Shown here piece by piece: positions 1 through 64,000 of a stretch of DNA of 64,000 nucleotides. The stretch comes from Candidatus Latescibacterota bacterium (GTDB lineage: Bacteria > Latescibacterota > UBA2968 > UBA8231): NCBI GenBank assembly GCA_965248355.1, contig OZ252098.1:4032001-4096000 (forward strand), given 5' to 3'. A program made the translations under genes and the position numbers. The notes under the pieces are model-generated. The model saw nothing but the letters and a program-made list of their open reading frames with translations. It ran no database searches and was not told the origin of the DNA. Each line of letters starts with the position of its first letter. Position 1 is the first letter of the stretch.

Positions 1-362
1 TAGATCATCTTGACCCGCCCGGCGCAGGGCTTGTAGAGGAGCTTGAGGGCCTCGAGGTTGTCGCCCTCGATGAAGACGTTGCGCGCCGCCTCGAACCCGG
101 CCGAGGCCTCCGGCGCCGGGGCGAGGGTGGCGCGCGCCGGCGCCTGCAGCAGGCGGATCGCCCCGCCCTTGCCGGCCCAGGTGAAGGCGTAGCGCTCGGG
201 GCCGTCGTCAACGGCCTCGCCCAGGGCCTCCCGCAGCCGGCCGAAGTCGACGCGGCCCTCGGTGAAGGCCTCCGGGAAGAGCGCCTTCAGGGTTTCCAGG
301 CGCGCCTCCGCGGGAGGGCTCGACGCGCGTCTCACCTTCCCCGGCCGGCCGCCGGGGTCCAC
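1..362 (-). CDS. Type III restriction-modification Mod-like DNA methyltransferase, N-terminal part (runs off the window edge)
   Basis: Manual translation (not in ORF track): LKALFPEAFTEGRVDFGRLREALGE..ERYAFTWAGK..NVFIEGDNLEALKLL..GRVKMI(Y), typical Mod N-terminus just before DPPY. GTG at 362 overlaps the upstream TAG; alternative GTG at 335. Confidence 0.85.
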   Translation of the reverse strand, partial: MDPGGRPGKVRRASSPPAEARLETLKALFPEAFTEGRVDFGRLREALGEAVDDGPERYAFTWAGKGGAIRLLQAPARATLAPAPEASAGFEAARNVFIEGDNLEALKLLYKPCAGRVKMI

Positions 363-1507
363 TAGATGTACCCGGTGGCGCCGTCGGGCCGCACCGGGCA
401 GGTGCGCTGCCAGTGGACGTACTGGTCCCCGCTGACGGCGTCCTCGTTCACCTCCACCCCGAGGCCGGGGCGGTCGGGGCGCAGCTCGAGATACCCGTCC
501 TTCGGCAGGTAGGGCTCGTCCACCCAGTCGTTCCAGTCGCTCTCGGTGGGCAGGATGTACTCGAGGATCTTGAAGTTGTGGCACGCCGCCGCGAAGTGGA
601 CGTTGACCGCCGTGGCCAGCGGGCCCATGGGGTTGTGGGGCGCCACGGAGACGTAGTGGGCCTCGGCGATGGCGGCGATCTTGCGCATCTCCAGCAGCCC
701 CCCGCAGATGCAGACGTCGGGCTGGATGATGTCGGCGCCGTTGGCGGCGATCAGGTCGAGGAACTCGAAGCGTCCGTAGAGGCTCTCGCCGGTGGCCAGG
801 GGCACCCGCATCTGCTCGCGCAGGCGCTTCCACTGGGGGATGTGCTCGGGCCGCAGGGGCTCCTCGTAGAACAGGGGGTCGAAGGGCGCCAGGGCGTCGG
901 CCAGCTGCAGGGCCCGCACGGGCTCGAAGATCTTGGCGTGGGGGTCGAAGGCGAACTCCCAGTCCTCCGGCGTGTGGGCGCGGATCTCCTCGAAGTAGCG
1001 GGCCGCGGCGGCGCAGACGCGGCCCCAGCGGTTGGTCTCGGGCGAGAGCAGGAAGGGGCCGGTCTTGAAGGCGGTGATTCCGTGCTCCTCGTTCAGCTTG
1101 TGGGCCTGCTCGGCCGCCTCCTGTCCGCAGCGGCCGCCGATGCCGCGGTAGACGCGCACCCGGTCGCGCACCGAGCCGCCGAGGAGCATGTACACGGGCA
1201 GCCCCGCCGCCTTGCCGGAGATGTCCCACAGGGCGTGGTCGAGGGCCGAGATCGCCGGCAGGCCGACCCCCCCCGGGGGGAAGCGGAACTCCTGCATCAG
1301 CTTCATCATGATGTACTCGATGCGGCGCGGGTCCTCGCCGCCGATCAGCTCGAAGAGGTAGTCGGCCACGGGCTTCACGGAGAGGTCGGGTCCGGTGGAG
1401 TAGGCCTCGCCCCACCCGTACAGGCCCTCGTCGGTCTCCACCTTGATCAGGGCGCGGGGGCGGTTGCCGAAGCGGGCGAGGAAGGTCTTGATGGCGGTGA
1501 TCTTCAC
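362..1507 (-). CDS. Mandelate racemase/enolase-superfamily dehydratase (galactonate dehydratase-like)
   Basis: MKITAIKTF..GWGEA..SALDHALWDISGKAAGLPVY..FDPH..FYEEP..ATGESL..QPDVCICGG..APHNPMGP; GGAGG RBS before GTG 1507. Confidence 0.9.
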   Translation of the reverse strand: MKITAIKTFLARFGNRPRALIKVETDEGLYGWGEAYSTGPDLSVKPVADYLFELIGGEDPRRIEYIMMKLMQEFRFPPGGVGLPAISALDHALWDISGKAAGLPVYMLLGGSVRDRVRVYRGIGGRCGQEAAEQAHKLNEEHGITAFKTGPFLLSPETNRWGRVCAAAARYFEEIRAHTPEDWEFAFDPHAKIFEPVRALQLADALAPFDPLFYEEPLRPEHIPQWKRLREQMRVPLATGESLYGRFEFLDLIAANGADIIQPDVCICGGLLEMRKIAAIAEAHYVSVAPHNPMGPLATAVNVHFAAACHNFKILEYILPTESDWNDWVDEPYLPKDGYLELRPDRPGLGVEVNEDAVSGDQYVHWQRTCPVRPDGATGYI

Positions 1508-1527
1508 GGGGTCCTCCGTGTCAGGGC

Positions 1528-2904
1528 TCAGGAGAAGAAGGTCGGACAGGCGCCGCCCTCGGCTTCGCGCCGAACCAGCAGCACCAGCTCCATGGTGTGG
1601 TAGTCGCCCCACATGCACGACTCGCCGCAGGGGATCCGGCGGCCCCGGGGCACGTGGTCCCAGGCGTTGGGGCGGTGGTAGAGGGCGTGCAGGGTGAGGC
1701 CCTGGTGCCGGCTCGAGGCGGCCAGGTAGGGCTCCTGCAGCAGGGCCGCGGCGATGGTGAAGGCGGCGGACCGGTAGCGTTCGCCGCGCCGCGTGGACCC
1801 CTTCCTGAGCAGGTGGTTGCCGAGGCGCAGGTACCCCTGGGCGCAGATCGCCGCGGCCGAGGCGTCGAGTGGCTCCACGTCGTTGAAGGGGTCGGAGGGC
1901 TGCTCGGCGTAGCGCCCGAAGGAGGCGACGCCGGGGGCGCCCGTGTCCCAGAAAGGCACGCCGTCGGCGAAGCTGTGCTCGATGTGGAACTCCGCCGCGG
2001 CCAGGGCCGCCTTCTCCATGACCGCCACCAGGTCCCGCTTCTTCACGCCGAAAGGCTGCAGCTGCGCCGGCCGCACGGTGCGGAAGAACTCGAGCAGCTC
2101 GGAGTAGCCGCACAGGATCCAGGACAGGCCGCGGGTCCAGGTGGTGAAGGGCGAGTACCCCTGCTGGGTGCTCGCGCAGCGGTACTGGCCGTCGGTGGTG
2201 TTGAAGATCGACTCGTGGGCGACGCGGCCGGAAACGTCCCAGTCGTCGCGGCCTTCTCCGTAGTAGACGTTGAAGCGGGCCGTGGTCAGGGCGTGCTCCA
2301 CGGCCCGGCCCAGGAGACTGATGGCCTGGTCGCCCTCGCCCATGAGCACGTGGCCGAGGCGGTCGGCCAGGCAGAGGATGCGCAGGGACCGGATCGTGTC
2401 GGAGAACAGGGAGTGGGGGCCGTTGAAGGAGGGGATGAAGCCCGTGCCGGCCGCGGTGGGCGTCCAGCGCGCCGCCTGCACGGCGCCGGAGAGCTTGATG
2501 GCCAGCTCGTAGAACTGCAGCTCCCGGGGGTCGTGGGGGATGCGGCCCTCGAGCATCAGCCGCCGCAGGTTGCCGTAGGTGGAGAGATTGTTGAACCCGT
2601 GGTCGTGGACGCCCACGTGGGAGACGTGGGGCGCCATGCGTTCCACGGTGCGGTCGCGGCCCAGCTCGAGGAAGCCCTCGTCGCCGGTCATGTCGAACTG
2701 CAGCAGGGCGCAGCCGTACTGAAAGCCCTGGGTCCACTCCGTCCAGCCGCGCGTGGTGTAGCGCCCGGCCCGCGTGTACACGGGGGCGCCGGCGGCCGGG
2801 TTCCAGCTGCGCTCGATGGAGAGGATCTTGGGGCCGCTGCAGTCCAGGAAGCGGTCGGTGGCGGGGGTCAGGCGCGCGGCGGTGAGGTCGGGATCGATCT
2901 TCAT
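1528..2904 (-). CDS. Glycoside hydrolase family 88 (unsaturated glucuronyl hydrolase-like)
   Basis: WTEWTQGF, HDHGF, QGYS..TWTRGLSW, WDTGAP, DASAAAI and WGDY motifs; start could be 2931. Confidence 0.8.
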   Translation of the reverse strand: MKIDPDLTAARLTPATDRFLDCSGPKILSIERSWNPAAGAPVYTRAGRYTTRGWTEWTQGFQYGCALLQFDMTGDEGFLELGRDRTVERMAPHVSHVGVHDHGFNNLSTYGNLRRLMLEGRIPHDPRELQFYELAIKLSGAVQAARWTPTAAGTGFIPSFNGPHSLFSDTIRSLRILCLADRLGHVLMGEGDQAISLLGRAVEHALTTARFNVYYGEGRDDWDVSGRVAHESIFNTTDGQYRCASTQQGYSPFTTWTRGLSWILCGYSELLEFFRTVRPAQLQPFGVKKRDLVAVMEKAALAAAEFHIEHSFADGVPFWDTGAPGVASFGRYAEQPSDPFNDVEPLDASAAAICAQGYLRLGNHLLRKGSTRRGERYRSAAFTIAAALLQEPYLAASSRHQGLTLHALYHRPNAWDHVPRGRRIPCGESCMWGDYHTMELVLLVRREAEGGACPTFFS

Positions 2905-3029
2905 CGGGCGGTGGAAGATAGCCGCCTGCATCCGGCGTCGCACGCCCCCGCCGGACCCCGGCCCGGGCCTGCGGCGGCCGGAGGCCGCTCCGCTTGACAT
3001 CCGCCGCGCGCCGGGTGTGGTTTGCGCCC

Positions 3030-3266
3030 ATGGATCGACGGGACTTCCTGAGAGCCGTCTCCGCCGCCGGACTGGCCCTGGGCGCGGGCCCCGGCTGGGC
3101 CGCTTCCGGCCGGATGCCCCGCCGGCCCCTGGGCGCCGCCCTGGAGCCGCGCACCGCCGCCGAGGCCGGGCCCGAGCTGGCCACCTCCCTGGGCCGGCTG
3201 CGCACCGGCCGCCTCGACCTCTACCAGCTGCAGGCCCTGCTGTTCCGCTACCCGGACTGGTCCTGA
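3030..3266 (+). pseudogene. Internally deleted Tat-exported aldo/keto reductase remnant
   Basis: Twin-arginine signal MDRRDFL, AKR start MPRRPLG, then SLGRLRTGRLDLYQLQAL, then an immediate end; only 78 aa. Confidence 0.7.
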
Positions 3267-3274
3267 AGCCCGCC

Positions 3275-4909
3275 ATGAACGGCGCCGACGCCCTGGTGGC
3301 CGCTCTCCAGGCCCATGGCGTGACCTGGATCTCGACGCTCTGCGGCCACGGCCTCAACGAGATCTACGCCGCCTGCCGGCGCGCCGGCCTGCGCCTGGTG
3401 GACACCCGCAACGAGCAGACCGCGGCCTACGCCGCCGAGGCCTGGGGGCGCCTGAGCGGCGGCGTCGGCGTCTGCGCCGTCAGCTCGGGGGTGGCCCACG
3501 CCAACGCCCTGACCGGGGTCGTGAACGCCCACTTCGACGGCGCCCCCATGCTGCTGGTCACCGGCGCCGGGCCCCTGGACACGGCGGGCCAGGGGCACTT
3601 CCAGGACTTCGACCAGGTGGCCCTGGCGCAGCCCGTGTGCAAGTACGCCCGGGTCCTGGACCGCGCCGACCGCGTGCCCGAGTTCGTCCACGAGGCCCTG
3701 GCCGAGGCCCTCGCCGGCCGGCCGGGACCCGTCCACCTCACCTTTCCCATGGACGTGCAGACGGAGACTTTCTCCGAAAGTCTGGCGACCGCGCCCGCCG
3801 TCGCCGAGGACCGGCCCCCGTCGCCGTCGCCGGAGGCCGTGCGCCGGGCGGCGCAGCTGCTGGCGGCCAGCCGGCAACCCCTGATCGTGGCCGGCAGCGG
3901 CGTGTTCTACGGCGGCGCCGGCCGCGAGGTGGCCGACTTCGCCTCGGCCTGGGCCGTCCCCTGCGCCGTGCCCATCTGGGACCGCGGCTCCGTCGCCGAG
4001 GCGCGCCCGGAGTATCTCGGCGTCCTCGGCGCCGCCAGCGGCGGCCCCCGGCTGCTGGAGGACGCCGATCTCGTCCTCATGCTGGGGGCGGCCGCCGACT
4101 ACCGCGTGGGCTACCTCCAGTCGCCGCCCTTGCGGCCCGATGCCGCCGTGGTCCGCGTCGACGTCGACCCCGGCCGCCTGCACCACATGGGCCGCGCCGA
4201 CCTGTCGGTCCTGGCCGGCCCCGCCCCCTTCGTCGAAGCGCTGGGAGACGCCTGCGCCGCCGCCGGCACCGGCGGCTTCGAGGAGTGGCTGGCCGAGGTG
4301 CGCCGGCGGCGGGACACCTTCGACGCCTCCGTGCGGTCGGACCCCGGCGGCGGCGCCCTGCGCGACTCGGGTCTGGACGCCCTCGAGGTCTGCGAGGCCA
4401 TCGCTTCGGAGGTCCCGGAGGAGGCCGTGCTCATCGCCGACGGCGGCAATGTCGGCCAGTGGTTCCACCAGACCTTCGGGAGCCGCCGCTACCCCGGCAC
4501 CTGGCTCACCTGCGGCGCCAGCGGCGTCGTCGGCTACGGGGTCGGCGCCGCCATGGCGGCCCGTCTCGGATTCCCCCGCCGGCCGGTGGTCCTGCTCTCC
4601 GGGGACGGCGCCGCCACCTTCAACCTCACCGACCTGGAGTGCGCGGCGCGCCAGGGTCTGCCCTTCGTCATGATCGTGGCCGACGACGAGGCCTGGGGGA
4701 TCACGCTCTCCGGAGACCTGCGCGCCCACGGCGAGCCCATGAGCAGCGCTCTCGGCCCCTTCGACTTCGCCGGCCTGGCCGCGGCCTGCGGGGCCATCGG
4801 CGTCCGCGTCGAGGACGCCGATCACCTGCGCGAGGCCCTGCGGCGGGGCCTCGGTGAATCGCGGCCCGTGGTCCTGCACGCGCCCATCCGAGGAGGCATG
4901 CCCCAATGA
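3275..4909 (+). CDS. Thiamine pyrophosphate-dependent enzyme (acetolactate synthase large subunit-like)
   Basis: RNEQTAAYAAEAWGR, GRPGPVHL, GDGAATF TPP-binding motif. Confidence 0.9.
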   Translation: MNGADALVAALQAHGVTWISTLCGHGLNEIYAACRRAGLRLVDTRNEQTAAYAAEAWGRLSGGVGVCAVSSGVAHANALTGVVNAHFDGAPMLLVTGAGPLDTAGQGHFQDFDQVALAQPVCKYARVLDRADRVPEFVHEALAEALAGRPGPVHLTFPMDVQTETFSESLATAPAVAEDRPPSPSPEAVRRAAQLLAASRQPLIVAGSGVFYGGAGREVADFASAWAVPCAVPIWDRGSVAEARPEYLGVLGAASGGPRLLEDADLVLMLGAAADYRVGYLQSPPLRPDAAVVRVDVDPGRLHHMGRADLSVLAGPAPFVEALGDACAAAGTGGFEEWLAEVRRRRDTFDASVRSDPGGGALRDSGLDALEVCEAIASEVPEEAVLIADGGNVGQWFHQTFGSRRYPGTWLTCGASGVVGYGVGAAMAARLGFPRRPVVLLSGDGAATFNLTDLECAARQGLPFVMIVADDEAWGITLSGDLRAHGEPMSSALGPFDFAGLAAACGAIGVRVEDADHLREALRRGLGESRPVVLHAPIRGGMPQ

Positions 4910-5562
4910 CACGGACGACCCACCCCGACCTGGAGAGCTACCGCCTCGACCTGTTCGTCGAGGAGGACGAGGTCCTGCGGAGCGTCATGCCCGAGGCCAC
5001 GGCGGCCGGAATCCCCGGCATCTCGGTCAGCGCCGACGCCGGCAAGATGCTCCACCTGCTGGCCCGCGCCGTGAACGCGCGCCGGATCCTGGAGTTCGGA
5101 TCCCTGGCCGGGTACTCGGGCATCTGGCTGGCCCGGGCCCTGCCGCCCGGAGGCCGCCTCATCAGCCTCGAGGTGGACGGGAAGCACGCCGCCGTGACGC
5201 GGCGCAACTTCGAGCGAGCCGGCGTCGGCGACCGCGCCGAGGTCCGCCTCGGACCGGCCCTTCAGACCATGGCCTCGGTGGCCGGCGAGGGGCCCTTCGA
5301 CCTGGCCTTCATCGACGCCGACAAGGAGAACTACCCCGGCTACCTGGACTTCTCCCTCCGGCACGTGCGCGAGGGCGGCCTGATCGTCGCCGACAACGCC
5401 AACGGCCACGGCCACGCCCACGAGGTGCTGGAGCCGGGCGACGGCCGCCGCGGCATCCAGACCTACAACCGGCGGGTCGCCGGGGATCCGCGGCTGGTGT
5501 CGCACATCATCCCCGTGGGGGGATGGCTGGCGGTATCGGTGGTCGGCGGGTCGGAGGAATGA
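4906..5562 (+). CDS. SAM-dependent O-methyltransferase (caffeoyl-CoA OMT family)
   Basis: RILEFGSLAGYSGIW, FDLAFIDADKENY, GGLIVADN; ATGA overlap with upstream gene. Confidence 0.9.
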   Translation: MTRTTHPDLESYRLDLFVEEDEVLRSVMPEATAAGIPGISVSADAGKMLHLLARAVNARRILEFGSLAGYSGIWLARALPPGGRLISLEVDGKHAAVTRRNFERAGVGDRAEVRLGPALQTMASVAGEGPFDLAFIDADKENYPGYLDFSLRHVREGGLIVADNANGHGHAHEVLEPGDGRRGIQTYNRRVAGDPRLVSHIIPVGGWLAVSVVGGSEE

Positions 5563-5578
5563 AGGCCGGCGCGGGGCC

Positions 5579-6475
5579 TCAGTACAGGGTGCGGTACAGC
5601 CGCTGGGGATAGTCGGCCACGGCGGGGTGCTGGCGCCCCAGCAGGTGGAAGACGGAGACCATGGCGTCCTTGGCGGCGCCGCCCTTGAAGTTGCGGTCCT
5701 TCTCCACCACCGCGAACCACTCGCGCAGGGCGCTCTCGTAGTCGCTGGCGGCGGCGCAGCAGCAGCCGACCAGGTAGCGGGCTTCCACGTCGTCGGGCGA
5801 CGCGAGCAGCCGCTCGGCGCAGGCCCGGGGCCCGCCGGCGCTCTCGCAGGCGGCGCCCAGCTCCAGGTGGTGGAGCAGCGCCCGGCCCTGCTCCCACTCC
5901 GCCGTACCCTCCTCGATGCGGTCCACCAGGCTGCGGACGGCCTCCTCGCCGGCGTCCTGCATCAGGCGCACGCGGGCCAGCCCCAGCAGGCCGGCGCCGC
6001 TGGTCTCGTCGTCGCGCAGGACCTCGGAGAACAGGCGCTCCGCGGAGGCCACGTCGCCCATCTCGAGCTGCTGCCGGGCGGCGTCGGCCAGGTCCCCCAT
6101 CTCCTGGGCCGGCGTCGGCGGCGCCTCCGGCACGTGCCGGCGCAGGATCTCCTCCACCTGCTCCCGGGGCAGGGCGCCGGTGAACTCGTCGGCGAGCTGG
6201 CCGTCCTTGACGATCTTGACGGCCGGGATGCTCTGCACCCGGAAGGCCGTGGCCAGGTCCTGGTTGGCGTCGATGTCGATCTTGGCCAGCACCACACCCG
6301 GGCCCAGGGCGGTCACCACGTCTTCGAGGATCGGGCCCAGGGTCTTGCAGGGTCCGCACCACTCGGCCCAGAAATCGACGACGATGAGCTTGTCGCGCGA
6401 TCCCTGGAGGACGACCTGCTCGAAGTTGGTGGCGTCGACCTCGACGACGCTGCCCGCGGAGGGCTGGATCTCCAT
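5579..6475 (-). CDS. Thioredoxin-TPR chaperedoxin (YbbN/CnoX family)
   Basis: DFWAEWCGPCK thioredoxin site, C-terminal TPR-like helices; AAGGAG RBS. Confidence 0.85.
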   Translation of the reverse strand: MEIQPSAGSVVEVDATNFEQVVLQGSRDKLIVVDFWAEWCGPCKTLGPILEDVVTALGPGVVLAKIDIDANQDLATAFRVQSIPAVKIVKDGQLADEFTGALPREQVEEILRRHVPEAPPTPAQEMGDLADAARQQLEMGDVASAERLFSEVLRDDETSGAGLLGLARVRLMQDAGEEAVRSLVDRIEEGTAEWEQGRALLHHLELGAACESAGGPRACAERLLASPDDVEARYLVGCCCAAASDYESALREWFAVVEKDRNFKGGAAKDAMVSVFHLLGRQHPAVADYPQRLYRTLY

Positions 6476-6501
6476 GCTGTGCTCCTTCGTTTTCCCTCGA
6501 T

Positions 6502-7551
6502 CTACTGCGCCCGGCCCCGTCCCGCCACGGGCCACTCGTCGATCACCCGGCCGTCCTTCAGGACGAAGAGCCGGTCGTGCAGGTTGGTGGTCATGCCGCC
6601 GTGGAGGGGGATCCAGGAGAGGATCTGGCCGACCGGGAATCTATGGCCGGAGGCGGTGATGTCCACGTGGCCGTGCTCCACCGACATCCCCTTGAGGTGG
6701 ACCTCGGGATGCTCGAGGCAGTAGCCGTAGGGCATGGGCGGATAGCTGGTGAAGGCCTTCATCCCGGCGTCGATCACGGCCTGGCCCGGGACGGAGTTGG
6801 AGACCACGGTCGTCACCAGGCGCAGGGGGCAGCGCCCGGGGTCGAGGTCCTCCCGGCGGCCGACGCGGGTCATGCCCTCCCAGGCGTAGGAGCCGATGCG
6901 CGTCTCGGTGCAGCCGATCGCCTTGGAGACCTCCTCGCTGCCGGTGCCGCCGCCGCTGACCATGTGCAGGGGCAGGCCGGCGGCATCGATCAGCCGGCGC
7001 ACCTCGTCGAGGAAGGGCCGGGCCCCCTCGCGGCTGGGATAGGTCATGACGCCGAGGAACTCGGTCCCCGGAAGGCTGTCGATCCGACGGGCCAGCTCCA
7101 GCGTCTCCCCGGGCGACTGCACGCCCACCCGGCCGCCCCCCGTGTCCATCTCGATGATCACCCTCACCTTGCAGCCCGCCGCGGCGGCGGCGGCCGAGAG
7201 GCCCTCCACGGTGGCCGCCGAGTCAGCGGCCACGGTAAGCGTCGTGCGGCCCGGTTTCACCAGCTCCGTGAGCCGCCGCAGCTTGGGGGCGCCGACGATG
7301 TTGTAGGGGATCAGGATGTCCTCGATGCCGCCCTCGGCCATGGCCTCGGCCTCGCCCAGTTTCTGGGCCACGATGCCCACGGCTCCGGCGTCGATCTGCC
7401 TGCGGGCGATGGCCGGGGTCTTGTGGGTCTTGGTGTGCACCCGCAGTCCGATCTCCAGGGCGTCGCAGGCGGCCTGGAGCTGGGTGATGTTGCGGTCGAG
7501 GACGTCGAGGTCGACGCCCAGGGCGGGGGTGTCCAGCTCGGTGTAGTGCAC
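6502..7551 (-). CDS. PLP fold-type III enzyme (D-threonine aldolase / D-serine dehydratase-like)
   Basis: LDTPAL, RVHTKTHK PLP lysine, EMDTGGGRVG, DAGMKA, SVEHG; GTG start. Confidence 0.85.
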   Translation of the reverse strand: MHYTELDTPALGVDLDVLDRNITQLQAACDALEIGLRVHTKTHKTPAIARRQIDAGAVGIVAQKLGEAEAMAEGGIEDILIPYNIVGAPKLRRLTELVKPGRTTLTVAADSAATVEGLSAAAAAAGCKVRVIIEMDTGGGRVGVQSPGETLELARRIDSLPGTEFLGVMTYPSREGARPFLDEVRRLIDAAGLPLHMVSGGGTGSEEVSKAIGCTETRIGSYAWEGMTRVGRREDLDPGRCPLRLVTTVVSNSVPGQAVIDAGMKAFTSYPPMPYGYCLEHPEVHLKGMSVEHGHVDITASGHRFPVGQILSWIPLHGGMTTNLHDRLFVLKDGRVIDEWPVAGRGRAQ

Positions 7552-7553
7552 GC

Positions 7554-8639
7554 TCAGCTCCTCAGCTCTTTGAACAGTTCGAGATAGCGGTACGAGGTCG
7601 TGTCCCAGCCGTACTCCCGGCGGCAGTACCGGAGGGCCGCCTCGCCGGCGGTGCGGCGTTCTTCCGGGGTCAGATCGTAGTAGGCGTGCACGGCGCCGGC
7701 AAAGGCCTGGTAGTCGCCGGCCGGCACCAGCCATCCGCCCTCGCGGACGGCTTCCACCAGGGCGTCCACGGCAAAGGCGACCACGGGGGTGCCCAGGTAC
7801 ATCGCCTCCAGCGGCGCGATGCCGTAGCCCTCCACGTCCCCCTCGGTGGGCACGTTGGGCATGAGGAACAGGTCGCAGTGCCGCCGCAGCATGGAGCAGG
7901 TCTCGTCGTCGAGGGCGCCGAGGAGCAGGACGCGCCCGGGGTCCTCGAGGCGCTCGCGGGCCTCGCGCACGAGCCCGGCGTCGGGACCGTCGCCGACGAT
8001 GAGGAGGCGCAGGCCGCAATCGAGCAGCGGCACGCCGCGCTCGACGAACCGGGCCACCCCCTTGCGCGGCACCATGCGCCCCAGGTTCAGCAGCAGGCGG
8101 TCGCGGCCGAAGGCGACGCCGTGCTCCGCCTCGAAGGCGCGGCGCAGCTCCTCGTCGCGCTCGGGAGTCACCTCCGCCGGCTCGGCGCCCAGGTGGATGA
8201 GGCGCATGCGTGCCTCCGGTACGCCCCAGGCCTCGGCGGCGATGCGCATGGAGTTGGCGCTGATGACGGCGATGCCCTGGCAGCGCCGGACCCCGGCCCG
8301 CATCAGGGCCCGCGCCCAGCGGTTTCGGAAGGTCATCTCCAGTCCGAAGAGGGTGCAGCAGAACCGGGACCGGCCGCGCAGGGGCGCCAGGCTCCGGGCC
8401 AGGGAGGCGGTGACGCCGTCGCCGAAATAGACCAGGTCCACCCGGCGCGCCAGGAGCGCCAAGGCCGCCCTCAGCCACGCCCACGGCAGGAACCAGGCCA
8501 GGTGCAGGATCGACTCCCGTCCCAGCGTCACCCGGATCACCGGCAGGCGCTGGCTCAGGTAGGCGAAGAGCTTGAAAGCGTGGGTCTGGGCCCCGCCGCG
8601 GGAGGGCGGATAGCGGCGGGCGAGGAAGAGGATCCGCAT
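7554..8639 (-). CDS. Glycosyltransferase family 4
   Basis: MRILFLARRYPPSRGG, GRMVPRKG, EGYGIAPLEAM (EX7E). Confidence 0.9.
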   Translation of the reverse strand: MRILFLARRYPPSRGGAQTHAFKLFAYLSQRLPVIRVTLGRESILHLAWFLPWAWLRAALALLARRVDLVYFGDGVTASLARSLAPLRGRSRFCCTLFGLEMTFRNRWARALMRAGVRRCQGIAVISANSMRIAAEAWGVPEARMRLIHLGAEPAEVTPERDEELRRAFEAEHGVAFGRDRLLLNLGRMVPRKGVARFVERGVPLLDCGLRLLIVGDGPDAGLVREARERLEDPGRVLLLGALDDETCSMLRRHCDLFLMPNVPTEGDVEGYGIAPLEAMYLGTPVVAFAVDALVEAVREGGWLVPAGDYQAFAGAVHAYYDLTPEERRTAGEAALRYCRREYGWDTTSYRYLELFKELRS

Positions 8640-8674
8640 CTGTCGAGAAGGCTCCGGGCGACGCCGGCGGCAGC

Positions 8675-8704
8675 TTGACACCCTCCGGCGGAGAGGGCTA
8701 TAAC
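8675..8704 (+). promoter_or_regulatory. Sigma70-type promoter for aquaporin / M81 / oxidoreductase operon
   Basis: TTGACA (8675-8680), 18 bp, TATAAC (8699-8704); spacer contains CCCTC..GAGGG inverted repeat. Confidence 0.6.
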
Positions 8705-8743
8705 ATTCGCCCCTTTCGTCGTTCCCGGAAAGAAAGAAGCTCC

Positions 8744-9212
8744 ATGGAGGCCAGGGCATGCGCGGCGGAGCTGGCGGGGACCTTCACCCTCGTCTTCATC
8801 GGCGCCGGAGCCGTCGCCGTTGGCGTCGGCGGCATCCTGCGGCTTCACCGACTCCCTGGGCGCCACCCTGCCCGCCCCGGGCGTCAGCCACGCCCAAACC
8901 CTCGTTCTGGAGGCGATCCTCACCTTCATGCTCGTCACCGCCATCCTCAACACCGCCGTGAGCGGCAAAGGCGGCGACTTGGCGCCGTTCGCCATCGGCC
9001 TCACCTTGATCTTCTGCATCCTCATGGGCGGGCCTCTCACCGGCGCCTCCCTGAACCCGGCCCGCACCCTGGGGCCGGGCCTGTTCACGAACACGCTGAA
9101 CGTGTTCTGGGTCTACCTCGCGGGCACCTTCCTCGGAGCCGCCCTCGCCGGAGGGCTCTACCGGGGGATGCCCAGGTCGTCCGAGCCCCTTTCCAAGGGA
9201 GATCAGACGTGA
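8744..9212 (+). pseudogene. Aquaporin (MIP family), internally deleted and frameshifted
   Basis: TM1 (AAELAGTFTLVFIGAG) in one frame, C-half (EAILTFMLV..GGPLTGASLNPARTLGP) in another; first NPA loop and TM2-3 absent; junction near 8830. Confidence 0.8.
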
Positions 9213-10702
9213 GAATCGCAGTCGCCGGCTTCTCCCACGAGTCGAACAGCTTCTCCGCTCAGCCCACCGTCCTCGACGACTTCGGCATCCAGAGGGGCCG
9301 GGAGATGCTGGCGCGGCACGCCGGCACCTACCACGAGATCGCCGGGTACGTGTCCGCCGCCGAGGATCTGGGGATGGAGCTGTGTCCGATCCTGTCGGCC
9401 TCGGCCACGCCCGCCGGCCCCGTCGCCCGCGGCGCCTACGAGGAGATCTGCGGCCGCATCCTGGCCGGCCTGCGGGACCTGGGCGCCGTCGACGGGGTCC
9501 TGCTCGCCCTCCACGGCGCCATGGTGGCCGAGGACCATCCCCACGGCGATGCCGAAGTCGTCCGCCGGGTGCGCGACCAGGTGGGCCCGGAGACGCCCCT
9601 CGTCGTCACCCACGACTACCACGCCAACGTGCCGCCCTCCCTCGTGGAGGCGGCCGACGCCATGGTGATCTACAAGACCAACCCCCACGTCGACCAGCGC
9701 GAGCGCGGCTGGGAGGCGGCGTCGATCCTGGCCCGCACCGTGCGCCGCGAGGTGAGGCCGGCCATGGCCCTGGCCAGGGCCCGGCTGGTGCTGAACATCA
9801 GCTTCCACAACACCAGCGCGCCGCCCATGGAGCCGCTCATGGCCCGCGCCATCGAGCTCGAGCAGCGGGAGGGGATCCTCTCCTGCTCCATCGCCGCCGG
9901 GTACCAGTACGCCGACGTGGAGTTCATGGGCCCCTCGGTGGTGGTCGTCGCCGACGGAGACCCGGACCGCGCCCGGACCGAGGCCGACGGCCTGGCCGCG
10001 GCCATGTGGGAGGCCCGCGGCCAGATGGTCCCGAGGCTGCCCGGGCCGGCCGAGGCGGTGCGGCAGGCCATGGCCGGACAGGAGCATCCCGTGACCCTCC
10101 TCGACGTGGGCGACAATGTCGGGGGCGGCTCCACGGGGGATTCGACCCTGATCCTGGAGCAGCTGCTGAGGCAGGGCGCCGACGGCTGGGTGGTGACCTT
10201 GTGGGACCCGGAGGCGGCGAGGGTCTGCGCCGCCGCGGGCATCGGCGCCGAGGTGGAGCTGGACGTGGGCGGCAAGACCGATGCCCAGCACGGGGACCCG
10301 CAGCGCCTGGCCGGTACCGTGCGCACCCTGTCCGACGGCCGCTACGAGGAGCGCGAGCGCCGGCACGGCGGCGGCCGCCGTCACCACCAGGGTCTCACGG
10401 CGGTCCTGCGCGTGCCCTGCGGCCAGGGGGCGGGCCTGCTCGTCCTCAACAGCAGCCGCCAGGTGCCGGTGAGCATCCACCAGATCACCAGCGTCGGCAT
10501 CGCGCCGGAGCAGCAGAAGATCCTGGTCGCCAAGGGGGCCGTCGCCCCCCGCGCCGCGTACGAGCCCGTGTCGCCGAGGCTCATCGTGGTCGACTCCGGG
10601 GGGGCCTGCTGGATCGGCCGCGGCCCCGGGGACTACCGGCGCGCCGACCGCGACAAGTACGAATGGAACCCGCAACCGAGAGAGACAGGAGGAAGGACAT
10701 GA
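9209..10702 (+). CDS. M81 family metallopeptidase (MlrC-like)
   Basis: HESNSF, LALHGAM, DYHAN, YKTNPHVD, DVGDNVGGG motifs; GTG start with GGAG RBS. Confidence 0.9.
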   Translation: MRIAVAGFSHESNSFSAQPTVLDDFGIQRGREMLARHAGTYHEIAGYVSAAEDLGMELCPILSASATPAGPVARGAYEEICGRILAGLRDLGAVDGVLLALHGAMVAEDHPHGDAEVVRRVRDQVGPETPLVVTHDYHANVPPSLVEAADAMVIYKTNPHVDQRERGWEAASILARTVRREVRPAMALARARLVLNISFHNTSAPPMEPLMARAIELEQREGILSCSIAAGYQYADVEFMGPSVVVVADGDPDRARTEADGLAAAMWEARGQMVPRLPGPAEAVRQAMAGQEHPVTLLDVGDNVGGGSTGDSTLILEQLLRQGADGWVVTLWDPEAARVCAAAGIGAEVELDVGGKTDAQHGDPQRLAGTVRTLSDGRYEERERRHGGGRRHHQGLTAVLRVPCGQGAGLLVLNSSRQVPVSIHQITSVGIAPEQQKILVAKGAVAPRAAYEPVSPRLIVVDSGGACWIGRGPGDYRRADRDKYEWNPQPRETGGRT

Positions 10703-11718
10703 GCTTGCGAATCGGTATCGTCGGCGCCGGCGCCAACACCCGGGAGCGGCACATCCCCGGATTCCAGGCGATCGACGGAGTGGAGGTGGTGGCGGTCTGC
10801 AACCGCTCCCGCGAGTCGGGGCAGCGGGCGGCCGACGAGTTCGGCATCCCCGCCGTCTACGAAGACTGGAAGGAGGTGGTTCACGCCGCCGACGTGGACG
10901 CCGTCTGCATCGGCACCTGGCCCTACCTGCACTGCGCCATCACCCTCGAGAGCCTGGCCGCCGGCAAGCACGTGCTCACCGAGGCGCGCATGGCCATGGA
11001 CCTTGCCGAGGCCCGGCGCATGCAGGCCGCGGCCCGGGCCTCCGACCGGGTGGCCATGATCGTGCCGGCGCCCTTCAACCTGGAGAGCGAGCCCACCCTG
11101 CTCGAGATGGTCGCCGCCGGCGTCTTCGGCGACTGGCTGGAGATCCACGTCACCGCCATGGCCGGCGGCTGGGACCCCGGCGCCCCCCTGCGCTGGCGGC
11201 AGCGGCGCGACCTGTCGGGCCACAACATCATGTCCATGGGCATCCTCAACGAGACGGTGAGGCGCTACGCCGGCCACGACCGCGCCGTCATGGCCCACGC
11301 CAGCGTCTTCACCACGGAGCGCACCGATCCGGAGAGCGGCACCCGGCGGCCGGCGGACGTGCCCGAGAGCCTCGGCATCCTCTCCGAGCTGGAGTGCGGC
11401 GCCACCGCCGTCTACCACGTCAGCAGCGTCGCCGCCCACGGCGGCACCTCCTTCGAGATGCACGGCACGAAGGGGTCCATCCGCCTCGAGGAGGACCAGG
11501 CTCTCGTGGCCGTGGACGACAGCGGCTACCGCAGGCTGGTGGTGGCGCCCGAGAAGCAGTGGGGCTGGAACGTGGAGGCCGACTTCGTCGACGCCGTCCG
11601 CGACGGCCGGCCGGTGACCCACACCAGCTTCGAGGACGGCGAGAAGTACATGGCCTTCACCGAGGCCGTGCAGGTGAGCCTGCGGGAGGGCCGCAAGGTC
11701 GAGCTGGCGAACCTGTAG
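10699..11718 (+). CDS. Gfo/Idh/MocA family oxidoreductase
   Basis: RIGIVGAG, DAVCIGTWPYLH, GKHVLTEARM; strong RBS. Confidence 0.9.
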   Translation: MSLRIGIVGAGANTRERHIPGFQAIDGVEVVAVCNRSRESGQRAADEFGIPAVYEDWKEVVHAADVDAVCIGTWPYLHCAITLESLAAGKHVLTEARMAMDLAEARRMQAAARASDRVAMIVPAPFNLESEPTLLEMVAAGVFGDWLEIHVTAMAGGWDPGAPLRWRQRRDLSGHNIMSMGILNETVRRYAGHDRAVMAHASVFTTERTDPESGTRRPADVPESLGILSELECGATAVYHVSSVAAHGGTSFEMHGTKGSIRLEEDQALVAVDDSGYRRLVVAPEKQWGWNVEADFVDAVRDGRPVTHTSFEDGEKYMAFTEAVQVSLREGRKVELANL

Positions 11719-11815
11719 GCCGGCCTGCCGCCGGACGGGGGCGCGGGATCGACGAGGCGCCGGCGCCGGTGTCTCCATGACGCTGACGCGCCGGGTCTCG
11801 CGGCGAAGGGGAGGC

Positions 11816-13030
11816 TCAACTCTCCCGGAGGCCGTTGCAGAGCACGTGGAACAGGTCGTAGTTGCGCAGCTCGCCCCGCTCCAGCGCCTCGTCCGTGTCG
11901 CCGCGCAGGGGCCGGTTGACCACGAACGGTACCGTCGCCTCGTGCAGGCCGCCGTGGGAGCGCAGCCCCTCGGCCACGTGGGACAGGTCGTGCCAGTCCG
12001 GCGTCCGCCCGAGGACGGTCCCGCGGTCGGCCAGGACCACCAGGTCGCCGATGCGGTCGGGCGGCAGCTGGTAGAGGGCGGCCGCTTCCGCCCGGGTGTG
12101 GACGGCCTCTACCCCGGACACCCCCCGCAACACCCCTGACGCCCGGTCCAGGCTCCCGGCCTCCAGGTAGACCGTGGCGTACGAGCCCAGGGCCCCGTGG
12201 TGGACCACGTAGGGATCGGTGATCGGCAGGATGACCCGGGCCTCGGGCACGCCCGCCTCCTTCAGCAGGCTCTCGAGGTACTCCACCTTCGGCGAGCCGT
12301 CGGGCCGGGTCTTGGCGTTCATGCCGTGATCGGCGGTGACGGCGACCACGGCTCCGGCGCGGTGCAGGCGGCCGAGGACGGCATCCAGCCGGGCGTGGAA
12401 GGCCCGGGCCTCGGGATCGTCCGGCGCGAAGCGGTGCTGCACGAAGTCGGTGGTGGACAGGTAGGTGACGAGGGGACCGCCGCGCTCGAGCAGGCAGGCG
12501 CCGGCCTCCAGGCAGTACACGCTCGCTTCGGGGTCGTAGATCCCCGGGGCCGGTCGGCCCACCAGACCGGCCACGTCCTCGCCGGCCTTCTCCACCGAGA
12601 GCCGGATGCAGCGGCCGGGCAGCCCCTGCGACAGGAAGGCGAGGAGCTTGTCCTTGGCCGTCACCACGGCCACGTCGGCGCCGGCCCGGGCCAGGCCGGC
12701 CAGCACGGTGGGGCAGCGCAGCCAGCGGGGGTCGTTCATCATGACCTCCTCGCCCGAGTCCCGGTCGTAGTAGTAGTTGCCCGGGATCCCGTTCACGGCC
12801 GGCGGCGCGCCGGTGGCGATGGCGGCGTTGTTCGGATTCGTGAAGGAGGGCACCACGGTCCGCGCCGTGCCGCGGACCCCGTCGGCGGCCAGGCGCGCCA
12901 GCTCGGGCATGACGTCGGCCGCCGCCTCCAGGTACGCGGGGTCGCAGCCGTCGATGCAGACGCCGACGACCGGCTGGCGCGGCACCTCGTAGCAGCGGCC
13001 GTTGACGGTGATTCGCCCCGCCGCGGTCAA
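11816..13030 (-). CDS. phnA: Phosphonoacetate hydrolase
   Basis: ITVNGRCY, VCIDGC, PSFTNPNN, YLSTTDFVQH, TADHGMNAK, LPITDPYVVHHGALGS, LRSHGG; TTG start overlapping upstream TGA. Confidence 0.9.
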   Translation of the reverse strand: MTAAGRITVNGRCYEVPRQPVVGVCIDGCDPAYLEAAADVMPELARLAADGVRGTARTVVPSFTNPNNAAIATGAPPAVNGIPGNYYYDRDSGEEVMMNDPRWLRCPTVLAGLARAGADVAVVTAKDKLLAFLSQGLPGRCIRLSVEKAGEDVAGLVGRPAPGIYDPEASVYCLEAGACLLERGGPLVTYLSTTDFVQHRFAPDDPEARAFHARLDAVLGRLHRAGAVVAVTADHGMNAKTRPDGSPKVEYLESLLKEAGVPEARVILPITDPYVVHHGALGSYATVYLEAGSLDRASGVLRGVSGVEAVHTRAEAAALYQLPPDRIGDLVVLADRGTVLGRTPDWHDLSHVAEGLRSHGGLHEATVPFVVNRPLRGDTDEALERGELRNYDLFHVLCNGLRES

Positions 13031-14103
13031 GGACCTTCCAGCCCCGGGGCGACGGCGACCCGCAGCCAGCGCCGCTGCCGGCTCAGGGCGAGGCCTTCCT
13101 CCAGCTGGCGCAAGGGCAGCGTCGGGCCCACGAACGCCTCGAAGGGGTAGCGGCCGGCCGTGCGCCCGAGGAACTCGATCCCCGCCTCGAGGTGGCGCGG
13201 CGAGTAGTTGTGCACCCCCCGGAGGGTCAGGCACTTGAAGACGATGCGCTCCCCCGTGATCCCGGCCAGGTCCGAGTCGGGGTGGACCATGCCGGCCAGC
13301 ACGTAGGTGCCGCCGGTGCGCACCAGGTCCAGGCCCTCGGCCACGGCCGGCGCCTCTCCCGACATCTCCAGGACGCCGTCGACGCCGTCCGGCGCCGCCT
13401 TCAGCACCCGCTCCCGCCGCTCTCCCGGGTCCGAGGCCGGATCCAGTCCGACCGCTCCGAAGCGCTCGGCCAGGTCCCGCCGCGCCGGAAGGGGATCGCA
13501 GCAGAGCACGCGCACGCCGCGCTCGTCCAGCAGGGCGCAGGCGTAGACCCCGAGCAGGCCGGCCCCCTGCACGAGGGCGGTCGCCGCCCCTTCCGGCAGT
13601 TGCTCCACGGCGTTGACGGCGGTGGCCAGGGCGCAGTTGGCCGTCGCCGCCACCGCGTCGGGCAGCCCCTCCGGCACCGGCACGGCCCGCGTTCCCGGGC
13701 GCAGCAGCAGGTGCGTGGCGTAGGCGCCGTTGAGTCCGCAGCCGTCGTCGAGGTCGGCGTGGCCGTACTTGAACAGCCGCAGGCACTTCTCCGGCAGGCC
13801 GTGGCCCCGGCAGAACCGGCACTGCCCGCAGCTGTCGGCGATGGACCAGCTCACCCGCTCCCCCTCGCCCAGGCCGGCGCGCTCGCTGGCCACGACCCGG
13901 CCCACCCCCTCGTGGCCGAGCACGGCCGGCGTCGGCTGCCGCCTGCGGCCGCCGGTGGTGTGCAGGTCGGAGCCGCAGATCGTGGCCAGATCGACCGCGA
14001 GCAGGGCTTCACCTTCCTGCAAGCGCGCCGGCAGGGGGAGGCGCTCGTAGCGCAGGGGCTGTCCCGGGCCGTCGAAGACCTGGGCGAAGGCGTGGTCAGG
14101 CAC
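13027..14103 (-). CDS. Zn-dependent alcohol dehydrogenase, phosphonate-catabolism-associated type
   Basis: ATICGSDLHT, LGHEGVG, CGQCRFC..PEKC..LFKYGH, NCALAT, GAGLLG, GVHNY; adjacent to phnA. Confidence 0.85.
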   Translation of the reverse strand: MPDHAFAQVFDGPGQPLRYERLPLPARLQEGEALLAVDLATICGSDLHTTGGRRRQPTPAVLGHEGVGRVVASERAGLGEGERVSWSIADSCGQCRFCRGHGLPEKCLRLFKYGHADLDDGCGLNGAYATHLLLRPGTRAVPVPEGLPDAVAATANCALATAVNAVEQLPEGAATALVQGAGLLGVYACALLDERGVRVLCCDPLPARRDLAERFGAVGLDPASDPGERRERVLKAAPDGVDGVLEMSGEAPAVAEGLDLVRTGGTYVLAGMVHPDSDLAGITGERIVFKCLTLRGVHNYSPRHLEAGIEFLGRTAGRYPFEAFVGPTLPLRQLEEGLALSRQRRWLRVAVAPGLEGP

Positions 14104-14123
14104 AGGGAGGAGGGACCCGCCGG

Positions 14124-14867
14124 TCAGCGGGGATTGCGGTAGTAGGCCTCCAGCGAGTCCTCGGGCTCGAACCCGAGGAGACGACGGGCCTTGGCGTTGG
14201 AGTACTTCCCGTGGGGCAGGTCGGCGACGACGAAGAACACCTCGTTGCGCGAGGGCAGCTTCGCCGTGTCGACTTCGAGGGCGCAGCGGATGGCCCGCGC
14301 CGCGTCGGCGAAGGTGACCGTGAAGGGGTTGAGGTCGCCGGCGCCGCCGCGTTCGGGATCGCTCGGATCGGCGGCCCGGAAGGAGAGGAAGAGCATGCAC
14401 ATGACGTGGATGGGGTGGTTCTCGCTGAAGAGGCGGCAGACCTCCTGGCCCGCCGCCTTGCTGAGGGCGTAGAGGTTGGTGCCCGAGTGGGCGGGCACTT
14501 CCTCGACAATGCCGAAGTCGAAGGCGTGATAGGGCTGGCCGGTGATGGTGAAGTGGGGCCCCGTGTTGATGAAGCGGTCGTGGCCGAGGTCGACGGCGGT
14601 GCGCACGGCGTTGTACGTGCCCAGGGTGTTCACGTCCCAGGCGATCTTGCGGTGGGGGCGCAGCACCGAGCAGTTGACGACAGCGTCGCACCCCGCCGCG
14701 GCGCGCCTCACCTGGCCCAGGTCGGCCACGTCCACGCGCATCGTCTCGTGGGGCGACCGGAGCGGCGGCTTGAGGTCGGTGATGCGCAGGTCGTAGCCGC
14801 GGGCCTCCAGCTCCGCCACCACCCACGGGCCCAGGAAGCCGTTGCCGCCGAGGAGACAGACCTTCAT
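14124..14867 (-). CDS. NAD-dependent epimerase/dehydratase (extended SDR)
   Basis: GGNGFLG Rossmann motif, YALSK catalytic motif. Confidence 0.85.
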   Translation of the reverse strand: MKVCLLGGNGFLGPWVVAELEARGYDLRITDLKPPLRSPHETMRVDVADLGQVRRAAAGCDAVVNCSVLRPHRKIAWDVNTLGTYNAVRTAVDLGHDRFINTGPHFTITGQPYHAFDFGIVEEVPAHSGTNLYALSKAAGQEVCRLFSENHPIHVMCMLFLSFRAADPSDPERGGAGDLNPFTVTFADAARAIRCALEVDTAKLPSRNEVFFVVADLPHGKYSNAKARRLLGFEPEDSLEAYYRNPR

Positions 14868-15544
14868 CCCGTCCTCCGTCGGCGCGGCCGGAAGGCGGGG
14901 TAGTTGCCGGAGCGGAAGCGGGCGCCCTCGAACTCCCCCTGCACGTGCAGCAGTCGGTAGCCCCCGGGGCCGGCCTGCACGGCGGAGGCCACGGCGGCGC
15001 CCGCCTCGCCCGGGTCCAAGGCCATGGGGTCGAGAGCGCCGCCGGCCCCGGCTTCCACCAGGTGCCCCAGGCGCACCACGGTGAGGGAGATCTGCTGCGT
15101 CTGGGCGAACTCGCGGGCCACGAACTCCCCGAGGCCGGGGGCCATCACCTCCGGCTCGGTGGTCGGGCGCGGCCGCCAGTCGGGCTGGACCCGCAGGTCC
15201 TCGTCGTACGCGGCGAAGAGGTCCAGCGTGCTCAGGTAGACGCAGTGCTCGACGCCGGCCGCCGCCGCGGCGGTGAGCAGGTTGTAGGTGCAGCGCGTGC
15301 AGGCGTCGATCCAGTCGGCGGCTTCGGCCCGGGCGCCGGAGGGACCGGGGATGTGGACCACGGCCTTCATCCCCCGCACCAGGGCGTCGGTGGCGGCCGT
15401 ATGGCCGAGGCGGGACTGCACGAAGTCGAGATCGGTCCGCAGGCGCCGGCGGTCGGAGAGCCGCAGGCGGTGCCTCCGGCGGCGCAGCTCGGCGGTGACG
15501 GCGCGGCCGAGACCGCTCCCGGCGCCGGTGACCAGGACCCTCAT
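14864..15544 (-). CDS. NAD-dependent epimerase/dehydratase-like protein lacking a clear YxxxK
   Basis: MRVLVTGAGSGLG; TYNLLTAA..VYLST; ATGA overlaps at both ends. Confidence 0.75.
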   Translation of the reverse strand: MRVLVTGAGSGLGRAVTAELRRRRHRLRLSDRRRLRTDLDFVQSRLGHTAATDALVRGMKAVVHIPGPSGARAEAADWIDACTRCTYNLLTAAAAAGVEHCVYLSTLDLFAAYDEDLRVQPDWRPRPTTEPEVMAPGLGEFVAREFAQTQQISLTVVRLGHLVEAGAGGALDPMALDPGEAGAAVASAVQAGPGGYRLLHVQGEFEGARFRSGNYPAFRPRRRRTG

Positions 15545-16377
15545 GACAGGCCCGCCTCGCGGAAGGCCCCGTCCAGGGTGCGGAAGGTGAGCTCGGCGGC
15601 GGCCAGCGGATCGTAGCCGGGGCGGCGCTGGACCATGACGCTCACCTCGGCGGTGATGTAGCCGTCGTACCCGGCGCGCTCCATCTCCCGCAGGTAGGCG
15701 GGAAAGTCGAAGGGCCCCTCGCCGGGGATCAGGAACTCGTGGCCGGGCGAGCGCCCCCGCTGGTCCTTGACGTGGGTGTGAACGGAGTGCGGCGCCAGGA
15801 CGGCCACGGTCTCCGCCGTGGGCAGGCCGAGAACCTCGAAGTGGCTGATGTCGAAGTTGAGCTTGAGAAAGTCCGAATCGACGCGTTGCAGGAGCCAGAC
15901 CGCCTTGTCGGGCAGGTCCAGGGCGGAGCCGACGTGGGGCTCGAGGGCGATGACGACCCCCGCCGAGGCCGCGTAGTCGACGAGCCGGCCCACGCGCTCG
16001 AGGATGAAGCCGCGCCGCGGCTCCCAGTCGTCCGGACGGCCGCCGAGGGTGGTGTCCAGGGCGGGGGGCGGCCCCCCGGCCGGCGCCCACTCGGCGCACA
16101 GGTCCACGGCCCCGGTGAGCCGCCGCCAGTTCTCCTCGTGCTCTCCGCCTTCGGCCAGCAGCGACCGGTGGCCGGCCACCGCCGGCATGTCGAGGCCGTG
16201 GTCGTCGAAGAGGGCGCGGATCCGCCGCCGCTCGGCGGCGTCGAGGCTGTCCAACTCGGTGGTGTAGCCGGGGATGACGGTGGGCTCGACGCCGGTGAAG
16301 CCGAGGCCGGCGAGGTGCTTCACGGCGTCGTCGACGGCCACGGCGGGCATGCCCCACGTGGAATAGCCGATCTGCAT
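15541..16377 (-). CDS. Sugar phosphate isomerase/epimerase (xylose isomerase-like TIM barrel)
   Basis: ALEPH, LNFDISH, HTHVKD, PGEG, GYDGYITAE. Confidence 0.85.
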   Translation of the reverse strand: MQIGYSTWGMPAVAVDDAVKHLAGLGFTGVEPTVIPGYTTELDSLDAAERRRIRALFDDHGLDMPAVAGHRSLLAEGGEHEENWRRLTGAVDLCAEWAPAGGPPPALDTTLGGRPDDWEPRRGFILERVGRLVDYAASAGVVIALEPHVGSALDLPDKAVWLLQRVDSDFLKLNFDISHFEVLGLPTAETVAVLAPHSVHTHVKDQRGRSPGHEFLIPGEGPFDFPAYLREMERAGYDGYITAEVSVMVQRRPGYDPLAAAELTFRTLDGAFREAGLS

Positions 16378-16386
16378 GGGGGCGGC

Positions 16387-17868
16387 TTACACGACCTGCT
16401 GCTCGAAGTTGGAGGGCATCATGTCGTGGATGCCGGAGTCGCGCAGCGCCGTGGGCGACTGCATCTCCAGGACCGCCTTCTCGTGCAGCTCGTCGACGCT
16501 GCGGCAGCCGGCGGTGGCCAGCGTGGAGCGCAGGATCTGCAGGACCAGGGGCAGCTTGTCGAAGATCGAGCCGAGATGGGGCACGTGCCCGGTGATCCCC
16601 TCCTCGAAGAACAGGTCCTTCAACTGGGCGTAGCGCCGGTGGTTGCGGGCCTTGGCGCTGCCCTCCATCCAGTACTCCTTGACGATCTCGCCGGCGGCGT
16701 TGCGCATCAGGTTGCCGGCCGACTCGGTGTAGCGGGCGAAGAAGTTGCCCATCATGAGCGCGTTGGCTCCGAGGGCCAGGGCCACGGACATCTCCGCCGG
16801 GGAGGAGATGCCGCCGTCGGCGATGAGGGGCAGGTAGGCGCCCGTTGCGTCGGCGTGGCGGTCGCGGGCCGGGCAGATGCCGAGCAGGGCCGATCCCTGG
16901 CCCCGGCCGGTGGCCTTGACCTCCTGGGTCGTGCAGCCGGAGCCGATCCCCATGCCGACCTTCACCGCGTCGGCGCCGGTCTCGGCGAGAAACTCGAAGC
17001 CGCGGGCGGTGACCACGTTGCCGGCCACCACGGGGACCTCGCAGGTCGACTTGATCCACTCCACCATCTGGCGCTGGTAGTGGGTGTGGCCGTCGGAGGC
17101 GTCGACGACGAGGACGTCGACATCGTGCTCCACCAGGCAGTGGACGCGCTCGCGGTCCTCCGGGTGGGTGGAGACGGCGGCGCCCACGAGCAGGCGCTTC
17201 TTGGCGTCGATCGACTCGTTGGGATGCAGCAGGTGCTTGTCGAGGTCCCTCTTGAAGACGGCCGACTGCAGAATGCCGCCGGCGTCGACGATGGGCAGGA
17301 AGCCGCGGCCGAACTTGATCATGAGCTGGTTGGCTTCCTTCAGGTCGGAGATGTCGACGCCGTACTGGATGTCGGTGCGCATGCGCTCCCCGACGCTGAG
17401 GGCGTGATCGCGGCGGACGTCGAAGTCCTTGTCGGTGATCACGCCGAGAAGCTTGCCGTGGAACTCGCCCGAGTCGGTCACCGGGAAGGTGGAATAGCCC
17501 ATCTCCTCCATGATGCGGATCACGTCGGCGATGGCCTGGCGGGGCGAGAGGGTGGTGATGTTGGTCTGGAAGCCCGCCTTGAAGCGCTTCACGCGGCCGA
17601 TCTTCTCCGACTGCTGCTCGATCGTCTGGCTCACCGGCAGGATGCCGATGCCGCCGAGCTGGGCGATGGCGATGGCCATCTCGGTGCCCGTCACCGCCTG
17701 CATGGCGGCGGTCAGAAAGGGCGTGTGCAGGCGCAGGAAGTCGTCGCCCCGGCGGCACAGGCGGGTGGTGAGATCGATGTTGAGGGCGTTGCCGTCGGGG
17801 GGCGTGTACCCCGGCAGGATGCGGAACTCGCGGAGGCTGTGCGACGGTCGATCGAGAACCTTGCTCAT
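16387..17868 (-). CDS. guaB: IMP dehydrogenase with CBS pair
   Basis: AAMQAV, GGIG, CBS region, [24 protein letters not shown] (catalytic Cys), [13 protein letters not shown]. Confidence 0.9.
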
Positions 17869-17929
17869 GTTGGTTCGTCCTTGACCTTGACCTTGAACGC
17901 GAGACGGGCGCCGTGGCCCGGGGCCGTCG

Positions 17930-17958
17930 AATCTAGGCGGCGGCGCCCGTTTCCTCAA
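17930..17958 (-). promoter_or_regulatory. Putative sigma70 promoter of guaB
   Basis: Minus strand TTGAGG, 17 bp, TAGATT. Confidence 0.5.
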
Positions 17959-18038
17959 TAGAAGGACGTGAGCGAGAATGGGGGGGAAGGCGTATCTTAG
18001 CGCGCTTGATTTCCCACCGGAACGACAGGAGGAGTGAC

Positions 18039-18290
18039 ATGCCCAACATTCGACCGCTCCGCTCCCGCGGCGGCGGCGCCCTGCCCGGCTTCCTGGTCGG
18101 CTGCCTGGCCATGCTGATTCTGGGGGCGGTCCTGGGTCTGCTGCTGGCGCCGCAGCGGGGCGAGGTCACCCGCCGCAGGATCCTGCGGCGCGCCGGCGCC
18201 GCCCGCGATGGCGTCATCGACAAGGTCGAGGACCTGATGGTCCACCGCAGCGAGGAGGTGGCCGGTGCCGACGAAGAAGCAGCTCGCTGA
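18039..18290 (+). CDS. YtxH-like small membrane protein
   Basis: GAVLGLLLAPQRGEVTRRRI motif; AGGAGGAG RBS. Confidence 0.75.
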   Translation: MPNIRPLRSRGGGALPGFLVGCLAMLILGAVLGLLLAPQRGEVTRRRILRRAGAARDGVIDKVEDLMVHRSEEVAGADEEAAR

Positions 18291-18621
18291 CGGCCTGCGG
18301 GGCCGCCTCGCCGGCGTCGCCGAGCGCGGGCGCGTCCTCGGGCGGGTCCTGAGGGCGCGCGCCGACGTGGCCGCCGCCCGCCGCCGCCTGCGCGGCGCCT
18401 TCCGCGAGCTCGGCGAGGAGGTCTACGGCCGCCTCGGGGAGGGCCGCCTGGAGGGGGACCACGGTCTCCTGGTCCTCAAGGAGCGGATCGACGGCCTGCG
18501 CGGGGAGGTCCACGGCCGCGAGGAGGAGCTGCGCGGCGCCATGCAGGGCCCGCCGCCCCCGGCGCAGGATCCCGGCGCGGCTCCCGCCGCCGTCGACGGA
18601 GATCCGGAGCGCGGTCCGTGA
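18265..18621 (+). CDS. Hypothetical coiled-coil protein
   Basis: GGAGG before GTG; ELGEEVY helical motif; host-like codon usage. Confidence 0.65.
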   Translation: MPTKKQLADGLRGRLAGVAERGRVLGRVLRARADVAAARRRLRGAFRELGEEVYGRLGEGRLEGDHGLLVLKERIDGLRGEVHGREEELRGAMQGPPPPAQDPGAAPAAVDGDPERGP

Positions 18622-18713
18622 CCCGCTTCCTCCTCGGCGTATTCGCCGGCCTCGTGGCGGGGATCCTGCTGTTCGGCCCGTCCGGGCCTCACCCGGCCGT
18701 CACCCGGCCGTAG
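18618..18713 (+). CDS. 31-aa single-TM peptide resembling a YtxH N-terminus
   Basis: MTRFLLGVFAGLVAGILLFGPSGPHPAVTRP; GTGA overlap and GGAG 8 nt upstream. Confidence 0.45.
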   Translation: MTRFLLGVFAGLVAGILLFGPSGPHPAVTRP

Positions 18714-20488
18714 TCGAGACGGCAGAGCCGGGCGTAGATCCCGTCCCTGGCGATCAGCTCCTCGTGGCGCCCCCGTTCCCGCACCTGGCCTCGGTGGAGC
18801 ACGAGGATCTGGTCGGCGCTGCGGACCGTCGACAGGCGGTGGGCGATGACCACCGACGTGCGGTCGTGCATCAGCCGCTGCACGGCCTCCTGGATCAGCT
18901 GCTCGGTCTCCGTGTCGATGCTGGAGGTGGCCTCGTCGAGGACCAGGATCGCCGGGTCGAAGGCCAGGCAGCGGGCGAAGGAGAGTAGCTGGCGCTGGCC
19001 CGCCGACAGGCTCGAGCCGCCCTCGGCGACCGGCTGCCCGTAGCCCCGCGGCAGGCGTTCGATGAACGGCTCCGCCTTCACGTAGCGCGCCATCCTTCGC
19101 ACCTGCTCCGGAGAGATCTCGCCGTTCCCCAGGCGGATGTTGCTCTCCATGTCCCCCGAGAACAGGAAGACGTCCTGCTGCACGATGCCGATGCGGCGCC
19201 GCAGGGCGTTCACGTCCCACTCGCGCACGTCGAGGCCGTCCACCCTCACCGAGCCCTCCTGGACGTCGTAGAACCGGCACAGGAGGTTGACCACCGTCGT
19301 CTTGCCCGAGCCGGTGGCTCCCACCAGGGCCAGGCTGTGGCCGCCCGGCACGGTGAAGGAGACGTCGCGCAGGACCCAGTCCGCGGCCGCCGCCTCGTAC
19401 TTGAAGTGCACGTTCTCGAACTCGATCACCGGCGCTCCGGACGCCTCCACGGGCGGCGGGCGGCCCCCGGCCCCGGCCGGCTCGGTCGGCGTGTCGAGGA
19501 GCTGGAAGATGCGCTCCGAGGAGGCCATGGCGCTCTGCAGCAGGGCGTAGCGGTCGGAGATGTCCATGATCGGGCGGAAGAAGCGCCGGATGTACTGCAG
19601 AAAGGCCGCCAGCACGCCCAGCTCGATGCGATCCTGCAGGACCGCGCCGGCGCCGTACCACACGACCAGGGCCGTGCCCACCGTGGAGACCCACTCGGTG
19701 AAGGGGAAGAACAGGGCGTAGTAGAGGATCTCCCGGTCCTCGGCGCGACGGTAGGGCAGGTGCTCGCCGTCGAAGTCGCGGCGGTTGCGGCCCTGGCGGT
19801 TGCACAGCTGCACCACCTCCATGCCGGTGATGTTCTCCTGCAGGTAGGCGTTGAGCCGCGCCAGGCGCAGCCGCAGCTCGCGGTAGGCCCCCATGGCCCG
19901 GCCCTGCAGGTAGAAGGTGGCCACCGCCACCACCGGGACCACGAGGCAGGAGATCAGGGTCAGGCGCAGGTCCATGAAGGCCATGAAGCCGATGATCGCC
20001 GCCAGCGTCGCCAGGTCGATGAACACGGAGACCACGCCCTCGGTGAAGAACTCGTTCAGGGCCTCCACGTCGTTGGTGGTGCGCGTCATGGTGCGGCCGA
20101 TGGGCGTGCGGTCGAAGTAGCGCATGGGCAGGCGCTGGAGATGGGCGAAGATCCGATGCCGCAGGTCGCGCATGACGAGCTGCCCCGTCATCTCCGTGAC
20201 CCGCGTCTGGCCGTACTGGGCGGCGTACTGGACGGCGAGGGAGCCGAAGTAGAGGACGACCAGCGTGTGGAGGCCGTCCAGGTCGCCCTGCCGGATGTAG
20301 TCGTCGATGCCGATCTGGGTGAGCCACGGTCCGAGCTGGCTGGAGGCCGCGGCGGCCACGATCAGGACCAGGGCGGCGGCCACCCGGCGCTTGTAGGGGG
20401 CCAGGCAGGCCACCAGCCGCACGGCCAGGCGCAGGTCGAAGGGCCGCTCCTGGATCTCCTCTTCCCGGGACGCGGGGACCGGGCTCAC
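18689..20488 (-). CDS. ABC exporter, fused TMD+NBD subunit 2
   Basis: GATGSGKT, LSAGQRQ, LVLDEATS, IAHRLST. Confidence 0.95.
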   Translation of the reverse strand: MSPVPASREEEIQERPFDLRLAVRLVACLAPYKRRVAAALVLIVAAAASSQLGPWLTQIGIDDYIRQGDLDGLHTLVVLYFGSLAVQYAAQYGQTRVTEMTGQLVMRDLRHRIFAHLQRLPMRYFDRTPIGRTMTRTTNDVEALNEFFTEGVVSVFIDLATLAAIIGFMAFMDLRLTLISCLVVPVVAVATFYLQGRAMGAYRELRLRLARLNAYLQENITGMEVVQLCNRQGRNRRDFDGEHLPYRRAEDREILYYALFFPFTEWVSTVGTALVVWYGAGAVLQDRIELGVLAAFLQYIRRFFRPIMDISDRYALLQSAMASSERIFQLLDTPTEPAGAGGRPPPVEASGAPVIEFENVHFKYEAAAADWVLRDVSFTVPGGHSLALVGATGSGKTTVVNLLCRFYDVQEGSVRVDGLDVREWDVNALRRRIGIVQQDVFLFSGDMESNIRLGNGEISPEQVRRMARYVKAEPFIERLPRGYGQPVAEGGSSLSAGQRQLLSFARCLAFDPAILVLDEATSSIDTETEQLIQEAVQRLMHDRTSVVIAHRLSTVRSADQILVLHRGQVRERGRHEELIARDGIYARLCRLDYGRVTAG

Positions 20489-22293
20489 AGCCGCTCCAGC
20501 TCGGCGGCCAGCTGCTGGCGGCGGGCCAGCTCGGCGTAGAACCCCCCGGCCGCGGCCAGCTCCTTGTGGGTGCCGCTCTCGGCGATCCGTCCCTGGTCGA
20601 GGACGACGATGCGGTCGGCGTCCCTCAAGGTGGAGATGCGGTGGGCGATGAGGATCGTCGTGCGCGACGCCATGATGCCGCGCAGGTGACCGAGGATCGC
20701 CTCCTCCGTATGCGTGTCCACGGCCGACAGGGCGTCGTCGAGGATCAGGATCCCCGGCCGCGCCAGCAGCGCCCGGGCCAGGGTCGTGCGCTGCTTCTGG
20801 CCCCCCGACAGGGTGATGCCGCGCTCCCCCACGAGGGTGGCGAAACCGTCGTCGAAGGCCTCCACGTCCTCCCGCAACCCGGCCTCGCCCGCGGCGGCGA
20901 GGATCAGGTCCTCGCCGGCCTCCTCCACCGCGTAGCCGACGTTGGCCCGCACCGTGTCCGAGAACAGGAAGGGGGTCTGGGCCACGTAGCCCATCGCCTC
21001 GCGCAGCTCCTCGAGGGGCCACTCCGGCAGCGGCGCGCCGTCGAGCAGGACCCGCCCCTCGGTCGGCTCGATCAGCCTCGGGATCAGCCGCGCCAGCGTC
21101 GTCTTGCCGGAGCCCACGCGGCCCACGACGCCGAGGGTCGAGCCCGCCGGGACGGTGAGATCGATCCCCTCCAGCGCCGGCAGCCCCTCGTAGGCGAAGC
21201 CCACGCCCTCGAACCGCAGCTCCCCGCGGATCCTCGTGGAGCGCCGGCCCCGGCCCTGCTCCGCCCGGTCGCGCACCCCGGCCGGACCGGCCTCGGCTGG
21301 GGAGGCCCCGGCCGCGAGGTCGTCCGAATCGCGGATCTCGGGACGCACCGCCAGGACCTCGTCGATGCGGCGAATGGCCACCAGGGCGCGCTGCAGGCGG
21401 TCCACGACCCAGCCCATGTGGCCGATGGGGCGGATCAGCATCGTCAGGTAGGCGTTGACGGCGACGAAGTCGCCGATGCTCAGGGCCCCGGCGGTCACCT
21501 CCCGGCCTCCGAGCCACAGGTTCATCCCCAGGCTCAGGGAGGCGATCAGGAAGGTGAGGGGGCGGTACACGGCGCGCGTGTGGATCAGGCGCCCGTTGCG
21601 CTCCAGGTACTCCTGGTTCAGCCCCCCGAAGGCCCGGGTCTGGGCGCCGCCCTGGTCGAAGGCCTTGACCACGCGGATCCCGGTGAGGTTCTCCTGGACG
21701 AAGTTGCTCATGTGGCCGAAGAAGTCCTGGATCGCCCGGAACCGGGAGTGCACCAGGGAGGCCATGCGGATGACGAACAGGCTCAGGAGCGGCACCGGGA
21801 CCAGCACCAGCAGGGTCAGCTGCCAGTCGATGCGGCACATCATGAAGATGGTGAACGAGAAGATCAGGACGGTCTCCACCACGCCCCGCAGGCCGTAGAC
21901 GAAGAACAGGCGGACCTGGTTGAGGTCGTTGGTGGCCCGCGCCATCAGGTCCCCGGTCCGGTGCCGCTGGTAGAAGGACAGGGGCTGGCGGAGCAGGTGC
22001 CCGAAGTAGGCGGTGCGGATGTCGAACTCGATCCAGGTGGCGGCCACGCCGAGGAGTCGCCGCATGGCGAAGCCGCCGGCCGCCACCAGGAGGGAAAGGC
22101 CGAGGATGCGCAGCGCGTTCCCCTCGACCAGGGCGGCCGCGTCCGCGGCCGAGGTCGATGCGAGGGCGTCGACGGCGGCGCCGATCTCGCGGGGGATGAG
22201 GGAGTTGGCCGCCTGGGACAGCAGGATCGTCCCCGCGCCCAGGGCCATGCGGAGGCGGTACGGCCGGGCGTAGGGGGCGAAAGGTCCGAGCAT
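20485..22293 (-). CDS. ABC exporter, fused TMD+NBD subunit 1 (degenerate Walker B)
   Basis: GRVGSGKT, LSGGQKQ, LILDDALS; heterodimeric exporter pair; alternative TTG start at 22329. Confidence 0.95.
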   Translation of the reverse strand: MLGPFAPYARPYRLRMALGAGTILLSQAANSLIPREIGAAVDALASTSAADAAALVEGNALRILGLSLLVAAGGFAMRRLLGVAATWIEFDIRTAYFGHLLRQPLSFYQRHRTGDLMARATNDLNQVRLFFVYGLRGVVETVLIFSFTIFMMCRIDWQLTLLVLVPVPLLSLFVIRMASLVHSRFRAIQDFFGHMSNFVQENLTGIRVVKAFDQGGAQTRAFGGLNQEYLERNGRLIHTRAVYRPLTFLIASLSLGMNLWLGGREVTAGALSIGDFVAVNAYLTMLIRPIGHMGWVVDRLQRALVAIRRIDEVLAVRPEIRDSDDLAAGASPAEAGPAGVRDRAEQGRGRRSTRIRGELRFEGVGFAYEGLPALEGIDLTVPAGSTLGVVGRVGSGKTTLARLIPRLIEPTEGRVLLDGAPLPEWPLEELREAMGYVAQTPFLFSDTVRANVGYAVEEAGEDLILAAAGEAGLREDVEAFDDGFATLVGERGITLSGGQKQRTTLARALLARPGILILDDALSAVDTHTEEAILGHLRGIMASRTTILIAHRISTLRDADRIVVLDQGRIAESGTHKELAAAGGFYAELARRQQLAAELERL

Positions 22294-22354
22294 CGGACCA
22301 AAGGAAGCCCCGGGCCCCGGGGGCTTCAAGGATCCCGACCGCCGGAGGGGCGGC

Positions 22355-22960
22355 TCAGGCCTGGGCGGCGATCTCCGGGAAGCGCTCCAGCAGCCGGGGG
22401 CGGATGGCCCGCAGGGCCCGGCCCCGGTGGCTGACCGCCCCCTTCTCGTCGGCGCTCAGCTCGGCCAGGCCCCGTCCGGCCTCCCGGGCGAAGAACACGG
22501 GATCGTATCCGAACCCGCCGGCACCGGCCGGCGCCTCGAGGATGCGCCCCTCGCAAACGCCCTCCGCCGTGGCCAGACGCCCGTCGGGGGCCGCCGCCAC
22601 CAGGCAGCAGCGGAAGCGGGCGCCGCGTTCGCGGGGGGGGGCGCCGGCCAGGGCCTGCAGCAGCAGCCGGCAGCGGCCGCCGTCGTCGAGGCCCTCGCCG
22701 CCGTAGCGGGCCGAGGCCGCGCCCGGGGCGCCTCCGAGGGCGTCCACCTCGAGGCCGGAGTCGTCGGCCAGGCTGACGCATCCCGAGGCTTCGGCGAAGG
22801 CCCGGGCCTTCAGCAGGGCGTTGTCGTGGAAGGTGGCGCCCGTCTCGGCCACCCGGAGCCCGTGCAGGCCGCGGTCGGCGGGCGAGACCGTGGCGATGCC
22901 GCTCAGCAGCCGGCGGAACTCGGCGAGCTTGCCCGGGTTGCCCGTGGCCACGAGCACCAC
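22355..22960 (-). CDS. rdgB: Non-canonical purine NTP pyrophosphatase (RdgB/HAM1)
   Basis: ATGNPGK, ETGATFHDNALLKA, DDSGL, GFGYDPVF, SHRGRA. Confidence 0.95.
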   Translation of the reverse strand: MVLVATGNPGKLAEFRRLLSGIATVSPADRGLHGLRVAETGATFHDNALLKARAFAEASGCVSLADDSGLEVDALGGAPGAASARYGGEGLDDGGRCRLLLQALAGAPPRERGARFRCCLVAAAPDGRLATAEGVCEGRILEAPAGAGGFGYDPVFFAREAGRGLAELSADEKGAVSHRGRALRAIRPRLLERFPEIAAQA

Positions 22961-22967
22961 GGCCGGG

Positions 22968-24314
22968 CTAGCGGCCTTCGGCGGTGGCCTGCGCCGCTTC
23001 GAGCTCCTGCAGCCTGTGGTTGCAGTAGTCGCGCTGGCGGCTGTCCTTGCTGCCCCGCTGGTACCAGGTGCGGGCCTGGCCGATCTCCCCGAGATCGACG
23101 TGGGCGTCGGCGAGCACGACCATGGCGGCATAGTAGTCCTTGCGCCCGCGCAGGGCCTCCCGGGCCGCCTTGGCCGCCGGGCGGGCCTGACCCGTCCCCA
23201 GGTAGGCCTCGCTCAGCCGGTAGTGTCCCACGGCGTTCTTCGGATCGATCTCGACCGCCCTCTTCAGCGCCGTCACCGCCTCGTCGTAGCGCTGGAGGTG
23301 GTTGAGCGTGGTGCCGAGCAGCACCAGTCCGGCGGAGTACTCCGGGTCGACCTTGACCGCCTTCTTCAGGGTCTTCACGGCGCCCTCCAGGTCCTCGGAG
23401 GCGAGGCGCACCCGCGCCAGTGCGGAATAGGCCTGCACGACGGAGCCGTCCACGGCGATCGCCTTCTCGTACATCCGCGCCGACTGCCGCAGGTCGCCGT
23501 GCTGGTGGTGGATGTGCCCGAGGGAGAGGTACGGCCACGCGTAGTCGGCCTCCTCGGCGATGGCCGCCTCCAGGGCGGGAACGGCCTGGTCCGGCTGGCG
23601 CAGGCTCAGATGGCACAGGCCGATCACGTAGTGGGCCTTGGCCCGGTGTCTGTGGTGCTTGGGCCCGTGGTCCCTGGCCCCCTGCACCAGCGAATCGATC
23701 CAGGCCGGCGGGGATGCGCTCTCTCTCAGGGGCCGCAGCTCGCCGTCGAGGACGGCCTCGAGCAGATCGATCCAGTGGTGGTCCGGCTGGTAGCGCAGCG
23801 ACGTCTCGAGATGCCGAATGGCCTCCCCGAAGCGCCGCTGCCGCCGGGATTCCAACCCTCCATTGAAGTAGAAGCTCGACAGCTGGATGGCGTAGCTGTG
23901 GCGCAGGGAAGCCCTCAGCGAATCGATCCAGGCCCGTGGCGCCGGGTCGGACTTGAGCAGCGTCTGCCGCAGCGAATCGATGAACGCCCGGGGCTGGCCC
24001 ATGGGTTGCTGCAGACCGTGCCGCAAGGCGGCTTCGAGAGCGGCCGCCGCCTCGAGGGGGTGCCCCAGGGCCTGGTGGGCGCGGCTCAGGGCGTAGTACG
24101 CCACGTCGTAGGTCGTGTCGATGGCGATGGCCGCCTCCAGCTCGATGGCGGCGTTGCGGAAGTCCCTCTTCCTCAGGAGGTCGTACCCGGGGCGGTAGCG
24201 CTCGATCGCCTCCTGTGACTGGGCCGTGGCGGCCGCGGCCCACGCGAAGGCCGCGATCCCCAGGGCCGCGGCGAGGGCGCGGGCCCCGGGTCGGGGGAAT
24301 CTGCTCGAGGTCAT
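22968..24314 (-). CDS. Secreted tetratricopeptide-repeat protein with two inserts
   Basis: Signal peptide (AWAAAATA-Q), multiple TPR units such as AVTALKRAVEIDPKNAVGHYRL. Confidence 0.85.
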   Translation of the reverse strand: MTSSRFPRPGARALAAALGIAAFAWAAAATAQSQEAIERYRPGYDLLRKRDFRNAAIELEAAIAIDTTYDVAYYALSRAHQALGHPLEAAAALEAALRHGLQQPMGQPRAFIDSLRQTLLKSDPAPRAWIDSLRASLRHSYAIQLSSFYFNGGLESRRQRRFGEAIRHLETSLRYQPDHHWIDLLEAVLDGELRPLRESASPPAWIDSLVQGARDHGPKHHRHRAKAHYVIGLCHLSLRQPDQAVPALEAAIAEEADYAWPYLSLGHIHHQHGDLRQSARMYEKAIAVDGSVVQAYSALARVRLASEDLEGAVKTLKKAVKVDPEYSAGLVLLGTTLNHLQRYDEAVTALKRAVEIDPKNAVGHYRLSEAYLGTGQARPAAKAAREALRGRKDYYAAMVVLADAHVDLGEIGQARTWYQRGSKDSRQRDYCNHRLQELEAAQATAEGR

Positions 24315-24444
24315 TATCGGTAATCCGTGATCGGCTTGGTGGGGGAGGGAGCGGGCCGTTCAACCTAACCGGCGGCTTCGCCGGTTGTCAAAGCGGGAAA
24401 GGGCTGCGTACGTTCCTGACCCCGGTCTCCGCCCCCTTTTCGAG

Positions 24445-25455
24445 ATGCGCTGGTACGAACTCGATCCCTCCTACTGGCTCTACTACGCCGCCGACTGGTG
24501 CCGGGACGAGCTGCCGGGCACGCGCACCGGCGCCGTGGGCATCGGCTTCTTCGAGCTCGCCGCCGAGCTGTGGCCCTGGGTGCTGGCCGGTGCCGCCCTG
24601 AGCGCCGTGGCCTCCCACTACCTCCCGCGCACCCGCCTCGGGGCGCTGCTCTCCCGCCACCGCCGCGGCTCCGTGGTCGGCGCCTCCCTCATCGGCCTGG
24701 TCTCCCCTCTGTGCACCTTCGCCGCCATCCCCGTCGTCTCCCGGGTCATGGCCTCGGGGGTCCCGGCGGCGCCCCTCATGGCCTTCCTCTTCGCCTCGCC
24801 GCTGATGAACCCGGCCCTCTTCTTATATACCCAGGGAGCCCTCGGCCTCGAGATGGCGGTGGCCCGCACGGTCACCGCCCTCGGCATCGGCCTGGCCGCC
24901 GGCTTCGGCACGGCGGCGCTGCAGGGCCGGGGGTGGCTCGCCAGCCTCGGGACGGCGCCCTTCGCCGTGGCCGGCGGCTCCGGCCCGGCGGCGGCCGAGG
25001 CGCCGGCCGGTCCCGCCCTGTGGCGGCGGTTCGCCCGCGACTTGTCCTTCATCTCCCGGTGGTTCGCCCTGGGCCTCTTCCTGGCCGCCCTCGTCTCCAC
25101 CTTCCTCACCCCGGAGATGATCCGCGCCGTCCTCGGCTCCGGGAACCGCTGGTCGGTGCCGTCCGCGGTCGCCCTCGGCGTCCCCCTCTACGCCTGCGGC
25201 GGCGCCGCCATCCCCATCGTCGAGACCATGGTCCGCATGGGCATGGCTCCGGGCGCGGCCCTCGCCTTCTTCATCGCCGGCCCGGCGACCAAGCTCCACA
25301 CGGTAGGCACCCTCGGCGCCGTCTTCGGCCGCCGGGTGCTCGCCTGGTACCTGCTGGTCATGCTCCTGGGCGCCCTCCTCTGCGGATCCCTCTACCCATT
25401 CGACCAACCACTGAGAACGCCGCCCTACGGCGAGCTGCCCCGGGACCCGTTCTGA
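24445..25455 (+). CDS. Permease (ArsP/DUF318-like)
   Basis: SPLCTFAAIP, FLFASPLMNP, PLYACGGAAIP, FFIAGPAT; many TM helices. Confidence 0.8.
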   Translation: MRWYELDPSYWLYYAADWCRDELPGTRTGAVGIGFFELAAELWPWVLAGAALSAVASHYLPRTRLGALLSRHRRGSVVGASLIGLVSPLCTFAAIPVVSRVMASGVPAAPLMAFLFASPLMNPALFLYTQGALGLEMAVARTVTALGIGLAAGFGTAALQGRGWLASLGTAPFAVAGGSGPAAAEAPAGPALWRRFARDLSFISRWFALGLFLAALVSTFLTPEMIRAVLGSGNRWSVPSAVALGVPLYACGGAAIPIVETMVRMGMAPGAALAFFIAGPATKLHTVGTLGAVFGRRVLAWYLLVMLLGALLCGSLYPFDQPLRTPPYGELPRDPF

Positions 25456-28448
25456 GCCGCCGGCTGCAGCCCTCGGCCGCGGCCATCCTGTGGCTGGCCG
25501 CATCGGTCGCCGGGACGCCGCCGGCCGGCGCCTTTCCCTACACCCTCGAGTGGAAGCGCCTCGCCGGGGACCCGCCGCCGGCCGCGGTGGTCGAGTCCGG
25601 GGATCGGGTCGTCTTCGCCGAAGCCGGGGGCGCCATCACCGCCCTGGGGCGCCGGGACGGGCTGCGCCTGTGGCGGGCGCGTCCCGGCGGACCCGTAGGC
25701 CCGGCGTTGGCCGCGTCGGGTCCGCGCCTGCTCTTCGCCGACCGCCGGGGCCTCGCCGGGGCCTTGAGCCTGGAGACGGGCCGGCCCCTGTGGTCCCTCC
25801 GTCTGCGCGGCCGGGGGTCCTGCCGCCTGGCCGTGCTCGATGACCTCGTGCTGGTCCACGGCGGCGACGGTGTGCTCCACGCCCTCGAAGCGGAGACCGG
25901 GCACGAGCGCTGGCGCCTGCGCACCGGCCTGCGGCCCCACTCCGAGCCGGTCGTCCGGGACGGGAAGCTCGTCGTGGCCGCCGCCGGCCGCCTGCTGGCC
26001 GTGGACCCCTCGACCGGCCGGCGCCTCGCCTCCCAGCCGGTGGAGGGGATCCGCCTCCTCGCCGCCGGGCCGCGGGGGGTCTTCGTCTCCGGCGGCGGCT
26101 CGGTGCGCGCCTTCGACGGCGATCTGCGGCCGCTGTGGACGAGCTGGCTCGGCACCGGTCTGACCGCGGCACCGGCCCCCGCGGGCGGTCAGCTCTGGTG
26201 CCCGGGGGCCAACGGATTCCTCTACGCCCTCAACCCGCGGCGGGGCGAGGTGCGCTGGTCCCTGGACCTCGGGGGCCGGCCCACGGGCCCCCCGGTGGCC
26301 GCCGCCTCCGGCGTGGTCCTGGCCACCGCGGAAGGGGAGCTGATCGGGGTCGAGGCCGACGGCCGCGTGCTCTGGCGCCAGCGGCTGGCCGCCGGCCGGG
26401 CCTCCGTCGCCGCCGGCGCGGACCGGCTCTACGCCGCCGGCGACGGGCGCCTCCACGCCTTCGCCCCGGCGCCGCTGCGGGGGGCCCCCGGCGACACGGT
26501 CTGGTGGGAGGCCCGCTCCGGCGGCCGCAAGACGGGCTACGGCTGGAGGCTGTGGAGCGAGGAAGGGGATTCCCTGCGGCTCTCGGAATACGCCGTCGGC
26601 TGGCGCCGAGGCTTCGTCGAGCTGCGCGCCGAGAGCGTCCTCGACGCCCGGGACCTGTCCGTGCGGCGGGTGAGCCGCGCCCGCACCGACGCCAGCCAGG
26701 TGCTGCGCACCGAGGTCGCCGCCGCCGGGGCCGGCCTGTTCCTGGAGCGCCGCCTCGGTCCCGGCGCCGAGAGCTGGACCGTGCCGGACCCCGGCGGGGT
26801 CACGCTGGCCGCGGCCATCCCCCGCCGGCTGGCCCGGGGGCCCCTGCGCCCCGGCCGGCGCGACACGCTGCTCGTCCTCGATCCGGAGAGCGGCGTCCTG
26901 CGGCCCGTGTACGCCCAGGTCGGCACCACCGCCGCCGGCGAGACCCCGGTGACCCTGCGCTTCGGCCCGGCGGTCTCGCCGCCGCCGCCCGCGGCCGGAG
27001 ACCTGCCGCCCGACCTGCTGCCGGATCTGCGGGTCCACCTGTGGCTGGACGAGGCCGGCCGCGAGATCCGCGCCCACGCCCCGGCCCTGGCCACCGCCGA
27101 GCGCCGCGTCGGCGCCGGGGAGGCCCTCGCCTGGATCCGCCCGGAGCCGGGGGAACCTCTGCGCCTCGACCGCGAGGTGCCCCGGCCGGGCCGGCTCGAC
27201 AGCCTGTGGATCGGCTGGCCCGCCGCCCAGGGAGAGGTGAGTCGCCTCTTCGTCCTCGACGGGCGCCAGAGCCTGGCGGCGGACTCCTCCGGATCGGTCC
27301 TGACCGTGCGCCGGGAGACCCTGCCGGAGCAAGGGCTCTCCGTCTCCGAGGTCGCCGCCCTTCCGGCCCTGGCCCCGTACCGGGCCCCCTCCCTCTACAT
27401 CCAGTCCGAGGCCCCGGCGATCCGCGCCCTGGCCGGCCGTCTCGTCCCCGATCCCGGCGCCGACAGCCGCGACGCGGCGCGGGTCCTCCACGACTGGGTC
27501 CACGATCACATGGAGCCCGCCCACACCGACGTCCGCTTCAAGACCTCCCTCGAGGTGCTGCGGGACCTGCGGGGGACCTGCTCGGAGTACACCGTGCTCT
27601 TCGCCGCCCTCAGCCGCGCCGCCGGCATCCCCGCCCGCGTGAGCGTCGGCTTCGCCGTCTCCGCCGCCGGCGAGCTGGTGCCCCACATCTGGCCCCAGGT
27701 CTTCGTCGGCGAGTGGGTCGAGGTCGATCCCTCGTGGAACGCCTTTCCCGTGGAGGCCGCCCACGTCAAGACCGGCCAGGGTCTGCTGCACCCCGCCCAC
27801 CTCGAGCGCCTCAACCTGCCCCTGGAGCTCATCGGAGCCGCCGCCGGCGGGCCTCGGCTGGTGCGCTTCGACGCCGAGGGCCAGCCCCCCTCTCTGGCCG
27901 TGGCCGAGAGCCTCCACGCCGCGGCCCTGGAGGCCGAGCGGCGCTTCGAGGACGAGGCCGCCCAGGCGGCGCGCTACGAGCTGGCCGCCCTGCCCCTCAA
28001 CCGCCGCAGCCGCGAGGCCCTCACCGCCATCGCCGGCTTCCATCTCGAACGCGGCGGGCTCGAGGAGGCGGCCTGGGCCCTGGACCGGCTGGAGAGCCTC
28101 GATCCCGCCGCGGCCGGCGCCGTCCTCTACCACCGCGCCCGGCTGCGGGAGGAGCGCGGCGACCCGGCGGGCGCCCGCCGGCTGCTGGAGGATCTGGTGG
28201 CCGGCTTCCCGGAGTCGGATCTCGCCGACGACGCCCTCGGACGCCTGGCCGCCCTGGTCGCCGACAGCGAGGGCTGCCGCCGCGCCCGGCCCCTCTACCG
28301 CCGGCTGGTGGAGACCTACGCCGGCTCCGGCTGGGCCTCGGTGGCGGCCTCGGCCCTGCGCCGCTGCTCGGAGCGGGAGGCCCTGCTGGAGGACCCTTCC
28401 CCGGGGGCGGCCCGCGTGGACTCTGTTCGCGGCCGGGGTTATCGTTGA
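25452..28448 (+). CDS. Secreted PQQ-like beta-propeller + transglutaminase-like + TPR protein
   Basis: Repeated LxALDxxTGxxxW blades; GTCSEY..GIPAR..HIWPQV..WVEVDPSW (Cys-His-Asp); C-terminal TPR (FPESDLADDAL); start uncertain (CTG 25452). Confidence 0.75.
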   Translation: MSRRLQPSAAAILWLAASVAGTPPAGAFPYTLEWKRLAGDPPPAAVVESGDRVVFAEAGGAITALGRRDGLRLWRARPGGPVGPALAASGPRLLFADRRGLAGALSLETGRPLWSLRLRGRGSCRLAVLDDLVLVHGGDGVLHALEAETGHERWRLRTGLRPHSEPVVRDGKLVVAAAGRLLAVDPSTGRRLASQPVEGIRLLAAGPRGVFVSGGGSVRAFDGDLRPLWTSWLGTGLTAAPAPAGGQLWCPGANGFLYALNPRRGEVRWSLDLGGRPTGPPVAAASGVVLATAEGELIGVEADGRVLWRQRLAAGRASVAAGADRLYAAGDGRLHAFAPAPLRGAPGDTVWWEARSGGRKTGYGWRLWSEEGDSLRLSEYAVGWRRGFVELRAESVLDARDLSVRRVSRARTDASQVLRTEVAAAGAGLFLERRLGPGAESWTVPDPGGVTLAAAIPRRLARGPLRPGRRDTLLVLDPESGVLRPVYAQVGTTAAGETPVTLRFGPAVSPPPPAAGDLPPDLLPDLRVHLWLDEAGREIRAHAPALATAERRVGAGEALAWIRPEPGEPLRLDREVPRPGRLDSLWIGWPAAQGEVSRLFVLDGRQSLAADSSGSVLTVRRETLPEQGLSVSEVAALPALAPYRAPSLYIQSEAPAIRALAGRLVPDPGADSRDAARVLHDWVHDHMEPAHTDVRFKTSLEVLRDLRGTCSEYTVLFAALSRAAGIPARVSVGFAVSAAGELVPHIWPQVFVGEWVEVDPSWNAFPVEAAHVKTGQGLLHPAHLERLNLPLELIGAAAGGPRLVRFDAEGQPPSLAVAESLHAAALEAERRFEDEAAQAARYELAALPLNRRSREALTAIAGFHLERGGLEEAAWALDRLESLDPAAAGAVLYHRARLREERGDPAGARRLLEDLVAGFPESDLADDALGRLAALVADSEGCRRARPLYRRLVETYAGSGWASVAASALRRCSEREALLEDPSPGAARVDSVRGRGYR

Positions 28449-28452
28449 GAAC

Positions 28453-29394
28453 ATGAGAACAGAGCGCCGGAATTTCGCTCGCACGGCTGCGGCCGCCGGC
28501 CTCACGGTCCTGGTGGCCGCCCTCGCCGGACTGGCCTGCGGCGATCCCGACCCCGAGCCGCAGATCCAGCTCCTGCGCAGCCTGCAGCCCGAGATCCGCG
28601 AGAAGGCCGCGGGCAAGCTCCTGCTCTACGGCGAGCGCGTCGTGCCTCGTCTCATCCAGGAGTCCGAGTCCGAGTACACCCGGGTGCGCTTCGAGGTGGC
28701 CCGCCTCCTCGGCCGCCTGCGCGACCCCCGGGCCGCCGACGCTCTCGTCCGCCTCCTCGACGACAACTCCTTCAACGTCGCCTCGTACGCCGCCTGGGGC
28801 CTGGGCGAGTTGCGGGCCAAGAAGGCCCTGCCCGTGCTCCTGCGGTTCACGGAGACGCCGGCCAAGACCTTCCGCCAGCAGGTCGTGCAGGCCGTCGGCT
28901 CCTGCTACGACGACACCCTCCACGCCGCCTTGGGCGACTCCGTGCGCCGGGTGATCGAGCGCGCCTTCCACGATCCCGTCCCCGGCGTCCGCATCGCCGC
29001 TCTCGGCAGCGCCCGCCACCTCGGCTACGCCGGCATGGTGGAGGCGCTCATCCGCCTGGCCGGGGACCGCGAGGCCAAGGTCCGCCACGTCGCCGTCCAG
29101 ACCCTCGGACAGGCCGCCATCGGCCGGGCCCCGCGCTCGCCCGGGCCGGCCCCCGCCGCCGAGCGGGCCGCCATCGAGCAGGCCCTGCTGCTGAGTCTGG
29201 AGGACTCCTACCAGAGCATCCGCACCAAGGCGGTGCGCGCCCTCGAGCAGATGGGCCCCCCGCCCGGGGCCGCCCCCGCCCTGCGCCGGCTCGCCGAGGG
29301 CGGCACGGTCGAGGACCGGCGGGAGGCCGGGCGCGTCCTCGAAGCGATCGCCGCCGGGGCCGCGGCACCTGCGGGTACGCAGGTCTCCGGATGA
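28453..29394 (+). CDS. HEAT-repeat lipoprotein
   Basis: Lipobox LAGLAC; repeats VRFEVARLLG, VASYAAWGLG, VRIAAL, VRHVAVQTLG. Confidence 0.85.
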   Translation: MRTERRNFARTAAAAGLTVLVAALAGLACGDPDPEPQIQLLRSLQPEIREKAAGKLLLYGERVVPRLIQESESEYTRVRFEVARLLGRLRDPRAADALVRLLDDNSFNVASYAAWGLGELRAKKALPVLLRFTETPAKTFRQQVVQAVGSCYDDTLHAALGDSVRRVIERAFHDPVPGVRIAALGSARHLGYAGMVEALIRLAGDREAKVRHVAVQTLGQAAIGRAPRSPGPAPAAERAAIEQALLLSLEDSYQSIRTKAVRALEQMGPPPGAAPALRRLAEGGTVEDRREAGRVLEAIAAGAAAPAGTQVSG

Positions 29395-30281
29395 CGGAGT
29401 CCGCCCCCGGCCTGCGCATCGGCTTTCCTTCCGGCAGCCTGCAGCAGGCGACCCTCCGGCTCTTCGACCGCGCCGGCTACCGCATCGACCTGCCCTCCCG
29501 CTCCTACGAGCCCGAGGTCGACGACCCCGAGCTGTCGGGCCTGATGTTCCGCGCCCAGGAGATCGCCCATTATGTTGAACGCGGCGTCGTCGACGTGGGC
29601 ATCACCGGCCACGACCTGGTCCTCGAGTGCGACGCCGATGTCCACGAGATCGGCGAGCTGCGCTACGGCAAGGCCTCCTCCCGGCCCCTGCGCTGGGTCA
29701 TCGCCGTCGCCGAGGACTCTTCCATCCGCTCTTTGGAGGACCTCCGAGGCAAGCGTATCGCCACCGAGCTGCCGGGCGTCACCCGCCGCTTCCTGAGCGA
29801 GCGCGGGATCGACGCCGAGGTCGAGTTCTCCTGGGGCACGACCGAGGTCAAGGCCGGCATCCCGGGGGTGGCCGACGCCGTCGTCGACATCACCGAGACC
29901 GGCTCCTCCCTGCGCGCCAACCGCCTGCGCGTTCTCGAGGTGATGCTGGAGTCCACCACCCGCTTCATCGCCAATCACGGCGCCTGGAGCGACGGCTGGA
30001 AGCGGCGCAAGGCCGAGAACCTCTTCACCCTCCTCGTCGGCGCCCTCGAGGCCGAGTCCAAGGTGGGGCTCAAGATGAACGTCCCCCGCGAGCGCCTGCC
30101 CGAGGTCATGCGGAACCTGCCCGCCCTCCACGCCCCCACCGTCTCCAGCCAGGCCGACGAGGCCTGGGCCGCCGTCGAGATCATCGCCGACGAGATCGTC
30201 GTCCGCGACCTGATCCCCCTCCTCAAGCGCTGCGGCGCCGAGGGCATCATCGAGTACCCCCTCAACAAGGTCGTCTACTGA
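29391..30281 (+). CDS. hisG: ATP phosphoribosyltransferase (long form)
   Basis: FRAQEI, DVGITG, SWGTTEVK, DITETGSSLRANRL, C-terminal regulatory domain. Confidence 0.95.
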   Translation: MTESAPGLRIGFPSGSLQQATLRLFDRAGYRIDLPSRSYEPEVDDPELSGLMFRAQEIAHYVERGVVDVGITGHDLVLECDADVHEIGELRYGKASSRPLRWVIAVAEDSSIRSLEDLRGKRIATELPGVTRRFLSERGIDAEVEFSWGTTEVKAGIPGVADAVVDITETGSSLRANRLRVLEVMLESTTRFIANHGAWSDGWKRRKAENLFTLLVGALEAESKVGLKMNVPRERLPEVMRNLPALHAPTVSSQADEAWAAVEIIADEIVVRDLIPLLKRCGAEGIIEYPLNKVVY

Positions 30282-30292
30282 GGGCGCGGCCT

Positions 30293-31615
30293 GTGCTCGA
30301 CCTCGTCCACTACACCTCCGGCGGTTCGCTGCGGGGCCGGCTGGCCGAGGTCCTCGGCCGGAGCGGCGCCATCCCCGCCGAGATCGAGGAGGCCGTGGCC
30401 GGCATCCTGGCGGCGGTGCGCGACCGCGGCGACGCGGCGGTCGCCGAGTTCACGGCCCGCTTCGACGGCGTGAGTCTGACGCCGGGCCGTTTCCGCGTCC
30501 CGGGCAAGGCCCTGCGGGACGCCCTGAACTCCGCCGACCCCGGGCTCATGGCCGCCATCGGCCGCGCCGCCGCCAACATCCGCGCCTTCCACGAGGCCCA
30601 GAAGGCGGACTCCTGGTTCCGGGAGGACGGCGACGGCGTCGTCCTCGGCCGCCGCATCACCCCCCTGCGCCGCGTCGGCATCTGCGTGCCGGGCGGCGAG
30701 GCGCCGCTCATCTCCAGCCTGCTCATGGCCGCCGTTCCCGCCCAGGTGGCGGGCGTCGACGAGATCTGCGTCGTCACCCCGCCCCTCCCCTCGGGCCGGC
30801 CCCACCCCGGCCTGCTGGCCGCCGCCGGCTTCCTCGGCCTCACCGAGGTCTACGGCATCGGCGGCGCCCAGGCGGTGGCCGCCCTCGCGTACGGCACCGG
30901 CACCGTGCCCGCCGTCGACAAGATCGTCGGCCCCGGCGGCCCGTACACGGTCGCCGCCAAGCGCCAGGTCTACGGGATCGTCGGCATCGAGATGGTCCCC
31001 GGCCCCTCCGAGATCGCCGTCCTCGCCGACGAGAGCGCCGACCCCGTCTTCATCGCCGCCGACCTGCTCTCCCAGGCCGAGCACGGCTCCGGCTTCGAAG
31101 CCGTCGTCTGCATCACCACTTGCGAAAAGCTGGCCGCCGCCGTGCGGGACGAGGTGGAGCGCCAGATGGCGGACCTGCCCCGCGCCGAGGCCGCCGGCCG
31201 CGCCCTGTCGCGCTTCGGCGTCGTCGTCACCGTGCCGGACCTGGAGACCGGCGTCGAGCTGGTCAACCGCCTCGCCCCCGAGCACCTGGAGCTGCTCGTG
31301 GCCGAGCCCTGGACCTGGCTCGAGCGTGTCCGCCACGCCGGCGCCGTCTTCCTCGGCGAGGCCTCCACCGAGCCCGTGGGCGACTACTACGCCGGCACCA
31401 ACGCCGTCCTGCCCACCAACGGCGCCGCCCGGTTCGCCTCCGCCCTCGGGCTGAGCGACTTCGTCAAGGCCACCAGCGTCGTCGCGTACACGCCCGATCG
31501 CCTGCGCGAATCCGCCGCCGACGTGACCCTCCTGGCGCGCGCCGAGGGCTTCGAGGCCCACGCCCGCGCCGTCGAGGTCCGTCTCGAAGCCTGGAGCCGG
31601 GAGGGATCCCCATGA
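30293..31615 (+). CDS. hisD: Histidinol dehydrogenase
   Basis: [50 protein letters not shown]. Confidence 0.95.
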
Positions 31616-32205
31616 CCGACGTCCGCCGGGCCCGCGTCGAGCGCCGCACCTCCGAGACCGAGATCGACCTCACCCTCGTCCTCGACGGCTCCGGCCGCTG
31701 CGAGGTCGGCACCGGCGTCGGCTTCTTCGACCACATGCTCCACGCCTTCGCCCGCCACGGCCTCTTCGACCTCACCCTCACCTGCCGCGGCGATCTCGAC
31801 GTCGACGCCCACCACAGCGTCGAGGACGTGGGCATCTGCCTGGGGCAGGCCCTGGCCGAGGCCCTCGGCGACAAGGCCGGCATCCAGCGCTTCGGCCACG
31901 CCTACGTCCCCATGGACGACGCCCTCGCCCGGGCCGTGGTCGACCTCTCCGGGCGCTCCTACCTGGCCCTCAACGCCGCCTTCCGGGACGGCTCGGTGGG
32001 CGGCCTGCCCGTGGCCCTCGTACCCGAGTTCCTGCGCGCCTTCGCCGATCACGGGCGCCTCAACCTGCACGTGGACCTGCTGCGCGGCGCCGACGACCAC
32101 CACGGCATCGAGGCCATCTTCAAGGCCCTGGGCCGCGCCCTCGACATGGCCACCCTGCGCTCCGATCGCGTCTCCGGCGTGCCGTCCACCAAGGGCACCC
32201 TATAG
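31612..32205 (+). CDS. hisB: Imidazoleglycerol-phosphate dehydratase
   Basis: TGVGFFDHML, DAHHSVED, PMDDAL, DDHHGIE, PSTKGTL. Confidence 0.95.
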   Translation: MTDVRRARVERRTSETEIDLTLVLDGSGRCEVGTGVGFFDHMLHAFARHGLFDLTLTCRGDLDVDAHHSVEDVGICLGQALAEALGDKAGIQRFGHAYVPMDDALARAVVDLSGRSYLALNAAFRDGSVGGLPVALVPEFLRAFADHGRLNLHVDLLRGADDHHGIEAIFKALGRALDMATLRSDRVSGVPSTKGTL

Positions 32206-32229
32206 AGCCATTCATTTAGGACCATCGTA

Positions 32230-32436
32230 ATGACCCAATGGATGAAGGACCGGCTGGAGCGCAAGCGCGAAGAGGTTCGGCAGCAGGCCTTGCTGGAGGG
32301 TCGCCAAGAGGGTCGCCAAGAGGGCCGTGAGGAGGGCCGGCAGGAGGCCTGCCGGGAGGCCAACGCCTGGGCGAGGAAGCAGAGACTGAATCCGCCGTTC
32401 CCGGATCTGGAAGAGGATTCCTCCGGCGACCGATAG
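32230..32436 (+). CDS. 68-aa EGRQ-repeat protein (stand-alone copy of the C-terminal domain of 32596-33084)
   Basis: MTQWMKDRLERKREE..EGRQEGRQEGREEGRQ; AGGA 8 nt upstream; intact frame. Confidence 0.65.
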   Translation: MTQWMKDRLERKREEVRQQALLEGRQEGRQEGREEGRQEACREANAWARKQRLNPPFPDLEEDSSGDR

Positions 32437-32547
32437 GGGGTCCGCCGCGCCACGCGGCGGGCGGCTCATTCATTTCCGACGAGGCCTCCATGGCCAGGCA
32501 GGACCGCAGGCGCGACCCCCGCTGCAAGGCGATCTCCTGGCCATTCA

Positions 32548-32576
32548 TTGCGGGAATGATGCCCCGGGAGTATCAT
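32548..32576 (+). promoter_or_regulatory. Sigma70 promoter of the 2-TM EGRQ gene, overlapped by an inverted repeat
   Basis: TTGCGG (32548-32553), 17 bp, TATCAT (32571-32576); ATGATGC..GTATCAT dyad. Confidence 0.6.
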
Positions 32577-32595
32577 CGGCCATGGAGCCTTTCTG

Positions 32596-33084
32596 ATGGA
32601 GCCGGAATCCGGGGGAAGAGTCGGGATATGGTCCATTGTCGAGGACAAGCGGGTCTGGTTCGTGACCGGATTTCTGGTCATCGATCTCTACGGGTCTGGA
32701 CTGGTAGTTTGGTCTGAGGTGACCGAGGGAAAAGGTCTTGTCGATACTTCCCTGGGCATCATTCGGGGTCTGGGGCAGGTCGTCATCGCAGCCGTCTGCA
32801 TACCTTTTGCCATCCTTCAAGGAGTGGATATGACCGGCGTAATGACCCAATGGATGAAGGACCGGCTGGAGCGCAAGCGCGAAGAGGTTCGGCAGCAGGC
32901 CTTGCTGGAGGGCCGCCAAGAGGGCCGGCAAGAGGGTCGCCAAGAGGGCCGGCAAGAGGGTCGCCAAGAGGGCCGTGAGGAGGGCCGCTTGGAGGCCTGC
33001 CGGGAGGCCAACGCCTGGGCGAGGAAGCAGGGACTGAATCCGCCGTTCCCGGATCTGGAGGACGATCCCTCCGCCGGCCGATAG
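32596..33084 (+). CDS. Two-TM membrane protein with Rpn-like EGRQ-repeat C-terminal domain and internal start
   Basis: Two hydrophobic segments, then AAGGAG (32819-32824) and in-frame ATG at 32830 and 32842; seven 12-bp repeats at 32908-32991. Confidence 0.75.
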   Translation: MEPESGGRVGIWSIVEDKRVWFVTGFLVIDLYGSGLVVWSEVTEGKGLVDTSLGIIRGLGQVVIAAVCIPFAILQGVDMTGVMTQWMKDRLERKREEVRQQALLEGRQEGRQEGRQEGRQEGRQEGREEGRLEACREANAWARKQGLNPPFPDLEDDPSAGR

Positions 33085-33109
33085 CAGGGTTCCGCGCGCG
33101 CCCTCGAAG

Positions 33110-33144
33110 GCCGCCCGCCGCAACATGCGGTGGGCGGCTTCTTT
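33110..33144 (+). terminator. Rho-independent terminator
   Basis: GCCGCCCGCCGCA-ACA-TGCGGTGGGCGGC followed by TTCTTT. Confidence 0.8.
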
Positions 33145-33190
33145 GTGCTCCGCATCCTTCCCGCGCGCCACCCGCTCGACGAGGCACTCC

Positions 33191-35776
33191 ATGGCCAAGC
33201 AGGACCACAGGCGCGACCAGCGGCGCAAGGCGCCCCCCCCGCCGCCGGCTTCCGCCTCTCCCGCGCCGGCCCCCGCGCCACCCACCGCTCCCGCCCCGAT
33301 GTCCGGCCTCCGCACCTGGATCAGCCGCCCCTGGTTCGCCCCCGCCCTCTTCGCCCTGGTGGCCCTCGTCTACTTCTGGGAGTTCCCCTTCAGCGGCAAG
33401 GTCATCTTCGGCCACGACGTGGGGCTGGACTTCCACCGCGGCAAGGCGCCGGTCCTGGAGAAGCTGCGCGACCTCGTGCCCGCGGCCTGGTCCCCCATCA
33501 TGGGCGGCTACCCCGTCTCCGAGGAGATCCGCCACAAGTTCTTCCCCACCTACCTCATCGAGCTGTTCACCACCCACCAGCGCGCCGTGGGCTGGCGCTA
33601 CCTGCTGGTCGTCTTCGCCGCCGGCTACGGCATGTTCCTCTACCTGCGCCGCATCCGCGTCCACCGCTGGGCCGCCCTCTGGGGCGGCCTCGCCTTCCTC
33701 TCGGCTCCGACCTTCCTCAGCTTCCCCGAGGCCGGCCATTACGCCAAGATGACGGTCATCGCCCTCTTCCCCTTCCTCTGCCTCTGCGTGGAGCGCGGCA
33801 TGGATGGGGGCCGGCAGGCCCTGGGCTCGTGGGCCGCCCTCGCCGTCCTCATCGCCCTCGGCGTGTTTTCCCCCCACTTGCAGATGCTCCAGTACGCCCT
33901 CCTGGGCACGGGCTTCTACTTCCTTTACAAGCTCGTCCACCTGCGCCTGCGCGGCATGACCTTCCCCCGCCTCGGCGAGCGCGCCACCCTCTTCGGCCTC
34001 GCCGCCGCCCTCGGACTCGGCCTCGCCGCCGAGGGCGTCTACCCTCCCTACCTGCACGTCAAGACCCAGTCCAAGCGCGCTGCCGTCCACGACGGCACCG
34101 GCCGCACGCCCGAGGAGCAGCTCGCCCACGCCCGCAGCTGGTCCCTGCACCCGGAGGAGATGGCCTCCCTCGTCGTCCCCGAGTTCGGCGGCTTCAACGA
34201 CCCCACCGACGGCTCTCACCGCTACTGGGGCCGCAACCCCCTCAAGCTCAACTCCGAGTACTTCGGCATCCTCGTCCTCCTCCTCGCCTTGGCCGCGGTG
34301 CCGGGCGCCAGGGCCAGCCCTCTCGCGCTCTTCCTCTGCCTGCTCTTTGCCGTCGCCGCCGCCTTCACCCTCGGCGGCCACACCCCCGTCCACTGGCTCG
34401 CCTACCACCTGCTGCCCGGGGGCAAGGAGCTGCGCACCATCGGTATGGCCGCTTTCCTCTTCGCCTTTCCCGCCGTGGTCCTCGCCTCCCTCACCCTGGG
34501 CCGCGTCCTGCGGCCCGATGGCGACGCCCGCCGTCTCTCGCGCCGCATCCTGATCGCCGGCGCTGTCCTCACCGGCCTCTGCCTCGTCCTGGCCCTGGCG
34601 CCGCGCCTGGTCACGGAAGCCTGGACCGCCCTCCTCTGGTCCGACGCCCCGGAGTTCCGCCGCCGGGCCATGGCCGCCTCCGCTCCCTGGCTCGCCCGCG
34701 GGGCCCTCATCGGCGCCGCCCTCTGCGCCGCCGGCACCGCCCTCCTGCTGCTGCGCCTGCGGGGCCGCGTGGGCGCCGGCCTCCTCGTCCTCGGTCTGTC
34801 CGCCCTCACCGTGGCCGACACCTGGCGCATCGACCGCCTCTTTCTGCGCTACAAAGATCCGGCCCTTCACACCGACTTCCGCCAGGCCAACCCGGACGCG
34901 CGCCGCTTCCTAGAGCAGCAGCCCGGCCGCTTTCGCCTCTTCCCCGTGCCCGACTCCGGCTTCCTGAAGGAGGCCCGCTACCACCTGCACGGCGCCGACG
35001 TGGCCACCGGCTTTGCCAACTTCACCCTGCGCCGCTACGACCGCCTGCTGAAAGAGCTGGAGGCCCTGTTGCGCCGCCGTCACGTCGAGGGCCGCGAGGT
35101 GCCCTACACCGACGCCCAGCTGCTCGGCGCCGCCCGCCCGCTCCTCGATCTCATGAGCGCCCGCTTCCTGGTCACCAAGCGCTCCGTCGAGCTGCAAGCC
35201 GAGGGCTTTCCCGAGGTCTTCGCCGGCGCGAACCTGCGGCTCTACGCCAACGAGAGCGCCCTGCCGTGGTACTACTTGGCGCCCCGTGCCGAGGTCCTGC
35301 CCGGGGAGCGGGAGGTCCTGACGGCTCTGCGCGAGGGGCGCTTCGACCTGCGGCGCACCGTCCTGCTGGAGGAGCCAACGCCCATCGACCTGCCCGGCCC
35401 CGCCGCGGACCTGACCCGGGATCAGGTGACCGAGGAGCTCTACGACTACCGAGAGGGAATCGTGCGCCTGCGCGTAGCCGCCGGGGGGCCGCGCCTGCTG
35501 GTGATCGGCGACAACCACCACCCTCACTGGCAGGCCCTCGTCGACGGCCGGCCCGCCCCCCTGCTGCGCGCCAACTACGTCTGGAAGGCGGTGCCCGTGC
35601 CGGCGGGCGAGCACCTGGTGGAGCTGCTCTACCGCTCCCCGCCCGTAGCCCGGGCCCGCGCCGTCAGCGCCGTCTGTGCCGTCCTGGTCCTGGTTGGCGC
35701 GGGTCTGGCCCTGCGGCGGCGGCGGTCCGGATCGGGGCAGGGGCTTGAACCCGGGGGCGAGGTACCTTACCTTTGA
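33191..35776 (+). CDS. YfhO-family polytopic membrane protein (GT-C glycosyltransferase-like)
   Basis: Many TM helices, WSPIMGGYP, C-terminal LVIGDNHHPHWQALVDG..LLRANY..AVPVPAGEHLVELLY. Confidence 0.85.
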   Translation: MAKQDHRRDQRRKAPPPPPASASPAPAPAPPTAPAPMSGLRTWISRPWFAPALFALVALVYFWEFPFSGKVIFGHDVGLDFHRGKAPVLEKLRDLVPAAWSPIMGGYPVSEEIRHKFFPTYLIELFTTHQRAVGWRYLLVVFAAGYGMFLYLRRIRVHRWAALWGGLAFLSAPTFLSFPEAGHYAKMTVIALFPFLCLCVERGMDGGRQALGSWAALAVLIALGVFSPHLQMLQYALLGTGFYFLYKLVHLRLRGMTFPRLGERATLFGLAAALGLGLAAEGVYPPYLHVKTQSKRAAVHDGTGRTPEEQLAHARSWSLHPEEMASLVVPEFGGFNDPTDGSHRYWGRNPLKLNSEYFGILVLLLALAAVPGARASPLALFLCLLFAVAAAFTLGGHTPVHWLAYHLLPGGKELRTIGMAAFLFAFPAVVLASLTLGRVLRPDGDARRLSRRILIAGAVLTGLCLVLALAPRLVTEAWTALLWSDAPEFRRRAMAASAPWLARGALIGAALCAAGTALLLLRLRGRVGAGLLVLGLSALTVADTWRIDRLFLRYKDPALHTDFRQANPDARRFLEQQPGRFRLFPVPDSGFLKEARYHLHGADVATGFANFTLRRYDRLLKELEALLRRRHVEGREVPYTDAQLLGAARPLLDLMSARFLVTKRSVELQAEGFPEVFAGANLRLYANESALPWYYLAPRAEVLPGEREVLTALREGRFDLRRTVLLEEPTPIDLPGPAADLTRDQVTEELYDYREGIVRLRVAAGGPRLLVIGDNHHPHWQALVDGRPAPLLRANYVWKAVPVPAGEHLVELLYRSPPVARARAVSAVCAVLVLVGAGLALRRRRSGSGQGLEPGGEVPYL

Positions 35777-35816
35777 GACTCTTCGGCCGGTCTCCCCCGC
35801 CGGACCAAGAAATCGC

Positions 35817-35846
35817 TTGACACCCCATAGGAGCCGGTGATATTAT
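35817..35846 (+). promoter_or_regulatory. Near-consensus sigma70 promoter with extended -10
   Basis: TTGACA (35817-35822), 18 bp, TG-n-TATTAT (35841-35846). Confidence 0.75.
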
Positions 35847-35934
35847 GGAGCGAATACTCACTGAACCCCCGCATTACGTCGAAACCTTTCTGCAGAAACC
35901 AGGACAGGGACCGGGCTCCCTGAGGAGGAAGAAA

Positions 35935-38900
35935 ATGCAGCGCAGGAACTATGCAGCCCTTTTGGCCGCGCTGGTGATCGGCTTCGGGGCTATCCAAGCC
36001 AACGCCGCGGAGGTGCTCAGCGTCACCATCGACGCGCCCGCGGATTCCGGCACGGTCCTCGGCATCGGCGGCGAGTTCACGGTGACAGCCGTGGTCGAGG
36101 ACTACACGGCCGAGGGCAACGACGGCGTGATCATCGCCCTGGTCACCGGCAACGACGTCGTGGCTGACAGCACTACGGGTGGCGGCAAGGATGGGGGCGT
36201 TCGTGTGGGGCCCGCTGATCCAGATACCGCAGCCATCAATACTGGCTTGGCCGGCCTGGGCCTGGGGCAGCAGGGCAGCCTTGGCATCGTCGCCGTCCGC
36301 ATCCAGAGGCAGTACGGGAACACAGACTCGAGCCGGTTCATCGGCGGCGACGCCACGTCCGTCGGCGTTGACCCGAACGCGGCGCAGGTTACCTACATCT
36401 GGAGGAGCAAGGTCCACGTCTCCAGCACGGAGGCGACGGAGATCCGGGCTGTAGCGGTGGCCGTGGATAACGGCGGTGTTACGGCTGCTGATGCGAACAA
36501 CCCCAACGGCAAGATCTCCTCGGATGGCGTGGGGCAGGTGCAGTTCGACATCGACGCCGAGCGGCCCGTTCGGCCGGCAGGGCTGATCAACGTCGAGACC
36601 AAGGGCGATCTGGTCACGGCCGTGTTGGACGCCGGAGGCACTGCGGCCACGGTCGACGTGGCCGGCATCGGGGATGTCCTGCAGTTTGACATCGCCGTGG
36701 GTCCCGGCAACATGCGCCTGCTCACTAGGTTAAACCACACGGTCGTCCTCGCGCTCAAGGACCACAACGGCAAGGAGCTCAAGTCCTACCCCGTCTCCCT
36801 GGAGGGGGCCAGGGCCGATACCCTCGCCTTCCGGCAGGCGATCGCCGAGGGCGATTTCGGCGACCTGGTCGGGAGCGCCAATGCCACGGCGCCGCAAATC
36901 GGCGGGAATGACGCGAGGAATTCGGCCACTGCCTACATCGTCGACCCGATAGGCAACCGCAGCAAGGCAGCAGCCGGGGACGACTGGATGAGTCCTAACG
37001 ACCAGGTAGGGGGTGCGAATGCCGCTATTCCCCACCTGCTCGACGCCAAGAAGCCGGTCATCGACGGCGTCAGCGGCAAGGACTTCGTTGCTACCGGCGG
37101 TGACACCTTGGAGATCGCCAGCCCCGACACCATCACCGACGGCACCCTCAATGATCCCCCCTTCTCGGACGACCTGAACCCGATAAACTACAAGTTGCAC
37201 GAGAAGCTCAGCGCCCTGGACATCGACATCGGGGGCCAGGTGCTGAAGATCACGAACCGAGAGATGGTAACATCAACCGGTGACACTGTGATCACCGACG
37301 CTGACGATGCGCTGAACCTAAATGACAGGGTTCGCGTCATCTTTTCCGTCGGTGACGACCACAAGGTCACATCGCTCGAAACTCAGAACCTGAGCGGCAC
37401 TTCTGGCCCTCGGGATCAGAGCGCCAACCTCCGCCCGGCCGCCCTCCCGGACGGCGAGCTCAAGACGGGCGTCCACACGATCAAAGTCACGGGCACCGAC
37501 TACGCCGGCAACGTGGGTCCGGCCGCCGAGCGCGCCGACGTCTATGTCGACGTCGACGACCTCGCCTTCAACGGCCTCTTCCCCACGGAGGCCGACATCT
37601 CCACGATCGAGGAGACGAGCACGTCGGACGTCAGGTTTGCCCTTAGCGAGCACGCCGACAGCGTCCTCATCTCCTACACCTACGTCAGTGGGAAGGACAG
37701 GCCCGGTGACAAGACCAGGGCCCTCGTCGGCGGCGAGCTGCTGGACCTGGAGGAGCAGGTCATCCCTGCCAGCGAGTTCATCAACGCCGCCAGGGAAGAC
37801 ACGGGTCTGGTTGACGACTCCAAGTATCAGTTGACTTTGCTCGGGGCCGACCTGGCCGGAAACTTCAGCCTCACCGATGCCGGAGCGATGACCTACGACA
37901 CCAACTACGTGGTGCCGCAGATCACCTACTTCAGCGTCTCCTCGAGCCCGCTCGGAGGGACGTGCGCGCCAGGCAAGTGCGCGGAAGCGCCAGAGGGCGG
38001 TGCGATCGTGGCCCTCGCGGACCCCAACGTCACCCTCACGATCAACGCCTGGAACAAGGAGAATGTGGCCGCCCTCGCCTACGGCAAGGTGGACGACTAC
38101 AACAACGACGCGACTGTCACGGTCGCCGGTGGTTCGGGTGAGGGATTGGCACTGTCCGGCAAGGGCGTGCTCACCGGGGGCTTGCCTGTGGGCACGGCCC
38201 GCCTCACCAAGGATGCCTGGGGCGTCGGCGTAGCCGAAGTCAAGGTGACCGCCCAGAAGGCGCCGGAGACTTACACCGTTACCGTGCATGACAGCAGTGA
38301 CGCGGACAGCCCGCACGTGGGCATGCTGGACTCCGTGCTCGTCATCAAGCACGCTGCCTACAACAAGATGGAGATCACTGTCTCCGACACCATTGATCTC
38401 GGCGCCCAGTTCCAGGTCGCCTTGAGATACGTCGACGAGTTCGGCAACACCGTGCTGGATCAGGACAACTACGTCGAGGTCAGCACCCCGATCCTCGGAG
38501 TCGAGTTGCCCCAGAACGCTCTGCCGATCACCAAGGGCACCGGCAGTTTCTTTGTCCGCAGCAACGCCTTGGGCGAGTTGGCCCTGACGGTTCGGGATAT
38601 CGGTGGCGGCAAGGCCGTCAGCAAGTCGGTGACTGTCGTCGGGGAGACGCCTGACGACGGTGATGGCGACGGTGACGGTGGGGAACCACCCATGGCGGGT
38701 CCCGCCGCTCCTGCCGAGTTGGTCGGCGAGGACTACAAGGGCGCTCTCGGCGAGGGCGATCAGGGCGGCTTCGTCATGCTCAGCTTCCCCTCCTCCGCTG
38801 ACCATTCCACCCTGGACCGATATCGCATCTGGCGTCAGATCCAGGTCACCAGGGAACTGGACGCGGACGGCAATCTCGTCGAGTTGTCCGAGCCGAAGAT

Positions 38901-40677
38901 GGACGATGTGTCCTGGGGCACGATCGACGCGATTCCCGGCGAGAGCCTGATGCGCGTCGTGGTCGCCACCCTCGACGGGGACGCCACTCACTACGGCGTC
39001 TCCTCGGAGCGGCACGGATTCGCCAGTGATCCTACAGGCACCGCTGGTGACGACGTGGACATGGGCGGTGAGGACACCATGACCGACACCAGCATGACCG
39101 ACACCAGCATGACCGACACCACCGGGCAGGGCAAGCGGGCCTTCACCGTCATGCGGTCCGTCTCCGTGCCTTACGAGTTGATGGCCGAGACCATGGTCAG
39201 GAGCAGGGAGGCGGCCGTCCGGGGTGACTTGGACGGACCGGTATTCGCCACGCTGACCCCGGAGGCCCTGGCCTTCCACGAGCGCGGCCTGCTCCCGAGC
39301 TTCAAGTCGTCCACGGAGAACGAGTTGCGCGAGCACATCACGCGCACCGAGGAGGCCGTGCGCGCCATCGACGACCTCGCCCCGGCGCCCGTTACCTGGG
39401 TGCGCGCCCTGGATACCCCGGCGGACGCTGGTGCCAGCATCACCATCGAGTGGACACGGTCGATCGATGACCGCCTGATGACCTCGATGGTGCCGCAGGC
39501 ACTCGGTGACGGCGGCAACGTCTACATCTCCGCCGGCGTGGAGGGTTACAACATCTCCCGCCGCACCGGTGACGGTCCCTGGCAGCCCATCGACGTCGCT
39601 CCGGCCGGTTCGTCTTCCTACGAGGATGTCACCGCCCAGAACGGCGTGCGGTATTCCTACAAGGTCGAGCCCACGGATCTCGACAACACCACCACCTCGG
39701 AGATTGAGCAGTCGGCCATGGCCATCCGCAACACCGTCGTCGACAGCGACGGCAACCGGATCGTCGGGCTCTTCGGCGCGGACAGCCGCGTCGACTTCGA
39801 CGACTTCTTCATCTTCGCCGACCACTTCGGTCTGACCTCCGAGAGCGATATTTACGAGGCCGCTTTCGACATCATTCCGAACGACGTCATCGACGTCGAC
39901 GACTTCTTCGCCTTCGCCGAGAGCTTCGGCAAGGAGGTCGCCGGCATCGGCAAGGTGGTCCCGACCATGGCCGGTCTGAACAGCGAGGCCCGCTTCTACA
40001 TCGACAACGCGGCGGCCGAGCCGCCGCGCGTCGGCGAGGAGCTGACCCTGCTGGTCAGCCTGGAGGACTTCGTCGAGGTCCGGGGTTACGGCTTCACGGT
40101 CAACTACGATCACAGGTATCTCGAGTTCGTCGAGCCGCGCTTCGAGAGCAGTCCGCTCGGTGAGGCGGCTCTGGCCCAGCCGCAGGTGGTCTCCAACGGC
40201 GACGGCGAGTTGCACATCGCCGCCCTCGGCGAGACCGTCAGCGAGGGCGACCTGGGTGTGACCCTCGTTTTCCGGCCCTTGGAGGAGATCGAGGAGAGCT
40301 TGGTCGAGATCATGGCCGGTGGCATCCAGGACGGCAGCTACGGGTTGAACCGGATCACCGATCCGGTCTCGGTTCGGATCGAGACGCGTCCCGAGGTCTA
40401 TGCCCTCGAGAACAACTATCCGAACCCCTTCAACCCGGAGACCACGCTCAAGTACGAGCTGCCGGACGCCAACGATGTCACGCTCGAGGTCTTCAACATG
40501 CTCGGCCAGGTCGTGCGGACGCTCGTCGACCGCGAGTTCCAGAACGCTGGCCGCTACACCTATCAGTGGGATGCCACCAACGACGGCGGGCAGCCGTTGT
40601 CCTCCGGAATCTACTTCTACCGCGTCACCGCGGGCGGAGAGTTCCAGAGCCACAAGAAGATGCTGCTCCTGAAGTAA
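35935..40677 (+). CDS. Large acidic secreted protein: Ig-like repeats, dockerin-like pair, cohesin-like domain, FlgD-Ig/T9SS type A-like CTD
   Basis: Signal peptide; DSRVDFDDFFIFADHFG and NDVIDVDDFFAFAESFG; VRGYGFTVNYD; NYPNPFNPET..SSGIYFYR..KKMLLLK; GAGGAGG RBS. Confidence 0.85.
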   Translation: MQRRNYAALLAALVIGFGAIQANAAEVLSVTIDAPADSGTVLGIGGEFTVTAVVEDYTAEGNDGVIIALVTGNDVVADSTTGGGKDGGVRVGPADPDTAAINTGLAGLGLGQQGSLGIVAVRIQRQYGNTDSSRFIGGDATSVGVDPNAAQVTYIWRSKVHVSSTEATEIRAVAVAVDNGGVTAADANNPNGKISSDGVGQVQFDIDAERPVRPAGLINVETKGDLVTAVLDAGGTAATVDVAGIGDVLQFDIAVGPGNMRLLTRLNHTVVLALKDHNGKELKSYPVSLEGARADTLAFRQAIAEGDFGDLVGSANATAPQIGGNDARNSATAYIVDPIGNRSKAAAGDDWMSPNDQVGGANAAIPHLLDAKKPVIDGVSGKDFVATGGDTLEIASPDTITDGTLNDPPFSDDLNPINYKLHEKLSALDIDIGGQVLKITNREMVTSTGDTVITDADDALNLNDRVRVIFSVGDDHKVTSLETQNLSGTSGPRDQSANLRPAALPDGELKTGVHTIKVTGTDYAGNVGPAAERADVYVDVDDLAFNGLFPTEADISTIEETSTSDVRFALSEHADSVLISYTYVSGKDRPGDKTRALVGGELLDLEEQVIPASEFINAAREDTGLVDDSKYQLTLLGADLAGNFSLTDAGAMTYDTNYVVPQITYFSVSSSPLGGTCAPGKCAEAPEGGAIVALADPNVTLTINAWNKENVAALAYGKVDDYNNDATVTVAGGSGEGLALSGKGVLTGGLPVGTARLTKDAWGVGVAEVKVTAQKAPETYTVTVHDSSDADSPHVGMLDSVLVIKHAAYNKMEITVSDTIDLGAQFQVALRYVDEFGNTVLDQDNYVEVSTPILGVELPQNALPITKGTGSFFVRSNALGELALTVRDIGGGKAVSKSVTVVGETPDDGDGDGDGGEPPMAGPAAPAELVGEDYKGALGEGDQGGFVMLSFPSSADHSTLDRYRIWRQIQVTRELDADGNLVELSEPKMDDVSWGTIDAIPGESLMRVVVATLDGDATHYGVSSERHGFASDPTGTAGDDVDMGGEDTMTDTSMTDTSMTDTTGQGKRAFTVMRSVSVPYELMAETMVRSREAAVRGDLDGPVFATLTPEALAFHERGLLPSFKSSTENELREHITRTEEAVRAIDDLAPAPVTWVRALDTPADAGASITIEWTRSIDDRLMTSMVPQALGDGGNVYISAGVEGYNISRRTGDGPWQPIDVAPAGSSSYEDVTAQNGVRYSYKVEPTDLDNTTTSEIEQSAMAIRNTVVDSDGNRIVGLFGADSRVDFDDFFIFADHFGLTSESDIYEAAFDIIPNDVIDVDDFFAFAESFGKEVAGIGKVVPTMAGLNSEARFYIDNAAAEPPRVGEELTLLVSLEDFVEVRGYGFTVNYDHRYLEFVEPRFESSPLGEAALAQPQVVSNGDGELHIAALGETVSEGDLGVTLVFRPLEEIEESLVEIMAGGIQDGSYGLNRITDPVSVRIETRPEVYALENNYPNPFNPETTLKYELPDANDVTLEVFNMLGQVVRTLVDREFQNAGRYTYQWDATNDGGQPLSSGIYFYRVTAGGEFQSHKKMLLLK
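39078..39121 (+). repeat. 15-bp tandem repeat x3 encoding (MTDTS)n linker
   Basis: CATGACCGACACCAG repeated three times. Confidence 0.9.
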
Positions 40678-40707
40678 GGGGGGCAGGTTCACTTAGTAGG
40701 CAGTGTG

Positions 40708-40742
40708 AGATGGGATCCCGCCCCGTGCGGGGTCCCATCTTC
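40708..40742 (+). terminator. Stem-loop after the large secreted protein gene
   Basis: AGATGGGATCCCGC-CCCGT-GCGGGGTCCCATCT, weak U tail. Confidence 0.65.
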
Positions 40743-40789
40743 CACATCCACCCCGATTCCGCGGACTCCTAACCCACCCGAGCACTGCA

Positions 40790-42343
40790 ATGCTGATACC
40801 GCGCAGGGCAACACCGATCGCGCTGGCCCTCTTTCTCGCCCTGGCGGGCGGAGCCTTTGCCGGCGACAACCAGAACGCGACCTTCACCCTCGTCGGCGAT
40901 GCATCGGTGTCCGATGTCGGTACCGACGAGAGAGTGAGCTTGGAGGTTTCCGCGGGGGGCCTGGTGGGCGTGAAGAACCTGGAGGTCGTCCTCGAGGTCT
41001 CTGACGCCGCCCACTTCGACCTGGGTTCGGCCAGGCTGGCCCTGGGCGGAGCCTTCGAGGATGTCCAGACCCTTCAGCCCCCCTCGCAGATGGAGGAGGG
41101 GACCGACAACCAGATTCGCCTGGCCGCGGCCGTCCTTCCGCCCGACCAGGTCGACGGGGAGGCTTCCTTCACCCTCTCGGTGAAGACCTCCGAAGGCTTT
41201 ACCAGCGAGACTGAGGCCTCGGTGAGCGTGGCCTTGATCTCCATCGGACCCAGCCTCGACGACCGGGACGAGTTCGACGCGGAGACTCTCGGGTTGACCC
41301 TGGTGGTCAATCCGCCGCCGCCCCCGGTCACCGATCCCGCTTTGGCGGCCTCCACGGCCACCGACGTGAGCGCGGATTATTCGGCCGTCGATACCGGCGC
41401 TTCGGCGGACGGCAGCGACGGCGAGGTCACTCTCGGCGTCTCCTTCGCCGATGCCTCCGGGGCCGCCGCCGCCGGCCAGAGCATCACCTTTACCGTGAGC
41501 AACGCCGGGTCCGAGACCGTGCACGTCCTCGGTGAGGGCTCCGCTGCCGCCGGTGAGTCGCTCGAGGTGAGCGTCGACACCGACGGCTCGGGCGCTGCCT
41601 CCATCACCCTCGACGCCGAGGGTGACAAGTCCGCCGGCAGCACCAGCGTTTCCGTCTCGGCCGCTACCAGCGCCGACAACTCCGAAGGCACTTCGATGGC
41701 CCTGGGCGTTGACTTTGCCGTCACCTGGGACGTCCCCGTGCCCGCCGAGTTGGCCAGCTTCGCCGGCGAGATCGCCGGAGAGGAGGAGATCCTCCTGCGC
41801 TGGAGCGTCGCCTCCCAGACCAACAACCTCGGATGGGAGGTCTATCGCAGCGTCGACGGCGAGGTCTTCGAGCGCGTCGGCCCGCTGGTTGCCGGCGACG
41901 GCACCACCGACGAGTTCCGCACCTACGAGTTCGTCGACGTGGATCCGCCGGGCTCCGACGTCCTCTACTATTACTTGCGGCAGGTCGATCTGAACGGCGC
42001 CGTCACCCGCTCCCAGACAATCGAGATTCTCTTTGCTACGGGTCTTGGAGAACAGGTGATTCCCCTGGCCAGCGCCCTGCAACAGAATTATCCCAACCCC
42101 TTCAACCCTGGTACCACCATCCGCTTCGATCTCGCCGAGGGGTCCTTCGTGACCCTGCGTATCTACGATGGCCTCGGCCAGGTGGTGCGCACCCTCGCCG
42201 AGGCCGCCCTGCCTCCCGGCAGCTACAGCAAGCTCTGGGATGGCCGCGACACCCGCGGTGTCAGAGTCGGCAGCGGCGTCTACTACTACGAGTTGCGCGC
42301 CGGGCCCTTCAGCAGCATGAAGAAGATGACCCTCGTTCAGTAG
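40790..42343 (+). CDS. Secreted Ig-like protein with FlgD-Ig/T9SS type A-like CTD
   Basis: Signal peptide; PAELASF..LRWSVASQTNNLGWEVYRS module; QNYPNPFNPGT..SGVYYY..KKMTLVQ. Confidence 0.85.
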   Translation: MLIPRRATPIALALFLALAGGAFAGDNQNATFTLVGDASVSDVGTDERVSLEVSAGGLVGVKNLEVVLEVSDAAHFDLGSARLALGGAFEDVQTLQPPSQMEEGTDNQIRLAAAVLPPDQVDGEASFTLSVKTSEGFTSETEASVSVALISIGPSLDDRDEFDAETLGLTLVVNPPPPPVTDPALAASTATDVSADYSAVDTGASADGSDGEVTLGVSFADASGAAAAGQSITFTVSNAGSETVHVLGEGSAAAGESLEVSVDTDGSGAASITLDAEGDKSAGSTSVSVSAATSADNSEGTSMALGVDFAVTWDVPVPAELASFAGEIAGEEEILLRWSVASQTNNLGWEVYRSVDGEVFERVGPLVAGDGTTDEFRTYEFVDVDPPGSDVLYYYLRQVDLNGAVTRSQTIEILFATGLGEQVIPLASALQQNYPNPFNPGTTIRFDLAEGSFVTLRIYDGLGQVVRTLAEAALPPGSYSKLWDGRDTRGVRVGSGVYYYELRAGPFSSMKKMTLVQ

Positions 42344-42387
42344 AGGGATTCCATTCCCGGGTCGATCGATGATCCCGGGGCACCTTG

Positions 42388-42430
42388 AGGCCGCCGGAGC
42401 CCGCCGGGATCCGGCGGCCTTGTCTTTTTC
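42388..42430 (+). terminator. Rho-independent terminator
   Basis: AGGCCGCCGGA..TCCGGCGGCCT followed by TGTCTTTTT. Confidence 0.75.
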
Positions 42431-42489
42431 GGCCGGAGCCCTTTCCGAGTTGCCGCCCTTCGGGCCCTCCGTATATTGGAAGTTGCCCA

Positions 42490-43176
42490 ATGGCTCGACT
42501 GAAGGTCCTGTTCTTCGCCTCCTGCCGTGAGGCCGCCGGCCGCCGGGAAGCCGACCTCGAGCTGGAGGGCCCGCTCACCGTGGCCGGGCTGCTCGAAACC
42601 CTCTGTCGTGACCACCCTTCCCTCGGACCGCTTTCCGGCATTCTCCAGGTCGCCGTGAACGCCGAGTACGCGTCCCGCGACGCTCCTCTCCGCGACGGTG
42701 ACGAGATCGCCCTCATCCCTCCGGTCAGCGGTGGATCCGGCGATGTCTTCCGCATCGTCAGCGGGGCCATCGCCCTCGACGCCCTTCAGGATCTGGTGAG
42801 GACGCCCGAGGACGGGGCGGTCGTGACCTTCTCCGGCACGGTCCGGGGCCGCACGGGGGACCGGGAGACCTCCTACCTCGAGTACGAGGCCTACCCGGAG
42901 ATGGCCGAGGGCGTCATGGCCCGCCTGGCCGCCGAGGCGAGGCAGCGCTGGCCGGTGGGCCGGGTCGGCATCCTGCACCGCGTGGGGCGTCTGGAGGTCG
43001 GGGAGATTTCCATACTCGTCAGTGTCGCCGCGGGACATCGCCGGGAGGCCTTCGAGGCCTGCCACCACCTGGTCGACCGTCTCAAGGAGGTGGTCCCCAT
43101 CTGGAAGAAGGAGGTCGGTCCCGGCGGAGAGTACTGGGTCGAGGGACCCGCCGCCGGGAAAGCGCCGGCCGGATGA
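42490..43176 (+). CDS. Fused molybdopterin synthase MoaD-MoaE (MoaX-like)
   Basis: MoaD (VLFFA..AVNAEY..IPPVSGG) continues in frame into MoaE (GAVVTFSGTVR, LEYEAY, HRVGRL, PIWKKE). Confidence 0.9.
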   Translation: MARLKVLFFASCREAAGRREADLELEGPLTVAGLLETLCRDHPSLGPLSGILQVAVNAEYASRDAPLRDGDEIALIPPVSGGSGDVFRIVSGAIALDALQDLVRTPEDGAVVTFSGTVRGRTGDRETSYLEYEAYPEMAEGVMARLAAEARQRWPVGRVGILHRVGRLEVGEISILVSVAAGHRREAFEACHHLVDRLKEVVPIWKKEVGPGGEYWVEGPAAGKAPAG

Positions 43177-43610
43177 TCCACAACTTCGGCTGGATCCTCC
43201 CCGTCCGGCTGGCCGGTTTCGGGCTCTCGGGAGAGCTGACCGAGGCCAATGTTCGCACCCTGGAGCGCGCCGGCGTGGGGGCCCTCGTAACCCTTACGGA
43301 GCAGGCCGTGTGCCCGGAGCCGCCGGGTCTGCGCTATCTCCACCTGCCGGTGCCGGACATGACCGTTCCCCGGCCGGAGCAGGTGGATCGCTTTCTGGAG
43401 TTCGTCGCCGCTGCGGAGAGCGCCGGGCTGGCTTCCGCAGTCCATTGCCGCGCCGGTCTGGGGCGTACGGGCACTATGCTCGCGTGCTACCTCGTGTCGC
43501 GGGGAGAGGCCCCCGAGGACGCTCTCGAGCAGGTCCGCCGCCACCGGCCCGGGTCGGTGGAGACCGCCGGCCAGGAGGAGGCCGTGCGCGCCTTCGCCCG
43601 GCGGGCCTGA
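43173..43610 (+). CDS. Dual-specificity protein phosphatase
   Basis: HCRAGLGRTG (CX5R), RPGSVET. Confidence 0.9.
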   Translation: MIHNFGWILPVRLAGFGLSGELTEANVRTLERAGVGALVTLTEQAVCPEPPGLRYLHLPVPDMTVPRPEQVDRFLEFVAAAESAGLASAVHCRAGLGRTGTMLACYLVSRGEAPEDALEQVRRHRPGSVETAGQEEAVRAFARRA

Positions 43611-43695
43611 GGCCCGCCGAATCGAGCCGGCTGCGAGGGCGCTCTCCCGCGCCCGGCGGCCTCAGCTCATCCATCGGGAGGGGAGGTCTTCTTGC

Positions 43696-43887
43696 ATGGA
43701 TACTGGATTCCCTGTCTGCCTGAAGTGCGAGCAGGGCGTGCTGGTCCCGCTGTCGGACTACGGCCGCGAGGGCGCGTCCATCCACTACAAGGCATGGGTC
43801 TGCACCAATCCCGAGTGCGGATACAACCTCCGGATCGACAACGGCGAGCTCAGCGTCGGCAAGGAGATCCGCGAATCCTGGAAATAG
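43696..43887 (+). CDS. Small Zn-ribbon-like protein
   Basis: CLKC..CTNPEC; GGAGG RBS. Confidence 0.75.
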   Translation: MDTGFPVCLKCEQGVLVPLSDYGREGASIHYKAWVCTNPECGYNLRIDNGELSVGKEIRESWK

Positions 43888-43906
43888 CCCTTCCCCCGGC
43901 CTTCTG

Positions 43907-44833
43907 ATGCGGCGCTGGCTCTTCGCGGACTGGGGGCTCAAATTCGGCGCCCTCCTCCTCGGGGGTGGTCTGTGGTTCCACGCCGTCACCGAGCACTCCT
44001 TCCACCGGGAGTTCGACATCCCCCTGGAGGTGGCCGATCCCGCCAACCTCACCGGCGGTTCCCCCCTTGTGCTGGCCAGCCCGCCGCCGGCAACGGTGCG
44101 GGTCCTGGTCCGAGGGGTCGGCAAGGATCTGCTGCGCACGTCCGGCTCCGATTTCGTCATGGGCGTCGAGCCCCGGTCCCGGGAGCCGCGCACCCTCGCC
44201 ATTCGCCTGAGACCCGGGCAGGTGGGCGCCCATCCGGAGTACGAGGTCACCGTCGAGCAGGTGGTGGAGCCCCGGGAGCTGAGCCTCCGGGTCGACCGCC
44301 GGGCCGAGCGCAGCGTGCCGGTCCGCCCCAGGATCGGCCTTCGGCTCGCCGATGCCTACACCCGGGTCGGCGGCGTTCGCGTCTCCCCGGACTCTGTGCG
44401 CATGGTCGGGCCCGCCGGCCAGGTGAGGTCCGTCGAGGCCATCTTGACCGACTCCCTCTTCGAGGAGGAGGTGCGGGCCGATGTGGACCGGAAGCTGGCG
44501 GTCCGGCCGCCGCCGGACACCATGATCCGCCTCCTCACCGAAGAGGTGAGGGTTACCGTCGACGTGCAGGAGCTGGCCGAGTACGAGATCCCCGAGGTGC
44601 CCGTCCTCGTTCGCGGCGGCCCTCCAGGCGCCGTGGCCAGGCCGGCGCGGGTCACCGTTCGAGTTCGCGGCGGGGCCGATCTCATCGGCGCCCTGGACCC
44701 GGAGAGCGATCTCGGCTTGTTCGTCGAGTACGCCGGACCGGAGGCCGGCCAGCGGGAGATCGCGGCCCCCGGGGACCGCCTCTACGAGGTCCGCCAGATC
44801 ACCCCTTCCGACGCCGAAATCCTCCTTCGCTGA
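43907..44833 (+). CDS. YbbR/CdaR-like membrane-anchored protein
   Basis: DWGLKFGALLLGGGLWF anchor; repeated PxxVxVxG domains. Confidence 0.8.
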   Translation: MRRWLFADWGLKFGALLLGGGLWFHAVTEHSFHREFDIPLEVADPANLTGGSPLVLASPPPATVRVLVRGVGKDLLRTSGSDFVMGVEPRSREPRTLAIRLRPGQVGAHPEYEVTVEQVVEPRELSLRVDRRAERSVPVRPRIGLRLADAYTRVGGVRVSPDSVRMVGPAGQVRSVEAILTDSLFEEEVRADVDRKLAVRPPPDTMIRLLTEEVRVTVDVQELAEYEIPEVPVLVRGGPPGAVARPARVTVRVRGGADLIGALDPESDLGLFVEYAGPEAGQREIAAPGDRLYEVRQITPSDAEILLR

Positions 44834-44837
44834 GCGG

Positions 44838-45863
44838 GTGACGGTTCTCGGCCTCGAGACCTCCTGCGACGAGACCTCCGCCGCCGTTCTCGACGGCGGC
44901 CAGGTGCGCTCCAACGTCGTTCTCTCCCAGCAGGACCACGCCGCCTATGGAGGGGTGGTCCCGGAGCTTGCCTCCCGGGCCCACCTGCGCACCCTGGGGC
45001 CCGTCGTCGAGCAGGCCTTGCGGGAGGCGGGCGTTGATCTGGACGACGTCGAGGCCGTGGCCGTCACCTTCGGCCCGGGCCTGGTGGGTTCCCTGCTCGT
45101 GGGGGTCAACTTCGCCAAGGGCCTGGCCTGGTCCCGGCGCCTCGCCCTGATCGGCGTCCACCACCTGGAGGGCCACCTGTTCTCGGCCCGCCTTGGCGGC
45201 GATCCGGGGCTGGAGCCTCCCTTCGTGGCCCTCCTCGTCTCGGGGGGGCACACCGAGCTGATCCATGTCGAAGCCTACGGCGCCTATCGCTACCTCGGCC
45301 GCACCCTCGACGACGCGGCCGGAGAGGCCTTCGACAAGGTGGCTCGGCTCCTGGGCCTGCTCTCCTCCAGCTCCGCCGTTCACGGGGGCCGGGTCCTGGC
45401 CGAGGCCGCCGAAGGCGGTGACCCGGAGGCCGTGGACCTCCCCCGGCCCCGGCCCGGCCGGGAGGGCCTGCTCGACTTCAGCTTCAGCGGCCTCAAGACC
45501 GCGGTCCGGCGCCGGGTCGTGGCCGGCGCGGGCGCAGGCCCGAGGGTCGAGGACCTGGCGGCTTCCTTCCAGGAGGCCGTGGTGGACGTCCTCGTCGGCC
45601 GCGCCCGGGAGGCCGTGGAGAGGACCGCCGTGGAGCGGGTCGCCCTGGTGGGGGGAGTGGCCGCCAACCGCCGGCTGCGCGGGAGGCTCCGGGAGACCCT
45701 CGGCCGGCTCGGTGTCGCTCTCTTCGTCCCCGAGCCCGTGCTGTGCACGGACAACGCCGCCATGATCGCCGCCGCCGGCCGCTTCCGCCTCCTTCGCGGG
45801 GAGCGCAGCGACTGGCGGCTGGACGCGTGTCCCCGTCCCCCCCTGCCCGGACTGGTGCCGTGA
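44838..45863 (+). CDS. tsaD: tRNA N6-threonylcarbamoyltransferase
   Basis: LGLETSCDET, GGVVPELASRAH, HHLEGH, DDAAGEAFDK, SFSGLKT, CTDNAAMI. Confidence 0.97.
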   Translation: MTVLGLETSCDETSAAVLDGGQVRSNVVLSQQDHAAYGGVVPELASRAHLRTLGPVVEQALREAGVDLDDVEAVAVTFGPGLVGSLLVGVNFAKGLAWSRRLALIGVHHLEGHLFSARLGGDPGLEPPFVALLVSGGHTELIHVEAYGAYRYLGRTLDDAAGEAFDKVARLLGLLSSSSAVHGGRVLAEAAEGGDPEAVDLPRPRPGREGLLDFSFSGLKTAVRRRVVAGAGAGPRVEDLAASFQEAVVDVLVGRAREAVERTAVERVALVGGVAANRRLRGRLRETLGRLGVALFVPEPVLCTDNAAMIAAAGRFRLLRGERSDWRLDACPRPPLPGLVP

Positions 45864-47989
45864 CCGGATCGGGATGGTCCCTGGACGGCGTCTGGGCCTG
45901 GCTCCTGCTGGCCCCCTTCCTCGTCTGGCTCGGCCGCTGGATCTACCGCCGCACCCGCCCCGAGGTCCCCCCACCCACCAGGCGCCTCCTCTGGGTCCTG
46001 CGCGGCCTGGCCCTGGTCCTGGTGCTGCTGGTCCTCGCCGAGCCCCTGTTCTCCTGGTTCGCCCGGCGCGCCCGCCGTCCCGTGGTGGTGGCCCTGGTCG
46101 ACACCAGCGCCTCCATGAACGTGGTCGAGCGGGGAAGCAGCCGCCTCGAGAGGGCCCTGGAGGTCCTCGGCGGCGGCCTGCGGGAGGATCTGCGCGAGGC
46201 CGTGCTGCGGGGCTTCTCGGCCGGATCCTGGCCCGTCTCCCTCGACACGCTCTCCCGGATCGCCGCCGGGGGGCTGTCCACCGACCTGTCCGCCGCCCTG
46301 CTGGCGGCCGAGGAGGCGGTCCCCGACCGCCGCACCCTGGGCGGGGTGCTGCTGGTCACCGACGGCCGCCACAATCTCGGGGAGGATCCGGCCGTCGTGG
46401 CCGCCTCCCTCGGGGTTCCCGTCTTCGCCCTCGGCGCCGGCTCCGGCGAGCCCGCCGCCGACGTGCAGTTGCTGTCCGCCGCCGCTCCCGGGGCCGCCTT
46501 CGCCGGGCGCCCCGTCCGCCTGGAGATCGCCCTGCGCAGCTGGGGCTACCAGGGAAAGCCGGCACTGGTCAGCGTCTCCACCGAGGAGGAGGAGCTGGTC
46601 CGGTCGCAGGTCCTGCTCGGCGCCGACGGCCAGCTTCTGCCGGCGGACATCGAGCTGCCGCCCCTGTCCGCGGGCCCCCACCTGCTCACGGTCGCCGTCG
46701 AAGAACTCGACGGCGAGCTCACCCGCCAGAACAACCGCAGGCTCCTGTCCCTGCACCTGCGCCGGGATCGCCTGCGCGTTCTGCTCGCCGCTGGCGGCCC
46801 GGGCCCCGAGGCCGCCTTCCTGAGGCGCGCCCTGGCCGCCGACTCCTCCCTGCACGTGGCCGCCCGGATCCGGCGGGACGACCGTTCCTTCTACGGCGGC
46901 GAGCCCCTGCCCGCGAGCCTGGACGACTGGGACTGCCTGGTCCTCCTCGATCCGGACGAGGAGCTGACCGGCGCCCTCGGCGGCGTCGAGGGGTTCCTGC
47001 GCTCGGGGCGCGGGCTTCTCGTGTTCGCCGGGTCCCGCCTCCTGCGCGCCCCGGGCCCGCCCCGGGAGCTGGACCGCCTGTTGCCCCTGTCCTGGGACCA
47101 CCCGGCCGTCATCGAGGCCACCGGGGATCCGGTGCAGGCCGCCGCCGGGGGTCGCGACCACCCTCTCGGCCGGCTGCTCTCGCAGACCGGGGGGCGGGCC
47201 TCCTGGCGGGGGTGGCCGCCCCTGTCGGGTACCCTTCGGGGGGCCCGCCCGGCCCCGGGTGCCCGCCTGTTGCTGCAGACCTCTTCCGGAGACCCGGTCC
47301 TGGCGGCCGGCTCCGTGGGCCCCGGGCGGGTCCTCATGGCCGCCGGCACCGGGTTCTGGCGCCTCGACCTGCTCGCCGCCGGTCTCGGTGAGGAGGCGGC
47401 GAGCCTGCGCGCCTTCTGGCCCGCCGCCGTCCGCTGGCTGGCGGCGGCCTCCGAGACCGGCCGGGTCCGCTCGTCGCCGGAGAGGCCCGTCTACCGCGCC
47501 GGCGAGCCGGTCTCCGTGGTGGCCGAGGTCTACGACGAGCTCAACGAGCCGGTCGATTCGGCGCGGGTCACCATCGTCCTCATGCCGGGGAGCCGCGAGG
47601 CGGCCATGGAGCCGGCCGGGGCCGGCCGCTTCCGGTCCTCCTGGACCGGGTTGGAGGCCGGCGAGTACACCTACCAGGTCGAAGCCGCCCGCCGCGGGGA
47701 CTCTCTCGGCCGTTCCCGGGGCCGCTTCGTCGTCGAGAGCCACTCGGTGGAGGCCGTGGATCTGCGCGCCGACCCCGCCCTCCTGGCCGAGATCGCCGCC
47801 CTCAGCGGCGGCGAGTACCGGCCCCTCGAAGGCTGGCGGGACCTGAGGGGCCGCCTGCGGCCCCCGCCGCGCGTGGTCCCGGAGGAGCGGCGTCTGGCCG
47901 TCGAGGTCGACCAGTACCTCTGGCTGGGGCTGGTCGCCGTCCTCCTCACGGGAGAATGGCTGATCCGCAAGAGGGGAGGCATGCTGTGA
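45860..47989 (+). CDS. Membrane protein with vWA-like and glutamine amidotransferase-like domains
   Basis: Two N-terminal TMs, DTSASM MIDAS-like, VTDG, ELTRQNN, C-terminal EWLIRK TM. Confidence 0.75.
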   Translation: MTGSGWSLDGVWAWLLLAPFLVWLGRWIYRRTRPEVPPPTRRLLWVLRGLALVLVLLVLAEPLFSWFARRARRPVVVALVDTSASMNVVERGSSRLERALEVLGGGLREDLREAVLRGFSAGSWPVSLDTLSRIAAGGLSTDLSAALLAAEEAVPDRRTLGGVLLVTDGRHNLGEDPAVVAASLGVPVFALGAGSGEPAADVQLLSAAAPGAAFAGRPVRLEIALRSWGYQGKPALVSVSTEEEELVRSQVLLGADGQLLPADIELPPLSAGPHLLTVAVEELDGELTRQNNRRLLSLHLRRDRLRVLLAAGGPGPEAAFLRRALAADSSLHVAARIRRDDRSFYGGEPLPASLDDWDCLVLLDPDEELTGALGGVEGFLRSGRGLLVFAGSRLLRAPGPPRELDRLLPLSWDHPAVIEATGDPVQAAAGGRDHPLGRLLSQTGGRASWRGWPPLSGTLRGARPAPGARLLLQTSSGDPVLAAGSVGPGRVLMAAGTGFWRLDLLAAGLGEEAASLRAFWPAAVRWLAAASETGRVRSSPERPVYRAGEPVSVVAEVYDELNEPVDSARVTIVLMPGSREAAMEPAGAGRFRSSWTGLEAGEYTYQVEAARRGDSLGRSRGRFVVESHSVEAVDLRADPALLAEIAALSGGEYRPLEGWRDLRGRLRPPPRVVPEERRLAVEVDQYLWLGLVAVLLTGEWLIRKRGGML

Positions 47990-48861
47990 CGCGACCGGCG
48001 AATCGAGCCCGCCCACGTTTTTCCCTGGCGGCGGCCCTCCTGGCCAGCCTCGGGTGGCAGGCCTGGCCCACCCACTCCCAGGTGATTCTGAGCGAGGTCA
48101 TGGCCGATCCGGCGGGAAGCGAGCACCACGAGGAGTTCGTGGAGTTGCAGAACACGGGGGCCGATTCCGTCGATCTGTCCGGCTGGCGTCTGGGCGACGC
48201 CGAAGAGCTGGACGCGATCGTCGACGCGGGATCCGGAATCCGCCTGGCACCGGGGGAGTTCGCTCTCGTCGTCGATGGCAGCTACGGCGGCAACTCCGCG
48301 GCCTACGACTCGGTGCGAAAGTGGGCCGTTATCCTTACTATTGAAGACCGGTCCTTCGGCCGCGCGGGCTGGTCCAACTCCACTCCCGAGGTGGTCCTCC
48401 TGCGCGATCCCCGCGGCGCCGTGGCCGATTCCTTCACCTACGATCCTTCCGAGGGCATCGCCGGCCATTCCTGGGAGCGCCGGGACGCGGAGCCGCCCGT
48501 CTGGCAGGCGTCCTATCTGGCCGGCGGCACCCCCGGACGGGGCAACAGTGTAAACCGGCCTGCGGCGGCCGGTGGCCGCATCGAGATCGAGGCGCAGCCG
48601 GACCCCTTCGGCGATCGGCTCGAGCTTCTCTGCCGCCTCCCCGCGGCGCCGGCCCTGCTGGCGGTCACCGTCTTCGATGCCGAAGGACGCCGGGTGGCGC
48701 GGCTCTCCCATTGGCGGCCGGCCGCCATCGAGACCCGCCTGGCCTGGGACGGCCGCGACGCCCGCGGGCGGCCCGTCGCCCCGGGGCTGTACGTGGTCTT
48801 CGTGCAGTCCAGCGCCGGGGGACGCGTCGTCAGCGGCAAGCGAGTCGTGACCCGGCGTTGA
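47986..48861 (+). CDS. Secreted lamin-tail-domain protein with FlgD-Ig-like CTD
   Basis: VILSEVMADP..EFVELQN..VDLSGW; TPGRGN; WDGRDARG..PGLYVV. Confidence 0.8.
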   Translation: MTRPANRARPRFSLAAALLASLGWQAWPTHSQVILSEVMADPAGSEHHEEFVELQNTGADSVDLSGWRLGDAEELDAIVDAGSGIRLAPGEFALVVDGSYGGNSAAYDSVRKWAVILTIEDRSFGRAGWSNSTPEVVLLRDPRGAVADSFTYDPSEGIAGHSWERRDAEPPVWQASYLAGGTPGRGNSVNRPAAAGGRIEIEAQPDPFGDRLELLCRLPAAPALLAVTVFDAEGRRVARLSHWRPAAIETRLAWDGRDARGRPVAPGLYVVFVQSSAGGRVVSGKRVVTRR

Positions 48862-48908
48862 GCCTGGAGGCCCTCCCCCCGGCCTCCTCCTTGGGACGAG
48901 CATCCGAC

Positions 48909-51242
48909 ATGGCTGAAAAGGCTGACCCCCTCGTGGCCGGACGCAAGGTCTCCCATATCACCGGAGTCCTGCTGCTCGCCCTGGCCGCCTTTCTGCTGCT
49001 GAGCCTGGCCACGCACTCCCCGCTGGATCCCCCCAACTCGAGCCACGCCGAGGAACAGGGCCCGATCAACCGCGCCGGATGGCTCGGGGCCCACGTCTCC
49101 TACGGGATGCTGACCGCCGTCGGGTACAGCGCCTACGCCCTGCCGGTGCTGGCCCTCCTGTGGACCTGGAACCGCCTCCGGCGGCGCCCCTGGAAAGGGG
49201 ATGCCGCCCGCTCCCTCGGCGTCGCCGGCATCGCCCTCTTTCTGTCCGTTGGCTCCGGACTGCCGTCCTGGTCCCCCTATACCGCCTTCGAGTTCGGGGG
49301 CTGGCTCGGCACCTGGACCACGGCCACCGTGCTCGTGCCCTTCACCGGCCGCGTGGGCTCCAGCATCCTGCTCACCGGACTGCTCGGCGCTTCCCTGCTG
49401 CTGGCCACCGACATCGATCCGCGCCGCTGCGCGCAGTCCCTGTCCGCCTGGAGCCGGCGCCTGCGCCAGCGCAGACGCCGGCCCGGGAAGCGGGAGCCCG
49501 CCCCGGAGGAAACCCTGCCGGCCAGCGGACGTCCGCCGACCATCGGCCGGCGCGCACCGGGACGGGCGGCCTCCCGGGAGGATCCCCCGTCCGACGAGGG
49601 TTCGCCCGGAGAGGCTTCCCCGGAGGAGGCCGAGGCGCCCCCCGCGGCCGAGGAGATCCCGGTCGTCGCTCGCCGCCGGAACGGGTCCGCCGGAAAGAGC
49701 CGGTCCCGGGCGGCGCGGCCGGCCCCTCGCCCCGAGGCCGGGCGGACCCCTGAGGCCGGCGCCGCCGGTACCGGGGCCCGCCCCCGGGGCCGCTACCGCC
49801 TGCCGGGGGCCAAGCTGCTGGACCCGGTGCCGGCGGACCGCGGCCAGGTCGGCCGCGAGGTCCTGCTGCAGAACGCCCGCGTCCTGGAGGAGGCTCTGGC
49901 CAACTTCGACGTCATGGGGAAGGTCGTGGAGGTGAGCCCCGGACCGGTGGTCACCCGCTACGAAGTGGAGCCGGCCGCCGGGGTCAAGGTGGGGCGCATC
50001 TCGGCTCTCGCCGACGATCTGGCCCGCGTCATGAGCGCCGAGGGGATCCGCATCCAGGCGCCCGTGCCCGGCAAGTCCGTCGTCGGCGTCGAGATCGCCA
50101 ACCACCACCGCGAGACCGTCTACCTGCGCGAGATCGTCGAGTCCCGCGCCTTCCGGCGGGCCGGCTCCGAGCTGACCCTGGCCCTCGGCAAGACCATCTC
50201 GGGCGAGACCTGCGTCACCGACCTGGCGAAGATGCCCCACCTCCTCGTGGCCGGGGCCACCGGGTCCGGCAAGAGCGTCTGCATCAACACCCTGATCTGC
50301 AGCCTCCTGTTGCGCTACACGCCCGAGGAGGTCCGTCTCCTCATGGTCGATCCCAAGGTCGTGGAGCTGACCATCTACAACGACATCCCCCACCTGCTGG
50401 TGCCCGTGATCACCGAGCCCAAGAAGGCCGCCGAGGCCCTTGGCTGGGCCGTCTCCGAGATGGAGGACCGCTACCGGCTGCTGGCCAGGATGGCCGTGCG
50501 CAACTTGGCGGACTACAACGCCAAGGTGGAGCGCATCCTCGCTGGAGGCGCCGGCGCGGAGGGCGCCGCCGAGGGGGAGGAGGTGCGCAAGCTCCCCTTC
50601 ATCGTCATCGTCATCGATGAGTTCGCCGACCTCATGCTCACCGCCCCCGCCGACGTGGAGGGCTCGATCATGGGCCTGGCCCAGAAGTCCCGGGCCGTGG
50701 GCATCCACATCGTCCTCGCCACCCAGCGACCCTCGGTGAACGTCATCACCGGCGTCATCAAGGCCAACTTCCCGTCGCGCATCGCCTTCCTCGTGGCCTC
50801 CAAGACCGACTCGCGCACCATCCTCGACGTGAACGGCGCCGAGCGGCTCCTCGGCCGGGGGGACATGCTCTTCCTGCGCAGCGGCCACGGGGAGCCGGTC
50901 CGCATCCACGGCGCCTTCATCTCCGGCGAGGAGACCGAGCGCCTGGTGGAGGAGATCCGCGGCAGCGGCTTCGAGGCCGAGGAGGTGAAGGTGTTCTCCG
51001 AGCGCGGCGGCCCCGGGGAGAGCGCCGGCGACCGGGACGAGCTCTTCGACGAGGCCGTCAGCGTCGTGATGGAGTCCAAGCAGGCGAGCACGTCCTACCT
51101 GCAGCGGCGCATGAAGGTGGGCTACTCCCGCGCCGCGCGCCTCATGGACGAGCTCGAGCTCGCCGGGATCGTGGGGCCCGCCGAGGGGGCCCGGCCGAGG
51201 CGCATCCTCGGGGAGGACGTGGACGGGGAGGAGGCTCCGTGA
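48909..51242 (+). CDS. ftsK: DNA translocase FtsK
   Basis: N-terminal TMs, PHLLVAGATGSGKS, IDEFADLM, ATQRPS, gamma domain LQRRMKVGYSRAAR. Confidence 0.97.
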   Translation: MAEKADPLVAGRKVSHITGVLLLALAAFLLLSLATHSPLDPPNSSHAEEQGPINRAGWLGAHVSYGMLTAVGYSAYALPVLALLWTWNRLRRRPWKGDAARSLGVAGIALFLSVGSGLPSWSPYTAFEFGGWLGTWTTATVLVPFTGRVGSSILLTGLLGASLLLATDIDPRRCAQSLSAWSRRLRQRRRRPGKREPAPEETLPASGRPPTIGRRAPGRAASREDPPSDEGSPGEASPEEAEAPPAAEEIPVVARRRNGSAGKSRSRAARPAPRPEAGRTPEAGAAGTGARPRGRYRLPGAKLLDPVPADRGQVGREVLLQNARVLEEALANFDVMGKVVEVSPGPVVTRYEVEPAAGVKVGRISALADDLARVMSAEGIRIQAPVPGKSVVGVEIANHHRETVYLREIVESRAFRRAGSELTLALGKTISGETCVTDLAKMPHLLVAGATGSGKSVCINTLICSLLLRYTPEEVRLLMVDPKVVELTIYNDIPHLLVPVITEPKKAAEALGWAVSEMEDRYRLLARMAVRNLADYNAKVERILAGGAGAEGAAEGEEVRKLPFIVIVIDEFADLMLTAPADVEGSIMGLAQKSRAVGIHIVLATQRPSVNVITGVIKANFPSRIAFLVASKTDSRTILDVNGAERLLGRGDMLFLRSGHGEPVRIHGAFISGEETERLVEEIRGSGFEAEEVKVFSERGGPGESAGDRDELFDEAVSVVMESKQASTSYLQRRMKVGYSRAARLMDELELAGIVGPAEGARPRRILGEDVDGEEAP

Positions 51243-51898
51243 GGGCCGCGCTCTTCCTGTGGGCGCCGCTGGCCGCCCTGCTCTGGCCCGCGTGCCTTCC
51301 GGCCATCACCGGCAGCGAGGTCATCGAGCGCGTGCGTGACCGCTTCGCCAAGGCCCGCACCTACGAGGCCCGCTTCGAGAAGCGGTTCTACTGGGCTGTC
51401 CTCGACAAGCACCTGTCGCGCCAGGGACGGATCTACACCCGGAAGCCGGGGCGTTTCCGCGTGCAGCTCGAGGACGGCGATCTCGTCGTCGCCGACGGCG
51501 AGGCCATCTGGGCCTACAGCAAGGCCAATGAGCAGGTCGTCGTCGCCCCCTACGACGGGGTGGTGATGCAGACGCCCTGGGAGATCCTCGTGAAGTACGC
51601 GAGCAGCTATCGGACGGTGGCGGTGGAGCGCACCGATCTCGACGGCCGCGAGGTCTACCTGCTGACGCTGCAGCCGCTGGAGGACGTGCCTGCCACCCTG
51701 CGGCTCCAGCGCATGCGCCTGTGGGTGGAGGAGAGAGGCTGGCGCCTCCTGCGGATCGAGCAGGTCGACACCAACGACGACGTGAGCACCTACATCCTGA
51801 GCGGGCACCGCCGCGACGGCCGGCTCGACGACGACCTCTTCCGCTTCACCCCGCCCGAGGGCACGGAGATCATCGACCGCCGGCCGGCGGATCCCTGA
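51239..51898 (+). CDS. lolA: Outer-membrane lipoprotein carrier LolA-like
   Basis: Signal peptide, KPGRFR, VADGEAIWAY, FRFTPPEG; downstream of ftsK. Confidence 0.85.
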   Translation: MRAALFLWAPLAALLWPACLPAITGSEVIERVRDRFAKARTYEARFEKRFYWAVLDKHLSRQGRIYTRKPGRFRVQLEDGDLVVADGEAIWAYSKANEQVVVAPYDGVVMQTPWEILVKYASSYRTVAVERTDLDGREVYLLTLQPLEDVPATLRLQRMRLWVEERGWRLLRIEQVDTNDDVSTYILSGHRRDGRLDDDLFRFTPPEGTEIIDRRPADP

Positions 51899-51900
51899 AG

Positions 51901-53625
51901 ATGTCCAGGATCCTTCGCCGGTGCCTCCTTGTCCGGGGCGCCGTCCTTCTCCTCCTTCCCGCCGCCGCCCCCGCCGAGCCGGTCTGGGTGTTCTTCACCG
52001 ACAAGGCCGACGCCGGCGGCCAGGTCCTCTCCTGGCCGGCCCCCCGTCACGTGCGCCCGGACCCCGGCCTCGACATCGATCTCGACCGCCGCTACACCGC
52101 CGCCGTCGAGTCTCTCGGCCTGCCCATCCGCGCGCGCTCGCGCTGGTTCAACGCCGTGAGCGTGGACGCCGGACGCGGCCAGGCCGCCCGCCTGCGCCGC
52201 CTCTCCTTCGTGCGCGAGGTGCGGCCCGTGCGGACCTGGCTGCGTCCTTCCCCGGCCCTTCCCGTCGCCCCCCCCTCCGGCCATCGGGCGCGCCCGGCCG
52301 CCCTCGACTACGGCCCCTCCCTGGAGCAGTTGGCCGCCGTCAACGTGCCTCTCCTTCACGCCCGCGGGCTCCTCGGCCAGGGCGTGCGCGTCGCCCTCAT
52401 CGACGCCGGTTTCAACTGGAGATCTCACGCCGCCTTCGGCGGCCTGCGGGTCCTGGCCGCCCGTGACTTCATCAACGGCGACGACGAGGTCGCGGACGAG
52501 TCCCTCCAGCCGGTGACCGGGGAGGAGGCCGCTCATGGCCAGAACGTGCACGGCACCCGTGTCCTTGGCGTCATCGCCGGCCACGAGCCGGGCCAGCTCA
52601 TCGGGGTGGCGCCGGCCGCCGGGTACCTGCTGGCCAAGACCGAGGATGTGAGCCCCTCGGCGGGGGGAGGGGAGAGCGAGCTGCCCATCGAGGAGGACCG
52701 CTGGGTGGCGGCCATCGAGTGGGCCGACAGCCTCGGCGCCCAGGTCGTCAACGCCTCCGTCGGGTACACCCGCTTCGACGACGGCACCGGGTACACCTGG
52801 GAGGATCTGGACGGGGCCACCGCCCTGACCACGAGAGCCGCGGAGCTGGCCGTGGCCCGGGGGATCGTGGTCGTCGCCGCCGCCGGCAACGAAGCCCTCG
52901 GCGACTGGCACTACGTCACCGTGCCCGCCGACGGCCCCGGGGTCATCGCCGTGGGCGCCGTGCACCCCTGGACGGACGCGCTCGCCCCCACCAGCTCCCG
53001 CGGTCCCACCGCGGACGGGCGCATCAAGCCCGACCTCGTGGCTCCGGGACAGGCCGTGTTCACCGTCTCCGGCCGGGGGGCCGGCGAGGGCGCGGAGTCC
53101 TTCTCGCTGCGCGAGTACTCCCATGTCTCCGGCACCTCCTTCGCAGCGCCCATCGCCGCCGGCGTCTGCGCCCTGCTGCTGCAGGAGCACCCCCGCTGGA
53201 CGCCCGGGGAGGTGGCCGCCGCCCTCCGCTCCACCGCCGTCGATCTCGGGCCGGCGGGGCCGGACACCCTCTTCGGCTGGGGGCGCATCGACGCCGCCCG
53301 CGCCAGCGGCCTGGAGGTCCCTGGCCCCCTGGCCAGCGCCGCCCTCGATCCCTTCCCGAACCCCGCCCGCGGTTCCTCGCCCACCATCCACTTCCCCGTC
53401 GACCTGTCCGGGGCGGAGACCCTCTCTCTGCGCCTCTTCGACGCCGCCGGCGCCCTGGTCCATGTCATGGACCGCAGGCGCCGGCCCGCCGGGACCTACC
53501 ATCTGCCGGGCCTGGCCCTCTCCTGGGAGGTGGGGGCGGACCTGGCTTCCGGCGTCTATTTCTATCGTCTGGAGGGCGACTCCTTCCGCCGCGCCGGAAA
53601 GGTGGCCGTCCTGCGCGGTCTCTGA
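51901..53625 (+). CDS. S8 (subtilisin-family) serine peptidase with CTD-like C-terminus
   Basis: IDAG, HGT, AAGN, SGTSFAAP catalytic motifs; FPNP..ASGVYFYRL tail. Confidence 0.9.
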   Translation: MSRILRRCLLVRGAVLLLLPAAAPAEPVWVFFTDKADAGGQVLSWPAPRHVRPDPGLDIDLDRRYTAAVESLGLPIRARSRWFNAVSVDAGRGQAARLRRLSFVREVRPVRTWLRPSPALPVAPPSGHRARPAALDYGPSLEQLAAVNVPLLHARGLLGQGVRVALIDAGFNWRSHAAFGGLRVLAARDFINGDDEVADESLQPVTGEEAAHGQNVHGTRVLGVIAGHEPGQLIGVAPAAGYLLAKTEDVSPSAGGGESELPIEEDRWVAAIEWADSLGAQVVNASVGYTRFDDGTGYTWEDLDGATALTTRAAELAVARGIVVVAAAGNEALGDWHYVTVPADGPGVIAVGAVHPWTDALAPTSSRGPTADGRIKPDLVAPGQAVFTVSGRGAGEGAESFSLREYSHVSGTSFAAPIAAGVCALLLQEHPRWTPGEVAAALRSTAVDLGPAGPDTLFGWGRIDAARASGLEVPGPLASAALDPFPNPARGSSPTIHFPVDLSGAETLSLRLFDAAGALVHVMDRRRRPAGTYHLPGLALSWEVGADLASGVYFYRLEGDSFRRAGKVAVLRGL

Positions 53626-53745
53626 GGGGCGGCCCGTCTTTGGCAGGTCCCGGGGCGGCGCGTACCTTCTCCCGCCGTGATGCAGCCCGCCGCACGACGC
53701 CGCGACAGACCCCGGAGCGGCCGGCAGCAGTGTTTCGCGCGGCGC

Positions 53746-54219
53746 ATGCGCACGCTCCGCTGGGGCGTGATCGCGGGCTGCGTGGTCGTCGGCTTCGGGG
53801 TGATGGCCTTCAAGCTCGCCCGCTTCACCGGCGGCTCGGTGGGGAAGCTCGAGGAGTTGCCCGACCTGCTCGGCCGCCTCCAGAAGCCGATCCACTGGAG
53901 CGTGCCGGAGGACGGGGTCCGCTACCTGTGGTTCTTCCACGGGTACCCGGAAGAGGGCCGCAAGTTCGTCCTCGTGCGGGTTCGCATGGAGGCGCGCCTC
54001 AAGATCGGCTATCCCGTCGTGCCCCGGTGCTTCCAGCTCGTGGGCGCCGACGGGTCCCGCTACTACCCGAAGTCGCGCTCGCCCATGTTCATCCGCCTCG
54101 GGGGCCGCTTCCACCTCGATCGGGACGACACCCTCGACGAGGAGCTGCTCTTCGAGATCCCCGAGGCTGCCCGGGCCGAGCGGCTCATCTTCGAACGCTA
54201 CGAGGAACCCCCGGAATAG
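53746..54219 (+). CDS. Membrane-anchored hypothetical protein (DUF4352-like)
   Basis: One N-terminal TM, FQLVGADGSRY and LLFEIP motifs; start may be 53677 or 53680. Confidence 0.6.
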   Translation: MRTLRWGVIAGCVVVGFGVMAFKLARFTGGSVGKLEELPDLLGRLQKPIHWSVPEDGVRYLWFFHGYPEEGRKFVLVRVRMEARLKIGYPVVPRCFQLVGADGSRYYPKSRSPMFIRLGGRFHLDRDDTLDEELLFEIPEAARAERLIFERYEEPPE

Positions 54220-54229
54220 GAGCGATCCC

Positions 54230-55327
54230 ATGGCTGCCAACGAAGAGGTCCTGTTCGCCTGCGCCGAACGGCTGGAACGGCTCCGGGGGTATCTTTGACG
54301 TCGACCGGCGCCGTCAGAGCCTGGCCGGCCTGGACCAGCGGATGGGGCGGGGAGACTTCTGGAACGACCGCCGCAGCGCCGAGGAGGTCTCCCGCCAGGC
54401 CCGCGGGCTGAGAGACGTCATCGAACCCTGGGACGGGCTGAAGTCCCGCCTCGACGACCTGCTCGAGTTGCGCGAGCTGGCCTCGGCCGAGGGGATGCCG
54501 CAACCCTCTCGGAGGTGGAGGCGGAGGCCGCGGCCCTCGGCCGGGAGCTGGACCAAGTGGAGCTCCAGGCCATGCTCGCGGACGAGGACGATCCCAAGGA
54601 CGCCATCCTCGAGATCCACTCGGGCGCCGGCGGCACCGAGGCCGCCGACTGGGCCGGGATGCTCATGCGCCTCTACGGCCGCTGGATCGAGCGCCGCGGC
54701 TTCGAGTCCGATCTCATGGACCTGCAGCCGGGCGACGAGGCCGGCATCAAGAGCGCCACCATCGAGGTCCGGGGCCGCTACGCCTACGGCTATCTCAAGG
54801 CCGAGGCCGGGGTCCATCGACTCGTGCGCATCTCGCCCTTCGATGCCAACAAGCGCCGGCACACCTCCTTCGCCAGCGTCTTCGTCTATCCCGAGGTCGA
54901 CGAGATCCCCGAGGTCGAGCTGCGGGACGATGACCTGCAGATCGACACCTACAAGGCGGGCGGCGCCGGCGGCCAGCACGTGAACAAGACCTCCTCGGCG
55001 GTGCGCATCACCCACCTGCCCACGAGGATCACCGTGCAGTGTCAGAACGAGCGCTCGCAGATGAAGAACCGGAGCACGGCCATGAAGGTGCTCAAGGCGC
55101 GGATCTACGACCACCACAGGCAGGAGGAACGGCAGAAGATGGAAGCCGTGGAGAGCACCAAGAAGGCCATCGACTTCGGCAGTCAGATCCGCTCCTACGT
55201 CTTCCAGCCCTACACCATGGTCAAGGACCACCGCACCGGCCACGAGTCGGGGAATGTGCAGGCCGTCATGGACGGCGACATCGACGGGTTCATCGAGGCC
55301 TTCCTCACCGCCGACCGGACGGCATAA
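54230..55327 (+). CDS. prfB: Peptide chain release factor 2 with programmed +1 frameshift (and an extra apparent indel near 54491-54494)
   Basis: GGGGG-TAT-CTT-TGA-C slippery site at 54293-54299; GAGGTE, SPF and GGQ motifs. Confidence 0.95.
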
Positions 55328-55331
55328 GGCC

Positions 55332-56585
55332 GTGGGCTACGAGCTGTTCGTCTCGCGGCGCTACCTGCAGTCCAAGCAGCGCCCCGGGTTCCTCTCCGTC
55401 ATCGCCTTCATCGCCACCGGGGGCGTCATCCTGGGCGTGGCCGCCCTGATCATCATGCTCTCCGTGACCAACGGGTTCACGGGTGAGGTGAAGAGCCGTC
55501 TCATCGGCATGAACGCCCACGTCAGCGTCTGGCGCTACCACGGCGACGCCATCGCCGCCGCCGACACCCTGGCCGCCCACATCGCCCGCCGGCCGGGGGT
55601 GGTGGCCACGGCGCCCATCATCGAGAGCAAGCTGGTCCTCGCCAACGCCGAGGACGACATGGACGGCGTCGTCGTCTGGGGCGTCGATCCCGAGAGCTTC
55701 GCCGGTGTCTCCGACCTGCCCGCCCACCTGGTCTACGAGGACGCCGGCGAGATGCACTTCGAGCCCCGGCCGGGGGGCGGGCTCCCGGGCATCATCCTCG
55801 GCCGCTACCTGGCCAACCGGCTCCGCGTGGGTCTGGGGGACGTGGTCTTCCTCTTGTCCCTGCGCGAGCAGTCTCTCGAGGAGGTCATGGTCGGCGGGCT
55901 GACCCCGCGGGTGCGGGCCTTCGTCGTCAACGACCTCTTCGAAAGCGGCATGTTCCACTACGACGACAACTACGCCTTCATCTCCCTCGAGCAGGCTCGC
56001 CACATCACCACCATGGACGGCGCCACCAACATCCACGTCCGCCTCGCCGACCTCGACGCCGCCGTCGGCGTGCGCCAGGAGCTGGCCGAGCAGCTCGGCT
56101 ATCCCTACAAGGTCTCCGACTGGACCCAGCAGTTTCCCGAGCTCTTCCATTGGATGGAGCTGGAGAAATGGGTGATCTTCATCGCCCTGAGCCTGATCAT
56201 CGTCGTCGCCGCCTTCAACATCACCTCCATCCTCACCATGTCGATCCTGATCAAGACCCCCGAGATCGGCATCCTCCGCGCCATGGGCGCCCGGTCCCGG
56301 GGCATCGGCCGCGTCTTCCTCTACCAGGGGCTCTTCATCGGCCTCGTCGGGACCCTCCTCGGCTGCCTGATCGGCCTCGGCGTCTGCCTCGTCCAGGACC
56401 GCTTCCGCATCGTCTCCATCCCCAGCGACATCTACATCATCAGCTCCCTCCCCGTGGACATGCAGCCCCTCGACTTCCTGCTCGTCTCCGGCGTCAGCAT
56501 CTGCATCTGTCTGCTGGCGGCCGTGCTGCCGGCCCGCAAGGCCGCTTCCCTGCAGCCGGTCGAGGCGATCCGCTACATCGTGTGA
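55332..56585 (+). CDS. lolE: Lipoprotein-releasing ABC permease LolC/E family
   Basis: YELFVSRRYL, GVAALIIMLSVTNGF, VAAFNI, EIGILRAMG, PVEAIRY. Confidence 0.9.
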   Translation: MGYELFVSRRYLQSKQRPGFLSVIAFIATGGVILGVAALIIMLSVTNGFTGEVKSRLIGMNAHVSVWRYHGDAIAAADTLAAHIARRPGVVATAPIIESKLVLANAEDDMDGVVVWGVDPESFAGVSDLPAHLVYEDAGEMHFEPRPGGGLPGIILGRYLANRLRVGLGDVVFLLSLREQSLEEVMVGGLTPRVRAFVVNDLFESGMFHYDDNYAFISLEQARHITTMDGATNIHVRLADLDAAVGVRQELAEQLGYPYKVSDWTQQFPELFHWMELEKWVIFIALSLIIVVAAFNITSILTMSILIKTPEIGILRAMGARSRGIGRVFLYQGLFIGLVGTLLGCLIGLGVCLVQDRFRIVSIPSDIYIISSLPVDMQPLDFLLVSGVSICICLLAAVLPARKAASLQPVEAIRYIV

Positions 56586-56595
56586 CGGCCGCCCC

Positions 56596-57309
56596 GTGAC
56601 CCCGTCCGCCGGATCCGCCTCCCCGCAGAGCCCGGAGGCCCCCGTCCTGAAGGCCCGCGGGATCCGCCGGGTCTACCCGACCGGCGCCGGCGAGCTGGAG
56701 GTCCTCAAGGGCGTGGATCTGGAGATCCTCCCCGGCCGGACCCTGGCCATCACCGGGGCCTCCGGCGTCGGCAAGAGCACCCTGCTCCACATCCTCGGCA
56801 CCCTCGACCGGCCCACGGACGGCAGCCTGGAGATCACCAGCGTCGACGTCCTCTCCCTCGACGACCGCGGCCTGTCCGACTTCCGCAACCGCTACGTCGG
56901 CTTCGTCTTCCAGTTCCACAATCTGCTCCCCGAGTTCACGGCCCTGGAGAACGTGATGATGCCGGCCCTCATCGCCCGCCTTCCCGGCGGTGGCCGCGAG
57001 CGTGCCGAATCGCTGCTGAAGCAGGTCGGCCTCGAGGACCGCATGTCCCACCGCCCCGGCGAGCTGTCGGGCGGCGAGTGCCAGCGCGTGGCCGTGGCCC
57101 GGGCCCTGGTCATGTCCCCGCCTCTCGTGCTCGCCGACGAGCCCTCGGGCAACCTCGATCAGGAGGCCAGCGCCAGCCTTCACGAGTTGCTGCGCGACCT
57201 GGCCGTCACCCGCCGGCAGACCTTCGTGGTCATGACCCACGACCGTGATCTGGCGGCCAGCCTCGACCGTTGCGGCCAGCTCGTCGACGGCCGTCTGCGC
57301 CTCGATTGA
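56596..57309 (+). CDS. lolD: Lipoprotein-releasing ABC ATPase
   Basis: GASGVGKS, GFVFQFHNLL, LSGGE, ADEPSGNLD. Confidence 0.9.
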   Translation: MTPSAGSASPQSPEAPVLKARGIRRVYPTGAGELEVLKGVDLEILPGRTLAITGASGVGKSTLLHILGTLDRPTDGSLEITSVDVLSLDDRGLSDFRNRYVGFVFQFHNLLPEFTALENVMMPALIARLPGGGRERAESLLKQVGLEDRMSHRPGELSGGECQRVAVARALVMSPPLVLADEPSGNLDQEASASLHELLRDLAVTRRQTFVVMTHDRDLAASLDRCGQLVDGRLRLD

Positions 57310-57311
57310 CC

Positions 57312-57806
57312 ATGCAGTGCGAGTCCTGCCACGAGCGCGAGGCGGCCGTCGCCCTCACCATCATCTCCGGCGACGAAAAGCGGAGCCTGCGGCTGTGCCC
57401 CCGGTGCGCCGGGCAACAGGGCGGGGAGCCGAGGGAGGGCCCGCCGGCGAAAGCGCCCGCCCAGGCGGTCAAGAAGATCAACGTCGTCCTGGGCCATCTG
57501 GTCGCCGACACCGAGGACGCCCAGTGCCCCGAGTGCGGCCTCACGTACGAGCGCTTCCAGAAGATCGGCCGCCTCGGCTGCCCCGCCTGCTACGCCGCCT
57601 TCGGCGAGCCCCTGCGCCGGCTTCTGCGCCGGATCCACGGCGCCGAGTCCCACCTCGGGCGGGGACCCCGCCCGGAGGAAGGCCCCGTGGCCGACCCCGA
57701 TCAGCTGGACCAGCTGCGCCGGGAGCTGCGGCAGGCCATCGAGGAGGAGGCCTACGAGAGGGCCGCCCAGCTCCGGGACCGCATCGCCCGCCGGGGTGCG
57801 TCGTGA
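57312..57806 (+). CDS. mcsA: Protein-arginine kinase activator McsA
   Basis: CxxC motifs, GRLGCPACY, C-terminal UVR domain (EAYERAAQLRD). Confidence 0.9.
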   Translation: MQCESCHEREAAVALTIISGDEKRSLRLCPRCAGQQGGEPREGPPAKAPAQAVKKINVVLGHLVADTEDAQCPECGLTYERFQKIGRLGCPACYAAFGEPLRRLLRRIHGAESHLGRGPRPEEGPVADPDQLDQLRRELRQAIEEEAYERAAQLRDRIARRGAS

Positions 57807-58864
57807 AGCTCGACCCCCTGATCGGCACGACCCCCAGCTGGATGGGCGGCGGCGACGACGCCGAAGGCATCGTCGTCAGCAGCCGCGTGCGGCTGGCCCG
57901 CAACCTGGCCGGCTATCCCTTCTCGGGGCGCATCACCCCGGGGCAGCAGCAGCAGCTGATCGAAGAGGTGCTCACCGCGGCCAGGGGCAGCCGTTCCATG
58001 GGCGCGGCCACCTTCTTCGCCATGGGCGCCCTGGCCCCCACCGAGCGGCGCCTGCTCGTGGAGCGCCACCTCATCAGCCCGTCCCTGGCCGAGGACAAGG
58101 GCGAGCGGGGGGTCCTCTTCAACCGGGACGAGTCGCTGAGCGTGATGATCAACGAGGAGGATCACCTGCGGCTGCAGGCCATCTTTCCGGGGACCCGGGG
58201 GCGAGAGGCCTGGTCCGCCATCTCCTCCCTCGACGACGAGCTGCTGGAAGCTCTCCCCTGCGCCCACGATTCCGCTCTCGGCTTTCTCACGGCCTGTCCG
58301 ACCAACACCGGCACCGGGCTGCGCATCTCCACGCTCATCCACCTGCCGGCCCTGGTCCTGACGGAGGAGATGGAGCGCGTCCTGCAGGGGCTCGCCCAGC
58401 TGTCCTTCGCCGTCCGGGGGGTGTACGGCGAGGGTTCGAACGCGGCGGGGAATCTCTTCCAGGTGTCGAATCAGGCCACCCTCGGCATGGCCGAGGGCGA
58501 GATCGTGGAGTCTCTGATCGCCATCACGAAGAAGCTGATCGAATGCGAGCGCGACGCCCAGGAATCGCTGATGCAGGAGGCGAGGGCCCAGGTGGAAGAC
58601 AAGGTCTGGCGGGCCTGGGGCCTGCTCTCCCACGCCCGCGTGTTGCCGAGCCAGGAATTCATGACCCTGGTCTCGGCCGTGCGCCTGGGACACACCCTCG
58701 GTCTCGTCGGCGGCCTGTCCTCCAGCTTCCTGAACCACCTGATGATCGCCACCCAGCCCTCCCACCTGCGCGCCGAGGCCGGCCGCGATCTCGATTCCGA
58801 GGAAAGCGATCTGCGGCGCGCCGATCTGGTGCGCCGGAAGATGGCAGAAGCCGGAAAGCCCTAG
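57803..58864 (+). CDS. mcsB: Protein-arginine kinase McsB
   Basis: SSRVRLARN, INEEDHLR, GFLTACPTNTGTGLR, QVSNQATLG. Confidence 0.95.
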   Translation: MKLDPLIGTTPSWMGGGDDAEGIVVSSRVRLARNLAGYPFSGRITPGQQQQLIEEVLTAARGSRSMGAATFFAMGALAPTERRLLVERHLISPSLAEDKGERGVLFNRDESLSVMINEEDHLRLQAIFPGTRGREAWSAISSLDDELLEALPCAHDSALGFLTACPTNTGTGLRISTLIHLPALVLTEEMERVLQGLAQLSFAVRGVYGEGSNAAGNLFQVSNQATLGMAEGEIVESLIAITKKLIECERDAQESLMQEARAQVEDKVWRAWGLLSHARVLPSQEFMTLVSAVRLGHTLGLVGGLSSSFLNHLMIATQPSHLRAEAGRDLDSEESDLRRADLVRRKMAEAGKP

Positions 58865-58886
58865 CCCGAGGCGCTCTCGGGTCATC

Positions 58887-58915
58887 TTGACACCACCAGG
58901 ACCCCTCCGTAGCTT
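58887..58915 (+). promoter_or_regulatory. Internal sigma70 promoter upstream of clpC
   Basis: TTGACA, 17 bp, TAGCTT; a second TTGACA at 58914. Confidence 0.55.
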
Positions 58916-58952
58916 GACATCGACCGCCCAAAAATCCCGGAGGTTGTTGTAA

Positions 58953-61430
58953 ATGAACAACATGTTCACCGATGGCGTGAAGCGGGTCATGCAGTTTGCC
59001 CGGGAGGAATCGGCGCGCCTCGGGCACAACTACATCGGGACCGAGCACCTCCTGCTGGGCATCATCAAGGAGGGCAAGGGCAAGGCCGTCACCATACTCA
59101 CCAACCTGGGGCTGAATCTCGATACGGTGAGGCAGTCGGTGGAGGACTACGTGGCCACCTCCGGCGGCACCATGACCATCGGCGAGGTTCCCTTCACCCC
59201 GCGGGCCAAGCAGATCCTCGAGGTCGCGGCCAACGAGGCCAAGGAGATGAAGACGCAGTTCGTCGACATCGAGCACCTCCTGCTGGCCCTGCTCAAGGAC
59301 AAGGAAGGCGTCGCCGCCCAGATCCTCGCCGCTTTCGGGGTCGACTACAAGGCCGCCACCGAAGAGACGGTGGCCGTCCTCGAGGGCAAGACCACGGGAC
59401 AGAGGGAAAAGGGCAAGAAGAGCAAGACCCCCTTCCTCGACCACTTCGGCCGCGACCTGACGCAGTTGGCCCGCGAAGGCAAGCTCGACCCCGTCATCGG
59501 CCGCGAGAAGGAGATCGAGCGGGTCACCCAGATCCTGTCCCGGCGCAAGAAGAACAACCCCATCCTGATCGGCGACCCCGGCGTCGGCAAGACGGCCATC
59601 GTCGAGGGCCTGGCGCAGCGCATCGTCGAGAAGCGCGTGCCCCAGATCCTGCTCGACAAGCGCCTGGTCACCCTCGACATGGGCGGCGTCGTGGCCGGCA
59701 CCAAGTATCGGGGCCAGTTCGAAGAGCGCATCAAGGCGGTGCTCAACGAGCTTCAGCAGACCCCCGACGTGGTCATCTTCATCGACGAGCTCCACACCAT
59801 CGTCGGCGCCGGCAGCGCCGAGGGCACCCTCGACGCCTCCAACATGTTCAAGCCGGCCCTGTCGCGGGGCGAGCTCCAGTGCATCGGCGCCACCACCCTC
59901 GACGAGTATCGCAAGTACATCGAGAAGGACGGCGCCCTCGAGCGCCGCTTCCAGTCGATCATGGTCGATCCGCCCTCCATGGAGGACACCGTCGAGATCG
60001 TCAAGGGACTGCGCTCGAATTACGAGAGCCATCACCACGTCACCTTCTCCGACGACGTGGTCGCCTTCGCCGTGCGCCAGGCCGACCGCTATATCTCCGA
60101 TCGCTACCTGCCCGACAAGGCCATCGACATCATCGACGAGACCGGCTCGCGGGTTCACCTCTCCCGCCTCAGCCCGCCCGGCGAGATCGGACGGCTCGAA
60201 GCGCAGATCCAGGAGATCGACCGCAGCAAGATGGAGTGCTCCGAAAAGCAGGAGTTCGAGGAGGCCGCCCGCCTGAGGGACAAGGCCCACACCCTGCGCG
60301 AGACTCTGCAGCAGAAGCGGCGGGCCTGGGAGGAGGAGGTCCGCAACGAGGTCGTGGAGGTCACCGAGGACGACATCGCCGAGGTCATCTCCTCCGTCAG
60401 CGGCGTGCCGATGCAGCGCCTGGCCGCCAGCGAGACCGAGCGCCTGCTCACCATGGAGCAGGATCTGCGCAAGCAGGTGGTGGGACAGGAGCAGGCCATC
60501 GCCACGGTCTCCAGGGCCATCCGCCGCAGCCGCGCCGGCCTGCAGGATCCCAAGCGGCCCATCGGCTCCTTCTTCTTCCTCGGCCCCACGGGCGTCGGCA
60601 AGACCTACCTGGCAGCCAAGCTCGCCGAGTTCCTCTTCGGCGACGAGGAGGCCCTCGTCACCGTCGACATGTCCGAGTACATGGAGAAGTTCTCCGTCTC
60701 CCGGCTCATCGGCGCCCCTCCGGGCTACGTCGGCTTCGACGAGGGAGGCCAGCTCACCGAGCGCGTGCGCCGCCGCCCGTACTCGGTGCTCCTGCTCGAC
60801 GAGATGGAGAAGGCCCACCCGGACGTCTTCAACATCCTGCTGCAGATCCTCGACGAGGGGCGGCTCACCGACAGCACGGGGCGCAGGGTGGACTTCCGCA
60901 ACACGGTGCTGATCATGACCTCCAACGTGGGCACCCGCGAGGTCGGCTCCGGGGGCGTCTTCGGATTCCAGAAGTCGGACGAGGAGTCCATGCAGGCCTT
61001 GATGGAGGAGAAGATCACCGACGCGCTGAAGAAGACCTTCAACCCCGAGTTCATCAACCGCATCGACGACACCGTCATCTTCCACGCTCTCACGCGCGAG
61101 GATATCGCGCAGATCATCGACATCTTCCTCGCCGAGTACAAGACACGGCTGGCCCACCGCGACATCCAGTTGCGGGTCACGCCCGGCGCCAAGAGCCTCA
61201 TCGCGGAGAAGGGCTTCGATCAGACCTACGGCGCCCGCTACCTGCGGCGCATGGCGCAGAAGCTGCTCGAGGATCCGCTGGCCGAGGAGATCCTTCAGGG
61301 CCGCTTCGGAGAGGGCAGCCGGGTCCGCGTCACCAAGAAGGGCGAGATGCTGGTCTTCGACGACGAGGGCGAGCTCGCCGGGCCCGCCGTCAGGGCGGCG
61401 GAAGAGAAGAAGTCCCAGAACGCCGGCTGA
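58953..61430 (+). CDS. clpC: ATP-dependent Clp protease ATP-binding subunit ClpC
   Basis: Clp-N repeats, [12 protein letters not shown]-domain, [12 protein letters not shown] ClpP-binding loop. Confidence 0.97.
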
Positions 61431-61468
61431 GGAGCGGTTTCACCCGCCGGCCACGCCCCCGACCGACG

Positions 61469-61510
61469 AGCCGCCCTGTCGCAACCACGCCGCTGACAGG
61501 GCGGCTTTTC
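61469..61510 (+). terminator. Rho-independent terminator after clpC
   Basis: AGCCGCCCTGTC..GACAGGGCGGCT followed by TTTC. Confidence 0.75.
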
Positions 61511-61579
61511 TCGGGGGGTACCGATCATCCCGGGCGGTGAGCGACCGGGCCGCCGCCCCCTTGAGGGAGGAGACCGAGA

Positions 61580-63895
61580 ATGGTCATGTCCCATGTTGCC
61601 CGGATCCCTGATCCAGCCCCAACCATCCGCCGCGCGGCGCTCTTGTGCGCCGCCCTGGTCCTGCCCGTCCTCGCCCAGCCCACGGTCGAGGAGATCGAGA
61701 TCCAGGGCGATCTGCGCCGGGTCGCCGAGTCCCTGATCCTCACGACCATCGGCCTCGAGCCGGGCGTCCACCTGTCCCAGGACAACGTGCAGGAGGCCGT
61801 GCGCGCCCTCGACGCCCTGCAGGTCTTCTCCGACATCCAGCTCTGGGCCGAGCCCGGTGAGAGCCCCCAGGGACTCAAGCTGATCGTCGTCGTTCAGGAG
61901 TACCCTACCCTGGAGGGGCTCCGTTTCCGGGGGCAGGACGAGCTCGATGAGAAGGACATGGAGGAGGCGATCGACCTCGTCGTGGGCCAGGTCGTCGCTC
62001 CCAAGGACGTGGCCCGGGGCCGCCAGCGCATCCTGGAGATGTACGGGGAAGAGGGCTACCTGCGGGCCGAGGTGGAGGGCCAGCTCTTCGACGGCGACGA
62101 GGAGGGTTCGGTGATCCTCCAGTTCGACATCGTCGAGGGGGACAAGGTCAAGATCGCGGCCATCGAGATCCACGGGAACGAGGCCTTCGACGACGGCAAG
62201 CTCCGCAAGCAGATGGAGACCAAGCCCAAGCGCTGGTACCGCAAGGGCGAGTTCCAGGCCGATGTCTTCGAGGAGGACAAGCAGCGCATCCTGGCCTTCT
62301 ACCGCTCCGAAGGCTACCAGCAGGCCGTCATCCTGCGCGACAGCATCTACTACGACGACAGCCGCCGCCGACTCTACCTCGACCTGGAGGTCGACGAGGG
62401 CCGGCGGTATTTCGTCCGCGACCTGGCGTGGGCGGGCAACGAGCTGTTCACCGACGAGGAGCTGGCGGGCCAGATGAGGGTGGAGCAGGGAGACGTGTTC
62501 GCGTACTCCGCCACCGAGCTGGCCTTCCTGGCCAAGAGCGCCTACTACGAGCGCGGCTATCTCGACACCGAGGTCATCCCCCACGAGCAGATCCACGCCG
62601 ACAGCATCGACGTCACCTTCCAGATCTTCGAGGGCGAGCCCTGGCGCATCCGCCGCATCGACTTCGCCGGCAACGTCAAGACCCGCGAGAAGGTCCTGCG
62701 CCGCGAGGTCGCCCTGCGTCCCGGCGACGTCTTCAAGTCGAGCCAGCTGCAGGAGAGCCAGCGCCGCCTGTACATGCTCGGCTTCTTCAAGGACGTGCAG
62801 GTCCAGGACCAGGCCAGCGTCGCCGGCGAGGAGAAGCTGATCGACCTGACCTTCAACGTCGAGGAGCAGCGCACGGGCGCCGCCTCCATGGGGGCGGGCT
62901 ACAGCGACACCTACAAGCTCGTCGGCAACATCGGCCTGCAGATCCCGAACTTCCGCGGCCGGGGGCAGAGCCTCGACTTCAACTGGGAGTTCGGCACCCG
63001 GCGCAAGCAGTTCCTCATGGGATTCACCGAGCCCTGGCTCTTCGACACGCCCACCACTTCCTCCGTTCGCGTCTACAGCCTCACCCAGCAGTACCTGGAG
63101 AACTTCGACTTCCATCGCAACTCGATCAGCGTGCGCCTCGGCCGCCGGCTCAAGAAGCCGGCCTTCGCCTCCGTCACCCTCGGATATCAGCTGCGGACAC
63201 AGAAGTACACCGACTTCTCTCAGGATGTCGACTCCAGCCTGCCCCAGTACGAGCCCCAGACCACCTCCAGCCTCGAGATCGTTTTCCGCCGGGACACGCG
63301 CGACCTGCCCGACTTCCCCACCCGGGGCTCGGTGATCAGCTATACGCCGGAGGTGGCCTCGTCGCTGATCGCCGGCGACGTCGACTTCCACCGCCACGAG
63401 CTGACCGCCAATATCTACCGGCCGAGTTTCTGGCGCTTCGTCCTCGCCCTGGAGACCAAGTTCGCCCTCATCGACGGGTTCTCGCCCTACGACGACACCC
63501 ACATCACCTTCTGGGACAAGTTCACCCCGGGCGGCGTCGACTGGTGGGACGGCCAGGTGCGCGGCTATCCCGACGCCTCTCTCGGCCCCCGCAGCCCCGC
63601 CGGCAACCCCCTCGGCGGCCGCTCGATGATGACCATGAATCTCGAGTACCGCTTTCCCATCACCGAGCGCCAGGTGGTGGGGCTGGTCTTCGCCGACGCC
63701 GGCAACGCCTGGGCCGGCATCCGCGACTTCAATCCCATCGACCTGCGGCGGTCCGCCGGCGTCGGCTTCCGCGTGATCACCCCCATGCTGGGCATGATCG
63801 GCTTCGACTTCGGCTACGGCTTCGACCGGCGCAAGGTCGACGGCCGCCGCCCGGGCCTGAGCACTCACTTCCAGTTCGGTCCGCGCTTCTTCTAG
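61580..63895 (+). CDS. bamA: Outer membrane protein assembly factor BamA
   Basis: POTRA repeats (GNVKTREKVLRRE), FTEPWLF, VRGY motif, terminal Phe. Confidence 0.95.
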   Translation: MVMSHVARIPDPAPTIRRAALLCAALVLPVLAQPTVEEIEIQGDLRRVAESLILTTIGLEPGVHLSQDNVQEAVRALDALQVFSDIQLWAEPGESPQGLKLIVVVQEYPTLEGLRFRGQDELDEKDMEEAIDLVVGQVVAPKDVARGRQRILEMYGEEGYLRAEVEGQLFDGDEEGSVILQFDIVEGDKVKIAAIEIHGNEAFDDGKLRKQMETKPKRWYRKGEFQADVFEEDKQRILAFYRSEGYQQAVILRDSIYYDDSRRRLYLDLEVDEGRRYFVRDLAWAGNELFTDEELAGQMRVEQGDVFAYSATELAFLAKSAYYERGYLDTEVIPHEQIHADSIDVTFQIFEGEPWRIRRIDFAGNVKTREKVLRREVALRPGDVFKSSQLQESQRRLYMLGFFKDVQVQDQASVAGEEKLIDLTFNVEEQRTGAASMGAGYSDTYKLVGNIGLQIPNFRGRGQSLDFNWEFGTRRKQFLMGFTEPWLFDTPTTSSVRVYSLTQQYLENFDFHRNSISVRLGRRLKKPAFASVTLGYQLRTQKYTDFSQDVDSSLPQYEPQTTSSLEIVFRRDTRDLPDFPTRGSVISYTPEVASSLIAGDVDFHRHELTANIYRPSFWRFVLALETKFALIDGFSPYDDTHITFWDKFTPGGVDWWDGQVRGYPDASLGPRSPAGNPLGGRSMMTMNLEYRFPITERQVVGLVFADAGNAWAGIRDFNPIDLRRSAGVGFRVITPMLGMIGFDFGYGFDRRKVDGRRPGLSTHFQFGPRFF

Positions 63896-63931
63896 CCGGC
63901 CGACGCCACCCCGACCGAGAAAAAAAACCGA

Positions 63932-64000
63932 ATGCTCCGATTCCGCGGCCTCCCGGCCGTCCTCGCCGCCGGCCTCCTCCTGCCGGTCCAGCCCTCCAGC
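63932..64000 (+). CDS. Start of a secreted protein (possibly OmpH/Skp by position), truncated by the window edge
   Basis: MLRFRGLPAVLAAGLLLPVQPSS signal-like; identity inferred from position after bamA only. Confidence 0.4.
   Translation, partial: MLRFRGLPAVLAAGLLLPVQPSS

Follow-up and report, generated by a model that had tools for sequence, protein, structure and literature searches.

The 64,000-nt window analysed here (the whole stretch of DNA, numbered from its first letter) contains a 162-aa gene (32596-33084, + strand) whose full-length product, the long form, consists of an N-terminal motif, two transmembrane (TM) segments and a helical charged tail. The ORF was verified at these coordinates, and the two hydrophobic segments reported in an earlier note on this DNA are present, with Kyte-Doolittle peaks of 1.5 and 2.1. 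The N-terminal motif, RVGIWS (RxSIWS in the family), is described as cytoplasmic, and the tail carries 4-aa EG repeats followed by a Pro-rich end. The TM half has a GC content of 56%, compared with 68% in the tail and 68.9% in the genome, in agreement with the lower-GC 5' half noted earlier. A promoter-like element, TTGCGG-17-TATCAT (32548-32576, + strand), precedes the gene. Both of its boxes lie where they had been placed (TTGCGG at 32548-32553 and TATCAT at 32571-32576), but a promoter scan lists 0 sites, the element falling below its threshold, and the TTGCGG -35 box has three of six consensus matches. The claimed terminator was detected as a hairpin of the intrinsic type at 33108-33140 (whole element 33108-33148, + strand), with a fold z of -3.41. 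The module is flanked on the left by hisB (IGPD; 31612-32205, + strand), which lies outside it, and on the right by a gene for a large membrane protein (33191-35776, + strand) with weak YfhO/PTPS-related matches below the cut-off. The earlier note had described a self-contained unit; the coordinates are correct, but the unit is larger and includes a tail-only copy and a duplicated 5' piece upstream.

Some further features of this region were observed. Over 16 nt, the promoter spacer (32554-32569) shows 94% complementarity with a coding stretch at 32749-32764, which is possibly the trace of a template switch. In the congeners G006 and G007 the TTGCGG and TATCAT boxes are unchanged and the spacer between them is a different one. 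The window allele has Asp30 inside the first TM segment (32683-32685), where 11 close full-length homologues and the X1, X2 and X5 contigs have Ala, and this residue may weaken the long form. The genes hisG, probable hisD (so named on sequence, without a profile scan) and hisB are immediately preceded by a HEAT-repeat protein gene (window 28453-32205). Further on, 35845-40677 and 40790-42343 encode large proteins of secreted type (1610 and 517 aa) with FlgD-Ig / Por_Secre_tail C-termini.

At the junction between the second TM segment (TM2) and the tail, the Shine-Dalgarno (SD) sequence AAGGAG (32819-32824) is separated by a 5-nt spacer from an in-frame ATG at 32830 (Met79; whole element 32819-32832, + strand). 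Initiation at this ATG is predicted to give an 84-aa short form consisting of the tail only (32830-33084, + strand), the putative antitoxin, and a second in-frame ATG is present at 32842. The computed anti-SD pairing is -7.8 kcal/mol for 32830, -5.6 kcal/mol for the full-length start and -3.1 kcal/mol for 32842; the earlier note had described the internal SD as a longer match than that of the full-length gene. The earlier note had also proposed conservation of this SD and start among homologues as a check on the idea, and they are indeed conserved throughout a highly divergent family, with selection at the codon level. When the genes were aligned by a profile ending before the junction, an in-frame ATG was found 2-12 codons further on, after TM2, in 96 of 100 unique genes; in a held-out set, a start codon is present at the junction in 34 of 35 genes (26 ATG, five GTG and three TTG). 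At the protein level, Met occurs in a 7-residue junction window in 121 of 145 proteins and in 3-30 in eleven other windows, counts that are inflated because the homologues were gathered with junction-containing profiles, which leaves the synonymous test unaffected.

The strength of the SD was scored in 21 of 22 representatives sharing less than 50% identity, whose independence is incomplete; the remaining one has no ATG. Their mean is -9.0 kcal/mol, compared with -2.6 kcal/mol for 127 internal ATGs of nearby ORFs, and values of -6 kcal/mol or below are reached by 19/21 representatives versus 9% of these control ATGs, the control ORFs being crudely called. The SD is stronger than synonymous recoding in 20/21 representatives (Wilcoxon p 4.8e-6) and in 19/20 with a narrower window. 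No comparable shift was found at 26 other codon offsets (maximum 13/20), and the control internal ATGs lean the opposite way (39 stronger, 80 weaker). The held-out genes give the same test result in 30/34 cases (p 1.2e-7), with an SD that reaches -6 in 27/34 and is weak (above -6) in 7/34. Six of the seven genes without Met at the junction show GTG or TTG there instead, preceded by an SD of -9.3 to -10.7, which argues that the start function is kept and not the residue. Taken as a reading of these sequences, a conserved in-frame internal start that produces the tail alone is almost certainly real.

The start could instead be left over from an old fusion between a TM gene and a tail gene, or arise as a side effect of a Glu-Gly...Met motif that is conserved in the protein, the short protein being irrelevant in either case. 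Glu-Gly codons are purine-rich by nature, so that the synonymous null itself averages about -5 to -6, and two loci (L063 and L064) display a split arrangement, both of which speak for such an origin. We consider it very improbable, however, as synonymous choices favour the SD at the internal-start offset alone, the SD stays when GTG or TTG replaces Met and when the junction residues change (QG, GG, NG, KE, WR, MR), and duplications repeatedly begin at most about 70 nt ahead of the internal start codon.

The genes that deviate from the pattern do so in different ways. The ATG is lost in L083, a copy missing its 5' part; L130 has a frameshift ahead of an intact SD and tail; and in L192 the start is displaced, with an SD of -11.5. 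At L063 and L064 the TM gene is intact and has no internal start, and a separate gene of 140 aa with its own SD (L063:1940-2359 and L064:1928-2347, - strand) comes directly behind it, at 21 and -1 nt. The first 40 aa of the 140-aa product are weakly tail-like (9/469 and 2/476 shuffles score as high), and the product has a weak winged-helix match. This split arrangement looks like a conventional two-gene toxin-antitoxin operon. In the database proteins P0008, P0151, P0154, P0178, P0189, P0199 and P0228 the TM part is intact and the tail is truncated or frameshifted; they are protein records only and may be errors.

The window also contains a tail-only copy of 68 aa (32230-32436, + strand), which begins 24 nt past the hisB stop. 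The stretch 32217-32436 copies the tail-coding half of the 162-aa gene at 87-89% DNA identity; the 68-aa ORF begins at the second ATG, its SD is weak (-3.9), and it has three repeats fewer than the full gene. A duplicated terminator hairpin (32435-32466, + strand; z -1.86) and a duplicate of the first 57 nt that surround the start of the downstream gene (32486-32542, + strand) are found next to it. The unit was duplicated in tandem, the first copy then losing its promoter, TM part, SD and first ATG. An assembly artefact was considered and rejected because contigs of run X8, possibly the source sample itself, are identical (0 differences) to the window over 31400-32255 and 32353-32867; the arrangement also recurs in G006. 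The genome G000 (one contig, 5.5 Mb) contains only these two copies, the full gene and the tail-only one.

Tail-only copies are not confined to the window. Intact copies that start at the internal start flank 10/100 genes (14 copies; flanks of 1.5-5 kb) and 7/35 held-out genes, and their SDs lie between -3.2 and -10.2, which means that some of the copies may be poorly translated. The close database clusters comprise 29 short proteins, every one starting at the Met79 equivalent, versus 11 full-length ones; 11 of the 29 are on contigs longer than 30 kb, and some of the short proteins may be contig-end fragments. No intact TM-only duplicates were seen in the flanks of the collected genes, and L111 has a frameshifted 35-residue TM piece. 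At L169, two full paralogues stand in tandem with a tail-only copy, and their internal starts are ATG versus GTG with equal SD.

A search with P0001 gave matches in 2/9 congeners. G006 has the full gene and two downstream tail-only copies, in each of which the TM part is deleted and TATCAT, SD and ATG are retained. G007 (2 contigs, 94% complete) has the promoter, SD and tail only, joined at a shared GGAG, and a contig joint with the same TM deletion is present in the RNA-library run X5. In G002 the gene is absent, and of the promoter the -35 box and some of the spacer remain; G002 groups with G007 in the tree (support 88/92), which suggests gene loss in G002. The large membrane-protein gene follows hisB, with the module absent, in G001, G002 and G009, and G004 has a distant paralogue at another site.

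The tail changes in length in 4-residue steps (31-59 residues, with one outlier), and the distance from the internal start to ANA is 31, 35, 39, 43, 47, 51, 55 or 59 residues in 11/12 long and 28/29 short proteins. The same logic is known from rpn genes, the RpnL/RpnS toxin-antitoxin genes of the YhgA-like PD-(D/E)XK kind studied by Zhong et al. 2023, which have an internal start, 4-aa steps, separate short copies (RpnSs), tandem duplication and a patchy multi-copy spread, and in which the known role of the tail is that of an antitoxin (PMC10400941). The family described here is like Rpn in its internal ribosome-binding site and start giving a C-terminal tail (deduced here from sequence alone), in its 4-aa repeats of variable number within a long helix, in the extra short-only copies adjoining the gene and the tandem duplication, in its patchy multi-copy spread and, in one lineage, in carrying the same tail module. 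It differs from Rpn in that a two-TM hairpin takes the place of the nuclease, the window tail is a single long helix with a Pro-rich end whereas RpnS is a three-helix bundle, and the first EG is at residue 27 of the window short form whereas the Rpn repeats start 8-20 residues past the internal Met (PMC10400941). Rpn genes are enriched near defence genes and have an internal promoter for the short transcript (PMC10400941), and the present family gives little sign of defence-island clustering. Membership of the 162-aa protein in Rpn was rejected: in place of an N-terminal PD-(D/E)XK nuclease domain, its N-domain has 78 aa with two TM segments and no PF04754/TIGR01784 match, and NF007418 matches the repeat region only (E 0.055). 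Of the Rpn-like antitoxin proposed in the earlier note, the gene-within-gene logic is supported, SD and start being conserved; the short copies, the 4-aa length steps and the tail exchange with Rpn-like proteins, which that note does not mention, point to this logic as well. The tail in the window is like RpnS only in the repeats. The family appears to work like Rpn in its gene logic, yet it is not an Rpn member.

A connection to Rpn-like proteins was found in the window's own class. The tail of P0131, from one family of the window's own class, matches proteins of ~300-350 aa at 55-80%, with 14-28 of them in each of three genomes, and these proteins share the EG-x-M junction with SD. Six TM genes from two subfamilies bear this Rpn-like tail, their close orthologues bear the native tail, and stand-alone Rpn-type short-gene remnants lie directly behind L031, L055, L058 and L083. 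Deletion between repeat blocks would explain how such tail swaps arose. The label 'Rpn-like' appears to be of moderate strength, because the ~310-aa proteins stay below the cut-off in both of their matches, to TIGR01784 (E 7e-7) and to PF04754 (E 0.02), have no PDB relative, and have an N-part whose profile matches P0085 (4e-14) and P0100, a 'predicted transposase YdaD' (1.5e-8). The loci L075-L104 (G036, G111, G116) contain an expanded family of ~310-aa Rpn-like proteins, each with an internal SD and ATG and variable repeats, and also stand-alone short genes.

The shared tail could mean that the long form is itself non-toxic and, anchored in the membrane, serves as an antitoxin or sink for those Rpn-like nucleases whose tail matches its own, in keeping with the identity of up to 81% over 57 residues between the tails of the six members and Rpn-like proteins of the same lineage. 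We find this improbable: the Rpn-type tail is missing from 94/100 genes, and a search of the G000 genome gave neither a PF04754 match nor a further protein with the window tail or EG repeats. The commonest native tail also has no relative among five candidates in a comparison with proteins of 238-2000 aa, which is weak evidence.

The first search for the family returned 367 proteins, of which 11 are close (63-93%) and many are distant with the same plan. Profile A2, which covers the N-domain plus the junction (32 rows), finds 679 clusters at 50% identity, a family without a name. The best 150 of these 679 clusters have lengths of 98-253 aa, so there is no large fusion among them. At L189 a homologue ends a 793-codon open frame; a 793-aa fusion was considered here and set aside, as this is probably an open upstream frame instead. 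The family is present in 36/168 genomes of the window's own phylum and in 11/151 Dehalococcoidia, and five chosen Dehalococcoidia genomes have 7-17 matches each. Over 32 disjoint pairs, dN/dS is 0.17 in the N-domain; within the tail it is 0.16 across the first 16 codons and 0.27 across the last 30. Selection on the family is purifying, not diversifying. The sequence evidence as a whole argues for an internal start, for selection on both parts and for the repeated birth of short-only genes.

The AlphaFold model of the long form (pLDDT 88, pTM 0.49) is a helical hairpin of H16-43 and H48-144, the second helix extending into the tail. A fold search with the long form in PDB and BFVD gave no match at E 0.001, and the N-domain belongs to no named family in Pfam, NCBIfam, PHROGs or PADLOC; in PADLOC, 7/42 members match the single model C3a178 (best E 2.9e-5). 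The ESM Atlas contains two unnamed clusters, mostly of Chloroflexota, at 0.94 and 0.93, and a further search of it gave no named match. A cluster look-up for family members returned no names, a metagenome scan gave 79 loci that match chiefly the repeats, and no family or fold in the libraries and fold searches ties the N-domain to a known pore or effector. No description of the family was found in the literature, although it could be mentioned in subscription journals or in Dataset S1 and Fig. S6 of the Rpn supplements.

The genomic neighbourhood was scanned at 32 Dehalococcoidia loci (103/136 neighbour ORFs) and 25 own-phylum loci (63/86). Most named neighbours are metabolic or housekeeping genes. 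A defence-type neighbour, defined as a restriction-modification, nuclease or toxin gene, occurs at 3/32 Dehalococcoidia and 4/25 own-phylum loci (7/57 combined), as raw counts without a background. No relatives of the family were found in viral contigs and phage records. The housekeeping neighbours fit a reading in which the gene encodes two harmless isoforms, one membrane-anchored and one soluble, of a single helical adaptor or decoy. The soluble form would then be useful alone, for example by binding a phage or host protein, so that it is duplicated and the anchor is dispensable. Such isoforms also fit the purifying selection, the maximum of 17 matches per genome and the tail-less database proteins, and they explain the conserved start, the tail-only copies and G007 equally well. 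The EGxxEG repeats match the FliH and Yae1_N glycine-repeat models below the cut-off, of which the FliH matches are likewise in line with an adaptor, but the matches are limited to the repeats and there is no export-apparatus context. Harmless isoforms do not, however, predict that intact long genes lacking a short form should be so rare, nor the interchange with the Rpn-type tail, whose role is that of an antitoxin (PMC10400941), and we hold them to be unlikely.

From the sequences we lean towards the reading that the locus encodes a membrane toxin with an intragenic dominant-negative antitoxin, that is, that one gene would give two proteins. The long form would be an inner-membrane hairpin with both termini inside (N-in/C-in, judged from charge), and its cytoplasmic helix would mediate self-assembly. 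The assembled long form would harm the cell, most simply via membrane depolarisation. The short form, made from the stronger internal ribosome-binding site, would be the same helix without the membrane part; by binding the long-form tail it would block productive assembly, and the number of 4-aa repeats would tune the match between long and short forms. Loss or displacement of the short form, through phage shut-off or a phage protein that binds the tail, would then release the long form. We infer the two products in the cell, their binding, the toxicity, the membrane mechanism and the trigger. A complex of two long and two short forms was predicted with a score of 0.32, compared with 0.04 for the best control, a weak signal that may reflect the self-likeness of coiled coils. 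The mark used for such scores is reached by 116/157 solved pairs and 2/215 mismatched pairs, and it is reached at a score of 0.60 or less by 18/157 solved pairs and by both mismatches. At least 97% of the contacts are common to the prediction runs, and the partner pLDDT is at least 72.

Small effectors of a comparable build are known. SLATT, Cap1, Csx23 and similar proteins are two-TM antiphage effectors in which a TM hairpin is joined to a helical cytoplasmic part and membrane damage depends on oligomerisation. The long form is like them in having a small TM hairpin with a helical cytoplasmic part, and the proposed damage is borrowed from them. It differs from them in having no Pfam, PHROGs, NCBIfam, PADLOC or fold match, in its own internal start, and in that no sensor, cyclase or RT partner was seen. 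The dual-start holin/antiholin genes offer a second comparison: lambda S and phage 21 S are single ORFs with two in-frame starts whose products differ by 1-3 N-terminal residues, both products are membrane proteins, and the longer inhibits via dimers (PMC13056207). The present gene is similar in being one ORF with two in-frame starts whose sibling product would restrain a membrane-damaging protein, the damage being our proposal here. It differs from the holins in that its starts are 78 codons apart, its short form has no TM segment at all, and it lies on a chromosome; neither a phage lysis cassette nor a phage or viral match was seen.

An antiphage role for the proposed toxin and antitoxin is possible, but we would put it on the doubtful side, and it is as likely that the module is mainly addictive. 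Also tentatively, the SD, start and repeat-helix tail may form an intragenic antitoxin cassette that is portable and can be attached to toxin domains of unrelated kinds. The family would then represent this cassette on a membrane toxin: it would swap tails with Rpn-like nucleases, give rise to orphan antitoxin copies and, in one branch, have split into an operon of two genes, and the paralogues (up to a dozen or more per genome) might be repeat-tuned sensors of abortive infection. Whether an internal start also serves other toxin-antitoxin systems to make a dominant-negative regulator is, according to a commentary on Rpn, the most important open question (PMC10400984). The family is a concrete candidate answer, with another effector type, hundreds of divergent members, and natural short-only and split variants. 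Were it harmless, the family would still be a widespread, unannotated case of a gene within a gene, with a short product that annotation pipelines do not reveal.

RNA-library contigs (X1, X2 and X5) cover related gene copies; these contigs show neither strand, level nor starts, so we make no claim on expression. Four of 13 runs were compared, and 'sponge metagenome' is the sole habitat label seen, on runs with small shares. At L139 a dehydrogenase E1 alpha gene precedes the family gene, and at L140, where a short copy begins 5 nt past the stop, a transketolase-type E1 beta gene follows it; at both loci the gene apparently sits inside a housekeeping operon.
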